Source: an uncultured Gammaproteobacteria bacterium (GTDB lineage Bacteria; Patescibacteriota; Patescibacteriia; Magasanikbacterales; GWA2-37-8). Taken from it: a stretch of DNA of 64,000 bases. Location of the stretch: contig CAYOXC010000002.1 in assembly GCA_964407865.1 (NCBI GenBank), positions 120,646 through 184,645 of the forward strand, in the 5' to 3' direction. The notes under the pieces were generated by a model, which did not search any database, had not been told where the DNA came from, and saw nothing but the letters and a program-made list of their open reading frames with translations. Below, in pieces: positions 1 through 64,000 of this stretch; position 1 is the first letter of the stretch, and every line of letters starts with the position of its first letter. A program made the translations under genes and the position numbers.

Positions 1-45
1 GAATAAGAACAAAATCGCTCCTTGAAAAAAGAAAGGAGTATTACA

Positions 46-2118
46 ATGAAACAAGGAGGTCCGGTAATGGACAAAATTGAATTGGGAGGAAAGTCGAAAG
101 TTGATCTGTTGGTTCGATATTTGACGAATTTGCCGGGGCCGCTTACTTCCGAAGAGCTGCATCTGATGCGTGGGGCAATAGGTACGGAAGGATGCGCCAG
201 GCTTCATGTTGCGTCGCAAAATGCGGAGAACGTGGGGCGGACGACTGTTCGCTTTTCTTCGATCCCGGGTGATGTTGACGAAGTGTTTCCTAATATTCTT
301 GAAGATCGCGCGGAAGTAACAAGTATCGCAGGTTTTATATTGGGCATGAAGAAGAGCGGTGCTGACTGGGTAATTCTGGAGTCGTTTATTGAGGAGTACT
401 TCGCCAATGGCGGACAGGCAAATTCTCAACTAGTTGAGGATGACACGACCGACAATCAGACCGATGAGAACAGTGAAAAGGAAATCGAATTGAACCCTGA
501 AGATTGTGTTCCGGTGAAAGATGATAATGACGTTGAAACGAGAAAGGAAGTTGAAGAGGGGGTTGAAAAGTTGAACGAACTTTGTCTCGAACTAGAACAA
601 ATCAGATCAATTGTCGCTAGCCACGAACTGGAGTTGAAGCAAGTCAATGACAATCTCGGTTTTCTCACTGAAGCCAAAAAAAATGCGCTTTTTGCCAAAG
701 AAGAGCTAGGGCGCGAGGTTGACGAGCTTACGCATGAAATTATCGAAATCAGAAAGAGTTCTGCCGAACTAAAATCAGAAGTTGCCAAACGCAAAGAAGA
801 GGCGCACGACATTGAACTCGACGCCTTGAACACAGAGCAGGCAGCAGCTGAAAAAATGGCCGAATGCAAGGCTCGCCTTCAGGCAGCTGAGGAGTTGAAC
901 GCGCAAGCTGATCTCTTCCTTAACAAGGCCGAACAACTTGAGGCTGATGCGGCAGAGAAAATGCAGGAGGCTGAGGCGCGAATCGCGACTGCCACGACCG
1001 AGATGGCTGAATTAGAAGCTCACGAAAGAAAGCAGAGCAATGAATCGCTGGCGCTTGTTGCGAAAATGGACGAAATCGGCATTAGCCAGGAGCTTAGAGA
1101 AAAACTGAAGCCTGAAGTGGATGAGGCTGTTCGTTACCAGGCGGCAATTTACACGCTTTCACTGATCAAAGTGAGCGCTGAAAAATTGGCCGGACAAGTT
1201 CGTGACGAGGTGGTAGACCTAGCGGCTGAATGTCGTGTTCTCGGCGAAAGGCGAACCGGGCTCGATGAACAAATTGCCGAGCTATCATCGTCGTGTGATT
1301 CGTTGACAGAAAATGTGCGTGAACTCACGGATCTTCGCAGTAGCCTGAGCGAGGAGATATCTTCGCTTGAAAATGATATTGCTGAAATGGAAAAAAATTT
1401 GGATCAGGCTCGTCAGGAATCGCGGGCAATCAATTCAAATTATCACGATACTCTGGCCAAATACCGCGAAGCCATTGAGGATAAAAATCGGCAGATGGCT
1501 GAGGCTGAGGCTGATTTTCTACGACAGCAGGCAATTCAGCAAGATAAGATCAGCAAGTTTGAGCAAATGACAGCCAGTGTTATCTCCGAGGCGCAGACCA
1601 ATCTGCAAAAAGCCTCAAAAAGCTGTGCTGATCGAGTAGCGGAGCTTGAAGCGCAAGCAGTTAGGGCCAAAGAAAAGGCAGACAGTGAGTCTGCCAGGCT
1701 GAAGCTCATAATCACAGAAGCGGAGACGGCTTTAGACGAAATGCGAGTTAACGCCGAAAACCGCGTCAGAGAGACGCATAATAAGGCGGCTGCTCTAGTT
1801 AACGTGGTTCAAGAAGTTCAGGCGGAAAACCTCTCCAGCTTGCAGGCAAAATTGGAAGAGATGGAGCAGTTCGACAGATTTTTTGATATAGTGATGGTTT
1901 CACTCAAGGAAGCAAAATCCAAAGTTCAGCGTGTTTACGAAGAAAGCGAAGGCTTGAACAAAACCTACCAGTCACTATTTGCCATTCGGATGAAAGAAGC
2001 CGAAGAAATCGACGTTAAAATGAGCCAAGCGTTGGCATTGGTAGAGCAGATTTGCGCTGAACCAATTGTCCAAAAAGACGATGATGCGGCGAAAGAAGAT
2101 CTTAAAAATACCAAGTAA
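46..2118 (+). CDS. Large coiled-coil protein: N-terminal ~130-aa globular domain followed by a ~550-aa Ala/Glu/Lys/Leu-rich coiled coil. Hypothetical.
   Basis: The ORF track gives 22..2118 with a TTG start. In-frame ATGs at 46 and 67 are each preceded by a GGAG/AGGAGG Shine-Dalgarno sequence. The sequence is heptad-like and E/A/K-rich over most of its length. GC is visibly higher than in neighbouring genes. A terminator hairpin follows at 2136-2168. Confidence 0.55.
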   Translation: MKQGGPVMDKIELGGKSKVDLLVRYLTNLPGPLTSEELHLMRGAIGTEGCARLHVASQNAENVGRTTVRFSSIPGDVDEVFPNILEDRAEVTSIAGFILGMKKSGADWVILESFIEEYFANGGQANSQLVEDDTTDNQTDENSEKEIELNPEDCVPVKDDNDVETRKEVEEGVEKLNELCLELEQIRSIVASHELELKQVNDNLGFLTEAKKNALFAKEELGREVDELTHEIIEIRKSSAELKSEVAKRKEEAHDIELDALNTEQAAAEKMAECKARLQAAEELNAQADLFLNKAEQLEADAAEKMQEAEARIATATTEMAELEAHERKQSNESLALVAKMDEIGISQELREKLKPEVDEAVRYQAAIYTLSLIKVSAEKLAGQVRDEVVDLAAECRVLGERRTGLDEQIAELSSSCDSLTENVRELTDLRSSLSEEISSLENDIAEMEKNLDQARQESRAINSNYHDTLAKYREAIEDKNRQMAEAEADFLRQQAIQQDKISKFEQMTASVISEAQTNLQKASKSCADRVAELEAQAVRAKEKADSESARLKLIITEAETALDEMRVNAENRVRETHNKAAALVNVVQEVQAENLSSLQAKLEEMEQFDRFFDIVMVSLKEAKSKVQRVYEESEGLNKTYQSLFAIRMKEAEEIDVKMSQALALVEQICAEPIVQKDDDAAKEDLKNTK

Positions 2119-2135
2119 TACCCTACCTTTTTACA

Positions 2136-2168
2136 CCCCGGACACATCTATCCGGGGTTTATTTTTTT
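2136..2168 (+). terminator. Intrinsic terminator (ccccgga...tccgggg stem + T-run)
   Basis: Stem 2136-2142 / 2151-2157 followed by tttattttttt. Confidence 0.6.
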
Positions 2169-2181
2169 AAAAACAAAATGC

Positions 2182-2209
2182 TTGACATTATTCGCTTTAT
2201 TGCTATAAT
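2182..2209 (+). promoter_or_regulatory. Sigma70-like promoter (TTGACA-N16-TATAAT)
   Basis: TTGACA at 2182-2187 and TATAAT at 2204-2209, about 25 nt upstream of the ATG at 2232. Confidence 0.6.
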
Positions 2210-2231
2210 TCACCCTACAAAATAAAAAATT

Positions 2232-2771
2232 ATGAATAATGTCCAGTTAAAAAGATTATTAAATTTAGTCCGTAAAACCGGCGATCGGCTGGTTGTCGCA
2301 GACAAAGAAAGCGATGATGTTTTTGTTATAATGAATTTAGATGAATATGAAGATCTGTCTGATTTTAATGATGAAAACCATGATCATGATTTCGATGCAG
2401 TGCCGGATTTTTTAGAAGATGATAAAGCGGAAGAAATTGATGAAGAAATGCTCGAGCAAATTAATCAGAATATTTCCGAGTGGCGCGAAGAAAAAGATAA
2501 AGAAAAAATAACACAAATTACTGATGTGGCAGATGAAATAGTTGACAAACCGATTGTGGAAGATTTTTCCGATCAGAAAGAAGAGAATGTTCAATCAGGT
2601 TTTAAGAGTCGGAAGTCTTCAATACCGTCAGTTAGCGAGGTGTTGTCAGAGGAAAAATACCGCAATAGGCAGTTTAATGACAGTCCGCGTACAGGGTTTT
2701 TGGAGGAAGAGGATTTAAGCGATGTGTCCGAAGAAGAAGAGGAAAAATTTTATTTAGAACCAGTTGAATAA
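2232..2771 (+). CDS. Acidic protein with a Phd/YefM-antitoxin-like N-terminal segment and a long poly-acidic tail. Hypothetical.
   Basis: The N-terminus LKRLLNLVRKTGDRLVVADKESDDVFVIMNLDEYEDL resembles the YefM/Phd fold signature. The remaining ~130 aa are D/E-rich. No toxin-like partner ORF is adjacent. Confidence 0.45.
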   Translation: MNNVQLKRLLNLVRKTGDRLVVADKESDDVFVIMNLDEYEDLSDFNDENHDHDFDAVPDFLEDDKAEEIDEEMLEQINQNISEWREEKDKEKITQITDVADEIVDKPIVEDFSDQKEENVQSGFKSRKSSIPSVSEVLSEEKYRNRQFNDSPRTGFLEEEDLSDVSEEEEEKFYLEPVE

Positions 2772-2810
2772 AGCTTTTTTTCGTTTATATTGTCGTTATC
2801 GTGCCCTCTC

Positions 2811-2838
2811 TTGCAAAATTCTTATATTCTGCTATAAT
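2811..2838 (+). promoter_or_regulatory. Sigma70-like promoter upstream of tuf (TTGCAA-N16-TATAAT)
   Basis: TTGCAA at 2811-2816 and TATAAT at 2833-2838. Confidence 0.55.
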
Positions 2839-2979
2839 GTCAAGCGTCTATTAGAGCGGATAGCTCTGTCTTTTGGGGCCCGCTTAAAATAAGATAATTT
2901 ATTTTATTCAAAATTTTTCGACGGCTGGATTACAAATCTGCACCGACCACTCGGAGCAGTGCCGTGAATAGTATTTAAT

Positions 2980-4170
2980 ATGGCTGAGTTTGTAAGAACC
3001 AAGCCACACGTCAATGTTGGTACTATTGGCCACGTTGACCACGGTAAGACTACTCTTACTGCTGCGATGTTGCAGGTTCTAACCGCTCATGGTATGAGCG
3101 CCCAGAAAAAGGGTGTTGATGATTTGGATAAGGCCCCAGAGTCAAAGGCTCGCGGCATTACCATTTCCACTGCCCATGTCGAATATGAGTCAGAAAAGCG
3201 TCACTATGCCCATGTAGACTGCCCAGGTCATGCTGATTATGTCAAAAACATGATTACCGGCGCGGCCCAGATGGACGGTGCTATTTTGGTTGTGTCCGCT
3301 GCCGACGGCCCAATGCCGCAGACTCGCGAACACATTCTCTTGGCTCGCCAGGTTGGCGTGCCTCACATTGTTGTTTTCTTAAACAAGGTTGATCAGGTTT
3401 CTGATCCAGAGCTAATTGATCTTGTTGAAGCGGAAATTCGCGATCTTTTGACAAAGTATGAATTTCCTGGAGATACCACTCCTATTATTCGCGGTTCAGC
3501 CCTTCAGGCTTTACAGAATCCGAATGATGAAAATGCGACAAAACCGATTATGGAGTTGGTTAAAACTTTGGATGAATATATTCCAGAGCCAGTTCGAGAA
3601 ACAGACAAGCCGTTCTTAATGCCGATTGAAGATGTCTTTTCAATCGAAGGCCGTGGAACAGTCGTTACCGGTCGTATTGAGCGCGGATTGATTCAAATAA
3701 ACGATGAGATTGAAATTGTCGGTTTGCTTGAGGAGCCAATGAAAACAGTTGTTACAGGTATTGAAATGTTTAACAAGCAACTGAAAGAAGGCCAAGCTGG
3801 AGATAATGCCGGCATTCTTTTGCGCGGTACCAAGAAAGAGCAAGTAGAGCGTGGTATGGTTTTGGCCAAACCCGGCTCAATTAAACCGCATACAGAGTAT
3901 GAAACTCAAGTTTATGTTTTAACCAAAGAAGAAGGTGGTCGACACAAACCATTCTTTAAGGGTTACAAGCCTCAGTTTTATATTCGAACCACTGATGTAA
4001 CTGGCGAGGTTTTATTGCCGGAAGGAACAGAAATGGTTATGCCTGGGGATACTATAAGTTTTATTGTTAAATTAATTAAGCCGGTTGCTATTGAGGAAAA
4101 AATGAAATTCGCTATTCGCGAAGGCGGAAGAACTGTTGGAGCCGGTGTTGTAACGAAGATTATTAAATAA
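2980..4170 (+). CDS. tuf: Elongation factor Tu
   Basis: [18 protein letters not shown] and NKVD GTPase motifs. 396 aa. Confidence 0.97.
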
Positions 4171-4181
4171 CCCAAGTCAAT

Positions 4182-4205
4182 AGAGGGGCGCTATTGCGCC
4201 CCTCT
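4182..4205 (+). terminator. Perfect 10-bp hairpin after tuf (agaggggcgc tatt gcgcccctct)
   Basis: Inverted repeat seen directly. The trailing T-run is weak. Confidence 0.45.
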
Positions 4206-4231
4206 AAGACATGGAATAATGTTCTTTTACC

Positions 4232-4573
4232 ATGACCCCCGCAAGCACAACCAAGAAAACTACCGAAGTATCCACAAGAATACGCATTAAAATACGCGCT
4301 TACGATAACAAAATAATCGATCAGGCGACCAAAATGATTATTGATACGGCAGAACGCAATGATGCTAAAGTGATTGGCCCAGTACCGCTACCAACTGAGA
4401 AGACAAAATTTACAGTTAACCGATCGACTTTTGTGCACAAGAACGCTCGTGAACAATTTGAAATGCGCATTCATAAGCGCTTAATTGATATCATGAACGC
4501 TTCGCCGAAGTGTGTTGATGCATTGATGAGTCTAAGCTTACCGTCTGGTGTGGATATTGAGATTAAAATGTAG
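4232..4573 (+). CDS. rpsJ: 30S ribosomal protein S10
   Basis: RIRIKIRAYDNKIIDQ...KRLIDI is a typical S10 sequence. Confidence 0.93.
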   Translation: MTPASTTKKTTEVSTRIRIKIRAYDNKIIDQATKMIIDTAERNDAKVIGPVPLPTEKTKFTVNRSTFVHKNAREQFEMRIHKRLIDIMNASPKCVDALMSLSLPSGVDIEIKM

Positions 4574-4659
4574 ACCGTTAAAATTTATCTTGTTTTAGCG
4601 AAAAATTGTCCAATAAAGCACTGGCGTATCATTAATATCTTAATGCCATTGTTAGACTA

Positions 4660-4688
4660 TTGACAATTTTTGGTTAATTTAGTAAAAT
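4660..4688 (+). promoter_or_regulatory. Near-consensus sigma70 promoter inside the rpsJ-rplC spacer (TTGACA-N17-TAAAAT)
   Basis: TTGACA at 4660-4665, a 17-nt spacer, then TAAAAT at 4683-4688. Confidence 0.5.
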
Positions 4689-4951
4689 TGGGGACGTTAT
4701 CAAGCGGTCGGACAGTTTCAAATAAATAAGATCAGTCCGCATAAATGCGGAACAGGAAAACATTTATAAGAACTGCAAATGACCGAGGAGAATCATATTG
4801 GAAAATTTAGTTTATAAATAGCCAAATTAGTTTAGTTATTACCACTGGTTTGTGTGTTGTTAGACTGAGTGATTTGAGCCAGTTGGAAAGTAGTTTTTGG
4901 CTAGAAGCGATAGCACTGAAGTTTATTCAGTTTTATTGCTTCTAGTTTTTT
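4689..4951 (+). ncRNA. Candidate leader/sRNA transcript (promoter to terminator, ~250 nt) in the rpsJ-rplC spacer
   Basis: No ORF of 60 aa or more. The promoter at 4660-4688 and the terminator at 4901-4951 bracket the unit. An internal hairpin gtccgcat/atgcggaac lies near 4733-4752. Confidence 0.3.
4901..4951 (+). terminator. Intrinsic terminator/attenuator (ctagaagc...gcttctag + TTTTTT)
   Basis: 8-bp stem at 4901-4908 / 4938-4945 followed by a T6 run. Confidence 0.5.
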
Positions 4952-5017
4952 GTTAAGAGGGGAAGTTTAAAGGTTAACTCCGCAAAAAGAAGAAAGTGGA
5001 GCAATGACAGTATATAT

Positions 5018-5851
5018 ATGAAATTTATTTTAGGAAAAAAAATTGGCATGACACAGGTATTTTCGCAAACAGGCGAGATTGTGCCTGTTACCCGAGTGAT
5101 GGCCGGTCCGTGTCAAATTGTACAGATTAAGACTCCTGAAAAACAGAATGTTCAGGCTGTTGAGATTGGTTTTGATGAAGTAAAAGATTTTCGAGTCAAC
5201 AAGCCTAAAAGTGGCCATTTAAAAGATTTAAAGCCAATGCGTTATTTGCGTTCCTTTGAAACTGAAAAGATTGATGGTTTGAATCGAGGTGACATTATTA
5301 CAGTAGAAGTTTTTTCACCCGGCGATAAAGTGACTGTATCTGGAAACTCAAAAGGTAGAGGGTTTGCCGGTGTGGTTAAACGTCATCATTTTAAGGGTTC
5401 GCCAGCTACACATGGCCACAAACATGATTTGCGCGCTCCGGGTGCAATTGGTGCTGGAGGTGTACAGCGAGTATTTAAGGGTACGCGTATGGCCGGAAGA
5501 ATGGGCGGTGAACCGGTAACTGTACAAAACCTTGAAATAGTTGAAGTCCGTCCTGAAATAAATGAACTTTTGATTAAAGGTGCGGTTCCAGGAGCGCGAA
5601 ATACTTTGATTAAGATTTATTGTCCTGGTGATTTAGAAATAAAGAAAATTGAAGAGCCAGCCACAGAAGATATGACTTCTGTTGAGAAAGTTGATCAGGA
5701 GAATGAAGAATCAAAAAATGACGAGCAAGTCGTTGGAGAAACAACAACAGAGGTTAAAAATGACACTGTTGAAACACCGTCTTTGGAAAAAACAGTTGAG
5801 GGCGATAAGCAGGAAATGAAGGTAGAAGAACCAACTGTTACAAGTCAATAA
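5018..5851 (+). CDS. rplC: 50S ribosomal protein L3 with a ~65-aa acidic C-terminal extension
   Basis: The L3 core is residues 1-210. The tail is rich in E, T and K. Confidence 0.93.
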   Translation: MKFILGKKIGMTQVFSQTGEIVPVTRVMAGPCQIVQIKTPEKQNVQAVEIGFDEVKDFRVNKPKSGHLKDLKPMRYLRSFETEKIDGLNRGDIITVEVFSPGDKVTVSGNSKGRGFAGVVKRHHFKGSPATHGHKHDLRAPGAIGAGGVQRVFKGTRMAGRMGGEPVTVQNLEIVEVRPEINELLIKGAVPGARNTLIKIYCPGDLEIKKIEEPATEDMTSVEKVDQENEESKNDEQVVGETTTEVKNDTVETPSLEKTVEGDKQEMKVEEPTVTSQ

Positions 5852-5865
5852 TTTGGGAAATATTT

Positions 5866-6507
5866 ATGAAGACAAAGGTATACAATCTAGAAGGAAAAGA
5901 AGTGTCAGAAATGAATTTGAATGACAAGGTGTTTGGGGTAAAAGTTAAACCTGAATTTGTTCATGAAGTTTTTCTATTACAGATGCGCAACCAGCGCCAG
6001 CCTTGGGCCGATAGTAAAAATCGTGGCGAGGTAAGCGGTGGTGGTAAAAAGCCGTGGCGTCAGAAGGGCACTGGTCGTGCCAGGCACGGTTCAATTCGTT
6101 CACCTCTTTGGGTAGGTGGCGGTGTAACATTCGGTCCTTTAGCTGAACGCAATTACAAAGCTAAAATTAATAAGCGCGCACGAAAACTGGCTGCTAAAAT
6201 GTGTTTGTCTGACAAGGTTGAAGGAAATGCTTTGTACGTAGTAGAGGACTTTGCTTTTGTTGAACCAAAAACAAAGTTGTTTGTACAATTTTTAAGCAAA
6301 TTACCAGTAAAACAGAAAAGATTTTTAGTATTGACTGGCGCAGAAGACAACTCAAAGGTTTACCAGATGACACGCAATTTAAAAACGATTGAAACAATCC
6401 GAGCGGTTGATGCTAGTGTTATTTCCTTAGTTCAAAATGCAGCAATTATTGTCAGTAAAGATGCGATTAATGAATTGGAAAGAATTTTAACAAAAAGCGA
6501 AAAATAA
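5866..6507 (+). CDS. rplD: 50S ribosomal protein L4
   Basis: GGGKKPWRQKGTGRAR motif. Confidence 0.93.
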   Translation: MKTKVYNLEGKEVSEMNLNDKVFGVKVKPEFVHEVFLLQMRNQRQPWADSKNRGEVSGGGKKPWRQKGTGRARHGSIRSPLWVGGGVTFGPLAERNYKAKINKRARKLAAKMCLSDKVEGNALYVVEDFAFVEPKTKLFVQFLSKLPVKQKRFLVLTGAEDNSKVYQMTRNLKTIETIRAVDASVISLVQNAAIIVSKDAINELERILTKSEK

Positions 6508-6513
6508 TCTGAT

Positions 6514-6912
6514 ATGGGTTTAATTAATAGAAAAAAGAAAATTAAAGAGGAAGAAAAAAAAGTTGACACTCCTATTGAAACTACAGCTGTTAAGTCGAAT
6601 CAAGCTGAGTCGTCAAAAAAGGGTTCGATTATTTCTAACCGATTAATTTTAAAACCGTTGATTACCGAAAAAGCGGCTATTGCTCAAAGTTTAAATAAAT
6701 ATTCTTTTATAGTTATAAAAGATGCGAGCAAAGTTCAAATTAAAAAAGCAATTAAAGAAATTTACGGAATAGAACCGAAGACGGTTAATTTAATCAATAT
6801 GGAAGGAAAAAAGAGACGTTTTGGCCGTTCAACCGGTCGACGCTCAGATTACAAGAAGGCCGTGGTGACTCTGCCGTCAGGCAAGAGTATAACCATTCAT
6901 GAAGGCGTCTAA
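6514..6912 (+). CDS. rplW: 50S ribosomal protein L23 with a ~35-aa Lys-rich N-terminal extension
   Basis: L23 core ILKPLITEKA...YKKAVVTL. Confidence 0.88.
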   Translation: MGLINRKKKIKEEEKKVDTPIETTAVKSNQAESSKKGSIISNRLILKPLITEKAAIAQSLNKYSFIVIKDASKVQIKKAIKEIYGIEPKTVNLINMEGKKRRFGRSTGRRSDYKKAVVTLPSGKSITIHEGV

Positions 6913-6937
6913 AATTTTTTGAGAAGATTAGCTTTAT

Positions 6938-7780
6938 ATGGCAATAAAAGTCTACAAACCAACATCAAGTGGCCGCCGACACTCATCAGTCGACTCTTTT
7001 TCTGATATTACAAAAAAGAAACCTGAAAAATCTTTGACTGTTGCGCTTCAGCCGCATTCTGGACGAAACAACCAGGGCATTATTACGGTACGCCATAAAT
7101 CAGGTGGGGCGAAGAAATTATATCGCCTAGTGGATTTTAAACAAATTAATTATGGAGTTGAAGCTGAAGTATTGGCTATTGAGTATGATCCAAATCGTGG
7201 TCCGCGAATAGCTTTGATCCAGTATCCTGATGGCAAAAAATCCTACATACTTGCACCAGCCCAGTTAGGCGTTGGTGATAAGGTAATTTCTTCGGATAAA
7301 AGCATGGAGCCAAAAGTTGGATATCGGATGCCTTTAGAATTTATGCCAATTGGTACTTTTGTATTCAATATTGAACTGACCCCAGGAAAGGGTGGACAGA
7401 TGGTTAGAGGCGCTGGTTTATCCGCGCAGCTGGTTGGTATTGAAAAAGATTTTGCTCAAATCAAATTACCTTCTGGTGAGATTAGAATGGTACGCAAGCA
7501 ATGTGCTGCTTCAATCGGTTCTCTTAGTAATGCAGATAGGCGCTTAATTCGCTGGGGAAAAGCAGGTCGCTCGCGCCATCGTGGCATCAGACCGACAGTA
7601 AAGGGAAAAAACATGAACCCAGTTGATCATCCGCATGGCGGTGGCGAGGGCCATAGTCCGATTGGTCAGAAAAGAGGTCCTCAGACAGTTTATGGTAAAA
7701 CTGCAATGGGCGTTAGAACTCGTCAAAAAGGAAAATGGAGCGATAAATTTATTATTAAATCACGACGCCGCCAAAAATAA
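6938..7780 (+). CDS. rplB: 50S ribosomal protein L2
   Basis: GRNNQG, MNPVDHPHGGGEG. Confidence 0.96.
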   Translation: MAIKVYKPTSSGRRHSSVDSFSDITKKKPEKSLTVALQPHSGRNNQGIITVRHKSGGAKKLYRLVDFKQINYGVEAEVLAIEYDPNRGPRIALIQYPDGKKSYILAPAQLGVGDKVISSDKSMEPKVGYRMPLEFMPIGTFVFNIELTPGKGGQMVRGAGLSAQLVGIEKDFAQIKLPSGEIRMVRKQCAASIGSLSNADRRLIRWGKAGRSRHRGIRPTVKGKNMNPVDHPHGGGEGHSPIGQKRGPQTVYGKTAMGVRTRQKGKWSDKFIIKSRRRQK

Positions 7781-7798
7781 TTTAAATAGCTATTGAAT

Positions 7799-8113
7799 AT
7801 GTCACGAAGTTTAAAAAAAGGGCCATATATTGACGAAAAACTCCTGAAGAAAGTATTGGCTCAGAAAAACAGCGGTGCAAAGACTGCGATCAAAACATGG
7901 TCGCGTGCTTGTGTGATTTCGCCGGAAATGGTTGGGGTTACTTTTCAGGTGCACAATGGAAAAGATTTTATAAATGTAGGCGTAGATGAAAATATGGTCG
8001 GCCATCGCTTGGGTGAATTTGCACCAACTCGTAAGTTTATCAGACATGGTGGAAAGATGGCAAAGGATCAGGCAGGTAAAGCAGGCTCGGCAGGAGCTGG
8101 ATCGTCAAAATAA
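7799..8113 (+). CDS. rpsS: 30S ribosomal protein S19
   Basis: [11 protein letters not shown]...HNGK. The start is taken at the second Met. Confidence 0.93.
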
Positions 8114-8127
8114 ATTAAATAATTAAT

Positions 8128-8532
8128 ATGTCGCAGGAAATCAAAGCAACATTAAGGTTTTTGAAAATGGGCCCCCGCAAGGTGAGGTTGATTGCTGATT
8201 TGATGCGTGGACACAAAGTTGTTATTTTGCTCGATCGTCTTGCCATAAATAAGCGGAGAGCAGCCAAGCCAATGCTTAAATTGCTGAAATCAGCTGTGGC
8301 CAATGCAAAGAATAATTTTAAGCTTGATTTGAATACCCTGCGAGTCAAAACTATTACTGTAGACGGAGGTCCGATGGTAAAAAGATGGATGCCGAAAGCT
8401 CATGGCCGGGCAACCCCGATAAGGCAGCGCACTTCGCATATTAAACTTGTTTTGATTTCTGAAGAGCCGAAAATAAAAAAGAAGAAAGCTGAAAAAGATA
8501 AGAAAATTACGAAAAAGGAAAAAAATAAATAA
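8128..8532 (+). CDS. rplV: 50S ribosomal protein L22 with a Lys-rich C-terminal tail
   Basis: PRKVRLIADLMRG motif. Confidence 0.9.
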   Translation: MSQEIKATLRFLKMGPRKVRLIADLMRGHKVVILLDRLAINKRRAAKPMLKLLKSAVANAKNNFKLDLNTLRVKTITVDGGPMVKRWMPKAHGRATPIRQRTSHIKLVLISEEPKIKKKKAEKDKKITKKEKNK

Positions 8533-8573
8533 TTTATATATTAACGATTTAGATATTAGATATTTAGATTTGT

Positions 8574-9257
8574 ATGGGTCATAAAGTACATCCGAAAATT
8601 CATCGCACGCCGTATATTTATGCTTGGGATTCCCGTTGGTTTGCTAAAAAAAGCGATTTACCAACGCATCTTTCCCAGGAAGTTAAAATACGCGAGTATT
8701 TAGGAAAGAAATTGAAGGATTCTGGTATTGATGCGATTTCAATTGAGCGCAGTCCAAAGGATATGACCATTACTATTCTTGCCGCGAAACCGGGTGTAAT
8801 CATTGGTCGTTCCGGACAAGGACTTGATATTATTCGAAAACATATTGAAAAGAAATTTTTGCAGTGTAAGACAAAAGTAAAGCTAAATATTCAGCCAGTG
8901 AAACAGCCGGCTCTATCGGCTTCTATTGTCGCGGCTAATTGCGCTGTAGAAATTGAAAGGCGTATGCCTTTTAGGAGAGTAATGAAGCAAGCAATTGAGA
9001 AGGTAATGTCTGCTGGCGCAAAGGGTGTAAAAATTTCTATGGCCGGCCGATTAAATGGAGTGGAAATTTCACGACGCGAAAAGTTGGCAGCTGGTAAAAT
9101 GTCGCTTATCACATTGCGCAGTAATGTTGATTATGCTTTAGCTGAAGCCCAGACCATATATGGAAAAATTGGCATTAAGGTATGGATTTATCACGGCGAG
9201 GCCTTTGGTCGCCATGATCGTTTTGCAAAAATTGATAAAGAAGAAAAGAAAAAATAA
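8574..9257 (+). CDS. rpsC: 30S ribosomal protein S3
   Basis: [24 protein letters not shown]. Contains KH and S3-C domains. Confidence 0.95.
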
Positions 9258-9265
9258 ATATTAGT

Positions 9266-9676
9266 ATGTTAACGCCTAAGAAAGTATTACATAGAAAATG
9301 GCATAAAGGACGCCGCCGTAATAAGGGGGTGGCTACTCGCATGAACGCTATTGCTTTTGGCGAGTTTGGGTTAAAAAGTTTGACTCATGGTTGGGTTACT
9401 AGTCGCCAGATTGAAGCTACCAGACGCGTATTAACGCGCTATGTTAGGCGCGGAGGTAAGATATGGATACGGATATTTCCTGATAAACCAATTACAAAAA
9501 AAGGAAACGAACAGCCAATGGGTGGAGGCAAGGGCGCACCGGAATATTTTGTAGCAGTAGTAAAGCCGGGTACAATACTTTTTGAAATGGCCGGTATTCC
9601 AAAAGAGAAAGCAGCCGAAGCAATTAAATTGGCTGGTTATAAATTAGGATTAAGAGTTAAATTTGTAGAAAAATAA
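9266..9676 (+). CDS. rplP: 50S ribosomal protein L16
   Basis: [21 protein letters not shown]. Confidence 0.95.
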
Positions 9677-9678
9677 TA

Positions 9679-9888
9679 TTGGATATGGATTTTGATGAAT
9701 TAAAGACAAAAAGCGAAAAAGAATTGAAGGAATTGTTAAGTGAACAGGTAGCTTTGCTACGAGAGTTTAGGTTTAAAATTGCAAATCAGCAATTAAAAAC
9801 TGTTGGAAAGATTAAAGATGCTCGCAAAACAATAGCCAGAATAAAGATGCTTATAAATGCAAAAATAAGTGAGGCTAAGAAAAAATAA
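9679..9888 (+). CDS. rpmC: 50S ribosomal protein L29
   Basis: Position and sequence (ELKELLSEQVALLREFRFK). Confidence 0.85.
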   Translation: MDMDFDELKTKSEKELKELLSEQVALLREFRFKIANQQLKTVGKIKDARKTIARIKMLINAKISEAKKK

Positions 9889-9894
9889 TTTGCT

Positions 9895-10170
9895 TTGAAC
9901 AAAGATATGGAAAATAAAAATGAAAAAAAAGTAATTAAGCGCGAATTTACCGGAGAGGTTGTTTCTAATGCAATGGCAAAAACGATCGTGGTTAAGGTTG
10001 TTCGAAGCACCCTTCATCCAAAATATAAAAAGTATTACCGAACCAGTCGAAAATATTATGTTCATGATGAAAAACAAGCAGCAAAAGTTGGAAATTCTGT
10101 TAAATTTGTTGAATGCCGACCATTATCAAAGACAAAAAGATGGCGGCTGACTGAGGTTTTGTCAAAATAA
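9895..10170 (+). CDS. rpsQ: 30S ribosomal protein S17
   Basis: GEVVSNAMAKTIVVKV...YYVHDE. Confidence 0.92.
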   Translation: MNKDMENKNEKKVIKREFTGEVVSNAMAKTIVVKVVRSTLHPKYKKYYRTSRKYYVHDEKQAAKVGNSVKFVECRPLSKTKRWRLTEVLSK

Positions 10171-10179
10171 GATTTACAT

Positions 10180-10551
10180 ATGATTCAACATCGCTCAATG
10201 TTAGCAGTTGCAGACAATAGTGGCGCAAAGAAACTTCAGTGTTTGCGCGTGCTTGGTGGCTATCGAAAACGATATGCCCGTTTGGGCGATATTGTCACCT
10301 GTTCCGTGAAGATTGCTGCTCCGCGCGGTTTAGTAAAAAAAGGTGAAGTAGTACATGCGGTTATTGTTCGACAGAGAAAAGAAACACGACGAAAAGACGG
10401 AACGTATGTTCGTTTTGATGAAAATGCTGCCGTAATTGTTGACAGAAAGACAAAAGAACCAAAAGGGTCTCGTATTTTCGGGCCAGTAGCTAGAGAATTA
10501 CGTGTTAATGGTTTCCAGAAGATTGTTTCTTTGGCGCCCGAAGTGCTTTAA
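10180..10551 (+). CDS. rplN: 50S ribosomal protein L14
   Basis: [18 protein letters not shown]. Confidence 0.96.
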
Positions 10552-10572
10552 TAGACCAGTTGATATAAATGT

Positions 10573-10881
10573 ATGAGAATAAAAACAAACGACAAAGTAA
10601 AAATTGTTGCCGGTAAAGATCGGGGTAAGGAAGGCAAAGTTATTCAAGTTTTTTCCAAAGAAGGAAAGATTGTTGTTGAAGGTTTAAATTTGATGAAAAA
10701 GCACTTGCGCCCTCGCCAGCGAGGAGAAAAAGGACAAATTATTGAACTGGCTGCTCCTCTGGCAGTATCTAATGTTATGTTAATTTGTGAGAAATGCGGC
10801 AAACCAACAAGAATCGGTTATAAAACAGAAGGAGAGAGCAAGAAAAGAACATGTAAAAAATGTAAGGAATCAATTGTATAA
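10573..10881 (+). CDS. rplX: 50S ribosomal protein L24 with a C-terminal CxxC...CxxC zinc ribbon
   Basis: KOW motif KVKIVAGKDRGKEGKV. The tail CEKCGKP...CKKCKE supplies the zinc-ribbon cysteines. Confidence 0.9.
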   Translation: MRIKTNDKVKIVAGKDRGKEGKVIQVFSKEGKIVVEGLNLMKKHLRPRQRGEKGQIIELAAPLAVSNVMLICEKCGKPTRIGYKTEGESKKRTCKKCKESIV

Positions 10882-10886
10882 TCAAT

Positions 10887-11429
10887 ATGACATCGAATTT
10901 GTATAAACAATATAAAAAAGAGATAGTACCGGCATTAGTGAAGGAATTTAAATATAAAAGTGTTTCACAAGCTCCAAAAATTAAAAAGATTGTGCTTAAT
11001 GTTGGAGTTGGCAGGTTTATAAAGGAGCCGAGTTATATCGAAAATGTCGAGAAGAATTTGGCGAAAATTAGCGGGCAGAAACCGGTTCGGACAAAAGCAA
11101 AAAAAGCTATTTCCAATTTTAAGATTCGTGAAGGCATGGATATTGGAGTTATGGTTACGCTTAGAGGCCCAAAGATGTATGATTTTTTGGAAAAATTACT
11201 GACTATAACTTTGCCAAGAACAAGGGATTTTCGAGGTATTTCGGGAAAATCATTTGATGGTCACGGTAATTACAATCTTGGTTTTAAAGAAAATCTAGCC
11301 TTTCCAGAAATAAAAGGAAGTGATGCTGAAAAAAATCACGGTTTGCAGATTGTTGTTTCTACTACTGCGAAAAGTATTGAAGAAGGACGGGCCTTATTGG
11401 AAAAAATTGGTTTTCCTTTCGTTAAATAA
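10887..11429 (+). CDS. rplE: 50S ribosomal protein L5
   Basis: Typical L5 sequence. 180 aa. Confidence 0.93.
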   Translation: MTSNLYKQYKKEIVPALVKEFKYKSVSQAPKIKKIVLNVGVGRFIKEPSYIENVEKNLAKISGQKPVRTKAKKAISNFKIREGMDIGVMVTLRGPKMYDFLEKLLTITLPRTRDFRGISGKSFDGHGNYNLGFKENLAFPEIKGSDAEKNHGLQIVVSTTAKSIEEGRALLEKIGFPFVK

Positions 11430-11432
11430 TTA

Positions 11433-11624
11433 TTGTTTATGGCTACTGAATCGCAAATTGCTAAATCAAATCGTAAACCAAAATTTTCAACAAGAATTGT
11501 TCGTCGATGTTGGAAATGCGGTAGACAACACGGATATTTCGGAAGGTTTGGCTTATGCCGGATTTGTTTTAGAGAATTAGCAAACGATGGAAAGATTCCT
11601 GGTGTTCGTAAATCAAGTTGGTAA
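11433..11624 (+). CDS. rpsZ: 30S ribosomal protein S14, zinc-binding type Z
   Basis: 61-63 aa with CWKCGR...CRICFRE. Confidence 0.92.
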   Translation: MFMATESQIAKSNRKPKFSTRIVRRCWKCGRQHGYFGRFGLCRICFRELANDGKIPGVRKSSW

Positions 11625-11659
11625 AAATTTGTAATCAATATATTTTTGAATGAAAAATT

Positions 11660-12049
11660 ATGATGACTGACCCAATCGCTGACATGTTAACTAGAATTCG
11701 CAATGCCTCAATGGTTCGTAAGAAAGAGGTAGTTGTTCCGTTTTCTAAAATTAAGCATGCTATTGCCGAAACGATGGTGCGACAAGGCTATCTTGTTAAG
11801 GTTGAAATCACTGGTGATGTAAAGAAAGATCTTGTTATCGCACTAAAGTATGATGGGCGTGAGCCGGGAATTCAATCGCTTAAGCGCATTTCAAAACCCG
11901 GTCAGCGAAGATATGTTAAAAGTAATGAATTAGGAAAGGTATTGAACGGGTTAGGCTCGTCTATTTTATCAACTCCAAAGGGAATAATGAGTAATGTTGA
12001 AGCAAAAAAGGCTAAAGTTGGAGGAGAATTGCTTTGTGAAATATATTAA
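11660..12049 (+). CDS. rpsH: 30S ribosomal protein S8
   Basis: DPIADMLTRIRNA. Confidence 0.95.
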   Translation: MMTDPIADMLTRIRNASMVRKKEVVVPFSKIKHAIAETMVRQGYLVKVEITGDVKKDLVIALKYDGREPGIQSLKRISKPGQRRYVKSNELGKVLNGLGSSILSTPKGIMSNVEAKKAKVGGELLCEIY

Positions 12050-12067
12050 GAATTATTATTGAATAGT

Positions 12068-12616
12068 ATGTCAAGAGTTGGTAAAAAAATTCATGAATTA
12101 CCGCCAGGAGTGACCGCTCAAGTGTCTGGCCAAACTCTGCTTGTAAGAGGCCCGAAGGGGGAACTTAGTTTAAAGATCCATCCGCGTGTTATCATTTCAG
12201 TGGAGGATAATAAATTAAGCGTTAAGGTATCGCGTGAAAATGATAAAAATGAGCGTGCTCTTTGGGGAACATTTTCTAGCTTAGCTGAGGGCATGATTCA
12301 AGGTGTTTCTCAAGGTTTTGTTAAAGAACTCGAAATTAATGGAGTTGGTTATAAAGCAAACATGCAGGGAGACAAGCTTGTGTTGGCTGTTGGCTATTCG
12401 CATCCAGTTGAATTTAATTCTCCACCAGGCATAAAAATTTCTGTTGAAAAAAATATTATTAAAATAGAAGGATTTGACAAGCAGTTGGTTGGTGAAACAG
12501 CGGCCCAGATTCGCGCTGTTAAAAAACCGGAGCCTTATCAGGGAAAGGGTATAAAATATATTGATGAAATAATCAGGCGTAAAGTCGGTAAGACTGCCGC
12601 CAAAAGCGCATCTTAA
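12068..12616 (+). CDS. rplF: 50S ribosomal protein L6
   Basis: MSRVGKK start. Two L6 repeats. Confidence 0.92.
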   Translation: MSRVGKKIHELPPGVTAQVSGQTLLVRGPKGELSLKIHPRVIISVEDNKLSVKVSRENDKNERALWGTFSSLAEGMIQGVSQGFVKELEINGVGYKANMQGDKLVLAVGYSHPVEFNSPPGIKISVEKNIIKIEGFDKQLVGETAAQIRAVKKPEPYQGKGIKYIDEIIRRKVGKTAAKSAS

Positions 12617-12625
12617 AGAAATAAT

Positions 12626-13009
12626 ATGAAAAGATCTGTTAATAAAAATAAAAGCACTAGACGTTTGGTTCGTCATACGCGTGTAAGAGCGCATATTGAG
12701 GGAACTTCAGAATGTCCGCGGATTTCGGTATTTCGAGGATTAAGAAAAATTACAGTACAGTTTATTGATGACAAAAAAGCCCATACTTTGTGTTCCGCAT
12801 CCTCTGATGAAGTAGAAAAGAGCAAAGAAAAAGTTGAGGGCATGACAGGTAAGGTCGCCTTAGCTTATTTAACAGGGAAATTAGCGGCTGAAAAGGCAAA
12901 AGAAAAAGGAATTGTTCAGGCTGTGTTTGATCGGGGTGGCTATCGTTATCATGGTAGGGTGGCTGCTGTTGCCGAGGGTATTCGTCAGAGCGGAGGAATA
13001 AAATTTTAA
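12626..13009 (+). CDS. rplR: 50S ribosomal protein L18
   Basis: PRISVFRGLRKITVQFIDD. Confidence 0.9.
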   Translation: MKRSVNKNKSTRRLVRHTRVRAHIEGTSECPRISVFRGLRKITVQFIDDKKAHTLCSASSDEVEKSKEKVEGMTGKVALAYLTGKLAAEKAKEKGIVQAVFDRGGYRYHGRVAAVAEGIRQSGGIKF

Positions 13010-13031
13010 ATTGCCACTAAAATAAATTTTT

Positions 13032-13598
13032 ATGAAACCAATTCGTAAAAAAGGTGATAAATTCAAACGTGCTGAGCGCAAGGAGTTTGATCAGCATATT
13101 GTTGATCTTGCTCGAGTAACACGAGTCACTGAGGGTGGCAAGCATTTAAGTTTTCGTGCCTGTATTATTATTGGTGACAGAAAAGGGCGAGTTGGTTTTG
13201 GTGTAGCCAAGGGCAAAGATGTTCAGTTGGCTGTTGAAAAGGCAATGCGACAGGCGAAAAAGAATTTAATAAAGGTGCCATTGGTTAATGATACTATTCC
13301 ACATACAATAATTAGTAAATATAAGGCAGCCAAGGTTTTGCTTAAGCCTGCCCCGGTGGGTTCTGGTGTTATCGCTGGAGGAGCGGTGCGAGTAGTGTTA
13401 GAATTGGCCGGCGTTCTTAATATTTCTTCAAAAATAATGAGTCGAACCAAAAACAAGATAGCAGTTGTAAAAGCAACCTTTAAAGCACTGGAAAGTTTTA
13501 AGAAAAAAGCTTTGCCAAAGGAAGAAAAAGCTAAGGAAGTAGCTGTAGTGAAGGAACAGGATGAAGAAAAAGAGTCTGATAAGATGAATAAAAAATAA
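13032..13598 (+). CDS. rpsE: 30S ribosomal protein S5 with a short K/E-rich C-terminal extension
   Basis: VTRVTEGGKHLSFRA...GSGVIAGGAVR. Confidence 0.93.
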   Translation: MKPIRKKGDKFKRAERKEFDQHIVDLARVTRVTEGGKHLSFRACIIIGDRKGRVGFGVAKGKDVQLAVEKAMRQAKKNLIKVPLVNDTIPHTIISKYKAAKVLLKPAPVGSGVIAGGAVRVVLELAGVLNISSKIMSRTKNKIAVVKATFKALESFKKKALPKEEKAKEVAVVKEQDEEKESDKMNKK

Positions 13599-13603
13599 AA
13601 AGT

Positions 13604-14059
13604 ATGAAATTATCAGTACATACAATGAAACCAGCGCGCGGTGCTAAACATTCTCGCAAAAGAGTTGGTCGCGGCAACGCTTCAGGACATGGCACTTACT
13701 CAACCCGTGGAGGTAAAGGACAGACAGCTCGTTCTGGTGGCAGTCGTGGTTTGAAATTAAAAGCATTTAAGAATTTGATGCAGTCAACTCCTAAACTTAG
13801 GGGTTTTAAAAGTCTGAAAATAAAACCTGTCGAGGTTAATTTATCAGACTTAGAAAAGAATTTTAATATTGGTGAAACTGTTAATTTGACCGCACTAAAG
13901 GAGAAGGGTCTTGTTAAACCAAGAGCTCTTAAAGCAAAAGTATTGCTCAAAGGTGAATTAAAAAAGAAATTAATTATTGACGGTATTGGCGTGACAAAAG
14001 GCGCCAAAGAGATGATTGAAAAAGTCGGCGGAGAAATTACAAAGTACAAAGAAGCTTAG
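13604..14059 (+). CDS. rplO: 50S ribosomal protein L15. No L30 gene lies between rpsE and rplO.
   Basis: RKRVGRGNASGHG. rpsE ends at 13598 and rplO starts at 13604. Confidence 0.92.
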   Translation: MKLSVHTMKPARGAKHSRKRVGRGNASGHGTYSTRGGKGQTARSGGSRGLKLKAFKNLMQSTPKLRGFKSLKIKPVEVNLSDLEKNFNIGETVNLTALKEKGLVKPRALKAKVLLKGELKKKLIIDGIGVTKGAKEMIEKVGGEITKYKEA

Positions 14060-14134
14060 TAATCACTGGGTGGTTGTGGTATATTTGTTAAGTGTTTATT
14101 CCGGCTTTATGTCGGTAGAATAAAGTACTTATAT

Positions 14135-15412
14135 ATGTGGGATAAACTTCAAAAAGTCTGGAAAATAAAAGATATCCGAAATAATATTCTTATTGTTTTG
14201 GGTCTTTTAGTTATTTATCGGTTGGTAGCTCACATTCCAGTACCTGGTGTAAATGTTGAAGGATTGCGCGAGCTTTTGGCTGGTCAGCAAGCTTTTCAGC
14301 TTTTAGATATTTTTGCCGGTGGTACGGTCAAGAATTTTTCCTTGATCATGCTTGGCGTTGCTCCCTATATTACTTCTTCCATTATTTTCCAATTATTGGT
14401 GATGATTGTGCCAAAATTAGAAGAGCTTTCAAAAGAAGGAGAGTCTGGCCAGGCAAAAATAAACATGTATACGCGCTGGCTGACGGTTCCTTTGGCTTTT
14501 TTCCAATCATATGCAATGATACAGTTTTTATCAAAGTCATCCAGAAATATTCTTCCGGCAGATTTGTCGGCTGTAGGCATGCTTACAATTATTGTTAGTA
14601 TTACGGCTGGTACTATGTTTTTAGTCTGGATAGGCGAGCTTATTTCCGAACGCAAGGTCGGCAATGGTATTTCATTATTGATTTTTGCCGGTATCGTGGC
14701 TTCTTTTCCGACGGCCATAGCTGGAGCAATAGCTAATTATAGCTCTGCTGATTTTTATACTTTTTTAATGTTCGGCATTGTAGCACTTATGACTGTGGTT
14801 GGCGTTGTCTTTATTAACGAAGGGCAGAGGAATATTCCGGTGAATTATGCCAAACAAGTTCGCGGTAGTCGTGTTTTTGGTGGTGGTTCTACACATTTGC
14901 CCCTGCGTGTAAATATGGCTGGCGTGATTCCGATTATCTTTGCAATTTCTCTCGTGCTTATCCCTCCGATGATCGCCCAGTTTTTTGTTAGTGCAAAAGC
15001 CGAGTGGCTGAAAAGCTTAGCCATGCTTATTGTTCGATTGTTTAATAATAATGCTTTTTACGGAATTGCATATTTTCTTCTGGTTTTTGGTTTTACTTTT
15101 TTCTATACTTCAGTCATATTTCACCCAAACAAGGTGGCGGAAAATCTCCAGAAGAACGGCGGGTTTATTCCTGGTATTCGTCCAGGTAAAGAAACTGAGA
15201 ATTATCTTGGCGCCATTGTTAGTCGGATTAATTTAGTTGGTGCTAGTTTTCTTGGACTTATCGCAATTTTGCCACTTTTAGTGAAGGCAGTCAGTGGATC
15301 GCAGGCTTTGACTATCGGTGGTACTTCTTTGCTTATCGTAGTGGCGGTAGCTATTGAATCAGCTAAGCAAATTCAGTCTCAGGTAACAATGCACGAATAC
15401 GACCATATATAA
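14135..15412 (+). CDS. secY: Preprotein translocase subunit SecY
   Basis: 10-TM protein in the conserved position after rplO. GGTSLLI motif. Confidence 0.95.
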   Translation: MWDKLQKVWKIKDIRNNILIVLGLLVIYRLVAHIPVPGVNVEGLRELLAGQQAFQLLDIFAGGTVKNFSLIMLGVAPYITSSIIFQLLVMIVPKLEELSKEGESGQAKINMYTRWLTVPLAFFQSYAMIQFLSKSSRNILPADLSAVGMLTIIVSITAGTMFLVWIGELISERKVGNGISLLIFAGIVASFPTAIAGAIANYSSADFYTFLMFGIVALMTVVGVVFINEGQRNIPVNYAKQVRGSRVFGGGSTHLPLRVNMAGVIPIIFAISLVLIPPMIAQFFVSAKAEWLKSLAMLIVRLFNNNAFYGIAYFLLVFGFTFFYTSVIFHPNKVAENLQKNGGFIPGIRPGKETENYLGAIVSRINLVGASFLGLIAILPLLVKAVSGSQALTIGGTSLLIVVAVAIESAKQIQSQVTMHEYDHI

Positions 15413-15431
15413 TTTTCTACAATAATAGAAT

Positions 15432-15458
15432 AACCGCTCTTATTAGGGCGGTTTTTTG
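15432..15458 (+). terminator. Intrinsic terminator after secY
   Basis: aaccgctc ttattag ggcggtt + TTTTT. Confidence 0.55.
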
Positions 15459-15549
15459 TTCCTAGTGCTTCCTTGTCAATGAGTGTAAATTAAGTTATAA
15501 TATTTTTTGTCTAGTTTAAGCAAAAAATTGACATTAATGTTCATTTTTT

Positions 15550-15849
15550 ATGGGGTTATTCGGTCCTTCAATTAAATATTCGCAAAAAGAGTACCAATTT
15601 CCAGAAGTTGAAATAAAGCGATTTCTAGCGCATGTTCGAATTAATTCTTCTGGTTCGTTTACCAATTCTGAAGAAGAAGCGGTAGAGAACGCCATTTTAG
15701 CTCGTCGGCGTGGTGATGGCGCAATATCTCTGCAGCAAATATATGAAGTTTTATCGAATTTGCGCAACAAAAATATAATTACCAAGGTTGATTTCAGCTC
15801 TTTAATGGACGATTTTAAAGGATATTTTGTCGAGCATTATAAAGAATAG
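15550..15849 (+). CDS. Small hypothetical protein (99 aa) inserted between secY and adk
   Basis: AT-rich, host-like ORF. No motif recognised. Confidence 0.4.
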   Translation: MGLFGPSIKYSQKEYQFPEVEIKRFLAHVRINSSGSFTNSEEEAVENAILARRRGDGAISLQQIYEVLSNLRNKNIITKVDFSSLMDDFKGYFVEHYKE

Positions 15850-15863
15850 AAAAAAATTTTTTT

Positions 15864-16532
15864 ATGAAAAACATAATATTTTTTCTTGGTTCACCAGGCT
15901 CTGGTAAGGGGACGCAGGCCAAGCTTATGTCCAAGGAATATAATTATCACCATGTTTCGACTGGAGATTTAATACGCGCCATTATTGTCGACCCTGAGGC
16001 AAAAGAAGATGACAAAAAAATTGTCGAAGAGGCAAGTTTGGCCGGGCGCTTAGTGCCAGATGATTTTATTTGCGATTTAGTTTTTCGTACCATAGATAAA
16101 TTTTTAGAGAGTAAAGATAAAGGCATAATTTTTGACGGTGCAATTCGAACAGTAAATCAGGCAGAGAAAATTTTTGATTATTTAAAATCTAAAAATTTAG
16201 ATAATTCTTCTCTTGTTGTCGCAATATTAATCAGCGACAGCGAGGCGTATGACAGACTGACCAAGCGTCGAGTTTGTCTTTCTTGCGGCGAGATTGTACC
16301 TTGGTTGCCTGCAACAAAGGATCTTACAAGCTGCCCAAAATGCCATGGTGAATTGAGACCGAGATCCGATGACAAGCCGGAAATAATCAAAAATCGCATT
16401 ATCGACCAGGGTTCTTCTGCACTTAATCCGCTTTTGGATTATTTTCGAAAGTTAGGCGTTTTAAAAGAAATAAACGGAGAACAACAAATTGAAAATGTAG
16501 CAGAAGATGTAAAAAAAGCTCTGGCTGATTAA
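15864..16532 (+). CDS. adk: Adenylate kinase with a zinc-binding lid
   Basis: GSPGSGKGTQA P-loop. The lid has CLSCGE...CPKCHG. Confidence 0.95.
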   Translation: MKNIIFFLGSPGSGKGTQAKLMSKEYNYHHVSTGDLIRAIIVDPEAKEDDKKIVEEASLAGRLVPDDFICDLVFRTIDKFLESKDKGIIFDGAIRTVNQAEKIFDYLKSKNLDNSSLVVAILISDSEAYDRLTKRRVCLSCGEIVPWLPATKDLTSCPKCHGELRPRSDDKPEIIKNRIIDQGSSALNPLLDYFRKLGVLKEINGEQQIENVAEDVKKALAD

Positions 16533-16536
16533 TAAT

Positions 16537-17352
16537 ATGTTGATTAAGAATAAAAGTGACATAAAGGTTTTAAAAAAGGGAGGAAAAATACTTGGTCAAA
16601 TTATTTCTGATCTTGTTAAGATGTGCAAGCCAGGTATGTCTACTTGGGAGATAGATCGCCAGGCGGAAGAAATGATTATGAAAGCCGGTGGGCGTCCAGC
16701 TTTTAAATTTTATAAAAATCACCCAACAGACCCTCCTTTTCCAGCAACAATATGCGCTTCGCTTAATGAAGAGATTGTGCACGGGATTCCTCGGGCAGAT
16801 GTTTTTTTAAAAGATGGTAATATTTTTAGTATTGATATTGGCATGGAGTGGCCTGCGGCTAAATCAAAAAAAGGAAAAAAACACGGCATGTTTACTGATA
16901 CAGCTATTACTATAGCTATCGGTAAAGTACCGCAAGAAACATATGAACTTTTACGTGTTACTGCTGAAGCACTTGAGGTTGGAATTAAAGCAATAAAGCC
17001 AGGTGAAAAGCTGTCTGAGGTTGGGAGGTCAATTGAAAAATTTGTTAAGTCACAAGGGTCTTACGGCATAATAAAGGATTTATCCGGACATGGTGTTGGT
17101 CATGCGGTTCATGAAGATCCTTGGATACCCAACTATTATGAAAAGCGTTTGGATAGTTTTATCATAAAACCAGGCATGGTCTTGGCTTTAGAGCCGATGA
17201 TTAGCCAAGGCAGTTGGAAAATTACCACTGCTTTAGATGGGTGGACTATTAAAACACAAGATCATTCGCTTTGCGCTCACTTTGAACATACAGTTGTGGT
17301 GACTGAAGGTGGTTGCGAGGTGATTACACGAAGGCCGGAGGAATATATATGA
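16537..17352 (+). CDS. map: Methionine aminopeptidase type I
   Basis: 271 aa with conserved D/H/E metal ligands, e.g. HGVGHAVHEDP. Confidence 0.92.
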   Translation: MLIKNKSDIKVLKKGGKILGQIISDLVKMCKPGMSTWEIDRQAEEMIMKAGGRPAFKFYKNHPTDPPFPATICASLNEEIVHGIPRADVFLKDGNIFSIDIGMEWPAAKSKKGKKHGMFTDTAITIAIGKVPQETYELLRVTAEALEVGIKAIKPGEKLSEVGRSIEKFVKSQGSYGIIKDLSGHGVGHAVHEDPWIPNYYEKRLDSFIIKPGMVLALEPMISQGSWKITTALDGWTIKTQDHSLCAHFEHTVVVTEGGCEVITRRPEEYI

Positions 17353-17717
17353 ATATTTTAGCAATTGATTTTGGAACAAAAAATATAGGTCTGGCTTGGT
17401 GCGATATAGCCATAGGCGTAGTTTTGCCTTTTGGATTGTCAAAGAACGTAAGTGAAGTTGTGGAAGTTATTAAAAAAGAACGCATTGATCAGGTAGTTGT
17501 TGGGTTGCCGCTCGGTCTTGATGGAAAAGAAAACAAAAATACCGAACGCGTAAAAGAATTTATAAATGATTTAAAAAAGATGATATCTAATCTGCCGATT
17601 GAAGTTTACGATGAAAGGTTTAGCTCACAGGCTGCTGATAGAATGGAGGGCGATGCAAGCCGTGATGAGAAATCCGCTATGATATTACTGCAAGATTATA
17701 TTGAGAAGAATAAATAA
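17350..17717 (+). CDS. ruvX: Holliday junction resolvase-like YqgF/RuvX
   Basis: MNILAIDFGTKNIGLAWCD. The start overlaps the map stop. Confidence 0.85.
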
Positions 17718-17720
17718 TAT

Positions 17721-18437
17721 ATGCAAGCGATTATTTTAGCGCGTCGTGATTTTCGTGAAAACGATCAAATTATTTCACTTTTTTCGGAGGAAAAGGGAAA
17801 GATTACAGCATTAGCAAGGGGTGTAAAAAAAATCATCAGCAAAAATGCGGCTTTTCTTGAGCCGTTTTTTTTCGTAGAATCTGAAGTAATTCCAGGACGT
17901 GAATTGCGTTATTTAACTAAAGTCGTTGGGTTAAAATCGTATAAAAATATACGTGCTGATTTTCAAAAAAGCATAATAGCTGGACGAGTGGCTATTTTTG
18001 TTGATCGCATTCTCGAAGATGGCCAAAGCGAACCAAAAATATTTTATTTGCTTCGCGATTGGTTTGATTTTGTTGATGGCTACAAAGCCGGTGAGGGGCA
18101 TTATTATGGATTTATCGTTCGGTTATTTAGAATTTTGGGATATGAGCCAATTTTGGAGCAATGTGTTTTTTGCAAAAAGGCGATGTTGTCACAGGTTGGT
18201 CGGATATGTTTTGCACCAGCAAGTGGGGGTATATTTTGCGGTACCTGTAATAAAGAAAATATTTGCGAGTCAGATGTTTTGTTTATCGACAATGAGGATG
18301 CAAGCCACTGGGAAATATTTCTTAATCAGGACATTAGAGATTGGCCGTTAAAAGTTTCTATCGGTTTGAAGAATGCCATTATGATTTTTTCTGAATATCA
18401 TATAGACAAAAAACTTGCTAAAATTAGCCAAATTTAG
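17721..18437 (+). CDS. recO: DNA repair protein RecO
   Basis: An N-terminal OB fold precedes a C-terminal CVFC...CGTC zinc finger. Confidence 0.85.
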   Translation: MQAIILARRDFRENDQIISLFSEEKGKITALARGVKKIISKNAAFLEPFFFVESEVIPGRELRYLTKVVGLKSYKNIRADFQKSIIAGRVAIFVDRILEDGQSEPKIFYLLRDWFDFVDGYKAGEGHYYGFIVRLFRILGYEPILEQCVFCKKAMLSQVGRICFAPASGGIFCGTCNKENICESDVLFIDNEDASHWEIFLNQDIRDWPLKVSIGLKNAIMIFSEYHIDKKLAKISQI

Positions 18438-18524
18438 TATTATTATTACGCCTACTTAAGTAATCTAACAAGTAAACGCTACATCAGTAATAAGTGGGAT
18501 TTTGCGTATTTAATGTGATTAATT

Positions 18525-19820
18525 ATGGAACAAGTATTAATAAAAGATTTATCCAAACATGTTGGAGAGAGCGTGTTGATTAAGGGCTGGCTTTTTAATA
18601 AACGATCCTCCGGACCGATAAATTTTTTAGAGTTTCGCGATGGTTACGGCTTTGTTCAAGGGGTAATTGTTAAGAACGATGTTAGTCAGGATACTTGGCA
18701 GAAGGCGGAAACCATAACTCAAGAGTCGTCTGTTGAAGTTGTTGGTAAAGTAACCAGGCACCCTAAAAAAGAAAATGTTTTTGAATTGCAAATTCAAGAA
18801 ATAAATACAATACAGTTGTCTGAGGATTATCCGATATCTAAAAAAGAGCATGGTCCGGATTTCTTGCTAGACAAGAGACATTTATGGCTTCGAAGTAGTA
18901 AACAATGGGCGGTCATGCGAGTGCGTGATGCGATCATAACGGCAATCAATGAATATTTGCATCAGGAAAATTTTACAAAAGTAGATTCACCAATTTTAAC
19001 ACCCACTGCTTGCGAGGGAACAACCACTCTCTTTGCTGTTCCTTATTTTGATTTAGGTACTGCTTATATGGCTCAATCAGGGCAGCTATATATTGAAGCA
19101 GCTATTATGTCTGTTGGTCGGTGTTATGATTTTGGTCCAGTTTTTCGCGCTGAAAAAAGTAAAACAAAAAGACATCTTACTGAATTTTGGATGATGGATG
19201 CGGAGGCGGCTTTTGTTGAACATGATGAAAATATTAAAATTCAAGAAGGCCTTGTCCGCCATATTGTCCGCCATTGCATTGAACACTGTAAAGAGGAGTT
19301 GGCGCTTCTTGAGCGCGATATTGATAAATTAGCTAAGGCTGATGCGTCTTTCACTCGTTATACATATGATCAAGCAATTAAAAAATTAAATGAATTGGGT
19401 TCAGATATAAAGTATGGGGAAGATTTGGGCAATGACGACGAAGGCCTGTTAACCAAAGATAGTGAGGTACCGATTTTTATTGAAAGATGGCCAAAGTCAA
19501 TCAAGCCTTTCTATATGAAGCGCGACTCGGAAAATCAGGAATTAGTTTTAAATGATGATTTAATTGCTACTGATGGCGGCGGTGAACTGATTGGTGGCAG
19601 TCAACGCGAGGATAATTATGATCAGCTTTTAGAAAGAATTAAAAACGAAGGATTGAATATTGAGGATTATCAGTGGTATTTGGATTTGCGAAAATATGGT
19701 TCAGTGCCACATTCAGGATTTGGCATCGGCCTTGAACGTACAGTCCGTTGGGTCTGTGGAATAGAGCATGTTCGCGAATGTATTGCGTTTCCCAGAACCA
19801 TAGGGCGGCTAAAGCCATAG
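18525..19820 (+). CDS. asnS: Class II aminoacyl-tRNA synthetase: asparaginyl-tRNA synthetase, or possibly an archaeal-type AspRS
   Basis: An N-terminal OB fold is followed by FRAEKS...HLTEFWMMDAE and GSQRE motifs. The EFWM motif favours AsnRS. Confidence 0.7.
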   Translation: MEQVLIKDLSKHVGESVLIKGWLFNKRSSGPINFLEFRDGYGFVQGVIVKNDVSQDTWQKAETITQESSVEVVGKVTRHPKKENVFELQIQEINTIQLSEDYPISKKEHGPDFLLDKRHLWLRSSKQWAVMRVRDAIITAINEYLHQENFTKVDSPILTPTACEGTTTLFAVPYFDLGTAYMAQSGQLYIEAAIMSVGRCYDFGPVFRAEKSKTKRHLTEFWMMDAEAAFVEHDENIKIQEGLVRHIVRHCIEHCKEELALLERDIDKLAKADASFTRYTYDQAIKKLNELGSDIKYGEDLGNDDEGLLTKDSEVPIFIERWPKSIKPFYMKRDSENQELVLNDDLIATDGGGELIGGSQREDNYDQLLERIKNEGLNIEDYQWYLDLRKYGSVPHSGFGIGLERTVRWVCGIEHVRECIAFPRTIGRLKP

Positions 19821-19832
19821 TAATTATGTATT

Positions 19833-19862
19833 AAAAAACCGGCCTATTGGCCGATTTTTTAT
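19833..19862. terminator. Bidirectional terminator between convergent asnS and the phosphoesterase gene
   Basis: A-run, cggcc tatt ggccg hairpin, T-run. Confidence 0.5.
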
Positions 19863-19881
19863 TTATCTAATATCGTTATAA

Positions 19882-20856
19882 TTAAGGTGTCAGTTCAATA
19901 ATGGCTATTTCTGGCATGGCAAAAAAACGAAGAGGCGCTCCAGATTCTCCAGCACCAACAGAGGTATAAATCGGTATTTCTTTATAAATATTTAAACCGC
20001 GGTAGTATTGATTGGGTAGTTCTATTTGGGCATTTCCCAAAGGGCCTAAGAAAGGAATCCAGACCTGACCCCCATGTGTGTGTCCGGCCAGTACTAAATC
20101 TGGTTTAGGTAAATAATCTTGGTAGTAAAGAATGCCGTCAGGATTATGGCTAATAATAATCAAGGAAGTGTTTTTGTTTAATCCTTCAATTTGAGAAAAA
20201 TTTGGCGGGTGTTTCCAGATTTCATCAATACCGAACAGGCATATTTCTTGATTTTTAATATTTAAGCATTCAAGGTTATTGCGCAGTAAAGTGATGTCTA
20301 AAGCAGCCATCCGTTTAATTAAAAGCTCCGACAGATCAGCAGTATATTTTTGCGGCATAAATCTAACTGATCCACCAATACCATATTCATGGTTGCCCAT
20401 AATATAATATGACGGGTATTTGTCAGTAATAGTTTTTAAGGGTTCTAGATAAACACTTTCGTCAATAAACGTTCCTTCATTGTCAATTTGATCTCCGCCA
20501 AATATTACCAGATCCGGATTTATAGATTCAATTTTTTTTACAATTTTTTTAGACCACCAATCTTTTTTATATCTACCGATTTGGATATCACTAACAAAAG
20601 CAATTTTAATCGGTTTTGAAATTTTTTTAGTATTTACCTGTACTGCATTAATTCGTAAACAAAAGGGTTCAATTACAGTTGAGTATAGAGCTATTAATAT
20701 GCCAGCGGCAAGAATAATAATAATTAACGCAGATATACGATGGTGTTTGCCAAAAAATAAATGAGTTTTTTTTCGGTCGCGTAAAATAAAATAGATTACC
20801 AAAGTGGCATCCAAGATGTAACCGTAAATTATTATAAGAAGAAACATAGTTTTCAA
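19882..20856 (-). CDS. Membrane-anchored metallophosphoesterase (calcineurin-like)
   Basis: GDQIDNEG, GNHEY and GHTHGGQ motifs with an N-terminal TM helix. Confidence 0.85.
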   Translation of the reverse strand: MKTMFLLIIIYGYILDATLVIYFILRDRKKTHLFFGKHHRISALIIIILAAGILIALYSTVIEPFCLRINAVQVNTKKISKPIKIAFVSDIQIGRYKKDWWSKKIVKKIESINPDLVIFGGDQIDNEGTFIDESVYLEPLKTITDKYPSYYIMGNHEYGIGGSVRFMPQKYTADLSELLIKRMAALDITLLRNNLECLNIKNQEICLFGIDEIWKHPPNFSQIEGLNKNTSLIIISHNPDGILYYQDYLPKPDLVLAGHTHGGQVWIPFLGPLGNAQIELPNQYYRGLNIYKEIPIYTSVGAGESGAPLRFFAMPEIAIIELTP

Positions 20857-20934
20857 TATTTTACACTAAAATTAAGGTTAACTCAAGGAGTAACATTGAC
20901 ATTTATGTCTTAAAATGATAACATGTCGGCAATT

Positions 20935-21019
20935 GCCGAAGTGGCGGAATTGGTAGACGCGCACGACTCAAAATCGTGTTCCTTCGGGAGTGTGGGTTCG
21001 ATTCCCACCTTCGGCACCA
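20935..21019 (+). tRNA. tRNA-Leu (anticodon CAA), CCA-encoded
   Basis: Cloverleaf with a long variable arm. Anticodon loop cuCAAaa. T-arm GGTTCGATTCC. Confidence 0.85.
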
Positions 21020-21029
21020 CGTATAAAAT

Positions 21030-21053
21030 AATGCCCGGCTTTTGCCGGGCATT
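21030..21053 (+). terminator. Hairpin aatgcccggc tttt gccgggcatt after tRNA-Leu
   Basis: Perfect 10-bp stem. Confidence 0.5.
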
Positions 21054-21123
21054 ATAGGTGGTAAAGGTGGGAAGAGAACGGGAAAGGGAGAAAACGGGAG
21101 TTTTCTCTTTGTGGAGGAGGATT

Positions 21124-21168
21124 CACGGGAACCCGAAGCCTGCCTGCCGGTAGGCAGGGTTCCCGTGA
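21124..21168. repeat. GC-rich nested hairpin (cacgggaaccc ... gggttcccgtg enclosing cctgcc...ggcagg)
   Basis: Inverted repeat read directly. It sits inside a 150-bp GC-rich block. Confidence 0.6.
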
Positions 21169-21194
21169 AAGCGAACGAAGTGAGTGCGTGAGAT

Positions 21195-21210
21195 TTCCCA
21201 CCTTCGACAC
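21195..21210 (+). repeat. Direct partial copy of the tRNA-Leu 3' end (ttcccaccttcgAcac versus ttcccaccttcgGcac)
   Basis: 15 of 16 nt identical to 21004-21019. Confidence 0.7.
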
Positions 21211-21344
21211 AAATTTACTGTTGTAATTCACAAGTCAGCCCAGAACCTCGCTCCTGGCTAAAAATAGCTAAAAAAAGCAAAAAACATGGTTTGTTTACCT
21301 TGTTTTTTATTTTTTTTATGCTATAATAATAGCAACTTGTATTT

Positions 21345-22109
21345 ATGCCTCCGGTAATTTCGATAGTCAATCAAAAAGGCGGGGTGGGAAAGACCACCAC
21401 TGCTGTAAATTTAGCTGCCGGGCTTTCTGAAACCGGCAAGTTTGTTTTATTAGTTGACTTAGACCCGCAGGGCAATGCTACTTCTGGTTTAGGTATTCGT
21501 CCGGAAGAATTAGATAGCGGGTTGTATCACGCTATAGTCGGCCAATCTCGGGTGCATGACATCATTAAAAATACAGGACACTCCGGACTTCGGGTTGTGC
21601 CAGCAACCGCTGATTTGGCTGGAGCAAATGTCGAGTTAGTAAACATGGAAGGGCGAGAGTCAAAGCTAGCCGATGTCTTGTCTGAGGCAAAACATGCATA
21701 TGATTATATTATTATTGATTGCCCACCATCGCTTGGTATTTTAACATTAAATGGCCTGGTTGCTGCTGACCATGTTCTTATTCCAGTTCAAGCAGAATAT
21801 TATGCCTTAGAGGGGTTGGGGCAGCTACTTAAAACCATTGATTTAGTAAGAGAAAACATTCGACCAGATTTGAACATTCTTGGAGCAGTATTAACAATGT
21901 ACGATTCGCGCAATCGTCTATCCGAGGAAGTATTTCAGGAATTATATAGGTTTTTTCCAAATAATATTTTTCGTTCTGTCGTGCCCCGAACGGTCAGATT
22001 AGCAGAAGCTCCAAGTTTTGGTAAAAGTATTTTTCATTATGACCCAAGCGGTAAAGGAGCAAAAGCATATGAGCGATTATCTAGAGAAGTATTAGATAGA
22101 TTTGAATAA
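21345..22109 (+). CDS. parA: Chromosome partitioning ATPase ParA/Soj
   Basis: KGGVGKTTTAVNLA deviant Walker A. Confidence 0.93.
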   Translation: MPPVISIVNQKGGVGKTTTAVNLAAGLSETGKFVLLVDLDPQGNATSGLGIRPEELDSGLYHAIVGQSRVHDIIKNTGHSGLRVVPATADLAGANVELVNMEGRESKLADVLSEAKHAYDYIIIDCPPSLGILTLNGLVAADHVLIPVQAEYYALEGLGQLLKTIDLVRENIRPDLNILGAVLTMYDSRNRLSEEVFQELYRFFPNNIFRSVVPRTVRLAEAPSFGKSIFHYDPSGKGAKAYERLSREVLDRFE

Positions 22110-22140
22110 TATTGATAAATTTTTTTAACGTTGAATAACT

Positions 22141-23007
22141 ATGTCACTTGGACGTGGATTAGGTGCCTTAATTACCTCGACTTCCAAAGAAAGGCAGAAA
22201 AAAGAATATTCGACAGGCCAAAAAAGCCAGTTGCGTGCACCCGAAAAAATTTGGGTTATTCCTCTTTCAGAAATTGCACCGCAGAAGGATCAGCCGCGTC
22301 GTTATTTTGATCCAGAAGCATTGCAGGATTTGGCTAGCTCAATTAAAGAACACGGTGTTTTGCAGCCACTTCTTTTGCATGAAAAACGCGATGGAGGTTA
22401 TGAGATTATTGCTGGAGAGCGCAGATGGCGCGCTGCTAAGTTGGCTGGGCTTACAAATATTCCCGCAATTGTTAAGCAGTTAAGCGATCAAGGTAGATTA
22501 GAGGTTTCTTTGATTGAGAATATTCAACGAGCTGATTTGAATCCGATTGAAGAAGCTTTTGCTTATAAACGCTTAATGGAAGAGTTTAGCTTAACTCAAG
22601 AAAAAGTGGCTGAAAAGGTTGGTAAGAGCCGTTCTGTTATCGCCAATACTGTTCGACTGTTGGAGCTTCCAGATGAAATACAGCGTGCATTAATAGAAAA
22701 AAGAATTAATTCTGGACAGGCACGTGCTTTGCTTTCTTTAAAAAATGAAAAAGAGCAGCTTGAAGCACTTTCGTCCATGCTTGGTACAAAAATTAGCGTT
22801 CGTGATTTAGAAAATAAAGTTCGTAAGATTAAGTCTAGTGGAGTGATTAGGCGCGATCCGAATTTGTCTTATGCTGAGGAAAAAATTCGTGTTGCCCTCG
22901 GTACAAAAGTTAATATTACACAGAAAGGGGACAAGGGTGTGATAAATATTGCCTATTTTTCCAAGGAAGAATTAGCCAGATTAGTTAGAAGGATAATTGG
23001 CGAGTAG
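22141..23007 (+). CDS. parB: Chromosome partitioning protein ParB/Spo0J
   Basis: GERRWRAA ParB box followed by a helix-turn-helix. Confidence 0.92.
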   Translation: MSLGRGLGALITSTSKERQKKEYSTGQKSQLRAPEKIWVIPLSEIAPQKDQPRRYFDPEALQDLASSIKEHGVLQPLLLHEKRDGGYEIIAGERRWRAAKLAGLTNIPAIVKQLSDQGRLEVSLIENIQRADLNPIEEAFAYKRLMEEFSLTQEKVAEKVGKSRSVIANTVRLLELPDEIQRALIEKRINSGQARALLSLKNEKEQLEALSSMLGTKISVRDLENKVRKIKSSGVIRRDPNLSYAEEKIRVALGTKVNITQKGDKGVINIAYFSKEELARLVRRIIGE

Positions 23008-23014
23008 CTGAAAA

Positions 23015-23058
23015 ATAAAAAAAGCGTCTTGTGAATTATGCAGGCGCTTTTTTATTTT
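23015..23058. terminator. Bidirectional terminator between parB and the convergent rel gene
   Basis: aaaaaagcgtc...ggcgctttttt. Confidence 0.55.
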
Positions 23059-24608
23059 TTTAATTTATGTCGAGTAGATTCTTTTTTTGCCGCTGATAGT
23101 GGAATTATTGATTTGAGCCAATTTTTTTTGTCTGTATTAAGACTTTGTTTAATGCGTTGACGAGCGCTGTTTGTTTTAACAAAGTTTAACCAATCTCTAC
23201 CCGGTCCCTTGCGTTTTTTGTCTGTAATAATCTCTACAACATCTCCGCTTTTTAGGGGTGTATCAAGAGAAACAATTTGTTCGTTAACTATAGAGCCATT
23301 GCATTTATTACCTACTTCAGTGTGTATGTTATAAGCAAAATCCACAGGGGTGGCATCTTCTGGCAAGTCAATCACATCTCCCTTGGGTGTAAAGACAAAA
23401 ATACGATTATGAAAGAAATCAATTTTTAATGCGTCAAGGTCGGATAAGTTGGTTAAAACCTCTTTTTGTATTCTGGCCAGTTCTTTAGCCCATGAAATAT
23501 CTTTGGCCGGAGGTCGATAGCCGCTTTTGCGTTCGTCATAATGCCAGTGTGAGGCGATGCCAAATTCAGCTTCTTCGTGCATTTGTTCTGATCGTATTTG
23601 GAATTCAACGATTCTTCCGTCTTCGCAAAAAACTGTAGTGTGCAGTGATTTGTATCCGTTTGGTTTTGGTTGAGAAATATAATCTTTTATTCTTCCTTTA
23701 AGCGGCCGCCATAATTTATGAATTATGCCAAGTGCAGCATAACAGTCGCTAATATCATTAACAATAATTCTAATCGCCACCACATCGTGAACTTGACCAA
23801 CATCCCAATTTTTTTGTTTTAGTTTTGTATAAAGACTATATAGTTTTTTCGTTCGTCCGTGAATGTCAATAATTTTTATGTTATTTGCCTTAATTTCTTT
23901 TTTTGCTGTTGCTATGATGTGTTCTAGATAGGATTGACCTTCGGCAATAAAGTTTTCTCTAATATTTTTAACTCTTTCATAATCCTTTGGGTAGATATAT
24001 TTGAAGGATAAATCTTCAAGAAACCCTTTAAATTCGCCCATGCAAAGCCGGTTGGCAATTGGCGCAAATATTTCCAGGCTTTCCAAGGCTATCCGATGCT
24101 GCTTGTTAGGTGGCATAACATCAAGCGTCTGCAGGTTGTGAATACGATCAGCAAATTTTATTATCATAACGCGAATATCTTCGGCCATGGCAATAAAAGT
24201 TTTTCTGAGATTTTCAATATATCGTTCTACGCCTCGGTATTTCAAACGTCCAAGTTTGGTAATGCCTTTAACCATATTAGCTACATCAGTGCCAAAATTT
24301 TCTTCAATTTCCGCTATGGATACGCTAGTATCCTCGGGCACATCATGAAGCAGGGCAGCTATGATAATATTTACATCAATCCTCATAAGGGCGAGAATAT
24401 AGGCGGTACTCAAAGGATGATTAATATATGGTTCACCGTTTACCCGGGTTTGGTCGTGATGCGCTTTTTCGGCAAAATCATATGCCAACTGCGCCAGATC
24501 AATATCTCCTGGGTTGCAGTATTTTTTTAGTTCTTTCGCCAGCACTTCAATTGTCACCTGTTTAGGTAAGGCAATCTTAATTTCCATAATTTTAGCGATA
24601 ATAAGCAT
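23052..24608 (-). CDS. relA: Bifunctional (p)ppGpp synthetase/hydrolase of the Rel/SpoT family. Short form with HD, synthetase and TGS domains and no ACT domain.
   Basis: HDVPEDT HD motif, RelA_SpoT synthetase core and a TGS domain. 518 aa. Confidence 0.88.
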   Translation of the reverse strand: MLIIAKIMEIKIALPKQVTIEVLAKELKKYCNPGDIDLAQLAYDFAEKAHHDQTRVNGEPYINHPLSTAYILALMRIDVNIIIAALLHDVPEDTSVSIAEIEENFGTDVANMVKGITKLGRLKYRGVERYIENLRKTFIAMAEDIRVMIIKFADRIHNLQTLDVMPPNKQHRIALESLEIFAPIANRLCMGEFKGFLEDLSFKYIYPKDYERVKNIRENFIAEGQSYLEHIIATAKKEIKANNIKIIDIHGRTKKLYSLYTKLKQKNWDVGQVHDVVAIRIIVNDISDCYAALGIIHKLWRPLKGRIKDYISQPKPNGYKSLHTTVFCEDGRIVEFQIRSEQMHEEAEFGIASHWHYDERKSGYRPPAKDISWAKELARIQKEVLTNLSDLDALKIDFFHNRIFVFTPKGDVIDLPEDATPVDFAYNIHTEVGNKCNGSIVNEQIVSLDTPLKSGDVVEIITDKKRKGPGRDWLNFVKTNSARQRIKQSLNTDKKNWLKSIIPLSAAKKESTRHKLKK

Positions 24609-24649
24609 TTTTTTGAGCGACTATCTTATTGTATCCTGATGGTAAGGGC

Positions 24650-24678
24650 TTGACAAGGGGAGGAATTTATGCTATATT
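24650..24678 (+). promoter_or_regulatory. Near-consensus sigma70 promoter (TTGACA-N17-TATATT) on the plus strand. A divergent TTGTCA-N17-TACAAT promoter for rel overlaps it on the minus strand.
   Basis: Hexamers read directly. The core cttgacaag is palindromic. Confidence 0.5.
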
Positions 24679-24686
24679 AAGCGCAC

Positions 24687-24833
24687 GATGCTAAGGCCTT
24701 AGTGCCACAGACCCCTCCCCATTTTTTGGTGAGGGGTGCTGTTTTTTAATAACAAAAAGAGGACATAGATTATTGCTTTTAATAATATTTCGTGATAAAT
24801 TACTGACGCGGGGAGCGATTGGCCCTTAGCATC
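24687..24833 (+). ncRNA. Candidate structured ncRNA (6S-like?) between rel and topA
   Basis: The plus-strand promoter lies at 24650-24678. 5' gatgctaaggcc (24687-24698) is complementary to ggcccttagcatc (24821-24833). An internal hairpin+T-run lies at 24711-24748 and a terminal hairpin+T-run at 24871-24904. No ORF is present. Confidence 0.25.
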
Positions 24834-24870
24834 ACCTTAGGCATTAAGGTTCGCCCTTCGCCCCCGCAAT

Positions 24871-24904
24871 AAAAATCACCCCGATTAAGGGGTGATTTTT
24901 ATTT
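24871..24904. terminator. Bidirectional terminator (atcacccc gattaa ggggtgat flanked by A- and T-runs). It serves as the topA terminator on the minus strand.
   Basis: 8-bp perfect stem. Confidence 0.6.
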
Positions 24905-27142
24905 CTGTTTTTTTGTTTTTGTTGTTTTAGGCCGTGAAGCGCACTCTTTGTTGCTGCACATAACCGAACCTTTATTATTCTCTACCATTGATTCTTTGCA
25001 AATAGGGCACATCTCTCCGGTTGGTTTATCCCAAAGGGCAAAATCGCATTTAGGATAGCTACTACAACCATAAAAAATTTTACCGCGGCGAGTTTTTCGT
25101 TGAATAATGTCACCATCAGTACATTTAGGGCATTTTAAATTAAGTTTAATTTCTATACTTTTTATATTTTTACACTCCGGGTAGCCGCTACAGCTGATAA
25201 AAGGTCCATAACGACCAACTTTTTTAACCATAGGCGAACCGCATTTTTCACAAACATCATTTGAAGTTTCTTCAGAGACTGAAGCAAAAATTTCCTTTTC
25301 TTCTGTAGCAAGGGGTTTAGTGTTTTTACATTTTGGATATGCTGAGCAGGCTATAAAACGTCCAAACCTACCCATGCGAATAATCATTTCTGCGCCACAT
25401 TTTTCGCAGAGTTCATCAGTTTTTTCTTCAGTCAATTCTTTTTTAGACAATTCTTTATCTTTTTGATTGAGATTTTCAATAAATGGTTCATAAAAAGCGG
25501 CAATAACCGGTTGCCATTTTTTTTCACCTTGAGCAACAGCGTCCAGATCTTCTTCCATGCCGGCAGTAAATTTATAATCAACAATGTTCGGAAAGTGCTC
25601 AACTAAAAGGTCGTTGACTAAATAAGCAATTTCCTTAGGGAATAATTTCTTTTTTTCATCTCTTTCAACATAACCACGATCCTCAATAGTGGCGATGGTT
25701 GGTGCGTAGGTTGAAGGACGGCCAATGCCGTGTTCTTCAAGTACTTTAACTAATGTAGCGTCAGAGTATCTTCCAGGCGGTTCGGTAAAATGTTGTTCCG
25801 GTTTGATTTGTTCACAAATTATTGTTTCGCCATTTGTTACTTTTGGCAGAATATTTTCCTTAGTTTTTTCTGGATAAAGAATTAAAAATCCTTCAAATAC
25901 AATATTTTGTCCATTAGACCGAAATAGATAGTCGTTATTTGAACTAATATCAATTGAAGCATTATTGACTTTGGCTGCTGCCATTTGTGAAGCCAGAGCT
26001 CTTCGCCAAATTAAATCATAAAGTTTGTATTGATTTCTATCAAGAAAATCCTTTATTGATTCTGGATCGCGGTTGGCTTCTGTTGGGCGAATTGCTTCAT
26101 GGGCTTCTTGAGCTGTTTTACTTTTCGTTTTAAAAAGACGAGGTGAATCAATGGTGTATTTTTTGCCAAACTTATTAGAAACAGCATCTTTCGCGTCGGT
26201 AAGAAATTTTTCAGATAAATTTGTTGAATCGGTACGCATGTAAGTAATCAAACCAACCGACCCTTCAGCTCCGAGCTCAACACCTTCATAGAGTTGTTGG
26301 GCAATGCGCATGGTTTGTTTAGCCGAAAAACCGAGACGATGATTTGCTTCTTGTTGCAAAGTTGAAGTTATAAATGGAGGAGCAGGTAGCCGGTTAGTTA
26401 GCTTTTCTTCAGTATTAGAAACAGAATATGATGCATTATTTAAAGCAGAAAGAATTTTATCAACTTCAGCTTTTTTGCCTAAACTCATTTTTTCTAGTTT
26501 ACCCTCAGGAGTATTTATCAGTTTAGCCGGAAAAGTATCAATATTTTTTTTGTTAAAAAGTCCTTCAATTGACCAGTATTCCTCTGGTACAAAACTGTTA
26601 ATCTCTCTTTCTCTTTCAACAACTAAGCGCACAGCCACCGATTGAACACGACCAGCTGATAAGCCCTTAGCCACTTTACGCCACAGAAAAGGAGAAAGTT
26701 TATAACCGACTAAACGATCTAAAATACGTCGAGCCTGTTGAGCGTCTATTAACTTAATATCCAAACTGCGTGGATTTTTAATCGCTTTTTGAATTGCGTC
26801 TTTGGTAATTTCGTGAAAAGTGATGCGTTTAAGTTTTTTTGGATCAACCTTGAGAACAGTAGCCAAATGCCAAGAAATAGCCTCGCCTTCACGGTCTTCA
26901 TCAGTTGCAAAAAGGACTTGATCGCATTTAGCCATTTTTTCTCGAAGTTCTTTAACAATCTTCATTTTATCGCGAGAAACAGAATATTTTGGTTCAAAGT
27001 TGTTTTCAACATCAATACCGAGTTCGCGCTTCGGCAGATCCCGGATGTGGCCAAAAGAAGACTTCACGGTATAATCCTTGCTTAAGAATTTTGAGATAGT
27101 TTTAGCTTTGGCCGGCGACTCGACAATTACTAGTGTTTTCAT
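24899..27142 (-). CDS. topA: DNA topoisomerase I with C-terminal zinc ribbons
   Basis: A Toprim domain is followed by a Tyr active-site region and three CxxC...CxxC ribbons. 747 aa. Confidence 0.95.
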   Translation of the reverse strand: MKTLVIVESPAKAKTISKFLSKDYTVKSSFGHIRDLPKRELGIDVENNFEPKYSVSRDKMKIVKELREKMAKCDQVLFATDEDREGEAISWHLATVLKVDPKKLKRITFHEITKDAIQKAIKNPRSLDIKLIDAQQARRILDRLVGYKLSPFLWRKVAKGLSAGRVQSVAVRLVVEREREINSFVPEEYWSIEGLFNKKNIDTFPAKLINTPEGKLEKMSLGKKAEVDKILSALNNASYSVSNTEEKLTNRLPAPPFITSTLQQEANHRLGFSAKQTMRIAQQLYEGVELGAEGSVGLITYMRTDSTNLSEKFLTDAKDAVSNKFGKKYTIDSPRLFKTKSKTAQEAHEAIRPTEANRDPESIKDFLDRNQYKLYDLIWRRALASQMAAAKVNNASIDISSNNDYLFRSNGQNIVFEGFLILYPEKTKENILPKVTNGETIICEQIKPEQHFTEPPGRYSDATLVKVLEEHGIGRPSTYAPTIATIEDRGYVERDEKKKLFPKEIAYLVNDLLVEHFPNIVDYKFTAGMEEDLDAVAQGEKKWQPVIAAFYEPFIENLNQKDKELSKKELTEEKTDELCEKCGAEMIIRMGRFGRFIACSAYPKCKNTKPLATEEKEIFASVSEETSNDVCEKCGSPMVKKVGRYGPFISCSGYPECKNIKSIEIKLNLKCPKCTDGDIIQRKTRRGKIFYGCSSYPKCDFALWDKPTGEMCPICKESMVENNKGSVMCSNKECASRPKTTKTKKQK

Positions 27143-27202
27143 ATATTTTTTTAACGCGTCGTATTATAGGCAGAAAATATTAAAGTGTCAATATATTGTA
27201 TA

Positions 27203-28309
27203 TTAGTATACTTTAATATATCTTGCTCCGCCAATATTTTTTATCTGATTCTTTATTTCTAACATAGCTGCGGCAGAGGCTACTTCTGAGCTGTTTAGTT
27301 TAGTTAGTTGTATAATTGTGTCAATATGCTTAGGCTCATTATCCAATGTTAATATAATTTTTTGTTCCATTTGCGATAAGTTATTTTCGGATTTCAATTC
27401 TTTTTGTTTTAATACTAAAATCCCTAGTGTTTCTAATATTTCTTCTGGTTCAGTAATGGCCTGCGCTCCTTTTTTAATTAACATATTACAGCCCTTACCC
27501 ATAGGAGCATTTATTTGGTGAGGTACGGCCATTACTTCACGATTATAATCTAAAGCACAGTTGGCGGTGATTAACGCTCCTGAAGATGAGGGCGCCTCAA
27601 CTACCAAGGTGCCTTTTGATAAGCCGGCAATGATCCTGTTGCGTGCAGGAAATGTATAAGTGTCCGGTGGGTAATTTGGTGGATATTCAGAAATTATTGC
27701 ACCACCTGAAGCAATAATTTTTTCGGATAAATTTTGATTAGAATGTGGAGCAACGGTATTTTTATCAATACCACCGCCAAGAACGGCAATAGTTATGCCT
27801 CCAGCCTTCAATGTGGTTTCGTGCGCTACAGCATCGAGACCTAGCGCCAGTCCGCTAACAATAACCACATTATTTTGAACCAAAGGATTAACTAATTTTT
27901 CACAGGCTAGTCTGCCATAAGCAGTGAGACGTCTAGTACCGACCACGCTTAAATGCACGAAATTTCTTTCAGCCAATTTTCCCCGAACAAAAAGAACTTG
28001 CGGGGGGTCAGTAATTTGTTCTAGAAGGCTTGGGTAATTCTCATCGCCTAGGACTACTGTCCAAATTTGATCGCGACTAAGTTTTTCCGCTATTTTATCA
28101 GGAGGATTATTTGTGCGCCATTTTATAAAAGTTGATATTACTTCTTCGTTCATGCCTGCATTTATCAGCTCTTTATAACTGGCTTTTAGCACCTGGTCTA
28201 GGCTGAAAAAATAAGCCGCCAGCTGATTTAACCGGCGGTTATTAATTTTTGCACAGCAAGCAAAGTAAGCAAGTGGATTCATGTTAGAAAAATCATGAAT
28301 AAACTTCAA
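27203..28309 (-). CDS. dprA: DNA processing protein DprA/Smf
   Basis: VVGTRRLTAYG...IVSGLALGLDAVAHE. Confidence 0.88.
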   Translation of the reverse strand: MKFIHDFSNMNPLAYFACCAKINNRRLNQLAAYFFSLDQVLKASYKELINAGMNEEVISTFIKWRTNNPPDKIAEKLSRDQIWTVVLGDENYPSLLEQITDPPQVLFVRGKLAERNFVHLSVVGTRRLTAYGRLACEKLVNPLVQNNVVIVSGLALGLDAVAHETTLKAGGITIAVLGGGIDKNTVAPHSNQNLSEKIIASGGAIISEYPPNYPPDTYTFPARNRIIAGLSKGTLVVEAPSSSGALITANCALDYNREVMAVPHQINAPMGKGCNMLIKKGAQAITEPEEILETLGILVLKQKELKSENNLSQMEQKIILTLDNEPKHIDTIIQLTKLNSSEVASAAAMLEIKNQIKNIGGARYIKVY

Positions 28310-28820
28310 TTAATTTATCTATTGCTTGATCGACAACCTGATCTATAATTACAGCTTCAGATTTAGTAAAACGTTTAAGAACAAAATCAGCCGTATCTCT
28401 AATATCCCTGATTGGCTTTATTCCAATTCTTAGGCGTGTAAAATTTTTGGTTTTTAGGCCATTAACAATTGACTCCACCCCTTTGTGACCGGCAGCACCG
28501 CGATTTTCTTGGAGCCGATACTGGCCGATTGGTATGTCTTTATCGTCATGAATAACGACAATTTCTGATTTGTTAATTTTGTAATATTTAACTGCCAAAC
28601 AGACAGCTTCTCCGGATTTATTCATGAATGTTAATGGTTTGACAATGATAAATTTTTTGCCATTTATCTTTATATCGGCAATATCAGCGTTTATTTTTTT
28701 ATTAATTGAGAAAATTGCATCAAATTTTTTTGTCAGCCTATCAGCAAAAATAAACCCTGTATTGTGTCGAGTGCCTATATATTCTTTATCCGGATTGCCT
28801 AATCCGACTAATAATTTCAT
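28293..28820 (-). CDS. pth: Peptidyl-tRNA hydrolase
   Basis: LLVGLGNPDKEY...TRHNTGF. Confidence 0.92.
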   Translation of the reverse strand: MKLLVGLGNPDKEYIGTRHNTGFIFADRLTKKFDAIFSINKKINADIADIKINGKKFIIVKPLTFMNKSGEAVCLAVKYYKINKSEIVVIHDDKDIPIGQYRLQENRGAAGHKGVESIVNGLKTKNFTRLRIGIKPIRDIRDTADFVLKRFTKSEAVIIDQVVDQAIDKLIEVYS

Positions 28821-28832
28821 ATTATTTGCTGA

Positions 28833-30233
28833 TTATAAACGTTTGCTTTTTTTCATTTTAATTACAATCGGTGCTGCAAAAAAACTGTATTTTTCGCGTA
28901 GTCGATTCTTTAAAAAATTTATATAAGAAGAATGAAGTGAAGTTTTATGTTTGATGGTAGCTAAAAAAACCGGCGGACCATTGGCTATCTGTTTAAAATC
29001 TAGAATTTTCGGATGACGAACGCCTTTGCCGCGTGAAGGTTGGCGCAGACGAATTACTCTATTGAGAAATTCTTTTAGTTCGTCGTTTGGTATCGATATT
29101 TTTCGTTCTTCGGACGCTCTTTTTATAAGAGGAAAAATTTGATGTACGCGATATCCTGATTTGGCACTGATAAAAACAATCGGCGCATAATCAAGATGGG
29201 GGAAATAGCTATATACTTTTTTTGAAACTTCATTGCGGAAAGAATCTTCGTTATCTTCAGCTAAATCCCATTTATTAATAATAATAATCGCGCTTTTTGC
29301 GTGCTCGTTAAGAAAGCCGGCCAATTGTTTGTCCTGGTCAGTGATGGGTTCGGAAGCGTCAAGTACGAGCAAAGTAACATCAGCCCGTTCAATGGAATCT
29401 AAACTTTTATCAATACCTCCGCGCTCAAGATCGCCTTTGACTTTGGTTTTTTTTCTGATACCGGCCGTGTCTATAAAAATAATATTGTCTCCTTCAACTT
29501 CGACGAGTGTGTCGTGAGGTTCGCGGGTAGTATGGGGCATGTCAGAAATAATCACCCTGGGTTCGCCGATTAATTTGTTAAAAAGTGAAGATTTGCCTAC
29601 ATTGGGCTTACCGACAAGCGCTACTTTTAGAGCAGATTTTTCTTTTGCTTTTTTAGGACGTTTTTTGCTTCGACCGAGTGTTTTATACATAAAGTCTAGC
29701 AAATCGCCAAGATTGCTTCCATTTGCGGCTGAAACTGGGATTGGTTCGCCAAGACCGAGCTTTTTCCATTCGGCATCATAGGCGCGGTTTCGATCCTGGA
29801 CACCATCTGCTTTATTACCGATAAGAATAACTTGTTTCTTATTTTTGTATTTTTTGCTTATTTTTTTTGCTAATTCTTTTTCTTGCGGCAATAATTCATC
29901 TTTTAGATCAATTACAAAAAGTATTAAATCGGCAATATCTAAAGCCATCTCGGCTTGCTCAACAATATCTTTTTCAAAAATTACATTGTTGTCAAAAGTT
30001 AGTCCGCCAGTGTCGATAAGCTGAAAGTTTTTTCCGCGCCAATTAACGAGACCGATATTTCTTGTTCGAGTGGTGCCAGGAGTATCCGAAACCAAAGCCT
30101 TAGATGTTTCTGTTAGGCGGTTAAACAACGTGGATTTGCCGACGTTAACCCGGCCGATTAGTACGGCGGTAGGAAGATTTTGGTCAATTATTTTTGCTGG
30201 AGTTGCCATATTATTCTTTGTTATCTGTGCCAA
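28833..30233 (-). CDS. der: GTPase Der/EngA (two GTPase domains + KH)
   Basis: Two G1 P-loops, GRVNVGKST and GKPNVGKSS. Confidence 0.92.
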   Translation of the reverse strand: MAQITKNNMATPAKIIDQNLPTAVLIGRVNVGKSTLFNRLTETSKALVSDTPGTTRTRNIGLVNWRGKNFQLIDTGGLTFDNNVIFEKDIVEQAEMALDIADLILFVIDLKDELLPQEKELAKKISKKYKNKKQVILIGNKADGVQDRNRAYDAEWKKLGLGEPIPVSAANGSNLGDLLDFMYKTLGRSKKRPKKAKEKSALKVALVGKPNVGKSSLFNKLIGEPRVIISDMPHTTREPHDTLVEVEGDNIIFIDTAGIRKKTKVKGDLERGGIDKSLDSIERADVTLLVLDASEPITDQDKQLAGFLNEHAKSAIIIINKWDLAEDNEDSFRNEVSKKVYSYFPHLDYAPIVFISAKSGYRVHQIFPLIKRASEERKISIPNDELKEFLNRVIRLRQPSRGKGVRHPKILDFKQIANGPPVFLATIKHKTSLHSSYINFLKNRLREKYSFFAAPIVIKMKKSKRL

Positions 30234-31857
30234 GTATTATTAATATATCTGTTTCGGGATTAAATTTTGCACCCATCTCATTGTCAAGTGTTTGTGGATC
30301 ATCATAGTCCTCATGCAGCCAGTCTGGAATAACCATTTCTAATTTACCTATCATCTGTTTGGATAAGTAGCTTACAATTTCATTTGGTACTGACTGGTTA
30401 ATTAAATAAATTGTGGTTGTCGCGGTCGGTCGTTTCACACTGTTACCAATAGTAATAACATTAAAACCTTGATCTGCCAAGCTGTTTTGCATTCGGCTAG
30501 CTAATCCAGCGCGCCATGTGCCATTTTGAATTTCAATTTTTGCATTTTCTAAAAACGCTAAACGTTGCGTAGTTGTATTAGAAAAAGTGCTTGTTGGGAT
30601 TGATGCGCTTGAAGTGTTTGCGTCAAAATTGTTCAGCTCATCATTTGATCTGGTTAGAGCAAGCTCAGTATCTACAGGGATGGCGGATTGAAAATTTTGT
30701 TCAAATATATTGGCAATTGCCAAATTGATTGCATTTAAATTTCCGCCTTTTGGCGCTAACATAAAAGCGCCAGTCGGTGCAATATAGGAATATAAATAAC
30801 CGTTTGGACTGCTGTCTATTACTAAATTTTTTATTTTTGAAGAATCAATCTCACGGGCGATTGATGCTAGATATATCATTTGACTGAACTCAAGATTGGT
30901 TGAAATATTTTGACTAATTGATTCCCAAATTTTTTGTAATACTACCGGGTTTACTAATGTGCCGAAGGATAAAAGTTTGTCTTTAAGGGCGGAAATAATT
31001 TGCTGTTGTCTTCTTGCGCGAGCAAAATCAGAATTTTCTCCATTTGTACCATGGCGTGAACGGGCGTATTTAAGAGCGACATCACCGTTCATATGCTGAG
31101 TACCTGAGGCAAAAGAAACAGTTTGATAGGCAAAATTGGCAGCTGGGTATGAATAATCAGTAAAGGGGCGCTCTACATTAATATCTACTCCACCAACTGC
31201 GTCAATAATTTGTTCAAAGGCTTGAAAGTTTACACGGGCATAATAAGGCAGGTCTAGGTTGAAATTTTCGGAAAATATTTTTCTAGCATATTCACCTCCT
31301 TGGCCCGGATATTTTTGTTCTCCAAGAGCGTCTGCGTAATTTATTCTATAGACGCCATAATTTTCAATTTTAACCCCAAGATCGCGGGGGATTGAAATCA
31401 TTGCAACCTCTTTGGTGCTTGGTTTGACGCTGATAATAATATTAGTGTCGGAAAGATAAGGTCCATCGTGCCCTGGCCCACCGATACCTAGAAGGAGAAT
31501 GTTAATACGATCTCTTTCTTCGCCAACTAGGTTCTTTTCAGGTGAGAAAAAGAAATTTTTAACCGTTTCAAAAAAACCAAATTTTTTAGGTTTGAGAATA
31601 CCAACTATTTCCGCTTCGTTATTTGCCGTCATTGCCCGGATGCCAAAAAAAACCGCCGAGATGACCGCTAGTCCGACTATAAAATATAGAATGGTAAGTC
31701 TTTTGTTTTTTTCTTGATTACTCCCAGGGGCAACAGCGCCAAGTGTTTTTGATCCTTCAGGAGCCAAAAAATTTACCGATTTATTTTGCTCTTTCGGTTC
31801 CCGCATAAATTCATTAGCAAAGTCATTATACCAGGTTATTTTGGCTAAATCAACCAT
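30211..31857 (-). CDS. LytR-CpsA-Psr (LCP) family cell-envelope phosphotransferase
   Basis: N-terminal TM helix followed by an LCP core (ISIPRDL...) and a LytR_C-like tail. Confidence 0.8.
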   Translation of the reverse strand: MVDLAKITWYNDFANEFMREPKEQNKSVNFLAPEGSKTLGAVAPGSNQEKNKRLTILYFIVGLAVISAVFFGIRAMTANNEAEIVGILKPKKFGFFETVKNFFFSPEKNLVGEERDRINILLLGIGGPGHDGPYLSDTNIIISVKPSTKEVAMISIPRDLGVKIENYGVYRINYADALGEQKYPGQGGEYARKIFSENFNLDLPYYARVNFQAFEQIIDAVGGVDINVERPFTDYSYPAANFAYQTVSFASGTQHMNGDVALKYARSRHGTNGENSDFARARRQQQIISALKDKLLSFGTLVNPVVLQKIWESISQNISTNLEFSQMIYLASIAREIDSSKIKNLVIDSSPNGYLYSYIAPTGAFMLAPKGGNLNAINLAIANIFEQNFQSAIPVDTELALTRSNDELNNFDANTSSASIPTSTFSNTTTQRLAFLENAKIEIQNGTWRAGLASRMQNSLADQGFNVITIGNSVKRPTATTTIYLINQSVPNEIVSYLSKQMIGKLEMVIPDWLHEDYDDPQTLDNEMGAKFNPETDILIILGTDNKE

Positions 31858-31953
31858 TATCTTGATTTTTCTCCTAGGACATGATATGCTGAATTAAGCC
31901 AATCAAGGCAATGGGTCAAGGCGACTCATAATTAATTAGCCAGTATTTTTTCT

Positions 31954-32030
31954 GGCCACTTGGCTCAGTTGGTTAGAGCGCTTCGTTCACATCGAAGAGG
32001 CCACTGGTTCGAGTCCAGTAGTGGCCACCA
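31954..32030 (+). tRNA. tRNA-Val (anticodon CAC), CCA-encoded
   Basis: Acceptor ggccact/agtggcc. Anticodon loop uuCACau. T-arm GGTTCGAGTCC. Confidence 0.85.
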
Positions 32031-32049
32031 GAAATTTGAGTTTAGTTTT

Positions 32050-32556
32050 ATGCCTCAAGATTTATCAAAAGAAGACGTAAATTTAGGTGAAGTGATTTAC
32101 AACTGGACGATTAAGGAATACGAAAAATATGAGCGCGGTAGCCGCTGGTATTTAGTTATGGGGATTTTTGCAATTTTGCTGATTGGTTTTGCTGTTATTA
32201 GTGCCAATTATTTATTTGCTTTAATTATTGTTCTGTTTGCCATAATTTTAGTTTTACAGGAAATGAATGAACCGGTAGAATTGGATTTTGCCATTACCGA
32301 AACCGGAGTGGTTATTGGCAATAAATTTTTTCCATTTTTTGAGATTGAAAAATATTGGCTAATTTACAATCCGCCGGAGATTAAAACTTTGTATTTTGAG
32401 CCAAAGACTATTTTAAAACATCGCATTTCTATTCCGCTGGATGATGTTGACCCGATAGAATTGCGTAGTTATTTGAATCAATATTTGGTGGAGGATATTG
32501 AGCGCGAAGAAGAACCAATAAGCGATCGGCTGGGAAGAATATTAAAAATTCAGTAG
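32050..32556 (+). CDS. Hypothetical membrane protein (2 TM helices)
   Basis: The track ORF 31960..32556 runs through the tRNA. The first ATG after the tRNA is at 32050 (MPQDLSKEDV). Confidence 0.5.
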   Translation: MPQDLSKEDVNLGEVIYNWTIKEYEKYERGSRWYLVMGIFAILLIGFAVISANYLFALIIVLFAIILVLQEMNEPVELDFAITETGVVIGNKFFPFFEIEKYWLIYNPPEIKTLYFEPKTILKHRISIPLDDVDPIELRSYLNQYLVEDIEREEEPISDRLGRILKIQ

Positions 32557-32562
32557 AAACTT

Positions 32563-32591
32563 CGCCTCTCCTCAGCGAGAGGTGTGTTTTT
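32563..32591 (+). terminator. Intrinsic terminator (cctctc ctcagc gagagg + TTTTT)
   Basis: Read directly. Confidence 0.55.
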
Positions 32592-32601
32592 AAAATAATA
32601 C

Positions 32602-32676
32602 GGTCTCGTCGTTCAATGGATAGGACACTAGCCTGCGAAGCTGGAGATCCAGGTTCGACTCCTGGCGAGATCACCA
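32602..32676 (+). tRNA. tRNA-Arg with apparent anticodon GCG, CCA-encoded
   Basis: Cloverleaf: acceptor ggtctcg/cgagatc, D-arm AGTTCAATGGATAG-like, anticodon stem ctagc/gctgg with loop cuGCGaa, T-arm GGTTCGACTCC. Confidence 0.7.
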
Positions 32677-32684
32677 CGTATAAA

Positions 32685-32710
32685 AAAGCCCGACTTTATG
32701 TCGGGCTTTG
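32685..32710 (+). terminator. Hairpin aaagcccgac ttta gtcgggcttt after tRNA-Arg
   Basis: Perfect stem. Confidence 0.55.
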
Positions 32711-32721
32711 TACGTGATTAA

Positions 32722-32735
32722 GCCAGGAGTCGAAC
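32722..32735 (-). repeat. Inverted 14-nt copy of the tRNA-Arg T-arm/3' region (gccaggagtcgaac is the reverse complement of gttcgactcctggc at 32653-32666)
   Basis: Exact reverse-complement match. Confidence 0.7.
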
Positions 32736-32748
32736 TCTTTTATTATTA

Positions 32749-32777
32749 TTGACATTTTGTCTAAAATATGCTATAAA
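32749..32777 (+). promoter_or_regulatory. Sigma70-like promoter (TTGACA-N17-TATAAA) for ORF 32848
   Basis: Hexamers read directly. An AGGAGG Shine-Dalgarno sequence precedes the ATG. Confidence 0.55.
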
Positions 32778-32847
32778 AATATGTTTAGTATCACAAGCAG
32801 GCCAAAGAGGCTCTGCTCATATTTAAAAAGAAAGGAGGCAAAAAGGC

Positions 32848-33258
32848 ATGTCCTTGAAAATTCCGAATTTGCCGAATAATGTTTTGCAAGCACATTTCAA
32901 ACGGATACGTCCGGTGATGCGTTTTTCCAAAACAGAAAAAGGACTGGTGCCTTGTGATTATGGTGAGCTGTATTTTCTTCGGGTAGAAAGCCCGGATGAG
33001 ATGTACAATGTGACTCCCCGTATCGGTAATCGCGCTTTAAAAGTGCGAAAGATTGCCGAAATTCGCACCTACCATTACTGGGTTTCAAATATCCCAGAAA
33101 TCAAGCCAACCTGCGCCGAAGTGTACGGCCAGATCCCCGCCGATTATCTTGGTCGCGTTATTGCCTTTGAGGTAAGGACTGGTGTCCATCAGGGTAATAT
33201 CGAAGGCAACTTTCTGCATACGACCACAATTCTTTACGAGCGTTTCAAGCGCCCGTAG
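32848..33258 (+). CDS. GC-elevated orphan protein (136 aa), hypothetical
   Basis: AGGAGG Shine-Dalgarno sequence. GC is about 50% against a ~37% host. A terminator lies at 33287-33310. No family recognised. Confidence 0.55.
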   Translation: MSLKIPNLPNNVLQAHFKRIRPVMRFSKTEKGLVPCDYGELYFLRVESPDEMYNVTPRIGNRALKVRKIAEIRTYHYWVSNIPEIKPTCAEVYGQIPADYLGRVIAFEVRTGVHQGNIEGNFLHTTTILYERFKRP

Positions 33259-33286
33259 AGCGCCACATCGTCAGTTTTTTTCTCCT

Positions 33287-33310
33287 ACCCGGTCATTCGA
33301 TCGGGTTTTA
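33287..33310 (+). terminator. Intrinsic terminator (acccggtc attc gatcgggt + TTTT)
   Basis: Read directly. Confidence 0.5.
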
Positions 33311-33350
33311 TATTTATTTGGGCATTCAATGTGGTATAATCAAAGTCAGT

Positions 33351-35471
33351 ATGGACATAAATACGCCGATAATAAAATTGAGTAGAGTGGGCGCCACAAC
33401 CGCCAAAAATCTAACCCGCCTTAATATTTTAACAGCGCAAGATTTGTTATATTGGTTTCCGTCTCGCTATGAAGATTTTCGTAATATTGTTCCGATCAGT
33501 TCTCTCAAAGACGAAATGTCTGTCACAGTGCGTGGTAAGTTGGAGTTAATAGCAAACAAGCGCTCATTTAGGCGTCGTAAAATTATAACTGAAGCATTGG
33601 TTTCTGATGAAAGCGGTAGCATTCGCGTGGTTTGGTTTAATCAGCCGTTTATAGCAAAAATGTTAAAACCAGGCGACAATATATTTTTGTCTGGTAAAGT
33701 TAAATCAGACATGATAGGGGTGGAATTCATAAGTCCGACATATGAAAAAGATATCAGTGGAGAAACAGCCCATACAGCGCGGTTAGTGCCTATATATCCT
33801 GTAACTCATGGGATAACACAAAAGCAGATGCGTTTTTTGATAAAGCAAATTTTACCTTTAAGTGATAAAATTTTAGAATGGCTACCTGAAAAAATACTTG
33901 AGAAATATGACCTGATGCCTATTGCCGATGCCTTGAAAGGAATCCATTTTCCTTCAGAAGAAAATGAGCTTAAAGCATCAACAGAAAGAATTAAATTTGA
34001 CGAATTATTTTTAGTTCAACTACGAGCTGAGCGCATTCGATTGGGACGAAAAAGTTTGCGCGCGCCAAACATTATTTTTAAGGAAGAGAAGATAAAAGAA
34101 TTTGTTTCAGCATTGCCTTTTTCTTTGACTCGGGCGCAAAAAATTTCTGCCTGGGAGATACTCAAAGATTTAGAAAAAAATATACCAATGAACCGTCTGC
34201 TGTCAGGTGATGTTGGGTCAGGTAAAACAGTTGTAGCGGCGATTGCTCTATACAATACAGTTTTGAATAATTATCAAGCAGTATTAATGGCGCCGACGGA
34301 GATATTAGCAAGACAACATTTTGACTCTTTATGTAATTTTTTTGAAGGCAATTTAAAAATAGCACTACTAACGAGAAGTCAGCGCGTATTTGCGGTCAAA
34401 AAAGAAAGTATAAAATTTGAGTTAAGCAAGAAAGAAATAGAAAAACAAATTTTTGACGGTGAGGTTGATATTGTAGTGGGCACGCATGCTTTGTTATCAG
34501 AAAAAATAAAATTCAGTGACGTTGGTTTGGTTGTTGTTGATGAACAGCATCGGTTTGGTGTAGGGCAAAGAAAAGCTATTAAAGACAAAACAAACGATAT
34601 TTCAGCTCATTATTTAAGCATGACTGCTACGCCAATACCGAGATCGTTTGCCTTAATGATTTATGGCGATTTGGATATTTCCATATTAAACGAGGCTCCA
34701 CCTGGCAGAAAGCCGGTTTTAACCAGATTGGTTGAGTCAAAAAATCGCGACAAGGCATATCAGTTTATAGAAAACCAGGTTTTAAACGGCAGACAGGTGT
34801 TTGTGGTTTGCCCTTTGATTGAAAAATCTAAAGAAAAGACGACAAAAGACGAAATTGAAATCATTAATTACAAAGGTTATCCTTCTATTTTAGAGAAGAA
34901 AAGTGTAACCAGCGAATTTGAAAAATTATCAAAAAATATTTTTCCTAATTTACGATTAGATTTTTTACATGGAAAAATGAAGCCAGCTGACAAAGAAAAA
35001 GTAGTTGATAAATTTAAAAAAGGAAAAACGGACTTATTAATTTCTACCACAGTAATTGAAGTTGGTGTGGATATCCCAAATGCATCAGTTATGATGATAG
35101 AAGATGCAGAGCGATTTGGTTTGGCCCAACTTCATCAATTGCGTGGCCGGGTTGGCCGTTCCATCCATCAGTCATATTGCTTTGTTTTTACTGGAAGTGA
35201 TTCAGATAAATCGCTTTCTCGTTTAAAATATTTTGAAAATATTAGCGATGGTTATAAGTTGGCGGAAAAAGATCTGGAAACACGTGGTCCGGGCGAAGTT
35301 TATGGTGTTGTTCAGAGCGGTATGATGAATTTTAGGTTGGCTAGATTGACAGACAGAGAAATCATTAAAAAAGCGCGGCAAGCAGCTGAATCAATCGGCT
35401 CAACAATTGATCAATATCCAAAACTTGAAGAAAAGGTTGCTGATTGGGAAAAATTGATACATTTAGAATAA
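33351..35471 (+). CDS. recG: ATP-dependent DNA helicase RecG
   Basis: Wedge/OB N-terminal domain. Helicase motifs GDVGSGKT and DEQHRFG. Confidence 0.9.
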   Translation: MDINTPIIKLSRVGATTAKNLTRLNILTAQDLLYWFPSRYEDFRNIVPISSLKDEMSVTVRGKLELIANKRSFRRRKIITEALVSDESGSIRVVWFNQPFIAKMLKPGDNIFLSGKVKSDMIGVEFISPTYEKDISGETAHTARLVPIYPVTHGITQKQMRFLIKQILPLSDKILEWLPEKILEKYDLMPIADALKGIHFPSEENELKASTERIKFDELFLVQLRAERIRLGRKSLRAPNIIFKEEKIKEFVSALPFSLTRAQKISAWEILKDLEKNIPMNRLLSGDVGSGKTVVAAIALYNTVLNNYQAVLMAPTEILARQHFDSLCNFFEGNLKIALLTRSQRVFAVKKESIKFELSKKEIEKQIFDGEVDIVVGTHALLSEKIKFSDVGLVVVDEQHRFGVGQRKAIKDKTNDISAHYLSMTATPIPRSFALMIYGDLDISILNEAPPGRKPVLTRLVESKNRDKAYQFIENQVLNGRQVFVVCPLIEKSKEKTTKDEIEIINYKGYPSILEKKSVTSEFEKLSKNIFPNLRLDFLHGKMKPADKEKVVDKFKKGKTDLLISTTVIEVGVDIPNASVMMIEDAERFGLAQLHQLRGRVGRSIHQSYCFVFTGSDSDKSLSRLKYFENISDGYKLAEKDLETRGPGEVYGVVQSGMMNFRLARLTDREIIKKARQAAESIGSTIDQYPKLEEKVADWEKLIHLE

Positions 35472-35581
35472 TTACATCTTGACTTTTCGATGTTTTTGTG
35501 ATATCCTCCCGGTTGTCTGTTTTGGAAGTTAAACTTCTAAAACAGGGGGTCCATTTACCAACCAAGGAAGGAAAAAATGAG

Positions 35582-35983
35582 ATGAAGAAACAAGCAGTTG
35601 CGATTGCAAGTCCGGAAAGAGACAGGATTCGCGTGTTGGTCAGAAGTGGCAATGAACCGCATCGGTCGTTTTACCTCACGGTCATGCACCTCGGGCTCAA
35701 CGGCAAGAGCGTCAGGCTTTTTGGCCGTCCGGGTCAGGATATGACCGACCGGACTTTCGAGGCCGAGGAAGTGGTTTTCAGGAGGGAAGAAGACTTGGAG
35801 CACTTCGTGCGTTTTGCGGCAGATTCCCTGCTCTCGCGCCGAAAGCGCTTCGTCTGGGATCCTTTCGGTGAAGAGGATGACTCTGTGATCGACGACACCG
35901 CCGGTCCGCTTCGTCAGAAGATCTGGAAGTGTTTCACTTCGCATCCGTCGATCAAGATTGACGGCGAGATTTTCAAGCGCTAA
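35582..35983 (+). CDS. GC-rich orphan protein (133 aa), hypothetical
   Basis: ATG at 35582 with an AGGAAGGA Shine-Dalgarno sequence. GC is about 55%. TTGACT lies at 35479. A terminator lies at 36013-36044. No family recognised. A long antisense ORF here (35555..35944) is taken as a GC artefact. Confidence 0.5.
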   Translation: MKKQAVAIASPERDRIRVLVRSGNEPHRSFYLTVMHLGLNGKSVRLFGRPGQDMTDRTFEAEEVVFRREEDLEHFVRFAADSLLSRRKRFVWDPFGEEDDSVIDDTAGPLRQKIWKCFTSHPSIKIDGEIFKR

Positions 35984-36012
35984 ACCCTTCGTCCTTGCAC
36001 CTTATTAAACAG

Positions 36013-36044
36013 GCCGCCCAAGACAATTGTCAGGGGCGGCTTTA
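36013..36044. terminator. Bidirectional hairpin gccgccc aa gacaattgtc ag gggcggc + T-run
   Basis: Read directly. Confidence 0.55.
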
Positions 36045-36071
36045 TTATTTAAAAAATAATTTTATAACAAA

Positions 36072-37415
36072 TTAAGTATGCTTGATAATATCTTGAATAT
36101 TTTTTATATCTAAAATTTTTAAATTTTTTACAGATATAGCCGAATGTTTTTTGCCAAGATTGGCCAGGGCGCGTTTGAGTCCGAGTTGTTCGCATTCTTT
36201 GAGGCGCCTTTCAGTTTGCGAAACTGGTCGAATTTCGCCAGACAAGCCAACTTCGCCAAAGGCAGCCATATCATTACCCAAAGCCTTGTCTTTGTAGGCA
36301 CTGGCAATAGCGAGTGCTACAGCTAAATCCGCGGCTGGCTCATCAGCTGTAAGTCCGCCGACAATGTTTAGGTGGACATCATATTGTTCCAAACGCAAGC
36401 CGGCTCTTTTTTGCAACACGGCAATTAAAACATGGAGTCGGTTAAGATCGAATCCGCTTGCTTTGCGCACGGGATAGCCGAATGAAGTTTTGTTAACTAA
36501 AGCCTGAACTTCAACTAGAATTGGCCTGGTACCCTCCATCAGGCAGGCAACAACATTGCCTGGAGCATTTTCCGCTCGCTCGTTTAAAAAGGCGGCTGAA
36601 GGATTTTTTACTTCTTCTAATCCGGTTTCTTCCATAGCAAATACACCAACTTCATCTGTTGAGCCAAAACGATTTTTTGCCGCGCGTAAAATTCTAAATT
36701 GGTGGAAACGATCGCCTTCAAGATAGAGGACTGTATCCACTAAATGCTCGAGCGCTTTTGGACCGGCTACTGTGCCTTCTTTTGTAACTTGTCCGATTAG
36801 TACTATGGTAAGGCGTTCGGCTTTTGAAAGTTCCATTAGTTTTACGGTGCAGGTACGAACTTGCGATAGGTTGCCCGCTTCACCTGTTGCTTCATCTGAG
36901 TAAACAGTTTGGACTGAATCAATTATAGTTAAAGCAGGTTTTTCTTTTTTTATAGTGGCAATAATTGTATCAATATTTGATTCGTTAGCTACTTTTAAAT
37001 TTTTGACTGTTATTTTTAGCCGATCAGAACGCATCTTTATTTGTTCGGTTGATTCTTCACCGGAAATATAAAGAGTATTAGGGAGAATTGATGCTAGCTG
37101 AAGTGCCAGGGTTGATTTACCTATTCCCGGTTCACCGCCAAGAAGAATGAGAGAGCCGGGCACGAGTCCGCCGCCGAGCACGCGGTCAAATTCGCCAATA
37201 TTGGTTCTTGTTCGCGTTACGTTTTCGCTTTTTATATCTGATAAATTCGATAATTTTGTTGGCGCGTATTCGTTGGGTTCGTTTTGCTCCTTGCTAATTG
37301 TTTTTTGTTCTTTATCTATCGTGCCCCAGTGTCCACATTCTAAACAACGCCCAACCCACTTTTGAAATTGTGCTCCACAGTTGTTACAGGAGAAAATTAT
37401 TGAGTTATGTTTCAT
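36072..37415 (-). CDS. radA: DNA repair protein RadA/Sms
   Basis: N-terminal C4 zinc finger CNNCG...CLECG. RecA-like GGEPGIGKST. Lon-like C-terminal domain. Confidence 0.92.
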   Translation of the reverse strand: MKHNSIIFSCNNCGAQFQKWVGRCLECGHWGTIDKEQKTISKEQNEPNEYAPTKLSNLSDIKSENVTRTRTNIGEFDRVLGGGLVPGSLILLGGEPGIGKSTLALQLASILPNTLYISGEESTEQIKMRSDRLKITVKNLKVANESNIDTIIATIKKEKPALTIIDSVQTVYSDEATGEAGNLSQVRTCTVKLMELSKAERLTIVLIGQVTKEGTVAGPKALEHLVDTVLYLEGDRFHQFRILRAAKNRFGSTDEVGVFAMEETGLEEVKNPSAAFLNERAENAPGNVVACLMEGTRPILVEVQALVNKTSFGYPVRKASGFDLNRLHVLIAVLQKRAGLRLEQYDVHLNIVGGLTADEPAADLAVALAIASAYKDKALGNDMAAFGEVGLSGEIRPVSQTERRLKECEQLGLKRALANLGKKHSAISVKNLKILDIKNIQDIIKHT

Positions 37416-37429
37416 ATCAAAAAGCGTTT

Positions 37430-37447
37430 ACCCCGCCATATGGCGGG
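37430..37447 (-). terminator. Hairpin ccccgccat atggcgggg, likely the terminator of the upstream minus-strand operon
   Basis: Perfect 8-bp stem. On the minus strand a T-run follows. Confidence 0.45.
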
Positions 37448-37554
37448 GCCGCAGTTGTTGCAACTAAATACTATGGTATTGTTTTTCATAATCAGAAGTG
37501 TTTGTCTAGCCTTTTTGGCGGAGTTGTAATTATTATTTACAAATAAAGAAATTT

Positions 37555-38943
37555 TTAGGGTCTGGTTACTTCTATTAACGCAGCTGGATTAGGACATGTG
37601 CTTAAAATACAAATAGATCCTTGACTTACTGTCTTGCCGTAAGATCCTTGAATAACCTGTGCCTTACCACCAGAGCCCCAACCAACAAACAAGGCAGCAT
37701 GAGTGCCTCTGAGACTAGAATTACCGTTATAGACAATAATATAGTCACCAGGTTGCAGTGCGTTTGCCCAGGCATCTGGCCAACTACTACCTAATTTTGC
37801 TTTGTAATAATCGTAAACCATTTTTTTTGCCATAGCATTATCACTAGCGCAAGAGGATGCAGGTGTTTGGGATGAACATTTTACATTTTGAAGATATTTT
37901 CTGTCAGCTTGGGGGACGCTGTTAACAACTCGTCCTTTTGTCCAACAACCCTTATTTTCAGAAAGACAATCTTTTGAACCAATACCGGCTAGTGTATAGA
38001 TAGTGCCAGCCGTTCTACCACAAGCTCCAAAGTTTACACCGCACTTAACAGCCGCATCTGCGATTTTAATAATTTTTAGTTGTAAAGTATCTTCACCTGT
38101 CACCAGAGACTCGGCCTTGTCATAAAAAGATAAGCTTCTGGGATCTTTCTCTGGTTGTCCAGCAGTTGCATTACCTGACAGTTGTAGGGGACATTCAGTA
38201 TATTGAGGTTGAAAACTACCTGACACAGGTTCGCCGATTCCTTCACTGGTGTTTGCTAAAGTTGTTTGAAGTTCTATATGCAATGGAGATTCTGGAATGA
38301 ATTGAATTTTAAGCGAACGGAAAGTGGTTAAATTTGGATTGATAGTATAAAGCACAACATATGAGCCCCAGGCAATTAGAAGGCCGATTACAGCCTGAGT
38401 AATTCTTTTGTAACCTTGTTGTTTTGTTGGACCGCCGGCTGAAGTTATAATTACGGCTCCTTGAATAATAATAACTACTACGGCTACTATGCTGATTGTA
38501 GCCACAGCAAAATTATAAACCGCTTTTATGTATTCACCAAACCATGGAATGTAAATATTACCCTCTTCATCAACTTCAGTTGGCGGTGCTGAAAAATGAA
38601 GTGATGGAATTGTTACGCCAAGTACAACATCTTTAAATACAAAATCTTCTTCAATCTTTGTCATTGTTTTGGTGCCACAATCTTTGTCTTCGACTATGTT
38701 GCACCCAACATTTCTGCCAAAAGTGCTAAGTTCATCTTGCTTTGCCACACATTGTTCTGAAACAATTAGTTCAGCAAAAATTTCTTTTGTTGTGATAACT
38801 TCCGGTCCAGCGCCGCCTGCATATGTTTTAGTAATTGAACATACACAGCAAGATTTGTATTCAGCTGCCTCAGCAAAATTTACAAAACAAAAAAAATTCA
38901 GCGTAATGACTAATGATAAAATTATGGCTGAAATTTTTTTCAT
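37555..38943 (-). CDS. Secreted/membrane protein: signal peptide, Cys-rich domain, pilin-like double-TM hairpin, C-terminal NlpC/P60- or CHAP-like peptidase domain
   Basis: The N-terminus is hydrophobic. Two TM helices (AVYNFAVATISIVAVVVIII... and AVIGLLIAWGSYVVLY) are separated by a short basic loop. The C-terminus has PGDYIIV...THAALFVGW, with cysteines upstream. Confidence 0.5.
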   Translation of the reverse strand: MKKISAIILSLVITLNFFCFVNFAEAAEYKSCCVCSITKTYAGGAGPEVITTKEIFAELIVSEQCVAKQDELSTFGRNVGCNIVEDKDCGTKTMTKIEEDFVFKDVVLGVTIPSLHFSAPPTEVDEEGNIYIPWFGEYIKAVYNFAVATISIVAVVVIIIQGAVIITSAGGPTKQQGYKRITQAVIGLLIAWGSYVVLYTINPNLTTFRSLKIQFIPESPLHIELQTTLANTSEGIGEPVSGSFQPQYTECPLQLSGNATAGQPEKDPRSLSFYDKAESLVTGEDTLQLKIIKIADAAVKCGVNFGACGRTAGTIYTLAGIGSKDCLSENKGCWTKGRVVNSVPQADRKYLQNVKCSSQTPASSCASDNAMAKKMVYDYYKAKLGSSWPDAWANALQPGDYIIVYNGNSSLRGTHAALFVGWGSGGKAQVIQGSYGKTVSQGSICILSTCPNPAALIEVTRP

Positions 38944-38947
38944 AGCC

Positions 38948-39613
38948 TTAGTACTCTTTTATCAATTCAGAAAGCAAATCATTGACGTTAATCTCTTCCA
39001 GATAGTTTACCCGCATGTTATTAACAAAAATTATTGGTGCCTTTTTTAGTCCGATTGATTTTGCCAGTGAAACAGCCGAATCAACACGCGTTTTTGCTTC
39101 CGTAGAATTTAAACACGACTGCCAGGCATCTTTTTGCAAACTGATTTTTTCGGCAATACTAGACAAGGTTTCATTATCAGTTTTTTTACCGCTAATTTTT
39201 ACAAGTTCGTTTGCGTAGTCAGTAAATTTATTTTGTTTTTTAGCGCAAAAAGCGGCAATGTGAGGTTTTATGTCATCCTCAGCAAACAATCCTGTTGCCG
39301 GGAAATCCTTGAAGACCATTCTAATTTTTGTTGGATTGTTCTCAATAAAATCATCTAGTGTTTGAAAAAGGCGGCGACTGTTAGAGTCGTTAAAGTCAAT
39401 AAAGGCTGTTATAGTCATTGGAGCGCCTTGATTGCCAATAATTGGATCCATCGGATCAATTGGAATTTGCGTTGCTGAATTTTCAATTAGCGGCCGCTCA
39501 GATCGTTTGATAGTAATTTTTTCCGCGACAGATAATTGATAAACCAAAAATAACAAACAAACAATAATTGCTAATATCAATATAATAAAAAATTGGCGAT
39601 TTATGTTTTTCAT
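38948..39613 (-). CDS. Membrane-anchored thioredoxin/DsbA-like protein lacking the CxxC active site
   Basis: N-terminal TM helix. DsbA-like ITAFIDFNDSNS sits where F-D-x-x-C-P-x-C is expected, and no Cys pair is present. Confidence 0.5.
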   Translation of the reverse strand: MKNINRQFFIILILAIIVCLLFLVYQLSVAEKITIKRSERPLIENSATQIPIDPMDPIIGNQGAPMTITAFIDFNDSNSRRLFQTLDDFIENNPTKIRMVFKDFPATGLFAEDDIKPHIAAFCAKKQNKFTDYANELVKISGKKTDNETLSSIAEKISLQKDAWQSCLNSTEAKTRVDSAVSLAKSIGLKKAPIIFVNNMRVNYLEEINVNDLLSELIKEY

Positions 39614-40842
39614 ATTGATAAGTTTATCTCAAAAACACCAGATTGCGTCGTGTCGCTAAATAGCAATCTGTTGTTTGTTTCATCATACGATATATTTTTC
39701 ATTGAAAAATCTCCGCCAGTATTAATAGTTGTTTTGAGTCCGGTTTTTAGGTCAATTTTATAGAGATCATCAGTAGTGCCAGCGGCAATTTCTGGTTTAA
39801 GAGCTGCGCCTTGTGGCAAGTTGCGCGGTACGGCGCAATAAAGCGTTGAATCGCCGGCAAATGTGCATTTATCCGGCCAAGTGTTTAATTCTAGGTTGCG
39901 GCGGTTTGAGCCGATTTCATTACCATATGAGTTAGTCACCCAGATTTCCGGTTTAAGGTCACTACGCTGGGAATAGACGCTATACATTAGCTGATTTCCT
40001 GTTGGCGACCATTTGGGAGTAAAACCAAGCCCTTCCACAACCAATGATTTAAAATTTTCATGATTAAGACCGACAAGCAAAACTTCTTTGCGATAGAGCC
40101 CCAGCGGTTTTCCGGTAAAGGAAAAGGCGACAGTTTGGCGGCTGGGTGACCAATCAATCAGTACTTTGTCTTGGTTTTCACCCATTGGCTCGATTAGTTG
40201 AGTTCCAGTTCCATCATCACTGACGGTGAGCAACCAGCGGTTTTCAGGCGAGAGGCCAATTGATTTGGCGGCAATTTCAGTGCTGTCTGGTGAAAAAGAA
40301 AATTCTTCCCAGTGTTTTGGTAGGGTTACTTGTTTTTGAGTTTCAAAATTATAAATAATTTTTGATTGATCCGGATATTCGAGAACTGCCTTATCGGCTG
40401 TTTTCGCCCAAGTTACATTTGAAACATTATAAAAAACAGAATCACTCATGGCTTTGGTCGTTCCGTCGGGCATAACTTGATAAAATTTGCCATCACTTTG
40501 ATTGTAATACCTAAGAGCGCCAGTAGAATTAACTGAAGAATACACCGTCGGTTCCGCAGTAACCTGCCTAACAGCTTCAGGGCGATAATAGCTTGGCTCA
40601 ACACCGGGGATGTATCCGGCCTGCGGTAGGGTTGGTACACCGGGAACGCCTGGTGCGGTCGTGGCCACCCGCTCTCCAGCTGGTGGCAGAGCGCCGGGTA
40701 GGGTAGGTGTAGCCGTGGGTGGTGTTGGTACTTCTGCTACTGGCACTGCTTTTCTAAAAAAATAATATAAAGCCAGGGCTAAAAGAGCTGTGACTATAAA
40801 AAGTCCGATAATTAACAAAATTCTTTTAAGTCTATCTGACAT
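39610..40842 (-). CDS. Membrane-anchored beta-propeller protein (TolB/PD40-like repeats) with a Pro-rich linker
   Basis: N-terminal TM helix and a PTPPTATPTLPGALPP linker. Repeats include SPDSTEIA, WSPSRQTVAF and WSPTGNQLMY. Confidence 0.55.
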   Translation of the reverse strand: MSDRLKRILLIIGLFIVTALLALALYYFFRKAVPVAEVPTPPTATPTLPGALPPAGERVATTAPGVPGVPTLPQAGYIPGVEPSYYRPEAVRQVTAEPTVYSSVNSTGALRYYNQSDGKFYQVMPDGTTKAMSDSVFYNVSNVTWAKTADKAVLEYPDQSKIIYNFETQKQVTLPKHWEEFSFSPDSTEIAAKSIGLSPENRWLLTVSDDGTGTQLIEPMGENQDKVLIDWSPSRQTVAFSFTGKPLGLYRKEVLLVGLNHENFKSLVVEGLGFTPKWSPTGNQLMYSVYSQRSDLKPEIWVTNSYGNEIGSNRRNLELNTWPDKCTFAGDSTLYCAVPRNLPQGAALKPEIAAGTTDDLYKIDLKTGLKTTINTGGDFSMKNISYDETNNRLLFSDTTQSGVFEINLSI

Positions 40843-40846
40843 AGAA

Positions 40847-41665
40847 TTATGCAGTTATATTTACGCTAACTTGGTTGATTTTTTTATTTATATTTTGCAA
40901 CTCTCTTTTCATTGGTTGAATTTGTCTGTCTCTTTCTCGAGATAATGCTTGTTTTTGGATTCGGAGTTTTTGTTTGAGTTCCATGGTTTTCAATGAAGGA
41001 CGGCCTAAATTAAAACCGCAAAGCCAAAGGATAAAACAGCCAATAATTAAAAGAATCATGAGCAAGGGAATTACTATTGTATACCAAAGAGTTCCAGCAA
41101 TACCGCCTAATACTTTAATAATTTTAATGAGATTTACTGTCCTATCTTTTATTTTCGATGCTTTTAATGCTCTTTCAGCCGGTTTAAGTTTGCTTTGGGT
41201 TGTGATACTAGCGTTTCGTATTTGCCTATTTAGAGTCAGGCTGCGTGTGCGCAGTAGTCTGATTTGCTTTTCGGCAGCTTCTGCCCGGCGTGCTGTTTCG
41301 GCTTGATAAGCCATTTCTTCTTGCGTACCTCCAGCTGTTTTTTGTTCTGGCGCAGACCCTTCTCCAGCCTCTTCTTCAGAGTACCCTTCTTCGCCCTCTT
41401 CAGATATTTCTTCTTCTGTCGGAGGGGTTTCAGTTGGCCGGCCGTATTCCTGTTCGATCAGGACCGCTTCTTTTTCTGCCAGTGTCGGAATTTTAGTCCG
41501 CGCGCCCATTTCTTCTTGTTCCATTTGTCTTCTTTTAGCTGCCCGTGCTTTTGTTAGTTCAGTCGCGTTTTTCTGTTCTAATAATTGCGCAGGCGTCATT
41601 TCTTCGCCTTGATATAATTCTTCAGGATTAACTCCCTGGTTTTTTTGTTCTCCTGTTGCCGGCAT
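40847..41665 (-). CDS. Glu-rich coiled-coil protein with a single C-proximal TM helix, hypothetical
   Basis: Acidic N-terminus. TM helix LGGIAGTLWYTIVIPLLMILLIIGCFILWL. Confidence 0.45.
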   Translation of the reverse strand: MPATGEQKNQGVNPEELYQGEEMTPAQLLEQKNATELTKARAAKRRQMEQEEMGARTKIPTLAEKEAVLIEQEYGRPTETPPTEEEISEEGEEGYSEEEAGEGSAPEQKTAGGTQEEMAYQAETARRAEAAEKQIRLLRTRSLTLNRQIRNASITTQSKLKPAERALKASKIKDRTVNLIKIIKVLGGIAGTLWYTIVIPLLMILLIIGCFILWLCGFNLGRPSLKTMELKQKLRIQKQALSRERDRQIQPMKRELQNINKKINQVSVNITA

Positions 41666-41668
41666 AAA

Positions 41669-44182
41669 TTATTTTAGGCTCAATTTTTGAGCATTTGTTT
41701 CCAAGGAATATGTTTTTTTCAGCATGCCACCTAGAATAATATTAGCAATATTATTTTCAACTTCAGAGCGAATTTTTTGTCTGATGTCACGTGCGTTACT
41801 GTTTTTTTCTCCTAGGCCGGCAAGTAGTTTTTCCAAATCTTTTCTATTAACTGTTATTTTTGTTGAATATTTTTTCAGTCGATTATTCAATGATTCTATT
41901 TCAAGAATGGCAATTTTTGCTAAATCTTCTGCTGACAATTCTCGAAAACAGCATATTCGATCAAGGCGGTTAATAAGTTCAGGAGAGAAGCGGTCTTTCA
42001 GTTTTTCTTTTAGACGTTCCTGGTCTTCTTTTATAGTTTCTGAAACATGGTTGAACCCAAAAGCGCCTTTTTTCAGCTCGTCAGCTCCAAAAGACGTGGT
42101 TAATATTATTATAGCATGTTTTAGGGAAATTTTCTTGCCAGTTGCATCTGTAATTTCACCTTCTTCAAGGATTTGCAAAAGCAGTTTAAGAATATCTGGG
42201 TGCGCTTTGTCTATTTCATCAAAAAGTACTACTGAATATGGTTGAAGCTTCAATTTGTCAGTAAATTGGTTTGCTTCTTTGTAACCAACATAACCCGCTG
42301 GAGAGCCCAATAGTTTTGAGGCGCCGAATGATTCGCCAAATTCCGACATGTCCAATTTAATCAAGGCATCTTGCCCGGGGTAGAGAACTCGAGATAGAGA
42401 TTTGGCTAACTCGGTTTTTCCTACGCCTGAGGGCCCGACATACAAAAGCGATGCAGTCGGCCTCATCGGATCAGAGAGGCCTAATTCGGCTTGTCTGATA
42501 AGCGCAACAGTGTCGTTTATAGGATCTTCTTGTCCAATAACTAATTTTTTAAGTCGAGCGGTAATTTTGTTGAATCTATTTTCATTGCCGGCAATAATTT
42601 CTGATGGTTCTCTGCCGATAATTTTTGCCACTTGATTTACAATGTCTTCGGTTTGAACAGTGCCAAATATCTTTTCTTTTACGTTTTCAAGATCGTGTTC
42701 AACTTTTTGTATTTTATCAAAAATTGTTTTTTCTTCTTCTTTCATTTTTAAAGCTTCGCCAAAACGATCTCCTAAAGCTGCTTCTTCTTTTTTTGAACCG
42801 ATTTCTCGAAGCTGTTGACGCAGATAAGAAAGCTCATCTTCTTCCGGACTGGTTTTTGAGCTTAGGCGTTTTGCAGCTGCTGTTTCGTCGAGTAGGTCAA
42901 TTGCCTTGTCAGGTAAAAATTTTCCAGAAATATAACGAGCAGACATTTCTACTGCCGCTTTGATCGCCTGGTCTTCAATTTTAACATGGTGGTATGTTTC
43001 ATAATTCTTTTTGATGCCGCGCAGAATTTTAACAGCTTCGTTGACTGTTGGCTCTCGAACAAATATTGGCATTAGACGCCTCTCCAGAGCGGCATCACTT
43101 TCTATAAATTTTTTAAACTCAGCCGGAGTTGTTGAACCAATGCAGTGAATTGATCCGCGGGCAAGCGCTGGTTTTAATAAATTTGCAGCATCCATTGAAC
43201 CCTGTGACGATCCAGCGCCGACAATATTATGAATTTCGTCAATGAAAATTATAATATTTGGATCTCTCGATGCGTCTTCAATCAGTTCTTTAAGCCGAGC
43301 TTCGAATTCACCGCGGTAAATTGTTCCGGCGACTAGCATGCCGAGATCAACAGAATATATTTTTTTATTACGAAGCATGTCTGGTATTTGGCCCTCAATA
43401 ATTTTTTTAGCCAAACCTTCAACAATAGCTGTTTTGCCAACGCCTGGATCGCCCAGTAGGACAGGGTTGTTTTTTGTTCGCCGAGATAAAATTTGTATCA
43501 AGCGCTCAATTTCATTGTCCCGACCAATAACCGGATCAATATTTTTTTGATTTTTTCTTTCAGTCAGATCGACGGCAAAATACTCAAGAGCGGATTCTTG
43601 TTTTTTACCCCTAGTTTTTCTTTGACTGCCAATTGGTACGCCTGCAGAGCCAAGCATATTGTCTTGTATTTGTTCTGCGGCTTCAGCCACTTCGTTTATA
43701 TTAGGAAATTGGGCAGCATTGGAAAAAATTGAATCTATTTCTTTTTTTATTTCATCAGGATTAAATTTTGAAATTTTGAAAAATTCATTTAATTTTGGAT
43801 CTTCGATTTCAAGCAGAGCACCGAGCAAATGTTCGCTGCCAAGGTAGTTATGTCCATTTTTTTGAGCGATAATCAAGGCTTTTTCCAAAACCAGTTTAGA
43901 TTGTGGTGAGAGTGGTGGAAGTTGAAGTTCGGTTGAAATTTTTTGATTATCAGTTTTTTCCATTTCAGAAGACATTGGTAGAGTCAGAAGCATTTGTTCA
44001 ATAATTTTGATATCTGGTTTAGAGCGGTTGATTAGCTCCGATGCGACAGAACCTTTTTCGTTCATGGCAGCATAAAAAAGATGCAATGGTTCAATTGAAC
44101 GATTTTTAAGTTCGTTTGCCGATTGCATGGCGCGGGCCAAAATTTCTTTAAGATGTGTGGAAAAACGGTCAAGAATATTCAT
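41669..44182 (-). CDS. Clp/Hsp100 AAA+ chaperone ATPase (ClpB/ClpC family)
   Basis: Clp_N repeats. Two Walker A sites, GDPGVGKT and GPSGVGKT. 837 aa. Confidence 0.85.
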
Positions 44183-44254
44183 ATTTCTTGTGCTTTATTA
44201 TCTGTCATTATATAATGTAAAGGTTGTTTAGTCAAAATAGTTTTTTATCTAAAT

Positions 44255-45610
44255 ATGAGTATTTTTAAGGCTTATGATGTGCGCGGGATATACCCTGCGG
44301 AAATCAATGAAGATATGGTTTATGACATTGCCCGTGCTTTTGTGATAATGCGTGAAAAAGAAGTGAACAAAACTGGTTTGAGGATTATCCTCGGTCGAGA
44401 CATGCGTCTTTCTTCGCCGTCTTTGCGCGAAGCGGTAAAAAATGGCTTGCTTGATCAAGGAGCCGATGTTATCGATATTGGTTTGGCGTCTACGCCGACT
44501 TTTTATTTTGCTGTGTGCAGTTTGAAAGCTGATGGCGGTCTTTTGGTTTCGGCTTCTCATAACCCGAAAAATTATAATGGCATAAAAATGACACGTGAAG
44601 ATGCTAAGGCGATCGGCGCTGGTTTTGGCATGGAGGAGATCCGGACATTGGCCGAAGCAAAGAAGTGGACCGAGCCCTTAAATAAGGGAAATTACGAGGA
44701 GTATACGAGCATTACCGATGAACATGTTAAACATGAAGAACAGGGTATTAATATAAACAGTATTAAAAATTTTAAAATTGTTGCCGATCCGGCCAATGCT
44801 ATGGGGATCAAGTATTTGGATAAAATGTTTGCTGATTTACCACAGATTGAAATTGTTAAAATGAATTTTGAGTTAGATGGTAATTTTCCAGTACATGAAG
44901 CAGATCCGTTTAAAGATGAAAATATTGCTGATTTAAAAAGAAAGGTTGTTGAAGAAAAAGCTGATATCGGCATAGCTACTGACGGCGACGGTGATCGTAT
45001 ATTTTTTATTGATAATAAGGGTGAGTTGGTTGAACCGGCAATCATGAGAGGTATATTTGCAAGGATTTTTTTGCGTGAAAATCCTGGAGCAATAATTTGT
45101 TATGATATTCGCCCAGGTAAAATAACTGAAGATATGATTGTGGAAAACGGTGGTATTCCATCAGTCACTAAAGTCGGACATTCGCTTATCAAGCAACAAA
45201 TGGTTAGTCAAGGTGCGGTTTTTGGTGGTGAATCTTCAGGTCATTTTTTTGTAAAATTTTCTCACGGAACATATGAAGCGCCGGTTCATATAACTTTAAA
45301 GCTGCTGGTTGAATTGTCAGAAGCAGGACAAGATTTTTCTGATTATGTAAAACCTTTAAAAAAATATTTTCACTCTGGAGAAATAAATTTTAAAGGCGCG
45401 GATAAAGCTGTGGTTTTTTCTAAATTAAAAGAAAAATACAACGATGCGGCCATAAATGATTTGGATGGATTAACTTTTTCTTATCCGGATTTTTGGTTTA
45501 ATGTTCGCGGGTCAAACACCGAGGCTCTCGTTCGTTTAAATCTAGAAGCGCGTTCATCTGAAAAAATGAACGAAAAAACGGAGGAAATTAAAAAAATTAT
45601 TGAAAACTAA
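44255..45610 (+). CDS. Phosphohexomutase (phosphomannomutase/phosphoglucomutase family)
   Basis: SASHNPKNYNG active-site serine loop and GDGDR metal loop. Confidence 0.85.
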   Translation: MSIFKAYDVRGIYPAEINEDMVYDIARAFVIMREKEVNKTGLRIILGRDMRLSSPSLREAVKNGLLDQGADVIDIGLASTPTFYFAVCSLKADGGLLVSASHNPKNYNGIKMTREDAKAIGAGFGMEEIRTLAEAKKWTEPLNKGNYEEYTSITDEHVKHEEQGININSIKNFKIVADPANAMGIKYLDKMFADLPQIEIVKMNFELDGNFPVHEADPFKDENIADLKRKVVEEKADIGIATDGDGDRIFFIDNKGELVEPAIMRGIFARIFLRENPGAIICYDIRPGKITEDMIVENGGIPSVTKVGHSLIKQQMVSQGAVFGGESSGHFFVKFSHGTYEAPVHITLKLLVELSEAGQDFSDYVKPLKKYFHSGEINFKGADKAVVFSKLKEKYNDAAINDLDGLTFSYPDFWFNVRGSNTEALVRLNLEARSSEKMNEKTEEIKKIIEN

Positions 45611-45619
45611 TTTTTATAT

Positions 45620-45970
45620 ATGCCCAAAAAATTTACACCACGAGGAAAGAAAGTTATTTCATGGCAAAAGAAAAAATCCGACGCTTTTGTTGATTTTGCC
45701 GATAAGCAAAAAGATATTCGCAATAACAAGAAACAAGATATTGCTGAACGAATAAAATTAGCCGGAATTAAATTAAAAAATACATACAAGGCAAAATTAG
45801 GAGATGATTTGCGGTTTCGTAAATATACAGTAATAAAAATTGACCGTTTGGAAGGCGATATTTGGTTGAAATCTGAAAGTAATACGGTTAGAAAAACGCG
45901 AGTATTTGACAAAATTTTTGCTCCCATAATCCGAGGACGAAGCAGGCTGAGTAAATATAGAAATCAATAA
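45620..45970 (+). CDS. Basic hypothetical protein (116 aa)
   Basis: ORF with a downstream terminator. No motif recognised. Confidence 0.4.
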   Translation: MPKKFTPRGKKVISWQKKKSDAFVDFADKQKDIRNNKKQDIAERIKLAGIKLKNTYKAKLGDDLRFRKYTVIKIDRLEGDIWLKSESNTVRKTRVFDKIFAPIIRGRSRLSKYRNQ

Positions 45971-45994
45971 TCGTAAATTAGTAATTTTTATATA

Positions 45995-46019
45995 AAAACC
46001 GGCTAATGAGCCGGTTTTT
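45995..46019 (+). terminator. Intrinsic terminator (aaaaccggct aatg agccggttttt)
   Basis: Read directly. Confidence 0.6.
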
Positions 46020-46033
46020 ATATTCAAAGATGC

Positions 46034-46062
46034 TTGACAAATTAGCCTTTTTTTGCTATATT
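46034..46062 (+). promoter_or_regulatory. Near-consensus sigma70 promoter (TTGACA-N17-TATATT)
   Basis: Read directly. Confidence 0.55.
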
Positions 46063-46121
46063 TTAAACCGACAATGGACCACCAAAAGGCGGTTCAAAGA
46101 CCCAAGAGGAGGGGAGAGAGA

Positions 46122-46325
46122 ATGAAGAAAGCAGAAAAAAAAGACTTAGAGGTTTACGAACCAAGGCGCAAAGGCACCTATCGACAACGTCGGCAGAAGC
46201 CGGCAGACCGCCCGTCCTGGCACCCGGAGATGTTGGACACTTTCGAGAGTTCGAATTACTACGACGAGCCGGAGCTCAGCCAGGAGGAGATTCGCCTCAT
46301 CCGGCGGATCAACGACGCCTCTTAG
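46122..46325 (+). CDS. GC-rich small orphan protein (67 aa; alternative start at 46074 gives 83 aa), hypothetical
   Basis: AGGAGG sits 6 nt before the ATG at 46122. GC is about 55-60%. Two terminators follow. Confidence 0.45.
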   Translation: MKKAEKKDLEVYEPRRKGTYRQRRQKPADRPSWHPEMLDTFESSNYYDEPELSQEEIRLIRRINDAS

Positions 46326-46357
46326 TCGCCCTACGACTTCTTAGTTCTTTATGACTT

Positions 46358-46380
46358 GAGCCGCCTTTTTAAGGCGGCTC
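46358..46380 (+). terminator. Perfect 10-bp hairpin gagccgcctt ttt aaggcggctc
   Basis: Read directly. Confidence 0.55.
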
Positions 46381-46389
46381 TTAGATTTT

Positions 46390-46422
46390 AAAAAAACAGA
46401 TATTTTTAATATCTGTTTTTAT
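46390..46422. terminator. Bidirectional terminator (A-run, acagatatt...aatatctgt, T-run), also serving htpX
   Basis: Read directly. Confidence 0.55.
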
Positions 46423-47331
46423 TTAAGCCCCCATTGTTCTTAATTTCTTTATTCTCTCTTCCACTGGCGGGTGGGTGCTGAAAAGCGAAGCGAATTTTTT
46501 ACGACTGCCCCTGAATGGGCTTGAAATAAAAAGATGAGCTGTGGCAGATGAGGCGCGTTGCATCGGTTGGTTTTCGTGAGCGATTTTTTCCAAGGCATTG
46601 GCTAAGCCGTCAGGGTAGCGAGTGAGAAGAGCGCCTGAAGCATCAGCTAAATATTCGCGTTTGCGAGATATGGCAAGTTTTATTATTTCCGCAATAAAAG
46701 GGGATAGTATTGCGAGAACTATGCCAACAATCATTAAAATCACAAATAATTGCGAGCCTTCGTTTCGATTATTGCTACGGCCGCGAAATAAACCGCCGGA
46801 GCGAAGCATAATATTAGCCAGGATTACAATAGAACCAACCATTACAGCAACAAGCATCATAAAACGAATATCGTAATTTTTAATGTGTGATAGTTCGTGG
46901 GCTATTACTCCTTCCAACTCACTGCTTTCAAGTTTTTCTATTGCCCCTCGGGTCAGAGCGATAGAGGCAGTTTTTGGATCTCGGCCAGTTGCAAAAGCGT
47001 TGATGGCTGAATCTTCAATAATATAAATTTTTGGCACGGGCAAACCCGAAGCAATGCAAAGATTCTCTACCAAATGATAAACCCCTTCGTTTTCATCATG
47101 ACTGATTGGTTTGGCGCCAGTAGCAGACAGGGCAATTTTATCGCCAGAAAAATAAGAAACCATTGTCATCACTAGAGCGATGAGAAAAGCAAAAATTACA
47201 CCGCTGTAGCCTCTGCCATTGCCATATAGCTGATCAAAAGTCCAGCCAAGTAAAATAATGATGGCGATAAACAAGGAAACAAGAATCAATGATTTTCTTT
47301 TGTTTGAAGTTATTTCGTTGTACATAAACAA
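46423..47331 (-). CDS. htpX: Zinc metalloprotease HtpX (M48)
   Basis: HELSHIKNYD HExxH motif. 4 TM helices. Confidence 0.9.
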   Translation of the reverse strand: MFMYNEITSNKRKSLILVSLFIAIIILLGWTFDQLYGNGRGYSGVIFAFLIALVMTMVSYFSGDKIALSATGAKPISHDENEGVYHLVENLCIASGLPVPKIYIIEDSAINAFATGRDPKTASIALTRGAIEKLESSELEGVIAHELSHIKNYDIRFMMLVAVMVGSIVILANIMLRSGGLFRGRSNNRNEGSQLFVILMIVGIVLAILSPFIAEIIKLAISRKREYLADASGALLTRYPDGLANALEKIAHENQPMQRASSATAHLFISSPFRGSRKKFASLFSTHPPVEERIKKLRTMGA

Positions 47332-47339
47332 AAAAATTC

Positions 47340-47460
47340 TAAATACTAAACCCTAAATCCTAAACAAATTCAAATTTGCAAATTTTTCAAAAAATTAAGA
47401 AGAATTCGAGTATTTGAATATTGGAATTGTTTAGAGTTAGATATTAGAATTTAGGATTTG
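47340..47460. repeat. Long imperfect inverted repeat / palindromic spacer between lemA and htpX
   Basis: ctaaatcctaaacaa pairs with ttgtttag...tttaggattt. The central segment attcaaat...atttgaat is also palindromic. Confidence 0.55.
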
Positions 47461-47463
47461 TAG

Positions 47464-48030
47464 TTAAAACTTTACTTGTACATTTTGTTTTTCTCCCTCA
47501 GCTGCCTGGAAGAATTCGTATTTGATGAACTTTAGCATTCCGGCGATCATATTGGTTGGGAATACTTGGATCTTAGTGTTGAAGTCACGGACGTTGCCAT
47601 TGTAAAATCGGCGAGCGGCTTGAATTTTATTTTCTGTATCGGCCAATTCGGTTTGCAACTGAAGAAAGTTTTGACTAGCTTTTAGATCTGGGTAATTTTC
47701 AGCCACGGCAAAAAGAGATTTTAATGTATTGGATAATGCGTTTTCTGCTTGTTCGCGTTGAGCCAAAGAAGCATCTTTGGTATCGTGAACCTGCATGGCA
47801 TTGGCGCGAGCTTCGGTTAATTTTACCAATGTTTCACGCTCGTGAGTCATGTAGCCCTTAACAGTTTCTACTAGATTAGGAATTAAGTCATAACGACGTT
47901 TGAGCTGGACGTCAATATCGCTGTAAGCTTCATCAACTTGGTTTTTGCTTTTGATCAAGCCGTTATAAGTAGCGATAAGCCAGATTACGACTATTGCCAA
48001 AACAATTAGAATAATATACGATATACTCAT
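47464..48030 (-). CDS. lemA: LemA family membrane protein
   Basis: N-terminal TM helix plus the LemA signature NGLIKSKNQVDEAYSDIDVQLKRRYDLIPNLV. Confidence 0.88.
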   Translation of the reverse strand: MSISYIILIVLAIVVIWLIATYNGLIKSKNQVDEAYSDIDVQLKRRYDLIPNLVETVKGYMTHERETLVKLTEARANAMQVHDTKDASLAQREQAENALSNTLKSLFAVAENYPDLKASQNFLQLQTELADTENKIQAARRFYNGNVRDFNTKIQVFPTNMIAGMLKFIKYEFFQAAEGEKQNVQVKF

Positions 48031-48112
48031 ACTTTTTGCTAATTATTCAGGTTATTTAACTATAACCCTTATTCAAATATTATAGCGCGTTTAGCGGATT
48101 TGTAAAGCGCAT

Positions 48113-49297
48113 ATGACGACTATTCTTATTATACTCGCAGTATTAGCCATATTAATCCTGTCCCATGAATTGGGGCATTTTATTGCTGCTCGGAAAAGCG
48201 GCATGCGCGTTTATGAATTTGGTTTTTTTGGTTTTCCTCCCCGCATAGTAGGGTTTCAAAAACTTAAAAGAGGCGATGAAAAAAAGTGGCGCATTGTCTG
48301 GGGTAATCGCGATATTAGAGAAGAAAAAACTCCCGATGGATTTGAGTGTGGAACACTTTATTCATTAAACTGGATTCCAATTGGCGGTTTTGTTCAAATT
48401 AAAGGCGAGGACAGAGAAAGTAATGACAAAGATAGTTTTACCACACAAAAAACATGGAAGAAGGCCGTAACTATAGTTGCTGGTGTGTTTATGAATATCC
48501 TGCTTGCTGCTATATTGTTTTCAATCGGTTATGGGATTGGTTTACCAACATTAGTTGATAAGATGGACGATGTTTCGCACGTGAGCGATCGTAAATTAAC
48601 TATAATGCAGATTTTACCGGGTAAACCAGCTGAAATGGTCGGTCTTCTGGCAGAAGATGTAATACTTAGCGTAGGGAGCATTGAGAATCCTCGACTTAAT
48701 GAGATGCAAGCTTATGTTGATGAACATAAAGATGGAGAAATATTAGTTACTATTAAAAGAGGTGAAGAAATATTGGAAAAAATGATTAAGCCGATTACTT
48801 ATGAAGATACAGGGCGAGGCGGAATTGGTGTCGGTATCGCCGAAATGGGCACAGTTAAATACCCATGGCATTTAGCGATATACCACGGCTTTGTTGATAC
48901 CATGATTTATTTTAAAGAAATTTTTGTTGCTTTTTATTTTATTGTCGCCGGATTAATTGCCGGCCACGGCGCTTCCGAAGCGGTTTCAGGACCAATAGGC
49001 ATAGCTGTTATTGCCGGTCGGGTGGCAAAAATGGGCTTTATTTATTTACTTCAATTTACCGCAATACTTTCTTTGAATTTAGCCGTGTTAAATATTTTAC
49101 CGATTCCAGCGCTTGATGGCGGACGCTTGCTTTTTCTCGGACTTAATAAATTCAAAAAAATAAATTTTGCCAAATACGAACAAACTGCTCACGCAGTAGG
49201 TTTTATCTTTTTAATGCTATTAGTGGTGGCGGTGACCGTGCGAGATATTGGAAATTTTCAAGGCGTCTTTATGAATTTTTTTAGAAATATTTTTTAA
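48113..49297 (+). CDS. rseP: Site-2 protease RseP (M50) with a PDZ domain
   Basis: HELGHF motif. PDZ domain. C-terminal LDGG motif. Confidence 0.9.
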   Translation: MTTILIILAVLAILILSHELGHFIAARKSGMRVYEFGFFGFPPRIVGFQKLKRGDEKKWRIVWGNRDIREEKTPDGFECGTLYSLNWIPIGGFVQIKGEDRESNDKDSFTTQKTWKKAVTIVAGVFMNILLAAILFSIGYGIGLPTLVDKMDDVSHVSDRKLTIMQILPGKPAEMVGLLAEDVILSVGSIENPRLNEMQAYVDEHKDGEILVTIKRGEEILEKMIKPITYEDTGRGGIGVGIAEMGTVKYPWHLAIYHGFVDTMIYFKEIFVAFYFIVAGLIAGHGASEAVSGPIGIAVIAGRVAKMGFIYLLQFTAILSLNLAVLNILPIPALDGGRLLFLGLNKFKKINFAKYEQTAHAVGFIFLMLLVVAVTVRDIGNFQGVFMNFFRNIF

Positions 49298-49304
49298 TTG
49301 AACA

Positions 49305-50345
49305 TTGATTATGATGGAAGATGATTTAAAAAATCTTAAAAATATTGCTTTTAAAAAAATTGACGGAGCTGTAAATTTAGATGACTTAGAAAAATTTGAG
49401 ATTCAATATTTAGGCCGTAAGGCGGGTGTGGTGACAGAAATGTTAAAGAAATTAAAAGATTTATCAGATGAAGAAAAGCGAACGGTCGGTCCTTTGGCCA
49501 ATGAAGTAAAAAAAGAAATTGAAAATAAGATCGCTTTAAAACAGCGTGATTTATCAATGTCAGTAAGGTCAGGACAATTATCTCAAGAAAAAGTTGATTT
49601 AACCGCTCCAGCACTACCTCTAAAAGAGTCTGGACATTTTCATCCGCTATCCATTGTTGAACGTGATTTGATTGATTTGTTTGTTTCAATGGGCTTTTCA
49701 GTACTTGATGGCCCTGAGTTGGAAAGCAGTTTTTTTAATTTTTCAGCTATTAATATTCCTGAAGACCATCCGGCACGAGACATGCAGGATACTTTCTATA
49801 TAAAAGACAAATCTAATTATTTAATGCGCACACATACTTCTTCCATGCAGGTTCGAGCAATGCGCGATATGGGAGTCCCTCTTAGAGTAATTGTGCCTGG
49901 AAAGTGTTATCGCAATGAAGCGACTGATGCTCGCCATGAGCATACTTTTTATCAGTTGGAAGGTTTTGCTGTTGATAGCGAGATTACCCTGGCACATATG
50001 AAAGGGGTTTTAGAAGTGGTAGCTAAACGACTTTATGGTGATAAAACCGAAGTTAGATTAAGACCAAAATATTATCCTTTTGTTGAGCCGGGTGTAAACG
50101 GAGAAGTAACTTGTTTTTTTTGCGGCGGAAAAGGCTGTCGCGTTTGCAAGAATACCGGCTGGATGGAAATTTTTGGCGCTGGCATGATACATCCAAATGT
50201 TTTAAAAGAAGGCGGGATTGACCCAAAGGCATATCAGGGTTTTGCTTTTGGTTTTGGTTTGACTCGTTTAGCTATGCTTAAGTACGACATAGATGATGTA
50301 CGAATAATGGAAAGCGGCGATCTGCGCTTCATTAAACAGTTTTAA
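49305..50345 (+). CDS. pheS: Phenylalanyl-tRNA synthetase alpha subunit
   Basis: FHPLS, RTHTS and class II motifs 2 and 3. Confidence 0.93.
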   Translation: MIMMEDDLKNLKNIAFKKIDGAVNLDDLEKFEIQYLGRKAGVVTEMLKKLKDLSDEEKRTVGPLANEVKKEIENKIALKQRDLSMSVRSGQLSQEKVDLTAPALPLKESGHFHPLSIVERDLIDLFVSMGFSVLDGPELESSFFNFSAINIPEDHPARDMQDTFYIKDKSNYLMRTHTSSMQVRAMRDMGVPLRVIVPGKCYRNEATDARHEHTFYQLEGFAVDSEITLAHMKGVLEVVAKRLYGDKTEVRLRPKYYPFVEPGVNGEVTCFFCGGKGCRVCKNTGWMEIFGAGMIHPNVLKEGGIDPKAYQGFAFGFGLTRLAMLKYDIDDVRIMESGDLRFIKQF

Positions 50346-50553
50346 TAAGCATGCCCAGTAATACAACTTCCAGTGTGTTTTTTTCGAGAACAGAAGTTCG
50401 TATTAAATAATTATTCATAAGAAACCAAAAAAGCTGGGTAAAAAAATAGATAAACGCAAAGGAAATATTATTTTTTAGGATATAATTATTAAAAAAATTT
50501 TTCGGAGTATAAGTCTAAAAAAGGATTTATCTCTGGAAGTTGATATGCTGGGT

Positions 50554-53004
50554 ATGAAGATTTCATTTAATTGGATAAAAGATTACGTAAATTTACCAGA
50601 TTCAATCAGCGCTGAAGAAGTGGCGGAAAAGTTAAAATTGGCCACGGTTGAAGTTGAAGGGATTGAAAAGCAGGGGGAGTTGCTCCAAAATGTAGTAGTT
50701 GGAAAAGTAATAAAAGCTGAGAAACACCCTGAGGCCGATAAGTTAAAATTATGTTCTGTTAATATTGGTAGTGAAAATTTACAGATTGTTTGTGGCGGAA
50801 GTAATGTGAGAGAGGGCATGTTTGTGGCTCTCGCAAAAGTTGGCGCAAAAGTGCGTTGGCATGGAGAAGAAGAATTAATGGAGCTCAAACCGACCGCCAT
50901 ACGAGGAATAGAATCTTTTGGTATGATATGCGGTGCCAATGAGATAGGCCTGGAATTTATCTTTCCTCCTGAGGACGAACGGGAGATTGTTGATTTGTCT
51001 AAAGTTGCCACTGATAAAAATATCGGTAAACCCTTGGCTGAGATTTTAAAATTAAACGACACGGTTTTTGAAATTGACAATAAATCTTTGAGTCATCGTC
51101 CTGATCTATGGGGACATTATGGCTTAGCAAGAGAGGTGGCGGTATTATTTGGCAAGAATTTAAAAGAATATGAAGTAAAGCCGTTCAAAGGCGTGAAAAA
51201 TGGACTGCAGCTATCAGTGGAGATTAAAGACAGCGGACTTTGTCCGCGTTATATGGCTGTTGCAGTTAGTGGTATTAAGCCTGGCCAGTCACCATCTTGG
51301 ATGAAGCAAAGATTATCTGCTGTTGGGCTTCGACCAATCAATAAAATTGTTGATATAACAAATTATATAATGCTTGACCTGGGAGAGCCAATGCATGCTT
51401 TTGACGCGAATCATATTGAAAATAATAAAATTATTGTCCGGCTGGCGGAAAAGGGTGAAATTTTGACTTTGCTAGATGAAAATAAAATTGAATTTACTGC
51501 TGATGATTTGGTGATAGCTGATTCTGAAAAGCCGCTGGCATTGGCTGGTGTGATGGGGGGAGAAATGAGTGGAATAGGTCAGAATACCGAGACAGTTGTT
51601 TTTGAAGCAGCTAATTTCAATGCTTCATCAATCCGACAGAGTTCAATTCGTCACGGCCAGCGCACTGACTCTTCTTCGCGGTTTGAGAAGAGCCTAGATC
51701 CAACATGGTGTGAGATGGCGATTGGGCGCGCTGTTGAATTAACTTTAGAGTGTTGTCCTGAGGCAAAAGTATCCAGTCAAATAATTGATAAAAAAGATTA
51801 TGTTTTAAAAACGGGTCCGATTGTTTTAGAAAAAGATGTTTTCAAAAAGAAATTAGGGGTGAATATTCCGGAAAAAGAAGTTGAAAAAATTCTAACCAAG
51901 CTCGGTTTTAAAGTTGTGGATAAGGGGAATAATTTTTCCGTAAGCATTCCAACTTGGCGAGCGACAAAGGATGTTTCAATTGCCGAAGATTTAGTTGAAG
52001 AAGTGGCTCGAATTTATGGTTACGACAGAATTGAGTCCGCCTTGCCAACATTTTCAATAGTGCCTCCGAAGATTGAAAAAACAAAAGAATTAGAAATAAC
52101 GATAAGAGATATATTTTCTCGTAATTTATCGTATGACGAAGTTTATAATTATTCTTTTATCAGTCGCGACCAAGTAAATAAAATGGGCGATAGTAAAGAA
52201 TATTTGGAACTTGATAACCCTCTTTCAAAAGAGAAGCCTTTTCTACGGCGGTCTTTAACACCAAACCTTATTGAAAGTGCAGTAAAAAATATTGAATATT
52301 TCGATCGGGTGGCGATTTATGAAATTGGCAAAGTTTTTTGGGCTGATGCGCCTGGGTTTCGATCTGATTTGAAAGGAGATGACCTTTTGCCTCGCCAAGA
52401 CACTTGGCTGACTGCTTTATTTACTGAAAAGAAAAATGAAAATCCTCTTATTGAAGTACGCCGAGCTCTGGAATTAATCACCAGGGAGTATATTTTAGAT
52501 TTTTCAATTGTTAGTTCAGATGCGCTAGAGCCATGGAAACATCCGACTCGTACTGGAGAAATAAAAGTGGGCGAGCAGATTATTGGAACATTATATGAAC
52601 TCGATCCAATTGTGGCTAAAGATTTTGGTTTAAACACCAGGGCAGGATTGTTGGAAATAAATTTTTCAGCTCTAGCAGAGGTGATAGATTCTGCTGCACC
52701 AGTCAAATACAAAAAACCATCAGTTTACCCTGAGGTTGAGAGGGATTTGGCTTTTATTGTTGATAAAGAAGTAAGCCACGAAATGATTCGTCAGTCTTTA
52801 ATTAAAGCAGACAGTTTAATAGAAGAAATTGAGCTTTTTGATATTTTTGATAGCAATAAATTAGGTGAGAATAAAAAAAGTATGGCCTACCGTATAATTA
52901 TGACCCATCCGGAGCGAACTCTTAATTCCAAAGAAGTAGATAGCGCAATGAAAAAAATTCTTGATATTTTAACGAAAAAATTTAAAGCAGAAGTCAGAGG
53001 GTAA
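50554..53004 (+). CDS. pheT: Phenylalanyl-tRNA synthetase beta subunit
   Basis: MKISFNWIKDY start, B3/4 and B5 domains, and an FDS-like C-terminal domain. 816 aa. Confidence 0.92.
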   Translation: MKISFNWIKDYVNLPDSISAEEVAEKLKLATVEVEGIEKQGELLQNVVVGKVIKAEKHPEADKLKLCSVNIGSENLQIVCGGSNVREGMFVALAKVGAKVRWHGEEELMELKPTAIRGIESFGMICGANEIGLEFIFPPEDEREIVDLSKVATDKNIGKPLAEILKLNDTVFEIDNKSLSHRPDLWGHYGLAREVAVLFGKNLKEYEVKPFKGVKNGLQLSVEIKDSGLCPRYMAVAVSGIKPGQSPSWMKQRLSAVGLRPINKIVDITNYIMLDLGEPMHAFDANHIENNKIIVRLAEKGEILTLLDENKIEFTADDLVIADSEKPLALAGVMGGEMSGIGQNTETVVFEAANFNASSIRQSSIRHGQRTDSSSRFEKSLDPTWCEMAIGRAVELTLECCPEAKVSSQIIDKKDYVLKTGPIVLEKDVFKKKLGVNIPEKEVEKILTKLGFKVVDKGNNFSVSIPTWRATKDVSIAEDLVEEVARIYGYDRIESALPTFSIVPPKIEKTKELEITIRDIFSRNLSYDEVYNYSFISRDQVNKMGDSKEYLELDNPLSKEKPFLRRSLTPNLIESAVKNIEYFDRVAIYEIGKVFWADAPGFRSDLKGDDLLPRQDTWLTALFTEKKNENPLIEVRRALELITREYILDFSIVSSDALEPWKHPTRTGEIKVGEQIIGTLYELDPIVAKDFGLNTRAGLLEINFSALAEVIDSAAPVKYKKPSVYPEVERDLAFIVDKEVSHEMIRQSLIKADSLIEEIELFDIFDSNKLGENKKSMAYRIIMTHPERTLNSKEVDSAMKKILDILTKKFKAEVRG

Positions 53005-53145
53005 AAAATGTGATATAATATAAATATAATTTTTAACTAGGAGGTTCACCTTGTTAGACAATCCGTAAATTGACAGGGGAGAACCTGTTTAATTAATCGT
53101 CATTTGCGAGTTAAATTCGTAAATGGGGTATTTAACAGGGAAATT

Positions 53146-53532
53146 ATGATTGAAAATTCAAAAGACATTTTATACATAGTAATATCTTTCTGTATCTTGT
53201 GGGCGACAGTTTTTCTATGCTGGATGTTTTATTATGCCGGGAAGATTTTGAAAAACACCAATCAGATAATTGAAGAGTTTAGAGTGCGTTTACAATCATT
53301 GGCCGAGGCGATCAGTTATATTCAGGAAAAAATTGAATATTTATCGCTTGCCATGAGCACAGTTTTTCGAGGAGTGGGTAATACGGTAAAAAATGTCGTT
53401 GAGAAAAAAGCTAAAAATTGGATGGACAAGAAAACAGAAGATTTCAGCGTACCGGCAAGATACGCGGTTAAAAAGGCGGTTGAGATGGCTTCAGACCAAA
53501 TGCAAAAAGCGACAAAAAAAATTAAAAAATAA
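53146..53532 (+). CDS. Hypothetical membrane/coiled-coil protein
   Basis: One TM helix then a K-rich helical region. The start is uncertain (53104 or 53146). Confidence 0.4.
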   Translation: MIENSKDILYIVISFCILWATVFLCWMFYYAGKILKNTNQIIEEFRVRLQSLAEAISYIQEKIEYLSLAMSTVFRGVGNTVKNVVEKKAKNWMDKKTEDFSVPARYAVKKAVEMASDQMQKATKKIKK

Positions 53533-53560
53533 AAAAAACCCGACGAAAGCGTCGGGTTTT
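53531..53560. terminator. Bidirectional terminator cccgacg aaag cgtcggg flanked by A- and T-runs
   Basis: Read directly. Confidence 0.6.
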
Positions 53561-55082
53561 AAAATTGAAGGCTTAGGAGATAGTTTTCAACCGGGGCAAA
53601 GTCATCGGTCATAATTGGCATGTCATCGGTTATTTTTTTATTCCAGAGTCGACTTAGCATTTCCTGTTCCTCTGGGTCGTCGCTTGAAAAGTTTGTTTTA
53701 TTTTTTTGCGCCACAAGCATCAGATTTTGAACTTGATATGGATCGTTGCTTTTTATGGCAAATATTTGTACTTCGGAAAAAACTTGCTTAAAAGTATTTA
53801 ATTCAGCACGGAGCAGTTTTCCTTTTGGGCCTTCGATTGCCGAGATTAAATTCATGAGAATTACACCGTCGTCCGAGAGGGACCGGTAAAGACGTTCGGC
53901 CGCTTCTATCGTGGCCAGTTGGAACGGTGGATTGTAGGATTTAAATGCATCGCCAAAAATAATGTCGTATTTTTTTTCATTTCTGTTTAAATATGTCCTG
54001 CCGTCCTCGTGAATGATGTTTAGGCGTGGATTGTCCTTGAGTCCAAAATATTTTTTTGCCAATTCAGTGATTCCAGGATCAATTTCCACCACATCAATAG
54101 CGGCATCTGGATAATTTTTCAGAAAGTCACGCGGATAAGTATAAGCCGCTCCGCCGATCATCAGGGCATTTGTTGGGTTTGGTTTGAAATGCCGGGCAAT
54201 GCGATAAAATTTTGTGTATTCAAAAACCAATTCGTCGCTGTCTAAAAACATTCCTGATTGCAAAGAAAAATTATCTGTTTTTAGGTAGCGCACTGGCTGT
54301 TCGGTGCCTGCGCGAGTCGTATCGTAAATAACTACTCGATTATAGGCAGTATCTACATCAATAAGGCCGTTTTTTATCGACACAGTACGCACGGCATCAA
54401 TAATAATTAGACTGCCAAAAAGTAAAAGAATAACTAGAATTCTTATTTTTGGTTTGCCGGAGTAAGAAATAAGCGAAGTTATTGCCAAAGTTATGGACAA
54501 AATAAATATTAAATTTGTTGTTCCAACAATTGATATCAAAATAAATCCTGCGAGAAAAGTGCCAAAGATGCTTCCTAGAGTTGAGATGGCATAAAGATTA
54601 CCTACTGTTTTACCTGAAGTGTTTAGGTTTTCAATTTTTAGCCTGACCGCGTATGGTGAAACCATGCCTAGCATAAAGCTGGCCGGAGCAAAAAGAATAA
54701 GAGTGCTAAGTATTGAACCAAAGCGGATGTCTGCAATATAAGCATCAATAAATACCAAGACAACATCTTTTGCCCATGCGGTTAAACCAATCATTAAAGC
54801 TGAAATAAGAATTATTTTAGAAAATATTTTCCAATTCGGATTTTGATCAGCAATTTTTCCGCCATACCAATAACCCAAACTTAGCGCGCCAAGTATTAGC
54901 CCGATTAAACTGGACCAGACAAAAAGTGAAGTGCCGAGATATGGCGCCAATACCCGGGAACCGGCCAATTCCAGTATCATCACTACTGCGCCACAGATAA
55001 AAACGACGATTTCTAAGAGATATTTTTTGAAAATTGACATACAATTTTTAGCTATTTTATCAGTTTTTATACCAGTAGACAA
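53559..55082 (-). CDS. Polyamine aminopropyltransferase (spermidine-synthase family) fused to an N-terminal multi-TM domain
   Basis: About 7 N-terminal TM helices. SpeE-like VVEIDPGITELAKKYF...DIIFGDAF. Confidence 0.8.
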   Translation of the reverse strand: MSTGIKTDKIAKNCMSIFKKYLLEIVVFICGAVVMILELAGSRVLAPYLGTSLFVWSSLIGLILGALSLGYWYGGKIADQNPNWKIFSKIILISALMIGLTAWAKDVVLVFIDAYIADIRFGSILSTLILFAPASFMLGMVSPYAVRLKIENLNTSGKTVGNLYAISTLGSIFGTFLAGFILISIVGTTNLIFILSITLAITSLISYSGKPKIRILVILLLFGSLIIIDAVRTVSIKNGLIDVDTAYNRVVIYDTTRAGTEQPVRYLKTDNFSLQSGMFLDSDELVFEYTKFYRIARHFKPNPTNALMIGGAAYTYPRDFLKNYPDAAIDVVEIDPGITELAKKYFGLKDNPRLNIIHEDGRTYLNRNEKKYDIIFGDAFKSYNPPFQLATIEAAERLYRSLSDDGVILMNLISAIEGPKGKLLRAELNTFKQVFSEVQIFAIKSNDPYQVQNLMLVAQKNKTNFSSDDPEEQEMLSRLWNKKITDDMPIMTDDFAPVENYLLSLQF

Positions 55083-55137
55083 GCAACTTGCCTTTGCCTA
55101 AATTCTACGGTAATATAGGCATACTTAAATAAATTTT

Positions 55138-58100
55138 ATGACTGATTTTGTTCATCTCCATGTTCACAGCCACTATTCATTACTAGATGGTTTGCCTAAA
55201 ATTAAAGATTTGGTAAAAACTGCCAAGGAACGCGGCTTCAAGGCGCTGGCTCTTACCGACCACGGCAATATGTATGGAGCGATTGAGTTTTATCAGGCTT
55301 GTCTCAAAAACGAAATTAAACCGATCGTCGGGATGGAGGCATATGTTGCCCCGGGTTTGCGTACTGAAAAACAGGGACCGGATAACAAATATTTTCATTT
55401 GGTGCTTTTGGCTCTAAATGAAATTGGTTATAAAAATTTGATGAAGCTTTCCTCTCTGGCTCACTTGGAGGGTTTTTATTACAAGCCTAGAGTGGACAAA
55501 GAAATATTGAAGCAATATCACGAGGGATTGGTTGCTTCAAGCGCTTGTCATGGCGGTGAAATTGCTCGAGCAATTCTTAGAGAGGGTAATTACGAGAAGG
55601 CAAAAAAGGTCGCGTTAGAGTATCAGGAAATTTTTGGGCCGGATAATTTTTATCTGGAATTAATGGATGTCCCTGCTTTAGAAGGCCAGACAGAGCTCAA
55701 TAATACTTTGCTTAAACTTTCCAAAGAAACCGGTATTCCAGCCATTGTTACCCGCGATGTTCATTATTTGAATCCTGATGACGATGAAGCGCAGGATGTT
55801 TTAACCTGCATTCGCGATGGAAATACTTTAGATGACCCGACCAGGCATTCTATGGTGGGAATTGATTTTTCTTTGGCTAAAGGCGAAGATATTGCCAAGC
55901 GTTTTAAGCACGCCCCAGAGATTTTAGAGAACACGGCAAAAATTGCTGAGCGGGCTGATTTAAAAATTGAGTTAGATAAATGGCATTTTCCGCCAATTGA
56001 ACTTCCACCAGATAAAACAGCTGATCAGTATTTACGCGAGCAAGTTTATGAAAAACTTCCAAAATTGATTGAAGTAACAGATGAAGTTCAAAAACGCGTT
56101 GAATATGAATTAGATATTATTGCCAAAAAAGGATACTCACCATATTTTATTTCTGTAGCTGATTATGTTCGCTATGCTCGCGAACATGGCATCATTGAAA
56201 CAACTCGCGGTTCGGCTGCCGGTTCGGTCGTTTCTTTTGCTATGGGTATAGTTACTGTCAATCCGTTATTTTTTAAACTTCCTTTTGAAAGATTTTTAAA
56301 TCCATTTCGTCCCAGTCCGCCGGATGTTGACGCTGATTTCGCTGATGATAGGCGCGATGAAATGATTGCTTATGTGACGGAAAAATACGGCGCCGATAAA
56401 GTGGCTCAAATTATTACTTTCGGTACTATGATGGCGCGCGGCGCTGTTCGCGATGTCGGTCGAGCGCTTGGTTATTCATATTCTTTTTGTGACCAGGTAG
56501 CTAAATTGATGCCAATGGGTGCGCAAGGTTTTCATGTAACTATTGCCGGTTCGATTGAGCAGGAGCCGGAGTTAAAAAAAATGTATAAAGAGAACGAGCA
56601 AGTGCGGCGTCTTTTGGATTTGGCCCAGAAGATTGAAGGTTGCGCCCGCCATACTTCCATTCATGCGGCCGGTGTAGTAATTTCTCCGACAACGCTTACG
56701 GATTTTACGCCAGTACAGCGTGAGACCGGTGGTGAGAAAGTCGTTACTCAATATGAAATGCATGCGGTGGAATCAGCCGGACTTCTAAAAATGGATTTTT
56801 TAGGCATTCGCAATCTTTCCATTTTAGGTCATGCTGTAGAAATTATTGAAAAAACAGCAGGAAAGAAAATCGATATCATGAAATTGCCCTTTGATGATAA
56901 AAAGACTTTTGACATGCTAGCTCGAGGAGAGACAATCGGTGTTTTTCAACTGTCCAGTTCCGGTATGACCAGGTATTTAAAAGAATTAAAGCCGCGCAAT
57001 ATTTTCGACATTATGGCCATGGTTGCCCTTTTTCGGCCGGGTCCAATGGCAGTAATACCAGAATACATAAATCGCGCCCACCATCCGGAAATGATTGAGT
57101 ATCTGGATCCGAGGATGAAAGATTATCTTGATCAGTCGCTTGGTTTAATTGTTTATCAAGACGACGTACTTTTGACAGCAATAAATTTAGCAGGCTATAA
57201 CTGGGAAGAAGCGGATAAATTTAGAAAAGCCATGGGTAAAAAAATTCCCGAAGAGATGGCCAAACAAAAAGATAAATTTTTTACCGGCTGTCGTGAGTAC
57301 GGCAAACTTTCTGAGGCGTTAATCAATACGCTTTGGGAGAGGATTGCTCCGTTTGCCGCTTATGGTTTTAACAAGGCGCATGCTTCAAGTTATGCCGTAG
57401 TTGCTTATCAGACCGCTTATCTTAAGGCTAATTACCCAACGCAGTTTATGACGGCAATATTGATTGCTGAATCCGGTGATATTGAAAAAGTTCCGGCAGT
57501 AATTAAAGAATGTGAAAAGATGGGCATTGAGGTTTTACCGCCAGATGTAAATGAGAGTTTTAAAAATTTTGCCATGGTCGGTTGGGAAAATGACGGCAAG
57601 GCGCACATACGTTTTGGTTTGCAAGGTGTAAAAAATTTAGGCGAACATATCGCCGAAGTAATTTACCGCGAAAGAAAAAACAATGGAAAATATAAAGATT
57701 TAGAGGACATGCTAAGAAGAGTACGGGATAAAGATTTGAATAAAAAATCTTTGGAATCTTTGATCAAATGCGGCGCTCTGGATTGCTTTGGTATTGACCG
57801 TGGAGTACTTTTAGCTAACATTGAGAATCTTTTAGGTTTTGTTCGTGCTTCAGAGGAATCACGCACCTCCAAACAAAATTCGCTATTTGCCGGCACCAAA
57901 GTTGATTTAAACGAAAAAGTACGTCTTGAACCGGCTAACACAGCAAGCAAGGATGAAAAAATATCTTGGGAAAAAGAATTGCTTGGACTTTATGTCACTG
58001 CCCATCCATTTGCGCCGCTTGAAAAGATTATGTCCGGCGTATTAACTCCGCTTTCAGAATTATCAACTCAAAATAGGGGCGAATGGGTTGTTGTGGGCGG

Positions 58101-64000: not shown

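What the first reader, a model, noticed from the sequence alone, without database searches (positions are those of the whole stretch)
35472..36044. GC-rich 133-aa orphan gene between recG and radA
ORF 35582-35983 has about 55% GC, an AGGAAGGA Shine-Dalgarno sequence, an upstream TTGACT element and a downstream bidirectional hairpin terminator. It contains no recognisable motif. It is compositionally similar to the ORFs at 32848 and 46122. Together these may represent a set of acquired small proteins.
Basis: partly seen in the sequence, partly recalled or inferred. Interest (0 to 1): 0.55.

Follow-up and report, generated by a model that had tools for sequence, protein, structure and literature searches.

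The report
GC-rich orphan gene between recG and radA
This is a real small protein gene of unknown function, found only in one subgroup of the uncultured Magasanikbacteria, and its GC-richness lies in silent codon positions and is kept up in every relative, so it is not the mark of a recent foreign acquisition.

Summary
ORF 35582-35983 (133 aa) lies between recG and radA in a 39%-GC Candidatus Magasanikbacteria (Patescibacteria) genome. It has 54.5% GC, a TTGACT-17-(TG)TATCCT promoter, a Shine-Dalgarno sequence and a bidirectional terminator.

It is protein-coding. Six ortholog pairs give dN/dS of 0.17-0.54 in the sense frame. The open antisense frame gives about 1.

The family is very small: about 15 sequences among billions. 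All twelve members whose neighbours could be seen lie beside recG, and radA follows in eight. No Pfam, NCBIfam, PHROG, PADLOC, PDB, phage or plasmid relative was found.

AlphaFold (pLDDT 80) predicts a small six-stranded beta-domain, a helical hairpin and a C-terminal strand. No fold match is significant.

The GC excess is synonymous: GC3 is 0.66 against 0.31 in the flanking genes (z = 7.7). It recurs in 10 of 10 orthologous loci (mean +0.24), although synonymous sites are saturated and diverge at the same rate as the flanks. "Recently acquired" is therefore not supported. The gene was inherited vertically since the base of the clade, and its GC3 is actively maintained.

Amino-acid bias, an antisense gene, specific mRNA structure and genomic position were all tested as causes and rejected.

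Function is unknown. My best guess is a strongly expressed, basic binding protein made from a stabilised mRNA.

The parts
33318..35471 (+). recG (context). Its stop codon lies 7 nt before the -35 box of the orphan gene.
   Evidence: Pfam RecG_wedge, DEAD, Helicase_C and RecG_dom3_C.
35479..35507 (+). Sigma-70-type promoter with an extended -10: TTGACT (35479-35484), a 17-nt spacer ending in TG (35499-35500), and TATCCT (35502-35507).
   Evidence: Consensus scan. TTGAC and the TG-n-TAT part of the -10 box are invariant in 7 aligned orthologous loci. The same architecture is seen in 9 of 10 loci.
35514..35548 (+). Stem-loop of about 14 bp near the 5' end of the predicted leader. The transcription start is inferred at about 35514.
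   Evidence: The 68-nt leader has MFE -18.6 kcal/mol, z = -2.3. A 10-14-bp hairpin sits at the same place in every ortholog tested, with different sequences. GCGGAUGKUCCGC occurs in L001, L007, L085, L088 and L091.
35564..35572 (+). Shine-Dalgarno sequence AAGGAAGGA, 9 nt upstream of the ATG.
   Evidence: Read directly from the sequence. Purine-rich, GGAG-type sequences lie at the same distance in the orthologs.
35582..35983 (+). Coding sequence of the orphan protein (133 aa). The predicted structure is a small six-stranded beta-domain (residues 15-66), a helical hairpin (69-120) and a C-terminal strand in the HPxIKVD motif.
   Evidence: dN/dS of 0.17-0.54 in six independent pairs. Family alignment with invariant G23, G41, G48, R49, D56 and D71. 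AlphaFold pLDDT 80.5 and pTM 0.68. GC3 0.66.
35555..35944 (-). Antisense ORF of 129 aa that is codon-for-codon complementary to the gene. It is a by-product of the scarcity of A-ending codons, not a gene.
   Evidence: dN/dS of 0.7-1.2 in all pairs, and a stop codon in L001. Its frame alignment with the sense codons follows from the coordinates.
36011..36050 (.). Bidirectional intrinsic terminator shared with the convergent radA: GGCCGCCC...GGGCGGCU followed by a T-run.
   Evidence: MFE -22.2 kcal/mol, z = -3.2. Palindrome at 36006-36047. The hairpin core is conserved in most orthologs. A hairpin with a similar core is the only thing between recG and radA in relatives that lack the gene.
36072..37415 (-). 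radA/sms (context), convergent with the orphan gene.
   Evidence: Pfam zinc ribbon, KaiC/AAA_25 ATPase and Lon_C/ChlI. It is 58-82% identical to Magasanikbacteria RadA.

Best explanation
**What it is (shown)**
This is a genuine monocistronic gene restricted to one sub-clade of Candidatus Magasanikbacteria. The whole unit (promoter, leader, coding sequence) lies between the recG stop codon and a bidirectional terminator. In relatives that lack the gene, such a terminator is the only thing between recG and radA.

The gene has been inherited vertically with its flanks. It evolves 2-6 times faster than they do at the protein level, but remains under purifying selection.

Its high GC lies at synonymous sites and is a standing property of the family. 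A continuing force keeps GC3 near 0.55-0.87 whatever the host GC3 is (0.31-0.56).

**How it most likely works (inferred)**
The product is a soluble, mildly basic protein of 100-165 aa. Its conserved core is a small beta-domain that may be SH3/Tudor-like, plus a C-terminal strand. It most likely acts by binding a nucleic acid or a partner protein. No catalytic activity is suggested.

Five features together look like a unit built for high output from a long-lived mRNA:
- a strong promoter with a consensus-like -35 (TTGAC) and an extended -10;
- a stem-loop near the 5' end of the leader;
- a strong Shine-Dalgarno sequence;
- a GC-rich coding body poor in A-ending codons;
- a tight 3' hairpin.

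On this reading, selection on the GC content of the mRNA as a whole keeps GC3 high. A second small gene in the window (46122-46325), and to a lesser degree a third (32848-33258), are built the same way.

The confidence given (0.55) is for the whole statement. The shown part (a real, vertically inherited, clade-restricted gene with maintained synonymous GC) I put at about 0.9. The inferred part (a binding protein made from a high-output, stabilised mRNA) I put at about 0.3.
For: **Coding**
- Sense dN/dS is 0.22, 0.17, 0.54, 0.25, 0.19 and 0.34 in six pairs. A seventh pair was too saturated to score. The antisense frame gives 0.7-1.2.

**Restricted family with fixed synteny**
- A word-index search of 5.8 billion protein clusters found 2 proteins.
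- An exhaustive HMMER search of 1.84 billion representatives found 10.
- A profile search found 7.
- All twelve family loci with visible neighbours have the gene just downstream of recG, and radA follows in the eight that reach that far.
- Sister lineages such as L039 (RadA 75% identical) and L011 have only a terminator between recG and radA.

**Vertical inheritance**
- For L008 vs L090, dS is 0.69 for the gene, 0.58 for radA and 0.84 for recG.

**The GC excess is synonymous and persistent**
- In the window, GC3 is 0.66 against 0.31, z = 7.7.
- In 10 of 10 loci the gene exceeds its flanks. The mean difference is +0.24, the range +0.05 to +0.37, and Wilcoxon p = 0.002.
- Both C- and G-ending codons rise across nearly all amino acids.
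- EF-Tu and ribosomal protein genes have GC3 of only 0.28-0.39, so this is not the genome's ordinary bias for highly expressed genes.

**Expression signals**
- The promoter is conserved across the aligned loci.
- The leader hairpin is conserved in position while its sequence varies.
- The terminator is conserved.

**Protein**
- AlphaFold pLDDT is 80.5.
- pI is 8.7-9.8 in 11 of 13 members, and GRAVY is about -0.6 in the window protein (-0.27 to -0.76 across members).
- The best local structural hits are small beta-barrels: 53BP1 Tudor, MRG15 chromo, ribosomal proteins, NdhS and a chain of the PafBC-RNA polymerase complex.

**Same design elsewhere**
- ORF 46122 and its homolog in L089 have GC3 of 0.71 and 0.74 against 0.36-0.45 in the L089 flanks. 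They have a TTGACA-17-(TG)TATATT promoter, a leader hairpin and a terminator.
Against: - No direct evidence of expression was available: no transcriptome or proteome.
- The coding region does not fold more stably than synonymous-codon shuffles. z runs from -0.5 to +1.3 in five orthologs, with one at -2.9. If selection acts on the mRNA, it acts on bulk GC content and not on a particular structure.
- GC-biased gene conversion could produce the same pattern without any selection on the mRNA.
- In a 39%-GC host these GC-ending codons are the rare ones. That could equally mean slow or conditional translation, the opposite of high output.
- The transcription start is inferred from the promoter, not measured.
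Confidence: 0.55

Rival explanations
1. Recently acquired foreign gene. The GC-rich codon usage would be the unameliorated signature of a GC-richer donor, dropped into a variable spot between recG and radA.
For: - The GC3 outlier is strong (z = 7.7).
- The gene is an orphan with its own promoter and terminator.
- The recG-radA junction varies across Magasanikbacteria. It is empty in some lineages and holds unrelated orphan genes in others.
- A single ancient gain at the base of the clade cannot be excluded.
Against: - All twelve family members whose neighbours could be seen lie beside recG.
- dS of the gene equals dS of its flanks in L008 vs L090.
- Synonymous sites are saturated between other members (dS at least 1.7), yet GC3 stays above the flanks in 10 of 10 loci. 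The present composition therefore cannot be a relic.
- No flanking direct repeats and no mobility genes are present.
- No homolog was found in phage, plasmid or IMG/VR collections.
Confidence: 0.08
2. The GC3 excess is a neutral by-product of GC-biased gene conversion. The gene would lie in a recombination hot spot and be exchanged often between related strains, which drives synonymous sites towards G and C without selection on the mRNA or on translation.
For: - Both G- and C-ending codons rise for nearly all amino acids, which fits a force that favours GC as such.
- There is no specific RNA structure.
- The junction varies in gene content, which implies recombination there.
- The protein evolves fast.
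- A link between recombination and GC3 in bacteria has been reported (PMC4450053, found; I saw its title and the start of its abstract but did not read the paper).
Against: - Other genes occupying the same junction in other lineages mostly have host-like GC3.
- The adjacent 3' ends of recG and radA are only slightly GC-enriched at most.
- The synonymous divergence of the gene matches its flanks and shows no sign of separate exchange.
- A 400-bp conversion hot spot with sharp edges that persists across a whole clade would be unusual (my own judgement).
Confidence: 0.2
3. The protein is an accessory factor of RecG or RadA in DNA repair and recombination, for example a small adaptor with a beta-barrel domain that binds a helicase, SSB or branched DNA. 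On this reading its fixed position between the two genes reflects function.
For: - The gene is always found just after recG on the same strand, with no terminator between them, so recG read-through could co-transcribe it.
- It is mildly basic.
- Weak local structural similarity to Tudor-type barrels, and to a chain of the PafBC-RNA polymerase complex.
Against: - Fixed synteny is expected from vertical inheritance alone.
- Most Magasanikbacteria have recG and radA without this gene.
- It has its own strong promoter.
- It shows no detectable similarity to RecG or RadA.
- The structural hits are not significant.
Confidence: 0.12
4. The feature is not a protein gene. It would be a GC-rich structured RNA, or a gene on the opposite strand, in which the 133-codon frame is open only because GC-rich DNA has few stop codons.
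For: - GC-rich islands in AT-rich genomes are often RNA genes (my own knowledge).
- An antisense ORF of 114-178 codons is open in the window and in five orthologs, L005-L009.
Against: - Substitutions concentrate at third codon positions of the sense frame (41, 43 and 69 differences at positions 1, 2 and 3).
- Sense dN/dS is 0.17-0.54, against about 1 for the antisense frame, which also carries a stop codon in L001.
- The window and L001 coding regions align without gaps over 133 codons, and the family shares conserved motifs.
- Rfam gives no hit even at E = 10.
- There is no excess folding energy.
Confidence: 0.02
5. The gene is a solitary toxin, immunity, defence or anti-defence gene under an arms race. 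This would explain its fast evolution, narrow distribution and location in a variable spot.
For: - The protein evolves fast: 17-54% identity, against 75-90% for RadA.
- The junction is variable.
- The protein is small.
Against: - No PADLOC hit in 12 of 13 members, and one weak chance-level match at E = 0.037.
- No PHROG hit of note.
- The unit is monocistronic, with no partner gene.
- All scorable pairs show dN/dS below 1.
- The gene is retained at one locus across the whole clade, not patchily distributed.
Confidence: 0.08

Closest known systems
Taxonomically restricted (orphan) genes of bacteria
   Same: The family has about 15 members, confined to one sub-clade. It has no homolog in any family library. 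The protein is short and evolves fast. The unit is inserted between conserved core genes.
   Different: Bacterial orphans and recently transferred genes are typically more AT-rich than their host (my own knowledge). This one is much more GC-rich at synonymous sites, and it stays so in every lineage.
Small beta-barrel domains of the SH3/Tudor/chromo/KOW type
   Same: AlphaFold predicts six short strands at residues 15-66 with no helix between them. The best local Foldseek alignments are to 53BP1 Tudor, MRG15 chromo, ribosomal proteins, NdhS and a chain of the PafBC-RNA polymerase complex.
   Different: No match is significant (E at least 0.13, probability at most 0.57). No Pfam model of these families hits any member. 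The helical hairpin and the C-terminal HPxIKVD strand have no counterpart in those hits.
mRNAs stabilised by a 5'-terminal stem-loop (for example the E. coli ompA leader and the B. subtilis aprE and ermC leaders; my own knowledge)
   Same: A 10-14-bp hairpin lies within a few nucleotides of the predicted 5' end in every ortholog tested. Its sequence varies but its position is conserved. It is paired with a tight 3' terminator hairpin.
   Different: Neither the transcription start nor the mRNA half-life has been measured. The hairpin could instead be an operator for a translational repressor. In five loci it has the fixed sequence GCGGAUGKUCCGC, which suggests recognition and not merely structure.
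ORF 46122-46325 in the same window
   Same: It has a consensus-like -35 box (TTGACA) and an extended -10 promoter, a leader hairpin (z = -3.2), a strong Shine-Dalgarno sequence, GC3 of 0.71 and its own terminator. It has only one homolog in 5.8 billion protein clusters, and that homolog also has a GC3 excess (0.74 against 0.36-0.45).
   Different: The protein is unrelated: 67 aa and highly charged. It lies at a different locus, between the phosphoglucomutase-family gene and the M48 peptidase gene.

Membership tests
Horizontally acquired genomic islet | Composition deviates from the host. | tested here: met
   GC3 is 0.66 against 0.31, z = 7.7.
Horizontally acquired genomic islet | Patchy presence among close relatives, or divergence out of step with the flanking genes. 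| tested here: not met
   The gene lies next to recG in all twelve family loci whose neighbours could be seen. dS is 0.69, against 0.58 and 0.84 for the flanks.
Horizontally acquired genomic islet | Mobility signatures (flanking repeats, integrase or transposase) or homologs on mobile elements. | tested here: not met
   No direct repeats in 35400-36100. No homolog in phage, plasmid or IMG/VR collections.
Horizontally acquired genomic islet | The compositional signal decays with time (amelioration). | tested here: not met
   The GC3 excess is present in 10 of 10 orthologs despite saturated dS.
SH3/Tudor-like small beta-barrel proteins | A compact barrel of five or six strands. | tested here: inconclusive
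   AlphaFold predicts six strands at residues 15-66, with pLDDT of about 80-94 across that stretch. I had no access to the coordinates to verify barrel closure.
SH3/Tudor-like small beta-barrel proteins | A significant structural or sequence match to a member. | tested here: not met
Structured non-coding RNA | A match to a known RNA family, or folding energy beyond that expected from composition. | tested here: not met
   Rfam gives nothing above chance. z against synonymous shuffles is -0.5 to +1.3 in 5 of 6 orthologs.
Overlapping antisense gene | An open antisense frame. | tested here: met
   Window 35555-35944 (-), 129 aa. The frame is also open in L005-L009.
Overlapping antisense gene | Purifying selection in the antisense frame. 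| tested here: not met
   dN/dS is 0.7-1.2, and L001 carries a stop codon.
Toxin-antitoxin or anti-phage defence systems | A match to a known component, or a conserved partner gene. | tested here: not met
   PADLOC gives no hit in 12 of 13 members, and one weak match at E = 0.037. The unit is monocistronic between recG and radA.
Genes using the genome's highly-expressed codon bias | Codon usage like that of the translation-machinery genes of the same genome. | tested here: not met
   EF-Tu has GC3 of 0.39, and the L2, L3, S3 and L6 genes have 0.28-0.33. This gene has 0.66.

The most novel reading that the evidence does not exclude
One Magasanikbacteria clade may carry a class of small, lineage-specific genes built as high-GC3 expression cassettes. 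Each would have a strong extended -10 promoter, a 5' stem-loop, a strong Shine-Dalgarno sequence, a GC-rich coding body and a tight terminator. Candidates in this window are this gene, ORF 46122, perhaps ORF 32848 and the phosphoribosyltransferase-like gene at 60801-61895. On this reading, selection on the mRNA holds synonymous GC content far above the genomic equilibrium for very long periods. That would be a clear natural case of selection on bulk synonymous GC content in a reduced, AT-drifting genome. The product of this gene would be a new small-barrel binding protein specific to these ultra-small bacteria.
Probability: 0.2. Interest if true: 0.65.

Novelty: new variant of a known kind. 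Interest (0 to 1): 0.42.

Why it matters
Compositional outliers are routinely read as horizontal transfer. Here that reading can be tested, and it fails. A fast-evolving orphan gene has kept a synonymous GC excess of 0.05-0.37 over its neighbours in every lineage of a clade, although its silent sites have been replaced many times over.

Some directional force therefore acts on the silent sites of one 400-bp gene in a small genome that is otherwise AT-rich. The candidates are selection on the mRNA and biased gene conversion. With so few confounders, the gene is a convenient natural test case for separating the two.

It also adds a well-defined, structurally predictable protein family, with conserved expression signals, to the large unexplored set of Patescibacteria-specific proteins. 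On present evidence the function is unknown and the family is tiny, so the practical importance is modest.

Tried and rejected
- **Known RNA family or structured RNA:** Rfam gave only chance hits at both the gathering and the E = 10 thresholds.
- **Antisense overlapping gene:** the frame is open but evolves neutrally.
- **Amino-acid bias as the cause of high GC:** rejected, because GC at positions 1 and 2 is normal.
- **Specific mRNA secondary structure as the cause:** rejected by synonymous-shuffle z-scores. An earlier run timed out.
- **Position between the convergent recG and radA as the cause:** other genes in that junction mostly have host-like GC3.
- **The genome's ordinary expression-linked codon bias:** ribosomal protein and EF-Tu genes are AT3-rich.
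- **Family libraries:** nothing in Pfam, NCBIfam, PHROGs or PADLOC for the window protein or for all 13 aligned members.
- **PDB sequence profile search:** only spurious Ran hits at E about 0.07.
- **AlphaFold on the single sequence:** uninformative, pLDDT 43.
- **Distant homology to other junction ORFs, ORF 32848, RecG or RadA:** none by hhalign.
- **Phage, plasmid and viral homologs:** none. The family alignment was too divergent to seed a collection scan.
- **Congruence of pairwise identities with RecG and RadA:** uninformative, because the lineages are nearly equidistant (Spearman rho about 0.2, not significant).
- **The leader hairpin motif GCGGA-N(3-6)-UCCGC upstream of other genes:** among about 1 Mb of fetched loci it lies in a leader only upstream of this gene family. 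Its other occurrences do not sit in promoter-leader contexts.
- **Literature search on Patescibacteria codon usage:** nothing relevant.
Full report
**1. What is in the sequence**

The window has 39.4% GC. Its RadA is 58-82% identical to RadA of Candidatus Magasanikbacteria and Patescibacteria metagenome-assembled genomes. The organism is therefore an uncultured member of the Candidate Phyla Radiation.

Pfam confirms recG at 33318-35471 (+) and radA at 36072-37415 (-). The following elements lie between them:
- a promoter: TTGACT at 35479-35484, a 17-nt spacer ending in TG, and TATCCT at 35502-35507;
- a leader of about 68 nt whose first 35 nt form a 14-bp stem-loop;
- the Shine-Dalgarno sequence AAGGAAGGA at 35564-35572;
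- an ATG at 35582 opening 133 codons, with the stop at 35981-35983;
- a hairpin at 36011-42 followed by a T-run, which also serves the convergent radA.

The 400-nt window 35601-36000 has 55.5% GC, the highest value in the 64 kb.

The 161-aa form called by the databases starts at a GTG inside the promoter. It is probably a mis-called start.

**2. Is it a gene?**

GC-rich DNA keeps frames open by chance. Here the exactly complementary antisense frame is also open (35555-35944, 129 aa), so I tested coding directly.

A syntenic homolog, L001, is 53% identical at the protein level and aligns without gaps over all 133 codons. Differences fall 41, 43 and 69 at codon positions 1, 2 and 3. Nei-Gojobori dN/dS is 0.22 in the sense frame and 1.0 in the complementary antisense frame, which carries a stop codon in L001.

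Five further independent pairs give sense dN/dS of 0.17-0.54 and antisense values of 0.7-1.2. One additional pair was too saturated to score. Rfam finds nothing, even at E = 10.

The sense ORF is a protein gene under purifying selection. The antisense ORF is a by-product. Its stop codons correspond to sense TTA, CTA and TCA, and these are absent from the window gene because A-ending codons are scarce.

**3. Distribution and history**

The searches found very few relatives:
- a word-index search of 5.8 billion protein clusters returned the protein itself and one homolog;
- an exhaustive HMMER scan of 1.84 billion representatives returned ten proteins;
- a profile search returned seven, named only "hypothetical protein" from Patescibacteria genomes where a name was given.

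Translated searches of 80 radA-centred loci from species-representative genomes found the gene only in L005-L009. These are the five genomes whose RadA is 79-82% identical to the window's.

All twelve family loci with visible neighbours have the gene just downstream of recG, and radA follows in the eight that reach that far.

In L039 (RadA 75% identical), L011 and many other Magasanikbacteria, recG and radA are separated by 6-50 bp that hold only a bidirectional terminator. Other lineages carry unrelated genes at that junction. I found no detectable similarity between four of these and this family.

The simplest history is a single gain, or a de novo origin, at the base of one sub-clade. The unit would have entered between the recG stop codon and the pre-existing terminator, and then been inherited vertically.

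The L008-L090 pair supports this. dS is 0.69 for the gene, 0.58 for radA and 0.84 for recG. The protein evolves faster than its neighbours: dN is 0.12 against 0.02 and 0.06, and pairwise identity is 17-54% against 75-90% for RadA.

**4. The compositional anomaly**

The excess is synonymous. In the window gene, GC is 0.57, 0.40 and 0.66 at codon positions 1, 2 and 3. The neighbours have GC3 of 0.25-0.37 and similar GC at positions 1 and 2.

Against 56 other ORFs in the window the gene lies at z = 7.7. GC-ending codons are enriched for almost every amino acid. C and G rise equally, and A is the most depleted base (0.11 against 0.33).

The key result is that this holds for every ortholog with measurable flanks:

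| Locus | Gene GC3 | Flank GC3 |
|---|---|---|
| window | 0.66 | 0.31 |
| L001 | 0.76 | 0.56 |
| L005 | 0.87 | 0.54 |
| L006 | 0.68 | 0.38 |
| L007 | 0.81 | 0.44 |
| L008 | 0.64 | 0.35 |
| L009 | 0.65 | 0.50 |
| L085 | 0.55 | 0.42 |
| L086 | 0.60 | 0.55 |
| L090 | 0.57 | 0.34 |

The mean difference is +0.24 and Wilcoxon p = 0.002.

Synonymous sites are saturated between most members (dS at least 1.7) and turn over at the rate of the flanks. The high GC3 therefore cannot be a fading relic of a foreign donor. A force acting on this gene in every lineage must be renewing it.

I tested five possible causes and rejected each:
- amino-acid bias (GC at positions 1 and 2 is normal);
- an antisense gene (the antisense frame evolves neutrally);
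- a particular mRNA fold (z against synonymous shuffles is -0.5 to +1.3 in five orthologs, with one at -2.9);
- the genomic position (other genes at the same junction mostly have host-like GC3);
- the genome's usual bias in highly expressed genes (EF-Tu has GC3 of 0.39, and the L2, L3, S3 and L6 genes have 0.28-0.33).

Two candidates remain. One is selection for bulk GC content of the message. The other is GC-biased gene conversion, which has been reported in bacteria (PMC4450053, found; I did not read the paper).

**5. Expression signals**

In seven aligned loci the TTGAC of the -35 box and the TG-n-TAT of the extended -10 box are invariant, while the surrounding sequence is not.

Downstream, every ortholog tested has a 10-14-bp hairpin at the same distance from the promoter. 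The sequences differ: the window has GUUUUGGAAGUU/AACUUCUAAAAC, and L008 and L009 have others. Five loci share GCGGAUGKUCCGC. Leader z-scores range from -1.0 to -3.7.

All have a purine-rich, GGAG-type Shine-Dalgarno sequence and a GC-stemmed terminator whose core is conserved in most loci.

From established knowledge of bacterial mRNA decay, a stem-loop at the extreme 5' end and a tight 3' hairpin both prolong mRNA life. I cite that from memory. It was not tested here, and the transcription start is inferred.

**6. The protein**

The family alignment of 13 sequences has a conserved core: D-x-[IV]-x-V ... G ... LNG-x-x-V-x-[VL]-FGR ... D-x-SDR-x-[IV]-E-V ... [IV]-FR-x-x-x-DLE. A variable stretch follows that is absent in the shortest members (99-117 aa). 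The protein ends in HP-x-I-K-[VI]-D-x-x-x-F.

With ten sequences AlphaFold gives pLDDT 80.5 and pTM 0.68. It predicts six short strands (residues 15-66), two long helices (69-90 and 100-120) and a final strand (124-126).

No fold search gives a significant hit. The best local Foldseek alignments to the strand domain are small barrels of the Tudor, chromo and NdhS type and ribosomal proteins, with probabilities of at most 0.57.

The proteins are hydrophilic and mostly basic, with pI of 8.7-9.8 in 11 of 13. By eye there is no long hydrophobic segment, and the protein is hydrophilic overall (GRAVY -0.6). No signal-peptide or transmembrane predictor was run.

My working guess is a small protein that binds a nucleic acid or a partner protein. 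This is inference only.

**7. The other two ORFs**

ORF 46122-46325 (67 aa) is built in the same way:
- a TTGACA-17-(TG)TATATT promoter;
- a leader hairpin (z = -3.2);
- a strong Shine-Dalgarno sequence;
- GC3 of 0.71;
- its own terminator.

It has a single homolog among 5.8 billion clusters, in the same synteny, with GC3 of 0.74 against 0.36-0.45 in the flanks.

ORF 32848-33258 (136 aa) has homologs upstream of recG in L005, L085 and L086, but not in L006-L009. Its GC3 excess is milder, at 0.49-0.62. A profile comparison found no similarity between it and the studied family.

The three are therefore alike in design, and this gene and ORF 32848 co-occur in part. The evidence points to lineage-specific genes with maintained GC3, not to a recently imported set.

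**8. Verdict**

The "acquired" interpretation is not supported as an explanation of the composition.

The finding is a real, previously uncharacterised, clade-restricted small protein family with conserved expression signals and an unusual, actively maintained synonymous GC excess. Its function is unknown.

It is of moderate interest, mainly as a clean natural case for studying what holds silent-site composition away from the genomic equilibrium.

Noticed in passing
window 63270-63320 and 63482-63532: A perfect 51-nt direct repeat covers the 3' end of tRNA-Glu (63214-63286) and its terminator hairpin. The start-to-start spacing is 212 nt, and a 161-nt GC-rich filler lies between the copies. 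Downstream, a very GC-rich minus-strand ORF (63778-63939, GC3 0.93) lies in GC-rich sequence that continues to the end of the window. This looks like an att-type duplication from an integration at the tRNA, or else an assembly artefact.
   Followed up: partly
window 60801-61895 (-), leader 61896-61990: A 364-aa protein resembling phosphoribosyltransferase or PRPP synthetase (Pfam hits below threshold) has GC3 of 0.64. It has its own TTGACA-17-TACAAT promoter. Its leader contains a terminator-like hairpin, ACGGGCGCCAAGGAGGCCCGU followed by U7, just before the Shine-Dalgarno sequence, so it may be an attenuator or riboswitch-like leader. No homolog was found on viral contigs.
   Followed up: partly
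window 46034-46380: ORF 46122-46325 (67 aa, highly charged) has the same design as the studied gene, and GC3 of 0.71. Its only homolog in 5.8 billion clusters, on L089, is in the same synteny and also has a GC3 excess.
   Followed up: partly
window 32751-33306; L005 5087-5515, L085 119-532, L086 104-577: ORF 32848-33258 (136 aa, no family hit) has a TTGACA-17-(TG)TATAAA promoter and its own terminator, just upstream of recG. Homologs lie upstream of recG in L005, L085 and L086 but not in L006-L009. GC3 is 0.49-0.62.
   Followed up: partly
recG-radA junction in L005-L084 (for example L039 7345-7371, L014 7392-7790, L012 7359-7958, L018 7371-9782): The junction between the convergent recG and radA varies in content across Magasanikbacteria. 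Some lineages have only a bidirectional terminator. Others have unrelated orphan ORFs of 85-230 aa. L018, L020 and L031 each carry a protein of about 800 aa; L018's has a weak NUDIX-like N-terminus.
   Followed up: partly
window 22-2118 (+): A 698-aa ORF upstream of EF-Tu has no Pfam hit. Its composition is unusual: GC at position 1 is 0.61, at position 2 is 0.33, and GC3 is 0.47.
   Followed up: no
L001 242-254, L007 7865-7877, L085 2802-2814, L088 1575-1587, L091 25-37: The leader hairpin of the gene family has the fixed sequence GCGGAUGKUCCGC in five loci, with an AUG in the loop region. Among about 1 Mb of fetched loci the motif lies in a leader only upstream of this gene family. This suggests a recognition site, for example for autoregulation.
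   Followed up: partly

Follow-up and report, generated by a model that had tools for sequence, protein, structure and literature searches.

Introduction

In B. subtilis, the class III heat-shock operon has the order ctsR-mcsA-mcsB-clpC-radA-disA. The propeller of the Tol-Pal protein TolB is six-bladed, and in pili of the VirB2/TraA type both pilin termini face outward. In B. subtilis both radA and disA are under CtsR control (PMC10633939), and Firmicutes are known to regulate clpC together with radA, as parts of the CtsR regulon. VirB2-like pilins are widespread in Patescibacteria, where they often lie far from virB4 and in variable arrays, and Southlakia cannot grow epibiotically without them (PMC12102498, PMC12857230, PMC10633639). 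In class ABY1, T4SS loci have been reported near recG and radA (PMC12102498). Thioredoxin-fold pilus factors occur with a CxxC motif, as in TrbB, and without one, as in TraF, which takes part in pilus extension but uses no redox chemistry; conjugative T4SSs are stated not to have been seen with a redox-inactive TraF alone (PMC11315126).

Here we analyse a 64,000-nt stretch of core chromosome (the window), in which four envelope genes separate clpC from radA. The six-gene cluster is typical of Magasanikbacteria and related Patescibacteria, which are ultra-small and uncultured, and we found no description in the literature of the four-gene cassette or of its hairpin-enzyme fusion. The best explanation, to which we give about an even chance, is an envelope cassette nested in a clpC-radA housekeeping pair and carrying a wall-cutting enzyme on a pilin-like anchor.

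Results

The cluster and its transcription signals are laid out as follows.

44207..44235, minus strand: sigma-70-like promoter TTGACT-N17-TATAAT upstream of clpC (consensus match 11/12)
41669..44182, minus strand: g1, ClpC-type Hsp100 AAA+ unfoldase, 837 aa (Pfam domains, solved relatives)
40847..41665, minus strand: g2, membrane protein, 272 aa (composition and hydropathy)
39610..40842, minus strand: g3, membrane-anchored seven-bladed β-propeller, 410 aa (AF2 model, Foldseek)
38948..39613, minus strand: g4, membrane-anchored DsbA-like thioredoxin-fold protein, 221 aa (Pfam)
37555..38943, minus strand: g5, pilin-like fusion, 462 aa (ORF, hydropathy, AF2 model)
37419..37452, minus strand: terminator-like hairpin with an 8+3 bp stem, ATAT loop and U5 tract (sequence and folding)
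36072..37415, minus strand: radA/sms, sixth gene and end of the co-directional series (TIGR00416, 549 bits, cutoff 403)

A preliminary description of this DNA reported five tightly packed minus-strand ORFs, a Clp/Hsp100 ATPase followed by four envelope proteins, and the positions and junctions bear this out: g1/g2, g2/g3 and g4/g5 are separated by gaps of 3, 4 and 4 nt, and g3/g4 overlap by 4 nt. That description omitted radA, the next same-strand gene, 139 nt past g5. The co-localisation in related genomes that it named as a test is found across 34 species-level loci, all gathered through g5 and given labels such as L002, L007 and L014. In these, cassette gaps are mostly below 40 nt, clpC lies directly upstream in 27/28 assessable loci, and radA lies directly downstream of g5 in 29/31, after only 2–40 nt in most relatives. 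Locus L014 keeps g2–g5 and radA without clpC, and L002 and L020 keep the cassette without an adjoining radA. The tight co-directional cluster is thus conserved; with radA after the cassette, however, the operon is better read as six genes (clpC, g2, g3, g4, g5, radA) than as five. Housekeeping genes on the flanks (htpX, PMM and recG) are as syntenic in position as the cluster itself, so adjacency alone is no proof of functional coupling, and any argument from adjacency is weakened by the high general synteny of the class.

The promoter, previously placed at about 44205-44240, was found at 44235..44207 in the 72-nt intergenic gap between clpC and a divergent PMM gene. It is the top-scoring match in the 8.5 kb scanned, a region in which promoter-like matches (27 in total) are not above shuffles (20.6 ± 5), and it would be sigma-70-like by consensus match only. 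The terminator hairpin previously placed at 37430-37447 is real but was understated in size, its stem spanning 37452-37424 with UUUUU directly after it (37423-37419); hairpin and U tract end 6 nt ahead of the radA ATG (37415). The g5-radA intergenic region has a folding z of −3.0, and a simple terminator scan did not call the hairpin before radA; this hairpin probably terminates transcription only in part or acts as an attenuator.

The first gene encodes a ClpC that is canonical and full-length and has a ClpP-docking-type loop. Its Pfam domains are Clp_N, AAA, AAA_lid_9, AAA_2 and ClpB_D2-small, a double-AAA+ architecture. The best solved relatives, S. aureus and B. subtilis ClpC, align in one piece over aa 5–820, unlike ClpB, whose alignment splits in two, and in the alignment a GAFGFN motif (about aa 703–708) falls on the loop region by which ClpC docks with ClpP. 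Orthologues of g1 are 42–68% identical, and ClpC is as conserved as RecG and RadA.

The fast-evolving g2 comprises an acidic, charged N-terminal part (aa 1–184), a hydrophobic segment (aa 185–223) and a basic tail. Its earlier characterisation as a Glu-rich protein holds (13% Glu); the single TM helix ascribed to it does not fit as well, since the one hydrophobic stretch, at 39 aa, is long enough for a two-helix hairpin. Basic residues on either side of this segment suggest that both tails are cytoplasmic. In 29 loci the g2 slot is filled by one ORF of 198–575 aa with the same layout. An iterative HMM recovered 25/30 slot proteins with zero off-slot matches, and searches of Pfam, NCBIfam and PADLOC matched no family.

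Like the protein first described, g3 is a TM-anchored propeller on a Pro-rich stalk, with a TM helix (aa 3–30), a disordered stalk (aa 31–84) and a propeller (aa 90–410) that has seven blades in the AF2 model (mean pLDDT 81, and more than 90 in most of the propeller itself). Foldseek returned propellers of generic kinds (WD40, tricorn, DPP-IV and oligogalacturonate-lyase), with identities of about 11%. Some orthologues match PD40 (PF07676), and the TolB model TIGR02800 matches weakly (20 bits, cutoff 343) over aa 229–308. Of the 1058 relatives found, the best 120 are at least 56% identical.

The g4 protein matches Thioredoxin_4 (48.2 bits, cutoff 23.2) and DSBA (28.9 bits, cutoff 25.6). It was noted before as lacking CxxC, which is true of the window protein, with N-D-S-N-S at the active-site position, but not of the family: CxxC stands at the corresponding position in 23/30 orthologues. 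The window has lost the motif, as have L007, L009, L010, L011, L015 and L016; in L018 it is absent from the aligned position and the cysteines are displaced. The aligned sequences indicate a derived loss in the window's clade.

The last cassette gene, g5, joins several segments.

38866..38943, minus strand: putative signal peptide, aa 1–26, ...NFAEA/AEYK (hydrophobic N-terminus and AxA-type site, read from sequence)
38674..38856, minus strand: Cys-rich small α/β N-domain, aa 30–90, with a CCVC motif and 6 Cys (AF2 pLDDT 75–91)
38296..38643, minus strand: VirB2/PF18895-type pilin-like region
38221..38295, minus strand: disordered linker, aa 217–241 (pLDDT < 50)
37558..38220, minus strand: divergent NlpC/P60/CHAP-like (papain-fold) C-domain, aa 242–462

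The signal peptide and 16 cysteines agree with the first account of an exported Cys-rich protein, and fold model and hydropathy agree with its pilin-like hairpin and NlpC/P60-like hydrolase. The pilin-like region consists, in order, of a conserved ectodomain motif, TM 134–167, a short basic loop of about 10 residues on the presumed cytoplasmic side, TM 172–201 and YTINPNL...LK. It structurally resembles a conjugation pilin and belongs to PF18895/TrbC-VirB2 through its orthologues, the window protein itself scoring below the cutoff. The high conservation of the hairpin suggests that it is more than an anchor. The N-domain, by contrast with this carrier, is hypervariable, with similarity only in L007 and L009. 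Cys and His are conserved, and the Cys count is odd; by its modelled fold the C-domain is NlpC/P60/CHAP-like, with candidate nucleophile Cys308 and with His415.

Propeller, DsbA-like protein and pilin-like fusion form the stable core of the cassette. They are contiguous in 30/30 Patescibacteria loci, overlapping or abutting down to 36% g3 identity in Komeilibacteria, and L002 carries a second DsbA-like/pilin-fusion pair. A pilin-propeller pair recurs in Saccharibacteria-type contigs, where it adjoins dnaA and yidC and lacks clpC and radA. Similarity between g5 proteins is lost just past the hairpin, the linker being the junction at which C-terminal domains differ: orthologous slots carry Amidase_2, SLT, M15/VanY, C39_2 or SLT+SGNH, nearly all peptidoglycan-active families. 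The nearest genomes have a different cargo and more distant ones share that of the window, whose C-domain is found solely on the hairpin carrier. The carrier is fixed, whereas its enzymatic cargo has changed again and again from one lineage to the next.

Discussion

Sequence and models together make cell-surface peptidoglycan cleavage, by a membrane-tethered and disulfide-stabilised enzyme, the likely function of the cassette. The label "surface, cell-wall-remodelling module" in the preliminary description is fair, because g5 joins a pilin-like hairpin to an NlpC/P60-like hydrolase. The four genes would be transcribed from the clpC promoter, with a leaky hairpin ahead of radA in the window genome. 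The g5 protein would be exported by the Sec pathway and held in the membrane through its VirB2-like two-helix hairpin, with the N-domain and the papain-fold hydrolase both facing outward, and the hydrolase would cut peptidoglycan peptide stems near the cell's own surface, either remodelling the wall or making room for surface structures. Ancestrally, g4 would be a membrane-anchored DsbA-type partner oxidising the many ectodomain cysteines of g5; in the window's clade it is probably a redox-inactive folding or assembly helper. The best-conserved member, g3, probably serves as a platform by docking on g5 at the hairpin and the juxtamembrane part, which are conserved to the same degree, and g2 may act as a membrane adaptor that diverges fast and keeps its acidic tail in the cytoplasm.

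As the target, the cell's own wall seems to us an even bet, the wall of a host a less probable but serious candidate, and anything else improbable. The short linker (about 25 aa) between hairpin and enzyme favours action near the own membrane. Cargo swapping, hypervariable N-domains and g2, and tandem paralogues look more like an arms race or host interaction than a housekeeping autolysin.

The cassette departs from each of the systems that it resembles. Like the Firmicute operon, the cluster has clpC and radA/sms co-directional in what would be one transcription unit, and its ClpC has the N-domain, short M-domain and ClpP-loop-like h-G-F motif of Firmicute ClpC; four envelope genes are inserted here, however, a divergent PMM gene stands in place of ctsR, mcsA and mcsB upstream, recG is convergent downstream with no disA, and no CtsR operator matches rise above chance. 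TolB shares with g3 a PD40-type β-propeller in the cell envelope, but g3 has seven blades, is anchored by a TM helix at its N-terminus, stands on a Pro-rich stalk, lacks the TolB N-domain, and occurs in a monoderm without Pal or TolA. By analogy, g4 may be compared with TrbB and TraF of F-like T4SSs, which likewise place a thioredoxin-fold protein, in redox-active or redox-dead form, beside a VirB2-type pilin; g4 differs in that it is DsbA-like (Thioredoxin_4), is anchored in the membrane by its N-terminus and occurs in a monoderm, and its CxxC-less form, unlike TraF, stands alone in the 64-kb window. The conjugation hydrolases of VirB1 and Gram-positive type (PrgK, TraG of pIP501, CwlT, Tn916-like Orf14/Orf17) have a single TM helix rather than a VirB2-like hairpin and belong to conjugative elements rather than a chromosomal housekeeping locus, whereas the g5 enzyme domain varies between orthologues at one fixed locus. 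Polymorphic toxins combine a conserved N-terminal delivery module with a variable C-terminal enzyme, and g5 resembles them in its conserved carrier, disordered junction, tandem paralogues and cargo discordant with species relationships; its cargo, however, is almost entirely cell-wall hydrolases, not nucleases or deaminases, its carrier is an integral membrane hairpin, and no immunity gene follows it.

Also close are the VirB2-like pilins (PF18895/TrbC) of Patescibacteria T4SSs, from the same phylum (Quinonero-Coronel et al. 2025, PMC12102498; Wang et al. 2023, PMC10633639), with which g5 shares the hairpin family (through its orthologues), occasional tandem paralogues, frequent distance from virB4 and the ABY1 proximity to recG and radA. 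On this basis g5 could be a true VirB2-type pilin, taken out of the membrane by a VirB4-type T4SS encoded elsewhere in the genome and built into a conjugative-type pilus or onto its tip; the exchangeable cargo would breach the wall of the host bacterium that these episymbionts live on, and swapping would track host wall chemistry. We consider this unlikely. In its favour are the wide occurrence of such pilins in Patescibacteria, their essential role in Southlakia, and the combination of conserved carrier, polymorphic cargo, variable N-domains and tandem paralogues, which would fit a diversifying host interaction; terminal fusions are sterically conceivable since both termini of such pilins face outward. 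The described pilins are small (189 aa in L035), however, and often in arrays in or near T4SS clusters, whereas the g5 hairpin carries a Cys-rich N-domain and an enzyme of 220–450 aa, is single-copy, belongs to a housekeeping operon and in every case follows DsbA-like and propeller genes; neither paper mentions such partners or enzyme fusions. Globular cargo of that size on every subunit is hard to fit into a tightly packed VirB2 filament, and a pilus of this kind is so far unobserved. The 64-kb window holds no mobile-element or T4SS genes; VirB4, VirB6 and coupling protein were found neither there nor within ±10 kb in 34 relatives, and the Walker-A ORFs near the cassette are PilB/GspE and FtsH.

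The coupling to a cytoplasmic unfoldase proposed earlier is improbable, and the weakest part of the preliminary description. ClpC with ClpP would be mechanistically tied to the cassette, for example with the acidic tail of g2 as adaptor or degron through which ClpC extracts or degrades cassette proteins and so sets hydrolase levels. The upstream position of clpC, the clpC-g2 gap of 0–16 nt in most loci, though g2 is almost unalignable, and the long disordered acidic tail that g2 probably exposes to the cytoplasm speak for this. ClpC is canonical, however, as conserved as RecG and RadA and followed by radA as in Firmicutes; neighbouring housekeeping genes outside the operon are equally syntenic, the cassette occurs without clpC in L014, and the Saccharibacteria-type pairs have no clpC nearby. 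The g5 cytoplasmic loop offers only about 10 residues, and no adaptor-like domain was found in g2 in Pfam or NCBIfam. Given the clpC-radA co-regulation known from Firmicutes, we take ClpC to be most likely an inherited housekeeping neighbour rather than a dedicated unfoldase.

Following the suggestion made for ABY1 T4SS loci (PMC12102498), the cassette might instead help a DNA import or transfer apparatus to cross the wall, co-regulated with radA, recG and dprA. In its favour are radA in the operon, recG, dprA, recO and topA in the window, a PilB-type ATPase beyond recG in about 12 relatives and, in streptococci, peptidoglycan hydrolases that are reported to aid competence-pilus extrusion (PMC12424861). 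It draws on adjacency only, and the region in general is a block of syntenic housekeeping genes; radA is missing beside the cassette in L002 and L020, the Saccharibacteria-type pair has dnaA and yidC as neighbours instead, and g2–g5 include no DNA-binding or DNA-processing member, which leaves it very improbable.

Least probable of all is that g2–g5 are unrelated envelope genes in a compact order frozen in small, slowly rearranging genomes: their very different evolutionary rates and the conserved positions of htpX, PMM and recG would allow it, but the g3-g4-g5 trio stays contiguous down to Komeilibacteria, L002 has its last two genes in duplicate as one unit, the pilin-propeller pair is found again in a second class and in a different genomic context, and a Cys-rich exported protein beside a DsbA-type oxidoreductase makes sense as substrate and enzyme.

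Gene organization of the cluster

The locus is best read as a four-gene envelope cassette nested in an inherited clpC–radA operon. A preliminary description had placed five minus-strand open reading frames (ORFs) here and proposed an envelope operon coupled to a Clp unfoldase; their coordinates were confirmed exactly. It overlooked a sixth gene, a full-length radA, which comes next on the same strand after g5. We refer to the five ORFs as g1 to g5, to g2–g5 as the cassette, and to g3–g4–g5 as the core trio.

Minus-strand genes of the cluster, in window coordinates
41669–44182, minus: g1, ORF, clpC
40847–41665, minus: g2, ORF, membrane protein
39610–40842, minus: g3, ORF, predicted β-propeller protein
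38948–39613, minus: g4, ORF, DsbA-like protein
37555–38943, minus: g5, ORF, pilin-like fusion protein
36072–37415, minus: radA/sms, TIGR00416 549 bits (cutoff 403)

From clpC to radA the successive gaps are 3, 4, −4 (an overlap), 4 and 139 nt. The genes share a strand, are minimally spaced and keep their order across divergent genomes, as expected of an operon, and this spacing and conserved order predict a single transcription unit from clpC to radA. The TTGACT-N17-TATAAT promoter claimed upstream is present at 44235..44207 on the minus strand (11/12), within the 72-nt gap upstream of clpC. It ranks first among the matches in the 8.5 kb scanned, a region where the total of promoter-like matches did not exceed that in shuffled sequence. 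Likewise, the hairpin claimed after g5 was found, with an 8+3 bp stem at 37452–37424 followed immediately by UUUUU. It ends 6 nt upstream of the radA start codon, in an intergenic region with a folding z of −3.0, and is terminator-like in the window genome.

Conservation and exceptions

A genome scan seeded with g5 relatives gave 34 species-level loci (L-numbers below), all thus ascertained through g5. The recurring order is htpX, a divergent phosphomannomutase gene (PMM), clpC, the g2 slot (the equivalent gene position), g3, g4, g5, radA and a convergent recG. clpC lies directly upstream in 27 of 28 assessable loci and radA directly downstream in 29 of 31; the core trio is contiguous in 30/30 and was never interrupted. 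Gaps in the relatives are mostly below 40 nt, that between g5 and radA included, and the order persists down to 42% ClpC identity and 36% g3 identity, on a Komeilibacteria contig. Co-localisation in related genomes was the test that could have spoken against the cluster. It holds, and the cluster is therefore real.

The flanking housekeeping genes outside the operon are as syntenic as the cluster itself. In L014 the g2 slot starts about 100 nt past PMM, with neither clpC nor a remnant of it, and in L002 and L020 no radA follows g5. Together, the flanking synteny and these exceptions limit what adjacency to clpC can mean. The L014 locus (L014:5224-12400, Ca. Magasanikbacteria GW2011_GWA2_37_8) keeps the g2 slot, g3, g4, g5 (with an SLT domain at its C-terminus) and radA, and is a natural clpC-less form of the cluster.

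Two further arrangements link members of the core independently of the main synteny. L002 carries, at 18471-20692 on the minus strand, a second DsbA-like gene directly before a second pilin-hairpin fusion, with no propeller; this pair lies about 7 kb from the main cassette, on the opposite strand. Four Saccharibacteria-type contigs (L035:1308-3221, L036:117-1928, L038:1330-3274 and L039:646-1383) have a gene for a small PF18895 pilin immediately upstream of one for a g3-like PD40 propeller, and clpC, radA and DsbA-like genes are all absent beside the pair. In L035 the pair sits beside yidC, yidD, dnaA and dnaN, near the replication origin. Since these four are close mutual relatives, they count as one extra lineage only.

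Tandem paralogues of the pilin-hairpin fusion occur between g4 and radA in four loci (L002:11259-12518, L006:9604-10768, L013:4566-6194 and L028:6961-9231), resembling pilin arrays described for other Patescibacteria.

The pilin-like fusion protein g5

The g5 protein comprises five parts: a signal peptide, a small Cys-rich α/β N-domain (aa 30–90), a hairpin of two long membrane helices (134–167 and 172–201) with a short basic loop between them, a disordered linker (aa 217–241), and a confidently modelled C-domain (aa 242–462). With a pTM of 0.49, the relative placement of the domains is uncertain. The signal peptide, two-TM helical hairpin and short cytoplasmic loop are features of VirB2/TrbC-type pilins. 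Against PF18895 (cutoff 26.6 bits) the window protein falls short, at 15.1 bits. Of 33 slot orthologues, 18 match this family (E up to 0.001); the highest scores are those of L034 (37.5 bits), which matches PF04956 too, and L035 (29.9 bits). Through these orthologues, we infer kinship of the g5 hairpin to the PF18895/PF04956 pilins.

No gene for VirB4, VirB6 or T4CP was found, either in the window or within ±10 kb of the relatives' loci. Two Walker A families lying beyond recG in about 12 relatives were considered as T4SS ATPases and rejected, being PilB/GspE (T2SSE) and FtsH rather than VirB4 or T4CP. This PilB/GspE-type type IV pilus ATPase and FtsH lie just past recG at L005:15561-20398 and at the same place in about 11 other loci; they occur in the more distant relatives and are absent from that position in the window clade.

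The C-domain (aa 242–462) matched no Pfam or NCBIfam family, PF00877 and PF05257 included, nor did a profile search against PDB sequences return a match; Foldseek of g5 against the PDB was not significant. Its predicted structure has a papain-like α+β core. Residue C308, invariant in 21/21 sequences, opens helix 308–318, and H415, conserved in 20/20, opens strand 414–422; Q432 is conserved in 19/20. A cysteine at a helix N-terminus and a histidine on a β-strand, the NlpC/P60/CHAP-type arrangement, are thus present as candidate catalytic residues. With nine cysteines in the domain, one would be left unpaired. On the basis of the model, the C-domain is a putative NlpC/P60 or CHAP-like peptidoglycan hydrolase.

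Exchange of the C-terminal cargo

Across slot orthologues the hairpin part, or carrier, is retained at 43–73% identity and the C-terminal enzyme domains, or cargo, differ. They include Peptidase_C39_2, Amidase_2 (as in L033), SLT (as in L014), M15_4/VanY (as in L010), SLT with an SGNH/GDSL esterase, metallophosphoesterase and several family-less domains. The L015 orthologue (L015:9803-11707) bears the SLT lytic transglycosylase and the SGNH/GDSL esterase on one pilin-like carrier, the two activities that cleavage of O-acetylated peptidoglycan would be expected to need. The Cys-rich domain at the N-terminus is likewise hypervariable.

Cargo distribution does not follow how closely the genomes are related. 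In the five closest ones (g3 63–73%, ClpC 62–68% identity) there is no similarity to the window C-domain, whereas eight more distant ones (g3 54–60%) carry it at 25–46% identity. This domain belongs to a small family: 185 clusters were found among 1.84 billion representatives. The hairpin is present in every one of the 123 members that reach 330 aa, and the 25 members lacking it are short fragments.

The partner proteins g2, g3 and g4

No family match was obtained for g2. Its slot holds a single ORF with a charged N-terminal part, a hydrophobic segment and a basic tail in 29 loci, and an iterative HMM recovers 25 of 30 slot proteins with zero off-slot matches. We found no conserved motif, and moderate conservation is confined to the membrane segment with its flanks.

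In g3 a TM helix at the N-terminus is followed by a disordered, Pro-rich stalk (aa 31–84) and a seven-bladed propeller (AF2 pLDDT 81). g3 is the best-conserved protein of the cassette, with 1058 relatives, the top 120 of which are at least 56% identical. Structural neighbours are generic propellers only, at about 11% identity, and the model points to a generic seven-bladed propeller. An identity as TolB was rejected, the TIGR02800 match being 20.4 bits (cutoff 343) and confined to aa 229–308. At the sequence level, no link to solved structures was found for g3 or g5.

g4 is membrane-anchored with a Thioredoxin/DsbA fold (PF13462, 48.2 bits, cutoff 23.2; PF01323, 28.9 bits, cutoff 25.6). It had been called thioredoxin-like without CxxC, correctly so: the site reads F-I-D-F-N-D-S-N-S. 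The motif is present in 23 of 30 orthologues (CPAC, CKEC, CPHC and others). The window has lost it, as have L007, L009, L010, L011, L015 and L016, in which g4 is well conserved, at 34–50% identity to the window protein; L018 lacks it at the aligned position because its cysteines are displaced. Without CxxC, g4 is a degenerate DsbA-family member from which redox activity is not expected. That it is conserved in this form while g5 keeps many ectodomain cysteines points to a non-redox role for g4 and an oxidase elsewhere in the genome.

A model for the cassette and its relation to known systems

A large fraction of bacterial diversity falls within Patescibacteria, which live attached to other cells. 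We propose that g5 is a membrane-tethered, disulfide-rich carrier that would display a peptidoglycan hydrolase outside the membrane. g4 would act as its DsbA-type folding partner, redox-dead in the window clade; g3 may serve as a conserved platform, probably binding the conserved hairpin and juxtamembrane part of g5; and g2, variable as it is, could be a membrane adaptor. With its integral-membrane anchor and a linker of about 25 residues, g5 would more probably act on the cell's own wall.

The exchange of cargo, the variability of the N-domains and a hairpin conserved to an unusual degree keep a host-directed, pilus-borne role for g5 in play, but such a role requires a T4SS, and none was found in the window or the ±10 kb flanks. 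In its most elaborate form, which we consider improbable, the locus would encode a hitherto unrecognised delivery system of CPR episymbionts. A VirB2-type pilin would carry interchangeable wall-degrading enzymes, matured and loaded by a DsbA-derived chaperone and a conserved β-propeller platform. At the cell surface the pilin would be presented on a filament, or itself be polymerised into one, and this filament would open the host wall. Exchange of the cargo would determine the range of hosts, and the g2 tail would let ClpC control turnover.

VirB2-like pilins are documented across Patescibacteria, often far from virB4 and in arrays that vary, and Southlakia cannot do without them; for class ABY1, comF, recG and radA are reported as part of T4SS loci (PMC12102498; PMC12857230; PMC10633639). 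These papers do not mention ClpC, thioredoxin-fold or propeller partners, or enzyme-fused pilins, and we found no description of the cassette in the literature. F-like T4SSs offer a precedent for thioredoxin-fold pilus factors both with CxxC (TrbB) and without it (TraF) (PMC11315126). DsbA-like and propeller partners have been linked to pilins by no one in the literature. The Pam pili of a 2026 preprint ('novel CPR pilus') are unrelated, having Ig-like pilins and donor-strand exchange and no propeller, Trx, Clp or VirB2 component.

The noteworthy new part is the pilin-carrier/hydrolase fusion with two constant partners, the DsbA-like protein and the propeller. Here a pilin-type carrier bears cell-wall hydrolase cargo, assigned by predicted fold in the window, that is exchanged between lineages at one chromosomal site. 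The locus gives the VirB2-like pilin family, which is abundant in Patescibacteria and essential in their one tractable species, a biochemical handle, and the propeller–DsbA–pilin trio is usable as a genomic marker for related modules.

ClpC and RadA

g1 has Clp_N, AAA, AAA_lid_9, AAA_2 and ClpB_D2-small domains, that is, two AAA+ modules and an N-domain. It aligns with ClpC of Staphylococcus aureus and Bacillus subtilis in a single continuous stretch (aa 5–820), whereas ClpB aligns in two stretches, split at its longer M-domain; the short M-domain of g1 has ClpC length, not ClpB length. A 'GAFGFN' sequence (h-G-F motif) matches the ClpP-docking loop region in D2 of S. aureus ClpC. Judged from these sequence features, g1 is a canonical ClpC (Hsp100 class I, ClpP-coupled type). 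The radA product scores 548.9 bits against TIGR00416 over aa 5–444, covering the Zn ribbon, RecA-like ATPase and Lon-like C-domain. The operon order in B. subtilis is clpC/radA/disA.

ClpC may be functionally dedicated to the cassette, as the proposed unfoldase coupling would have it; the g2 tail would then be the link. However, g1 is of the canonical type, radA is the partner of clpC (in B. subtilis, clpC is co-regulated with radA and disA under CtsR; PMC10633939), the synteny is general and extends to the flanking genes, and L014 retains the cassette without clpC. The preliminary interpretation thus stands for the cluster, and the evidence counts against its dedicated coupling. Conspicuous as it is, ClpC is probably a neighbour that came with the inherited operon and not a part of the cassette's machinery.

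A CtsR operator was rejected, as operator-like matches with 3 mismatches number 8 window-wide against 12.3 expected by chance. The sole such match near the cluster, GGTCAAGAATATTCATA (3 mismatches, 44167–44183, plus strand), overlaps the clpC start codon.

Genomic setting of the window

The genome is small and low in GC, and the window is an ordinary stretch of its core chromosome. No names are recorded for the window proteins at source. Genes in the window include a ribosomal-protein operon, adk, map, recO, aspS/asnS, parAB, relA, topA, dprA, pth, der, an LCP protein gene, recG, radA, clpC, the phosphomannomutase gene, htpX, lemA, rseP, pheST, dnaE, fpg, tsaD and five tRNAs. Within its 64 kb we found no T4SS machinery, no mobile-element genes and no additional copies of the hairpin, g3 or g4. 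A mobile-element origin was rejected, the chromosome being housekeeping across the whole window, as was anti-phage defence: PADLOC gave no match for g2, g3 or g5 and a sub-significant RT_III-A match for g4 (14 bits), and for ClpC only generic AAA+ matches. MAGs with Candidatus Magasanikbacteria or Patescibacteria in their titles are the nearest relatives; several records with third-party annotation bear the title 'uncultured Gammaproteobacteria' but share the gene order of the window.

Three other ORFs deserve mention. Between radA and recG, a 161-aa ORF on the opposite strand (35498–35983, plus) has no family match and is weakly conserved in L007, L011 and L016 (28–35% identity). A 198-aa ORF at 31960–32556 (plus), also without a family match, has its listed start inside tRNA-Val (31954–32030), and this start is therefore probably spurious. 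Finally, a 364-aa protein with a phosphoribosyltransferase domain, encoded at 60801–61895 (minus), is a candidate for the 'comF' that has been reported close to T4SS, recG and radA loci of class ABY1.

What the first reader, a model, noticed from the sequence alone, without database searches (positions are those of the whole stretch)
37555..38943. Protein combining a VirB2/TrbC-pilin-like double-TM hairpin with an NlpC/P60-like peptidase
Residues ~150-205 form two hydrophobic helices joined by a short basic loop (PTKQQGYKRITQ), which is the architecture of conjugative pilin subunits. The C-terminal 120 aa carry the PGD-hhh...H-hh-hG signature of NlpC/P60 or CHAP cysteine peptidases, with Cys candidates upstream. 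The N-terminal 120 aa are Cys-rich (8 Cys). This is an unusual fusion for a cell-wall hydrolase.
Basis: partly seen in the sequence, partly recalled or inferred. Interest (0 to 1): 0.5.

Follow-up and report, generated by a model that had tools for sequence, protein, structure and literature searches.

The report
Pilin-anchored cell-wall peptidase of Patescibacteria
This gene encodes a membrane protein of an ultrasmall (Patescibacteria) bacterium in which a type IV secretion pilin-like helical hairpin carries a new kind of cell-wall-cutting cysteine peptidase on the outside of the cell, and related species swap that enzyme for a dozen other wall-degrading domains at the same chromosomal spot.

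Summary
ORF 37555-38943 (-), 462 aa, consists of:
- a cleavable signal peptide;
- a small Cys-rich N-domain;
- two long hydrophobic helices joined by a basic loop, homologous to Pfam T4SS_pilin (PF18895);
- a flexible linker;
- a 220-aa C-domain with no Pfam or PDB sequence match.

New findings:
- The gene sits in a fixed operon-like slot, clpC-X-Y-dsbA-[gene]-radA, in every Magasanikbacteria locus long enough to show it (41 species-representative genomes scanned).
- The pilin core tracks species phylogeny. The C-terminal domain is exchanged among at least 12 classes in that slot, and every class that Pfam can name (six) is a peptidoglycan hydrolase.
- Distant relatives (pilin + SLT) and homologs of the neighbouring β-propeller gene Y lie inside VirB4 type IV secretion clusters.

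Most likely it is a membrane-tethered, possibly pilus-associated, wall peptidase doing a VirB1-type job. The link to secretion is inferred, because no VirB4 lies in this window. I rate it a new variant of a known kind.

The parts
37555..38943 (-). Whole ORF, 462 aa plus stop: pilin-anchored NlpC/P60-like hydrolase.
   Evidence: ORF list. A 100% identical database protein and 77 homologs. Full-length model with pLDDT 83.9.
38866..38943 (-). Signal peptide, res 1-26 (MKKISAIILSLVITLNFFCFVNFAEA, A-x-A before the predicted cleavage site).
   Evidence: Hydropathy peak at res 10-18. Helix 2-19 followed by a low-confidence segment 22-29 in the model. The cleavage site is inferred from the AEA motif.
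38647..38865 (-). Variable Cys-rich N-terminal ectodomain, res 27-99 (CCVC motif, 6 Cys).
   Evidence: Cys positions. A small alpha/beta unit (strands 31-41, 48-56, 78-85; helix 62-73) with pLDDT about 71-88. Poorly conserved, and duplicated in some homologs.
38299..38646 (-). Conserved pilin core, res 100-215. It contains the pre-helix motif IPSLHFSAPP..EGNIYIPWFGEYIKAVYNF, two hydrophobic helices, a basic loop, and the YTINPNL motif.
   Evidence: Alignment A3: 62% mean column identity and 12 invariant positions. PF18895 hits in 49/78 homologs. Own PF18895 hit covers res 137-192. NCBIfam 'Mbov_0395 family pilin-like conjugal transfer protein' at E 0.003.
38443..38544 (-). Helix 1 of the hairpin, res 134-167 (crosses the membrane from outside to inside).
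   Evidence: DSSP on the model. Hydropathy up to 2.76.
38395..38439 (-). Basic loop AGGPTKQQGYKRITQ, res 169-183, predicted cytoplasmic (K174, K179, R180).
   Evidence: Sequence. Sidedness is inferred from the positive-inside rule and the signal peptide.
38341..38394 (-). Hydrophobic part of helix 2, res 184-201 (crosses the membrane from inside to outside).
   Evidence: Model helix 172-201. Hydropathy.
38212..38298 (-). Flexible linker, res 216-244. Homology to proteins with other catalytic domains ends here.
   Evidence: pLDDT about 60. Tails after the core cluster into non-homologous classes.
37558..38211 (-). C-terminal disulfide-rich NlpC/P60-CHAP-like domain, res 245-462.
38020..38022 (-). 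Codon of Cys308, the predicted nucleophile (motif G-[AS]-C-G-R-T-A-G).
   Evidence: First residue of helix 308-318. Cys in 155/155 aligned members. It is the odd Cys among the 9 in this domain.
37699..37701 (-). Codon of His415, the predicted general base.
   Evidence: Start of strand 414-423. His in 157/157 aligned members. Aligned by hhalign to the His of the PF00877-bearing P0077.
37648..37650 (-). Codon of Gln432, the candidate third polar residue.
   Evidence: Lies on the next strand, 427-434. Family counts at this position: Q 90, N 20, E 19, S 10, D 6. Geometry was not checked.
38948..39613 (-). DsbA-like thioredoxin gene, 4 nt upstream of the target. Probably oxidises the 14 ectodomain Cys.
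   Evidence: Pfam Thioredoxin_4 at 1.7e-12 and DSBA at 1.2e-6. Present in this position in every locus long enough to show it. The role is inferred.
39610..40842 (-). Gene Y, 410 aa: membrane-anchored protein, probably a beta-propeller. It is a conserved partner of the pilin gene.
   Evidence: Conserved in all loci. Full-length homologs directly follow the pilin genes in the VirB4 clusters L048 and L050 (E 4e-16 and 5.5e-18). Weak TolB-propeller signals.
40847..41665 (-). Gene X, 272 aa: acidic coiled-coil protein with one TM segment. It fills a variable slot between clpC and Y.
   Evidence: Translation. No Pfam match. A gene of 108-341 aa occupies this slot in related loci.

Best explanation
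The gene encodes an exported membrane protein built from three modules.

1. After Sec export and signal-peptide cleavage, a small disulfide-bonded N-domain lies outside the cell.
2. A helical hairpin of the Patescibacteria type IV secretion pilin family (PF18895) spans the membrane, with its short basic loop in the cytoplasm.
3. A roughly 30-residue flexible linker then holds a C-terminal domain outside the cell.

The C-terminal domain is a previously unclassified, disulfide-rich branch of the NlpC/P60-CHAP papain-like hydrolases. Its predicted catalytic residues are Cys308, His415 and Gln432. I expect it to cut peptide stems or cross-links of peptidoglycan.

The adjacent DsbA-like gene probably forms its disulfides: 6 Cys in the N-domain, and 8 of the 9 Cys in the C-domain, which leaves Cys308 free.

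The protein most likely does the wall-opening job that VirB1-type hydrolases do for type IV secretion systems. Here that job is fused directly to the VirB2-like pilin. The protein could work from the membrane or after incorporation into a pilus-like structure, together with the conserved beta-propeller partner Y.

Status of each step:
- Shown: the architecture, the fold, the invariant Cys/His, the synteny, the domain swapping, and the presence of relatives and of Y homologs in VirB4 clusters.
- Inferred: topology, disulfides, substrate, the link to secretion in this organism, and whether the target wall is its own or a host's.
For: Architecture:
- Signal peptide, two hydrophobic helices and a basic loop.
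- Hairpin helices 134-167 and 172-201 at pLDDT 86-92.

Pilin family:
- PF18895 in 49/78 homologs.
- The core matches pilins beside VirB4 in L048 and L050.
- NCBIfam pilin-like conjugal transfer protein at E 0.003.

Hydrolase fold:
- C-domain model pLDDT 90.9.
- Foldseek's best hits, though not significant, are largely the same families.
- hhalign aligns LQPGD...H415 with the NlpC/P60 domain of P0077 (E 4.6e-4).

Active site:
- Cys308 sits at a helix N-terminus, His415 and Gln432 on consecutive strands.
- Cys is 155/155 and His 157/157 conserved.

Wall-hydrolase role by context:
- Six of the other tail classes found in the slot match Pfam peptidoglycan-hydrolase families: VanY/M15, M15_4, SLT, C39_2 and Amidase_2 (twice). 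M23 and NlpC/P60 appear among the wider homologs. Six classes have no Pfam match or were not scanned.

Link to type IV secretion:
- P0075 (pilin core + SLT) is the only recognisable hydrolase inside a PrgI/TraC-like/VirB4 cluster.
- Homologs of Y follow the pilins in two VirB4 clusters.
- Magasanikbacteria (class ABY1) genomes are listed as VirB4-positive, including the genome of locus L011 (PMC12102498 Table S1).
- That paper also reports that most genomes with VirB2 lack a recognisable VirB1.

Operon:
- Gaps of 3, 4, -4 and 4 nt from clpC to the target.
- The best promoter-like site lies upstream of clpC.
- The gene order is the same in every locus long enough to show it, across 41 species-representative genomes.
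Against: - No VirB4, VirB6 or coupling protein lies in the 64-kb window, which is otherwise housekeeping, nor within 10 kb in any related Magasanikbacteria locus.
- The protein's own PF18895 score is below Pfam's cut-off.
- There is no hit to TrbC/VirB2 PF04956.
- There is no sequence or Foldseek match to solved conjugative pilins. A helical hairpin is a generic shape.
- The mature protein (about 436 aa) is far larger than classical pilins, so a homopolymeric pilus made of it looks sterically unlikely (inference).
- The C-domain has no significant sequence match to PF00877 or CHAP, and Foldseek E-values are >=0.1.
- No enzymatic data exist.
Confidence: 0.55

Rival explanations
1. It is a housekeeping autolysin that does not depend on type IV secretion. 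The pilin-derived hairpin is only a membrane anchor, perhaps docking to X and Y. The enzyme remodels or splits the cell's own wall during growth and division. Any wall-cleaving domain can do that job, which would explain the replacements.
For: - It is the only core-bearing gene in the 64-kb window.
- It sits in a fixed core-genome operon with clpC, dsbA and radA in every locus long enough to show it, across 41 species-representative genomes.
- No T4SS ATPase lies nearby.
- No adjacent immunity gene exists; radA follows directly.
- From general knowledge, different bacteria use non-homologous hydrolases for cell separation.
Against: - The core is homologous to pilins encoded beside VirB4.
- The partner gene Y is also a T4SS-cluster gene elsewhere.
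- The very strong conservation of the hairpin and its pre-helix motif exceeds what a passive anchor needs.
- The closest species differ in domain class, a turnover rate unusual for a division enzyme.
Confidence: 0.25
2. It is a host-directed weapon: an 'armed pilin'. The pilin module is extracted from the membrane and incorporated, probably as a minor or tip subunit, into a T4SS pilus. The swappable hydrolase is thereby presented to the wall of the host bacterium on which the epibiont lives. The catalytic domain is exchanged to match host wall chemistry.
For: - A conserved delivery-type N-terminal module carries at least 12 non-homologous C-terminal classes in the slot (13 counting one gene outside it), and every class Pfam can name is a wall hydrolase.
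- The five closest species carry four different classes, while the core and flanking genes stay 66-82% identical.
- One to three tandem copies occur in some genomes.
- T4SS and its pilin array are essential for epibiotic growth in a cultivated Saccharibacterium (PMC10633639; PMC12857230).
Against: - There is no evidence that any PF18895 protein polymerises.
- The large ectodomains on both termini argue against dense packing (inference).
- No immunity gene is adjacent, although the producer has its own wall.
- The lifestyle and host of Magasanikbacteria are unknown.
Confidence: 0.15
3. It is a prophage-derived lysis cassette: a holin-like hairpin fused to an endolysin.
Against: - No PHROG family matches (best E 0.22).
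- The neighbourhood is purely housekeeping and syntenic across 41 species-representative genomes.
- The protein has a signal peptide and an N-terminal ectodomain.
- The hairpin belongs to PF18895.
Confidence: 0.02
4. The C-domain is a catalytically dead binding module that recognises the wall or a protein and merely has a papain-like fold.
For: There is no sequence match to active families. An 80-residue insert separates Cys308 from His415.
Against: Cys308, His415 and the GD motif are strictly conserved in about 155 diverse members, which is not expected for a dead enzyme. The equivalent slot in relatives holds domains with intact hydrolase family signatures.
Confidence: 0.03

Closest known systems
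VirB2-like T4SS pilins of Patescibacteria (Pfam PF18895 T4SS_pilin; described in Wang et al. 2023, PMC10633639, and Quinonero-Coronel et al. 2025, PMC12102498)
   Same: Both have a signal peptide, two long hydrophobic helices and a short basic loop, plus the conserved ...TSAGG/N...K..I..A.IGL.I...SY.I...INP.L motif. Relatives are encoded beside VirB4.
   Different: This protein carries a 73-aa N-domain and a 250-aa enzymatic C-terminal extension. It is encoded far from any VirB4, in a clpC-radA operon. Its own HMM score is below threshold. Neither paper's text that I read mentions hydrolase fusions.
Classical conjugative pilins: VirB2, TrbC and TraA (PF04956 and relatives)
   Same: The topology and helical-hairpin architecture match. 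By general knowledge, a membrane pool of these pilins exists before extraction.
   Different: There is no detectable sequence or Foldseek similarity. Classical mature pilins are 64-80 aa with no appended domains. They come from diderm systems.
VirB1-type wall hydrolases of Gram-positive T4SS (PrgK, TraG of pIP501, CwlT, TcpG, Tn916 Orf14-like proteins such as PDB 4hpe and 9ubf)
   Different: They are anchored by a single TM segment or a lipobox, not by a pilin hairpin. They are encoded inside the transfer cluster. Their catalytic domains match Pfam models, whereas this one does not.
NlpC/P60 and CHAP peptidoglycan hydrolases (for example T. vaginalis NlpC1 6bim, C. difficile Acd24020 7cfl, CwlO 8wt3, LytE 8i2f, Ly7917 5d74)
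   Same: The papain-like fold is shared, with Cys at a helix N-terminus and His plus a polar residue on consecutive strands.
   Different: Identity is 11-24%. There is no HMM match. About 80 residues are inserted between the catalytic helix and the sheet, and there are four predicted disulfides. The family is of modest size (219 clusters at 50% identity) and about 84% of the newly found representatives are fused to the pilin core.
'Evolved' VgrG/PAAR spikes and other polymorphic effectors (for example VgrG3 with a wall-hydrolase domain). This comparison rests on my own knowledge.
   Same: A structural subunit of a secretion apparatus carries a swappable C-terminal enzymatic domain.
   Different: The apparatus is different. 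No cognate immunity gene is adjacent here. Delivery was not shown.

Membership tests
NlpC/P60-CHAP superfamily (papain-like wall hydrolases) | Papain-like alpha+beta fold | tested here: met
NlpC/P60-CHAP superfamily (papain-like wall hydrolases) | Conserved nucleophilic Cys at the N-terminus of a helix | tested here: met
   Cys308 is the first residue of helix 308-318. It is Cys in 155/155 aligned members.
NlpC/P60-CHAP superfamily (papain-like wall hydrolases) | Conserved His on a beta-strand after the Cys, followed by a third polar residue on the next strand | tested here: met
   His415 is conserved 157/157. Position 432 is Q/N/E/S/D. The two lie on strands 414-423 and 427-434. Three-dimensional distances were not measured.
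NlpC/P60-CHAP superfamily (papain-like wall hydrolases) | Match to the family HMMs (PF00877 NLPC_P60 or PF05257 CHAP) | tested here: not met
   No hit at E<=10. There is no PDB sequence hit even with a profile. The only signal is a weak hhalign match to a PF00877-bearing relative (E 4.6e-4, probability 33%).
NlpC/P60-CHAP superfamily (papain-like wall hydrolases) | Cleavage of peptidoglycan peptide bonds | not testable with these tools
   This needs biochemistry.
T4SS_pilin PF18895 (VirB2-like pilins of Patescibacteria and monoderms) | Score above Pfam's gathering threshold | tested here: not met
   15.1 bits against a 26.6-bit cut-off, E 0.025, res 137-192.
T4SS_pilin PF18895 (VirB2-like pilins of Patescibacteria and monoderms) | Homology to bona fide members | tested here: met
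   49/78 homologs hit PF18895 at E<=1e-3, best 5e-9. The core matches pilins in VirB4 clusters at E 3e-14 and 4e-10.
T4SS_pilin PF18895 (VirB2-like pilins of Patescibacteria and monoderms) | Signal peptide plus two hydrophobic helices joined by a short basic loop | tested here: met
T4SS_pilin PF18895 (VirB2-like pilins of Patescibacteria and monoderms) | Encoded in or near a VirB4 cluster | tested here: not met
   No VirB4 lies in the window or within 10 kb in related Magasanikbacteria loci. The feature is met for the distant relatives P0075 and P0078. The lineage does possess VirB4.
T4SS_pilin PF18895 (VirB2-like pilins of Patescibacteria and monoderms) | Polymerises into a pilus | not testable with these tools
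   To my knowledge no structural data exist for any PF18895 protein.
Classical TrbC/VirB2 (PF04956) | HMM match, or similarity to solved conjugative pilins | tested here: not met
   No PF04956 hit in any of the 78 members. The core profile against PDB returned only noise. Foldseek with the full model found no pilin.
VirB1-type T4SS wall hydrolase | Wall-hydrolase domain on a membrane-associated protein of a T4SS gene cluster | tested here: inconclusive
   The hydrolase fold and membrane anchoring are met. Cluster membership is not met here but is met for the relative P0075.
Polymorphic toxin/effector | Conserved N-terminal module with variable C-terminal domains | tested here: met
   13 tail classes sit on a core of 44-75% identity, and the closest species differ in class.
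Polymorphic toxin/effector | Cognate immunity gene immediately downstream | tested here: not met
   Where a downstream gene is resolved, it is radA or another pilin-hydrolase paralog.

The most novel reading that the evidence does not exclude
Patescibacterial VirB2-like pilins are modular carriers. The conserved hairpin is a polymerising, or T4SS-docked, subunit. Its exchangeable C-terminal wall hydrolase is displayed on a conjugative-type pilus of a monoderm to breach the wall of the host bacterium. This would make an 'armed pilus' whose enzyme is swapped as a host-range determinant. The beta-propeller Y would be a so far unrecognised T4SS component.
Probability: 0.15. Interest if true: 0.85.

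Novelty: new variant of a known kind. Interest (0 to 1): 0.6.

Why it matters
Type IV secretion and its unusual pilin arrays are essential for the epibiotic life of the only genetically tractable Patescibacteria (PMC10633639). It is unknown what these pilins do, or how the machine passes a Gram-positive-type wall. A recent survey noted that most genomes with VirB2-like pilins lack a VirB1 hydrolase (PMC12102498).

Pilin-hydrolase fusions offer a concrete, testable answer to that gap:
- They are present throughout a whole lineage.
- Their catalytic domains are interchangeable.
- Relatives sit inside VirB4 clusters.

The finding also defines two further things:
- a new NlpC/P60-like family of about 200 clusters that current domain libraries miss;
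- an unannotated beta-propeller gene that travels with the pilins.

If the hydrolase is directed at hosts, the swappable domain would be a candidate host-range determinant for uncultured ultrasmall bacteria.

Tried and rejected
Searches that found nothing useful:
- Pfam, NCBIfam and PDB sequence searches of the whole protein, and a 19-sequence profile of the C-domain, gave nothing for the C-domain.
- The pilin-core profile against PDB sequences returned only GPCR and transporter noise.
- Foldseek with the full-length model returned no conjugative pilin, only generic hairpins such as ATP synthase subunit c. Fold comparison therefore cannot confirm or refute the VirB2 link.
- hhalign of the C-domain against P0017's unclassified tail showed no relationship.
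- The first attempt to scan genomes with the 78-sequence alignment failed because the alignment was too diverse. A tighter core alignment worked.
- PHROGs returned no phage family, so I rejected the lysis-cassette idea.
- Searching for VirB4, PrgI or VirB6-like genes in the window and in 46 loci, using the L048 proteins as queries, found none.
- I tested whether P0070 and P0073 are pilin-Y fusions. They are not.
- Searches of the held paper library for pilin-hydrolase fusions (PF18895; T4SS_pilin; VirB2-like plus cell wall hydrolase) returned only the two T4SS papers (one of them also held as a preprint) and one unrelated structure-clustering preprint. The two T4SS papers' text that I read does not describe the fusion.

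Full report
**1. What is there**

The finding's coordinates match a single minus-strand ORF, 37555..38943, of 462 aa. An identical protein exists in NCBI and Logan data, and 77 homologs were found, so it is a genuine gene.

Direct reading and hydropathy give this layout:
- a signal-type N-terminus (res 1-26, ending AEA|A);
- a Cys-rich segment (C32, 33, 35, 65, 81, 89);
- a conserved stretch IPSLHFSAPPTEVDEEGNIYIPWFGEYIKAVYNF;
- a very hydrophobic helix;
- the loop AGGPTKQQGYKRITQ;
- a second hydrophobic helix ending in YTINPNL;
- a linker;
- a C-terminal 220 residues containing QPGDYIIVYNGNSSLRGTHAALFVGWG.

There are 7 Cys in the first 120 residues, one of them in the signal peptide.

**2. 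The hairpin**

A full-length AlphaFold model (36-row alignment, mean pLDDT 83.9) predicts helices 134-167 and 172-201 as a hairpin at pLDDT 86-92. A small alpha/beta N-domain (res 31-85) precedes it, and a low-confidence linker (about res 205-245) follows it.

The topology follows from three features: the cleavable signal peptide, the three basic residues in the loop, and the many Cys in both flanking domains. Together they indicate N-domain outside, loop inside and C-domain outside. This is inferred, not measured.

Evidence on family membership:
- Pfam gives only a sub-threshold hit to T4SS_pilin PF18895 (E 0.025, 15.1 bits against a 26.6-bit cut-off).
- NCBIfam gives a pilin-like conjugal transfer protein at E 0.003.
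- 49 of the 78 homologs hit PF18895 at E<=1e-3 (best 5e-9).
- The core aligns with 62% mean column identity across proteins whose C-termini are unrelated.

No link to classical TrbC/VirB2 (PF04956) or to solved conjugative pilins could be shown. A helical hairpin is too generic for fold search to decide the question.

**3. The C-terminal domain**

Sequence methods find nothing. A model from a 19-sequence alignment is confident (pLDDT 90.9, pTM 0.89).

- Foldseek's non-significant top hits are largely the same families.
- Cys308 is the first residue of a helix. His415 and Gln432 lie on two consecutive strands. This is the canonical arrangement.
- A profile search of 1.84 billion representative proteins finds 219 clusters (185 at E<=1e-10).
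- In 167 aligned members, Cys308 is present in 155/155 and His415 in 157/157. The GD motif is essentially invariant. Position 432 is Q/N/E/S/D.
- The domain has 9 Cys. Eight form four plausible local pairs (251/301, 326/333, 356/365, 445/450), which leaves Cys308 unpaired. The pairing is inferred.
- hhalign aligns LQPGD...H415 with the His motif of a PF00877-bearing relative (E 4.6e-4).

I conclude that this is a new, disulfide-rich family within the NlpC/P60-CHAP superfamily. It has an insert of about 80 residues between the catalytic helix and the sheet.

**4. Genomic context**

The window is housekeeping throughout. It holds EF-Tu, SecY, Adk, Map, RecO, ParAB, RelA, TopA, DprA, Der, LytR, RecG, RadA, ClpC, PGM, HtpX-like M48, LemA, RseP, PheST and DnaE. 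There is no T4SS ATPase and only one pilin-core gene.

On the minus strand the order is clpC, X (272 aa, acidic coiled coil plus one TM), Y (410 aa, TM plus probable beta-propeller), a DsbA-like gene, the target, then radA.

- Gaps from clpC to the target are 3, 4, -4 and 4 nt.
- The best promoter-like site of the region lies just upstream of clpC.
- The same order was seen at five looked-up homolog loci.
- The same order was seen in every locus long enough to show it among the 41 loci found in one-genome-per-species GTDB contigs. Nearly all are titled Magasanikbacteria or Patescibacteria, or are evident mislabels.
- Some genomes have two or three tandem pilin-hydrolase genes in the slot.

**5. 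Modularity**

The sequences after the core fall into 13 unrelated classes. Pfam assigns six of them:

| Class | Pfam assignment | Members |
|---|---|---|
| 0 | none; the NlpC/P60-like domain of this window | 12 |
| 1 | VanY / Peptidase_M15 | 8 |
| 2 | SLT | 6 |
| 3 | Peptidase_C39_2 | 6 |
| 4, 5, 7, 9 | no Pfam match | 5, 5, 2, 2 |
| 6 | Amidase_2 | 3 |
| 8 | Peptidase_M15_4 | 2 |
| 10 | Amidase_2 | 2 |
| 11, 12 | singletons, not scanned | 1, 1 |

Class 12 lies outside the slot, on the opposite strand of L020. M23 and canonical NlpC/P60 also appear among the wider homologs. Several of the unassigned tails carry lysozyme-like or Cys/His motifs by eye. Every domain that can be named is a peptidoglycan hydrolase.

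The five species closest to this one have RadA at 75-82% and core at 66-75% identity. They carry four different classes (9, 4, 7, 4, 8). This window's class 0 recurs only in more distant genomes, with RadA at 53-64% identity. So the hairpin module is inherited vertically, while the catalytic domain is replaced at or near the linker. Differential loss from tandem arrays with homogenised cores is an alternative route to the same pattern.

Of the 137 further representatives carrying the class-0 domain, 115 have the pilin core upstream. The rest are short fragments or signal-peptide-only versions.

**6. Link to type IV secretion**

- A distant family member, P0075 (345 aa, pilin core + SLT), lies inside an origin-proximal cluster. 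The cluster holds PrgI (VirB3-like), a TraC-like protein, a 610-aa VirB4, a second PF18895 pilin, and then a 381-aa gene.
- That last gene is a near-full-length homolog of this window's Y (E 4e-16).
- A second VirB4 locus (L050) shows the same order of pilins followed by Y (E 5.5e-18).
- The pair 'pilin(+hydrolase) plus Y' is thus conserved both in VirB4 clusters and in the Magasanikbacteria clpC-radA operon.
- Magasanikbacteria are class ABY1 and are listed as VirB4-positive, including the very genome of locus L011 (PMC12102498 Table S1).
- That paper reports VirB2-like pilins in 1,948 assemblies, and says that most genomes with VirB2 lack VirB1. It notes that other hydrolases might substitute. 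The passages I read do not mention fusions.
- Wang et al. 2023 and a 2025 review stress that the pilin array is essential, and unexpected in a monoderm.

**7. Mechanism and its rivals**

My preferred reading (confidence 0.55) is a pilin-family membrane protein whose external NlpC/P60-like domain, oxidised by the neighbouring DsbA, cuts peptidoglycan peptides. It would supply the VirB1-type wall-opening function for the lineage's T4SS or pilus apparatus, together with Y.

The rivals are:
- A secretion-independent housekeeping autolysin (0.25). The core-genome operon and the absence of nearby T4SS genes favour it. The homology of both the core and Y to T4SS-cluster genes argues against it.
- A host-directed 'armed pilin' (0.15). 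The polymorphic-effector-like domain turnover favours it. The lack of an immunity gene, and of any evidence for polymerisation, argues against it.
- A phage lysis cassette (0.02). No PHROG hit and the core synteny argue against it.
- A dead binding domain (0.03). The invariant Cys/His argues against it.

These differ mainly in which wall is cut and whether the protein leaves the membrane. None of that can be settled computationally here.

**8. Novelty and verdict**

The parts are known kinds: a PF18895 pilin module and a papain-like wall hydrolase. Three things are not described in the literature I could search:
- the lineage-wide fusion with interchangeable hydrolase domains at a fixed locus;
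- the unclassified NlpC/P60-like family;
- the co-travelling beta-propeller gene.

I rate it a new variant of a known kind, with interest 0.6.

Noticed in passing
window 39610-40842 (-); L048 12044-13189; L050 4724-5950: Gene Y (410 aa) has an N-terminal TM segment, a Pro-rich linker and a probable PD40/TolB-like beta-propeller. It has no Pfam family. It is conserved next to dsbA in every Magasanikbacteria locus long enough to show it, and it has full-length homologs immediately after the pilin genes of two VirB4 clusters. It may be an unrecognised T4SS-associated component.
   Followed up: partly
window 40847-41665 (-): Gene X (272 aa) has an acidic, Glu-rich N-terminus, coiled coils and a single TM segment. 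Its sequence is poorly conserved, but a gene of 108-341 aa always occupies this slot between clpC and Y.
   Followed up: partly
window 36072-44235 (-): clpC and radA are neighbours in the Firmicutes ctsR-mcsAB-clpC-radA operon (my own knowledge). Here four envelope genes (X, Y, dsbA, pilin-hydrolase) are inserted between them with gaps of 3, 4, -4 and 4 nt. The best sigma70-like match of the region lies upstream of clpC at 44235-44207.
   Followed up: partly
window 37416-37554 (- strand reading): The 139-nt gap between the target and radA ends with a GC-rich hairpin, CCCCGCC-ATAT-GGCGGGG, followed a few bases later by a T-run, right before the radA ATG. It could be a terminator or attenuator for the upstream operon. 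The consensus scan did not call it.
   Followed up: no
window 22-2118 (+): A 698-aa ORF encodes a long, Glu/Ala/Lys-rich coiled-coil protein with no Pfam match. It sits in a stretch with 47% GC, against about 38% in the surroundings.
   Followed up: no
L051 625-2064 (P0070); L052 3063-4442 (P0073): These proteins have the same pilin core but a C-terminal domain of about 330 aa that is neither a recognisable hydrolase nor Y-like. They are the last gene of origin-proximal loci next to R3H/yidC/rnpA/dnaA. PF18895 'pilins' of Patescibacteria therefore often carry large ectodomains of several kinds.
   Followed up: partly
L012, L013, L018, L020, L024, L028-L031, L033, L034, L038-L040, L044 (record titles): Many GTDB species-representative MAGs titled 'uncultured Gammaproteobacteria bacterium' (TPA_asm) carry the complete Magasanikbacteria-type synteny and pilin-hydrolase genes. 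Their organism labels are probably wrong.
   Followed up: no
L020 18444-19892 (-): This is a third pilin-core gene in one genome. It lies outside the conserved slot and on the opposite strand, and its 295-aa C-terminal domain has no relatives in the set (class 12).
   Followed up: no
window 38948-39613 (-): The DsbA-like protein's best NCBIfam match is the Rcas_1661 family thioredoxin-like (seleno)lipoprotein (E 6e-10, far below the cut-off). It has an N-terminal TM or signal segment rather than an obvious lipobox.
   Followed up: no

What the first reader, a model, noticed from the sequence alone, without database searches (positions are those of the whole stretch)
45971..46430. Third GC-rich small orphan gene with textbook promoter, Shine-Dalgarno sequence and double terminator
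TTGACA-N17-TATATT lies at 46034-46062. AGGAGG sits 6 nt before the ATG at 46122. The product is 67 aa (basic N-terminus, acidic C-terminus, RRQK/PEM motifs) with GC rising to about 60%. Two terminators follow, one a perfect 10-bp hairpin. It is strongly expressed-looking but compositionally foreign.
Basis: partly seen in the sequence, partly recalled or inferred. Interest (0 to 1): 0.5.

Follow-up and report, generated by a model that had tools for sequence, protein, structure and literature searches.

The report
Clade-restricted small disordered protein gene
This is a real, probably highly expressed gene for a 67-residue, mostly disordered protein found only in one small clade of Magasanikbacteria (CPR bacteria); it is inherited vertically, not imported, its function is unknown, and its persistently GC-rich codons are unexplained.

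Summary
A TTGACA-N17-TGcTATATT promoter, an AGGAGG Shine-Dalgarno (9 nt, not 6, before ATG 46122), a 67-codon ORF and two perfect hairpin terminators are all present.

The ORF is not a strict orphan and not foreign. It belongs to a family of about 12 protein clusters (67-86 aa). All members with enough context sit in the same syntenic slot (PMM – g116 – small ORF – htpX/lemA) in one monophyletic group of Candidatus Magasanikbacteria.

- **Signals:** all nine DNA copies keep a perfect −35, a 17-nt spacer, GGAGG, and a terminator with compensatory changes.
- **Coding evidence:** indels are in frame (12/12) and pN<pS in 12/12 pairs (dN/dS about 0.2-0.35).
- **Protein:** no hit in Pfam, NCBIfam, PHROGs, PADLOC, PDB or Rfam. 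AlphaFold gives coil plus one C-terminal helix. The basic N-half and acidic C-half are conserved.
- **Codon usage:** it is truly atypical (GC3 0.70 vs 0.35±0.05 expected; excess in 9/9 orthologues). It is not expression-linked and is not explained by conserved RNA structure.

Best reading: an abundant small disordered protein that binds a partner. The partner and function are unknown. This kind of object is ordinary in CPR genomes, so interest is modest.

The parts
45994..46019 (+). Intrinsic terminator of the upstream 116-aa gene (AAAAACCGGCT-AATG-AGCCGGTTTTT). It lies about 14 nt upstream of the -35 box and isolates the small gene transcriptionally.
   Evidence: Read. An equivalent hairpin sits directly upstream of the -35 in all nine orthologous copies.
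46034..46062 (+). Sigma-70-type promoter: TTGACA, 17-nt spacer, TGcTATATT (extended -10).
   Evidence: 11/12 match, TG present. All nine copies have a perfect TTGACA, a 17-nt spacer and a 5/6 -10 box.
46069..46121 (+). Inferred 5'UTR of about 53 nt, with a 5'-proximal hairpin (about 46075-46096, GGACCACCAAAAGGCGGTTC) and the AGGAGG Shine-Dalgarno at 46107-46112.
   Evidence: MFE fold. GGAGG lies 4-10 nt before the start codon in 9/9 copies, and a 5'-proximal hairpin is predicted in most copies. The transcription start is inferred, not measured.
46122..46325 (+). CDS of the 67-aa protein MKKAEKKDLEVYEPRRKGTYRQRRQKPADRPSWHPEMLDTFESSNYYDEPELSQEEIRLIRRINDAS (stop TAG 46323-46325). Conserved motifs are Y12-x-P-R15, R30-x-S-W-H-P-E, and P-E-L52-x-x-E-E56-x-x-L59.
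   Evidence: family alignment A4. In-frame indels 12/12. pN<pS in 12/12 pairs. AlphaFold: coil plus helix at residues 54-66.
46344..46350 (+). 3'UTR motif GTTCTTT (G[TC]TCTTT-like), recurring 10-25 nt upstream of the terminator in most orthologues. Its role is unknown.
46358..46389 (+). Intrinsic terminator 1: a perfect 10-bp stem, GAGCCGCCTT/AAGGCGGCTC, with a 3-nt loop and a T-rich tail.
   Evidence: The stem is conserved in 9/9 copies, with compensatory changes at stem positions 4, 6, 8 and 9.
46392..46420 (.). A second hairpin: a perfect 13-bp AT-rich palindrome flanked by an A-run and a T-run. It is probably a bidirectional terminator shared with the convergent htpX gene (stop codon at 46423-46425).
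   Evidence: Read. L001 has an equivalent hairpin with a different stem sequence (ACGGATA/TATCCGT). The other orthologues have only one hairpin between the two genes.

Best explanation
**Shown.** This is a genuine monocistronic protein-coding gene. It has its own near-consensus sigma-70 promoter, a strong Shine-Dalgarno, a 5' hairpin and an efficient terminator. It encodes a 67-aa, very hydrophilic, cysteine-free protein. It belongs to a small family (67-86 aa, about 12 clusters) that appeared at the base of one clade of Candidatus Magasanikbacteria. It has been inherited vertically in a fixed slot between a 103-122-aa gene and htpX. The protein is under purifying but relaxed selection and evolves fast.

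**Predicted.** It is intrinsically disordered apart from one C-terminal amphipathic helix.

**Inferred mechanism, much less certain (about 0.3).** An abundant disordered 'bipolar' protein that acts by binding a partner. The lysine/arginine-rich N-half carries two conserved short linear motifs (VYxPRxDG and PSRRKPxxRDSWHPE) and docks on a negatively charged surface, most plausibly nucleic acid or a nucleic-acid machine such as the ribosome, RNA polymerase or nucleoid. The acidic segment and the helix (DDEPELSxEExxLxxxI) fold on binding to a protein groove, or fold back on the basic arm. The gene is dispensable, because one in-clade lineage has lost it.

**Unexplained.** The GC-rich synonymous codon usage is a maintained family trait of unknown cause.
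For: - **Family and breadth.** A single-sequence search finds one 72%-identical homologue. Profile searches converge on about 12 clusters, all 67-86 aa (alignment). tblastn of the single sequence finds L012 at 3e-11 and L006 at 2e-4 to 7e-7 in the syntenic slot.
- **Synteny.** The order clpB / PMM / g116 / small ORF / htpX / lemA / rseP / pheS holds in every member with context.
- **Phylogeny.** Carriers are monophyletic on an htpX+lemA+rseP tree, and L010 is a sister lineage without the gene. L007 nests inside the clade with an empty slot, which indicates loss.
- **Expression signals.** All nine copies have TTGACA-17-TAnnnT, GGAGG 4-10 nt upstream of the start, and a terminator stem with compensatory substitutions.
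- **Coding.** 12/12 indels are multiples of 3 in nucleotide-only alignments. pN<pS in 12/12 pairs, with Fisher p from 3e-3 to 1e-7 and dN/dS of 0.17-0.35 against 0.03-0.13 for the neighbours.
- **Structure.** Two independent AlphaFold runs give coil (pLDDT 50-65) plus one C-terminal helix (pLDDT about 90 and about 77).
- **Charge.** The N-part is net +4 to +11 and the C-part -4 to -8 in 11/12 members. GRAVY is -0.9 to -1.6.
Against: - There is no direct evidence of transcription or translation.
- No partner, fold or family gives a functional anchor. Pfam, NCBIfam, PHROGs, PADLOC, PDB and Rfam are all negative.
- Genomic context gives no operon partner.
- The binding mechanism is inferred only from disorder, charge layout and motif conservation.
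- The GC3 excess, and the very low synonymous divergence in the 3' two-thirds between the window and L001 (pS 0.17, against 0.48-0.93 in the flanking genes), show that something besides the amino-acid sequence constrains the DNA or RNA. This model does not explain that.
Confidence: 0.8

Rival explanations
1. Dual-function transcript. The mRNA encodes the protein, but its GC-rich 3' two-thirds also acts at the RNA level, for example as a stability element, a regulatory RNA or a binding platform. That second role would maintain the G/C-ending codons.
For: - GC3 excess in 9/9 orthologues, z from +1.7 to +6.5.
- The excess is not host expression-linked bias: NNC fraction is 0.81 against 0.18 in r-protein/EF-Tu genes.
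- pS is 0.17 in codons 26-67 between window and L001, while the flanking genes are at 0.48-0.93.
- The window transcript folds better than shuffles (z=-3.9). Its CDS gives z=-2.7 against both dinucleotide shuffles and synonymous-codon permutations.
- A 3'UTR motif is conserved.
Against: - Excess structure is not a family trait. CDS z-scores are about 0 in six of nine orthologues.
- Synonymous suppression is absent in four other pairs.
- The predicted long-range 5'-3' pairing is inconsistent between copies.
- There is no Rfam match.
- Low pS follows automatically from any pressure for G/C at two-fold degenerate sites, so it is not independent evidence.
Confidence: 0.12
2. A purely non-coding structured RNA gene. 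GC-rich islands in AT-rich genomes are often RNAs, and the ORF would then be a by-product of stop-codon-poor GC-rich sequence.
For: - All three forward frames and two reverse frames are open across the island.
- The ORF length is not significant against shuffles, p=0.03-0.12.
- A strong promoter plus terminator with no operon partner resembles an sRNA gene.
- The fold z-score is -3.9.
Against: - The Shine-Dalgarno and start codon are conserved in 9/9 copies.
- 12/12 indels are in frame.
- pN<pS in 12/12 pairs.
- Protein-level homologues are detectable where the DNA is only 59-69% identical.
- RNA structure is not conserved and there is no Rfam hit.
Confidence: 0.03
3. A horizontally acquired ('compositionally foreign') gene. 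This would be either a recent import into this genome, or an ancient import from a GC-rich donor at the base of the clade that has not yet ameliorated.
For: Codon usage is far from the host's (GC3 z=6.5). No homologue exists outside the clade. Sister lineages hold no DNA remnant.
Against: - A recent import is excluded by monophyly, strict synteny and vertical co-divergence with flanking genes whose synonymous sites are at or near saturation.
- No mobile-element genes, repeats or tRNA are at the slot.
- No donor homologue exists anywhere among 5.8 billion clusters.
- The most AT-rich genomes (window, L086) do not show lower GC3, which is the opposite of what amelioration predicts.
- The promoter and Shine-Dalgarno are host-typical.
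Confidence: 0.05

Closest known systems
[quoted passage not shown] Patescibacteria (AGNOSTOS catalogue; Vanni et al. 2022, PMC9132574)
   Same: A protein with no Pfam domain, restricted to a shallow clade of a CPR phylum and known only from MAGs and metagenomes. The paper counts 54,343 such clusters, including 6,987 genus-level and 1,456 family-level. This is the category the gene belongs to.
   Different: It is a category, not a functional family. I could not check whether this cluster is in that catalogue. The maintained GC3 excess and the consensus expression signals are specific to this case.
Small disordered bacterial regulators that fold on binding, such as the anti-sigma factor FlgM, the C-terminal arms of type II antitoxins, and the RNA-polymerase-binding protein SutA (comparison from my own knowledge, not tested here)
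   Same: Size under 100 aa, predicted disorder with one helix-forming segment, and conservation concentrated in short linear motifs.
   Different: There is no sequence similarity to any of them. There is no adjacent toxin, sigma factor or flagellar gene. The gene is monocistronic. The resemblance is one of mode of action only.
Proteins with a basic nucleic-acid-binding part and an acidic tail, such as HMGB-type proteins and the RNA polymerase delta subunit of Firmicutes (comparison from my own knowledge)
   Same: A conserved bipolar charge layout: the N-half is net +4 to +11 and the C-half -4 to -8.
   Different: Those proteins have a folded DNA- or RNAP-binding domain, whereas this one has none predicted. 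No homology was detected.
The second GC-rich small gene unit in the same window (35.47-36.05 kb, 133-aa ORF)
   Same: Same architecture: a promoter-like TTGACT, a purine-rich Shine-Dalgarno, a GC-rich ORF in an AT-rich genome, and a hairpin terminator.
   Different: No sequence similarity, and it is twice as long. I did not analyse it further.

Membership tests
Protein-coding gene (as opposed to non-coding RNA) | The reading frame, start codon and ribosome-binding site are preserved across diverged orthologues. | tested here: met
   9/9 copies keep GGAGG 4-10 nt before an ATG or GTG, and the same frame stays open.
Protein-coding gene (as opposed to non-coding RNA) | Indels preserve the frame, and non-synonymous changes are rarer than synonymous ones. 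| tested here: met
   12/12 indels are multiples of 3 in nucleotide-only alignments. pN<pS in 12/12 pairs, p from 3e-3 to 1e-7.
Protein-coding gene (as opposed to non-coding RNA) | The product is detected (ribosome footprints or peptides). | not testable with these tools
   No expression data are available here.
Sigma-70-type promoter with intrinsic terminator (independent transcription unit) | -35 and -10 hexamers with 16-18 nt spacing, followed by a GC-rich hairpin and T-tract downstream. | tested here: met
   (11/12 match plus TGn; 10-bp hairpin). The signals are conserved in 9/9 copies, with compensatory changes in the terminator stem. The transcript ends were not measured.
Strict orphan gene (ORFan) | No homologue in any other genome. 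| tested here: not met
   About 11 other clusters and eight other DNA loci were found. It is taxonomically restricted, not unique.
Recently horizontally acquired ('foreign') gene | Atypical base composition or codon usage. | tested here: met
   GC3 is 0.70 against 0.35±0.05 expected, z=6.5.
Recently horizontally acquired ('foreign') gene | Patchy distribution incongruent with host phylogeny, or a mobile-element or integration context, or an identifiable donor lineage. | tested here: not met
   The carrier clade is monophyletic with strict synteny. There is no homologue outside the clade and no mobile genes at the slot.
Any curated protein family (Pfam, NCBIfam, PHROGs, PADLOC) or solved structure | A significant profile match. 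| tested here: not met
   The best matches have E of 0.1 or worse and hit single members only.
Any Rfam RNA family | A covariance-model score at or above the gathering threshold. | tested here: not met
   One search found only tRNAs in the window. In one search all hits in 45900-46500 are far below gathering and mostly fall on the terminator hairpins.
Type II antitoxin or toxin-antitoxin module | Co-transcribed with an adjacent partner gene in a two-gene operon. | tested here: not met
   It has its own promoter and is flanked by terminators on both sides. The upstream g116 gene also occurs in genomes that lack the small gene.
Pup/UBact-type disordered protein modifiers (defining feature from my own knowledge) | A C-terminal GGQ or GGE (Pup), or a terminal Q/E after R (UBact), together with ligase and proteasome genes. 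| tested here: not met
   The C-termini are ...INDAS...ISNARR and ...ISSRK. The accessory genes were not searched for.
Hydrophilin/LEA-like stress proteins (criteria from my own knowledge: Gly above 6% and high hydrophilicity) | High glycine content together with high hydrophilicity. | tested here: not met
   The protein is hydrophilic (GRAVY -1.6), but the window protein has only 1 Gly in 67 residues (sequence).

The most novel reading that the evidence does not exclude
The G/C-ending codons are held by selection at synonymous sites because the transcript has a second, RNA-level role. Alternatively, the gene was born de novo at the base of this clade from a GC-rich non-coding transcription unit sitting in a 'nursery' slot. 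The sister lineage L010 carries two unrelated small GC-rich ORFs with strong Shine-Dalgarno sequences in exactly the same slot, which would fit repeated birth and turnover of small disordered proteins there.
Probability: 0.12. Interest if true: 0.6.

Novelty: new member of a known kind. Interest (0 to 1): 0.3.

Why it matters
By itself it matters modestly. It adds one well-delimited, apparently highly expressed small-protein family to the very large pool of lineage-specific unknowns in CPR bacteria, and it corrects a database start-codon call.

It is a clean test case for two general questions. The first is how taxonomically restricted, disordered microproteins arise and persist in reduced genomes. 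The second is what can keep synonymous sites GC-rich for long periods in an AT-rich genome, when neither host codon preference nor conserved RNA structure explains it.

If the protein proves abundant and binds the ribosome, RNA polymerase or nucleoid, it would be a clade-specific accessory factor of a core machine in organisms that cannot yet be cultured.

Tried and rejected
- **Rfam.** Gathering threshold on the whole window and E≤10 on the region gave only tRNAs and sub-threshold terminator-like noise.
- **Protein libraries.** Pfam, NCBIfam, PHROGs, PADLOC and PDB sequence searches were all empty.
- **Profile search of 1.84 billion representatives.** It returned only the two known members plus one spurious low-complexity repeat protein, P0003.
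- **Collection scans.** Back-translated pattern scans of GTDB genomes and JGI metagenomes with the protein found nothing.
- **Paralogy.** Similarity to the other GC-rich islands was tested and there is none. There is no second copy in the window.
- **L010's same-slot 67-aa ORF as a diverged homologue.** Rejected (hhalign probability 0.2%).
- **DNA remnants.** nhmmer found none in L007, L009 or L010.
- **Long-range pairing of the start region with the 3'UTR GTTCTTT motif.** Predicted in some copies but not consistently.
- **Conserved mRNA structure as the cause of GC richness.** Not supported family-wide.
- **Expression-linked codon bias.** Rejected, because r-protein/EF-Tu genes prefer NNT and have GC3 of 0.32.
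- **Fold search.** Not run, because both models are low-confidence coil.
- **Upstream neighbour g116.** It gave only non-significant SH3-like PDB hits (E 0.4-0.8).
- **Literature.** Searches found nothing specific to this protein.
Full report
**1. Observation**

- The promoter is TTGACA at 46034-46039, a 17-nt spacer, then TATATT at 46057-46062 preceded by TG at 46054-46055, an extended -10.
- AGGAGG lies at 46107-46112, which is 9 nt rather than 6 before ATG 46122.
- The ORF runs to TAG at 46323-46325 and encodes 67 aa.
- GC reaches 0.60-0.62 locally and averages 0.55 over the ORF, in a window that averages 0.39.
- A perfect 10-bp hairpin at 46358-46380 with a T-rich tail follows.
- After that comes a perfect 13-bp AT-rich palindrome at 46392-46420. 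It abuts the stop codon of the convergent htpX gene and is probably a shared bidirectional terminator.
- The upstream 116-aa gene ends with its own terminator at 45994-46019, just before the -35 box.

None of these matches is significant on its own. Promoter-like and terminator-like sites are as frequent in shuffled sequence. All three forward frames and two reverse frames are open across the GC-rich stretch. A stop-free run this long turns up in 3-12% of shuffles. The case has to rest on comparison with relatives.

**2. What it is**

The host is an AT-rich Candidatus Magasanikbacteria (Patescibacteria/CPR) genome, judging by the record titles of the closest htpX loci.

- **First search.** A search of 5.8 billion protein clusters with the 67-aa sequence found only the protein itself and one 72%-identical 67-aa protein. 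The copy of the protein itself is called there with an unsupported 83-aa start. The relative lies on a 1.5-kb contig that is syntenic with the window and has the same promoter, Shine-Dalgarno and two terminators.
- **Anchored search.** I used the conserved neighbour htpX as an anchor and fetched 80 related loci. tblastn with the single sequence found diverged copies (46%, 35% and about 28% identity) in exactly the same slot in three of them.
- **Profile search.** A five-sequence profile then retrieved 12 clusters of 67-86 aa, and a further round converged on the same set. The consensus is MSRKKKEG..VYxPRxDG..PSRRKPxxRDSWHPEA..DDEPELSxEExxLxxxISxAxR.
- **Synteny.** Every member with enough context shows the order clpB(-) PMM(+) [DUF559] g103-122(+) SMALL(+) htpX(-) lemA(-) rseP(+) pheS/T.
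- **Phylogeny.** On a tree of htpX+lemA+rseP the carriers form one clade. L010 is a sister lineage without the gene. On an htpX tree, L007 nests inside the clade with an empty slot. That indicates secondary loss and dispensability.
- **Outside the clade.** Scans of GTDB genomes and JGI metagenomes, a profile search of 1.84 billion representatives, and nhmmer on the sister loci found nothing further.

**3. Coding or RNA?**

Several results argue for a protein-coding gene.
- All nine DNA copies keep a perfect TTGACA, a 17-nt spacer, a 5/6 -10 box and GGAGG 4-10 nt before the start codon.
- All nine also keep a GAGCCGC...GCGGCTC terminator whose stem shows compensatory substitutions.
- Nucleotide-only pairwise alignments give 12 indels, all multiples of three.
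- On exact CDSs, pN<pS in 12 of 12 pairs (Fisher p from 3e-3 to 1e-7). dN/dS is 0.17-0.35, compared with 0.03-0.13 for the neighbouring housekeeping genes.
- Rfam gives nothing.

The window transcript folds better than shuffles (z=-3.9). This is not a family trait, because CDS-only z-scores are near zero in six of nine orthologues. A suspected pairing between the start region and a conserved 3'UTR GTTCTTT motif is not consistently predicted. A purely non-coding RNA is therefore very unlikely.

**4. The protein**

No library matches it: Pfam, NCBIfam, PHROGs, PADLOC and PDB sequences are all negative. Two AlphaFold runs on different members predict low-confidence coil with a single C-terminal helix. 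The helix spans residues 54-66 at pLDDT about 90 in one model, and 66-79 at about 77 in the other. I therefore ran no fold search.

The protein is strongly hydrophilic (GRAVY -0.9 to -1.6) and has no cysteine. It has a conserved bipolar layout, with the N-part net +4 to +11 and the C-part -4 to -8 in 11 of 12 members. Conservation is concentrated in three places:
- the short motif Y12-x-P-R15-x-x-G;
- the short motif R30-x-S-W-x-P-E;
- the hydrophobic stripe of the helix (L52, E56, L59, I63).

**5. Composition**

'Compositionally atypical' is correct.
- GC3 is 0.70, against 0.33±0.06 for 46 long host ORFs.
- For this exact protein under host codon usage the expected GC3 is 0.32-0.36±0.05, so z is about 6.5.
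- Amino-acid content explains a total GC of only 0.42-0.43 out of the observed 0.55.
- It is not expression-linked bias. The EF-Tu/r-protein set has GC3 of 0.32 and prefers NNT (NNC fraction 0.18), while this ORF uses NNC in 13 of 16 cases.

'Foreign' is not supported. The GC3 excess is present in all nine orthologues (z from +1.7 to +6.5). Meanwhile synonymous sites of the flanking genes are at or near saturation between the same genomes. The excess is therefore maintained, not a fading import signature.

In the window/L001 pair this shows up as a very low pS of 0.17 in codons 26-67, where GC3 is 0.81-0.86. Most of those codons are two-fold degenerate, so any pressure for G/C at the third position produces this automatically. 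The cause of that pressure is unexplained.

**6. Mechanism**

Shown or strongly supported: an independent, conserved transcription and translation unit that encodes a fast-evolving, dispensable, clade-restricted small protein.

Inferred (about 0.3): an abundant disordered protein that works by binding. The basic arm and its motifs would contact a negatively charged partner such as nucleic acid or a nucleic-acid machine. The acidic helix would fold on a protein groove or back onto the basic arm.

The neighbourhood is rich in proteostasis genes (clpB, htpX, lemA, rseP). The whole block is syntenic across the wider group, including lineages that lack the small gene, so this is not evidence of a functional link.

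**7. Comparison with what is known, and novelty**

It belongs to no known family. In kind it is one of the lineage-specific unknown gene clusters that are extremely common in Patescibacteria: 54,343 clusters, of which 6,987 are genus-level (PMC9132574). Resemblances to FlgM-like or antitoxin-like fold-on-binding regulators, and to basic-plus-acidic-tail proteins, concern mode of action only and come from my own knowledge. They are not test results.

Verdict: a new member of a known kind. Interest is about 0.3, and what lifts it above routine is mainly the unexplained, maintained GC3 excess. The most novel reading not excluded is either a dual-function transcript or de novo birth in a slot that also hosts unrelated small GC-rich ORFs in the sister lineage L010. 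I put its probability at about 0.12.

Noticed in passing
window 35470-36050: A second unit with the same architecture: a TTGACT-type promoter, a purine-rich Shine-Dalgarno, a GC-rich (about 53%) 133-aa ORF (MKKQAVAIASPERDRIRVLV...) and a hairpin terminator at about 36012-36042.
   Followed up: partly
window 21020-21240: A GC-rich, hairpin-rich segment (for example GGGAACCCGAAGCCTGCCTGCCGGTAGGCAGGGTTCCCG) directly after tRNA-Leu and its terminator. It has no convincing ORF and no Rfam hit at gathering threshold, so it is a candidate unannotated structured RNA.
   Followed up: no
window 63291-63572 and 63650-64000: Two more GC-rich islands (up to 0.65-0.66 GC). The first starts right after tRNA-Glu (63214-63286). 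Their nature was not examined.
   Followed up: no
window 60801-61895 (- strand): The only long ORF in the window with atypical codon usage (364 aa, GC3 0.64 against a host mean of 0.33). It has no Pfam hit at E≤1e-5. It may be an acquired gene, or another case of maintained GC-rich codons.
   Followed up: partly
window 24650-24760: Another near-consensus promoter (TTGACA-17-TGcTATATT), followed by short hairpin-forming sequence that does not look coding (…CCCCTCCCCATTTTTTGGTGAGGGGTG). It is a possible small RNA.
   Followed up: no
window 40506-40799: This GC-rich island (up to 0.66) appears to be a Pro/Gly/Thr-rich low-complexity stretch inside a minus-strand gene, not a separate small gene.
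   Followed up: partly
window 22-2118 (+ strand): A 698-aa ORF at about 47% GC upstream of the EF-Tu/r-protein cluster, with no Pfam hit at E≤1e-5.
   Followed up: no
L010 3950-4530 (- strand in locus coordinates): In the sister lineage, the same slot between the g116 homologue and htpX holds two other small GC-rich ORFs (77 and 67 aa) with AGGAGG Shine-Dalgarno sequences. The 67-aa ORF has no detectable homology to this family (hhalign probability 0.2%). The slot may turn over small genes.
   Followed up: partly
window 45620-45970: The upstream 116-aa gene has no Pfam hit and is itself lineage-restricted, though it is found more widely than the small gene. Residues 55-94 give only non-significant SH3-like PDB hits (E 0.4-0.8).
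   Followed up: partly
window 46074: The public gene call for this locus (P0001, 83 aa) starts at ATG 46074. That start has no Shine-Dalgarno and lies about 5 nt from the inferred transcription start. Orthologues support the 67-aa start at 46122.
   Followed up: yes
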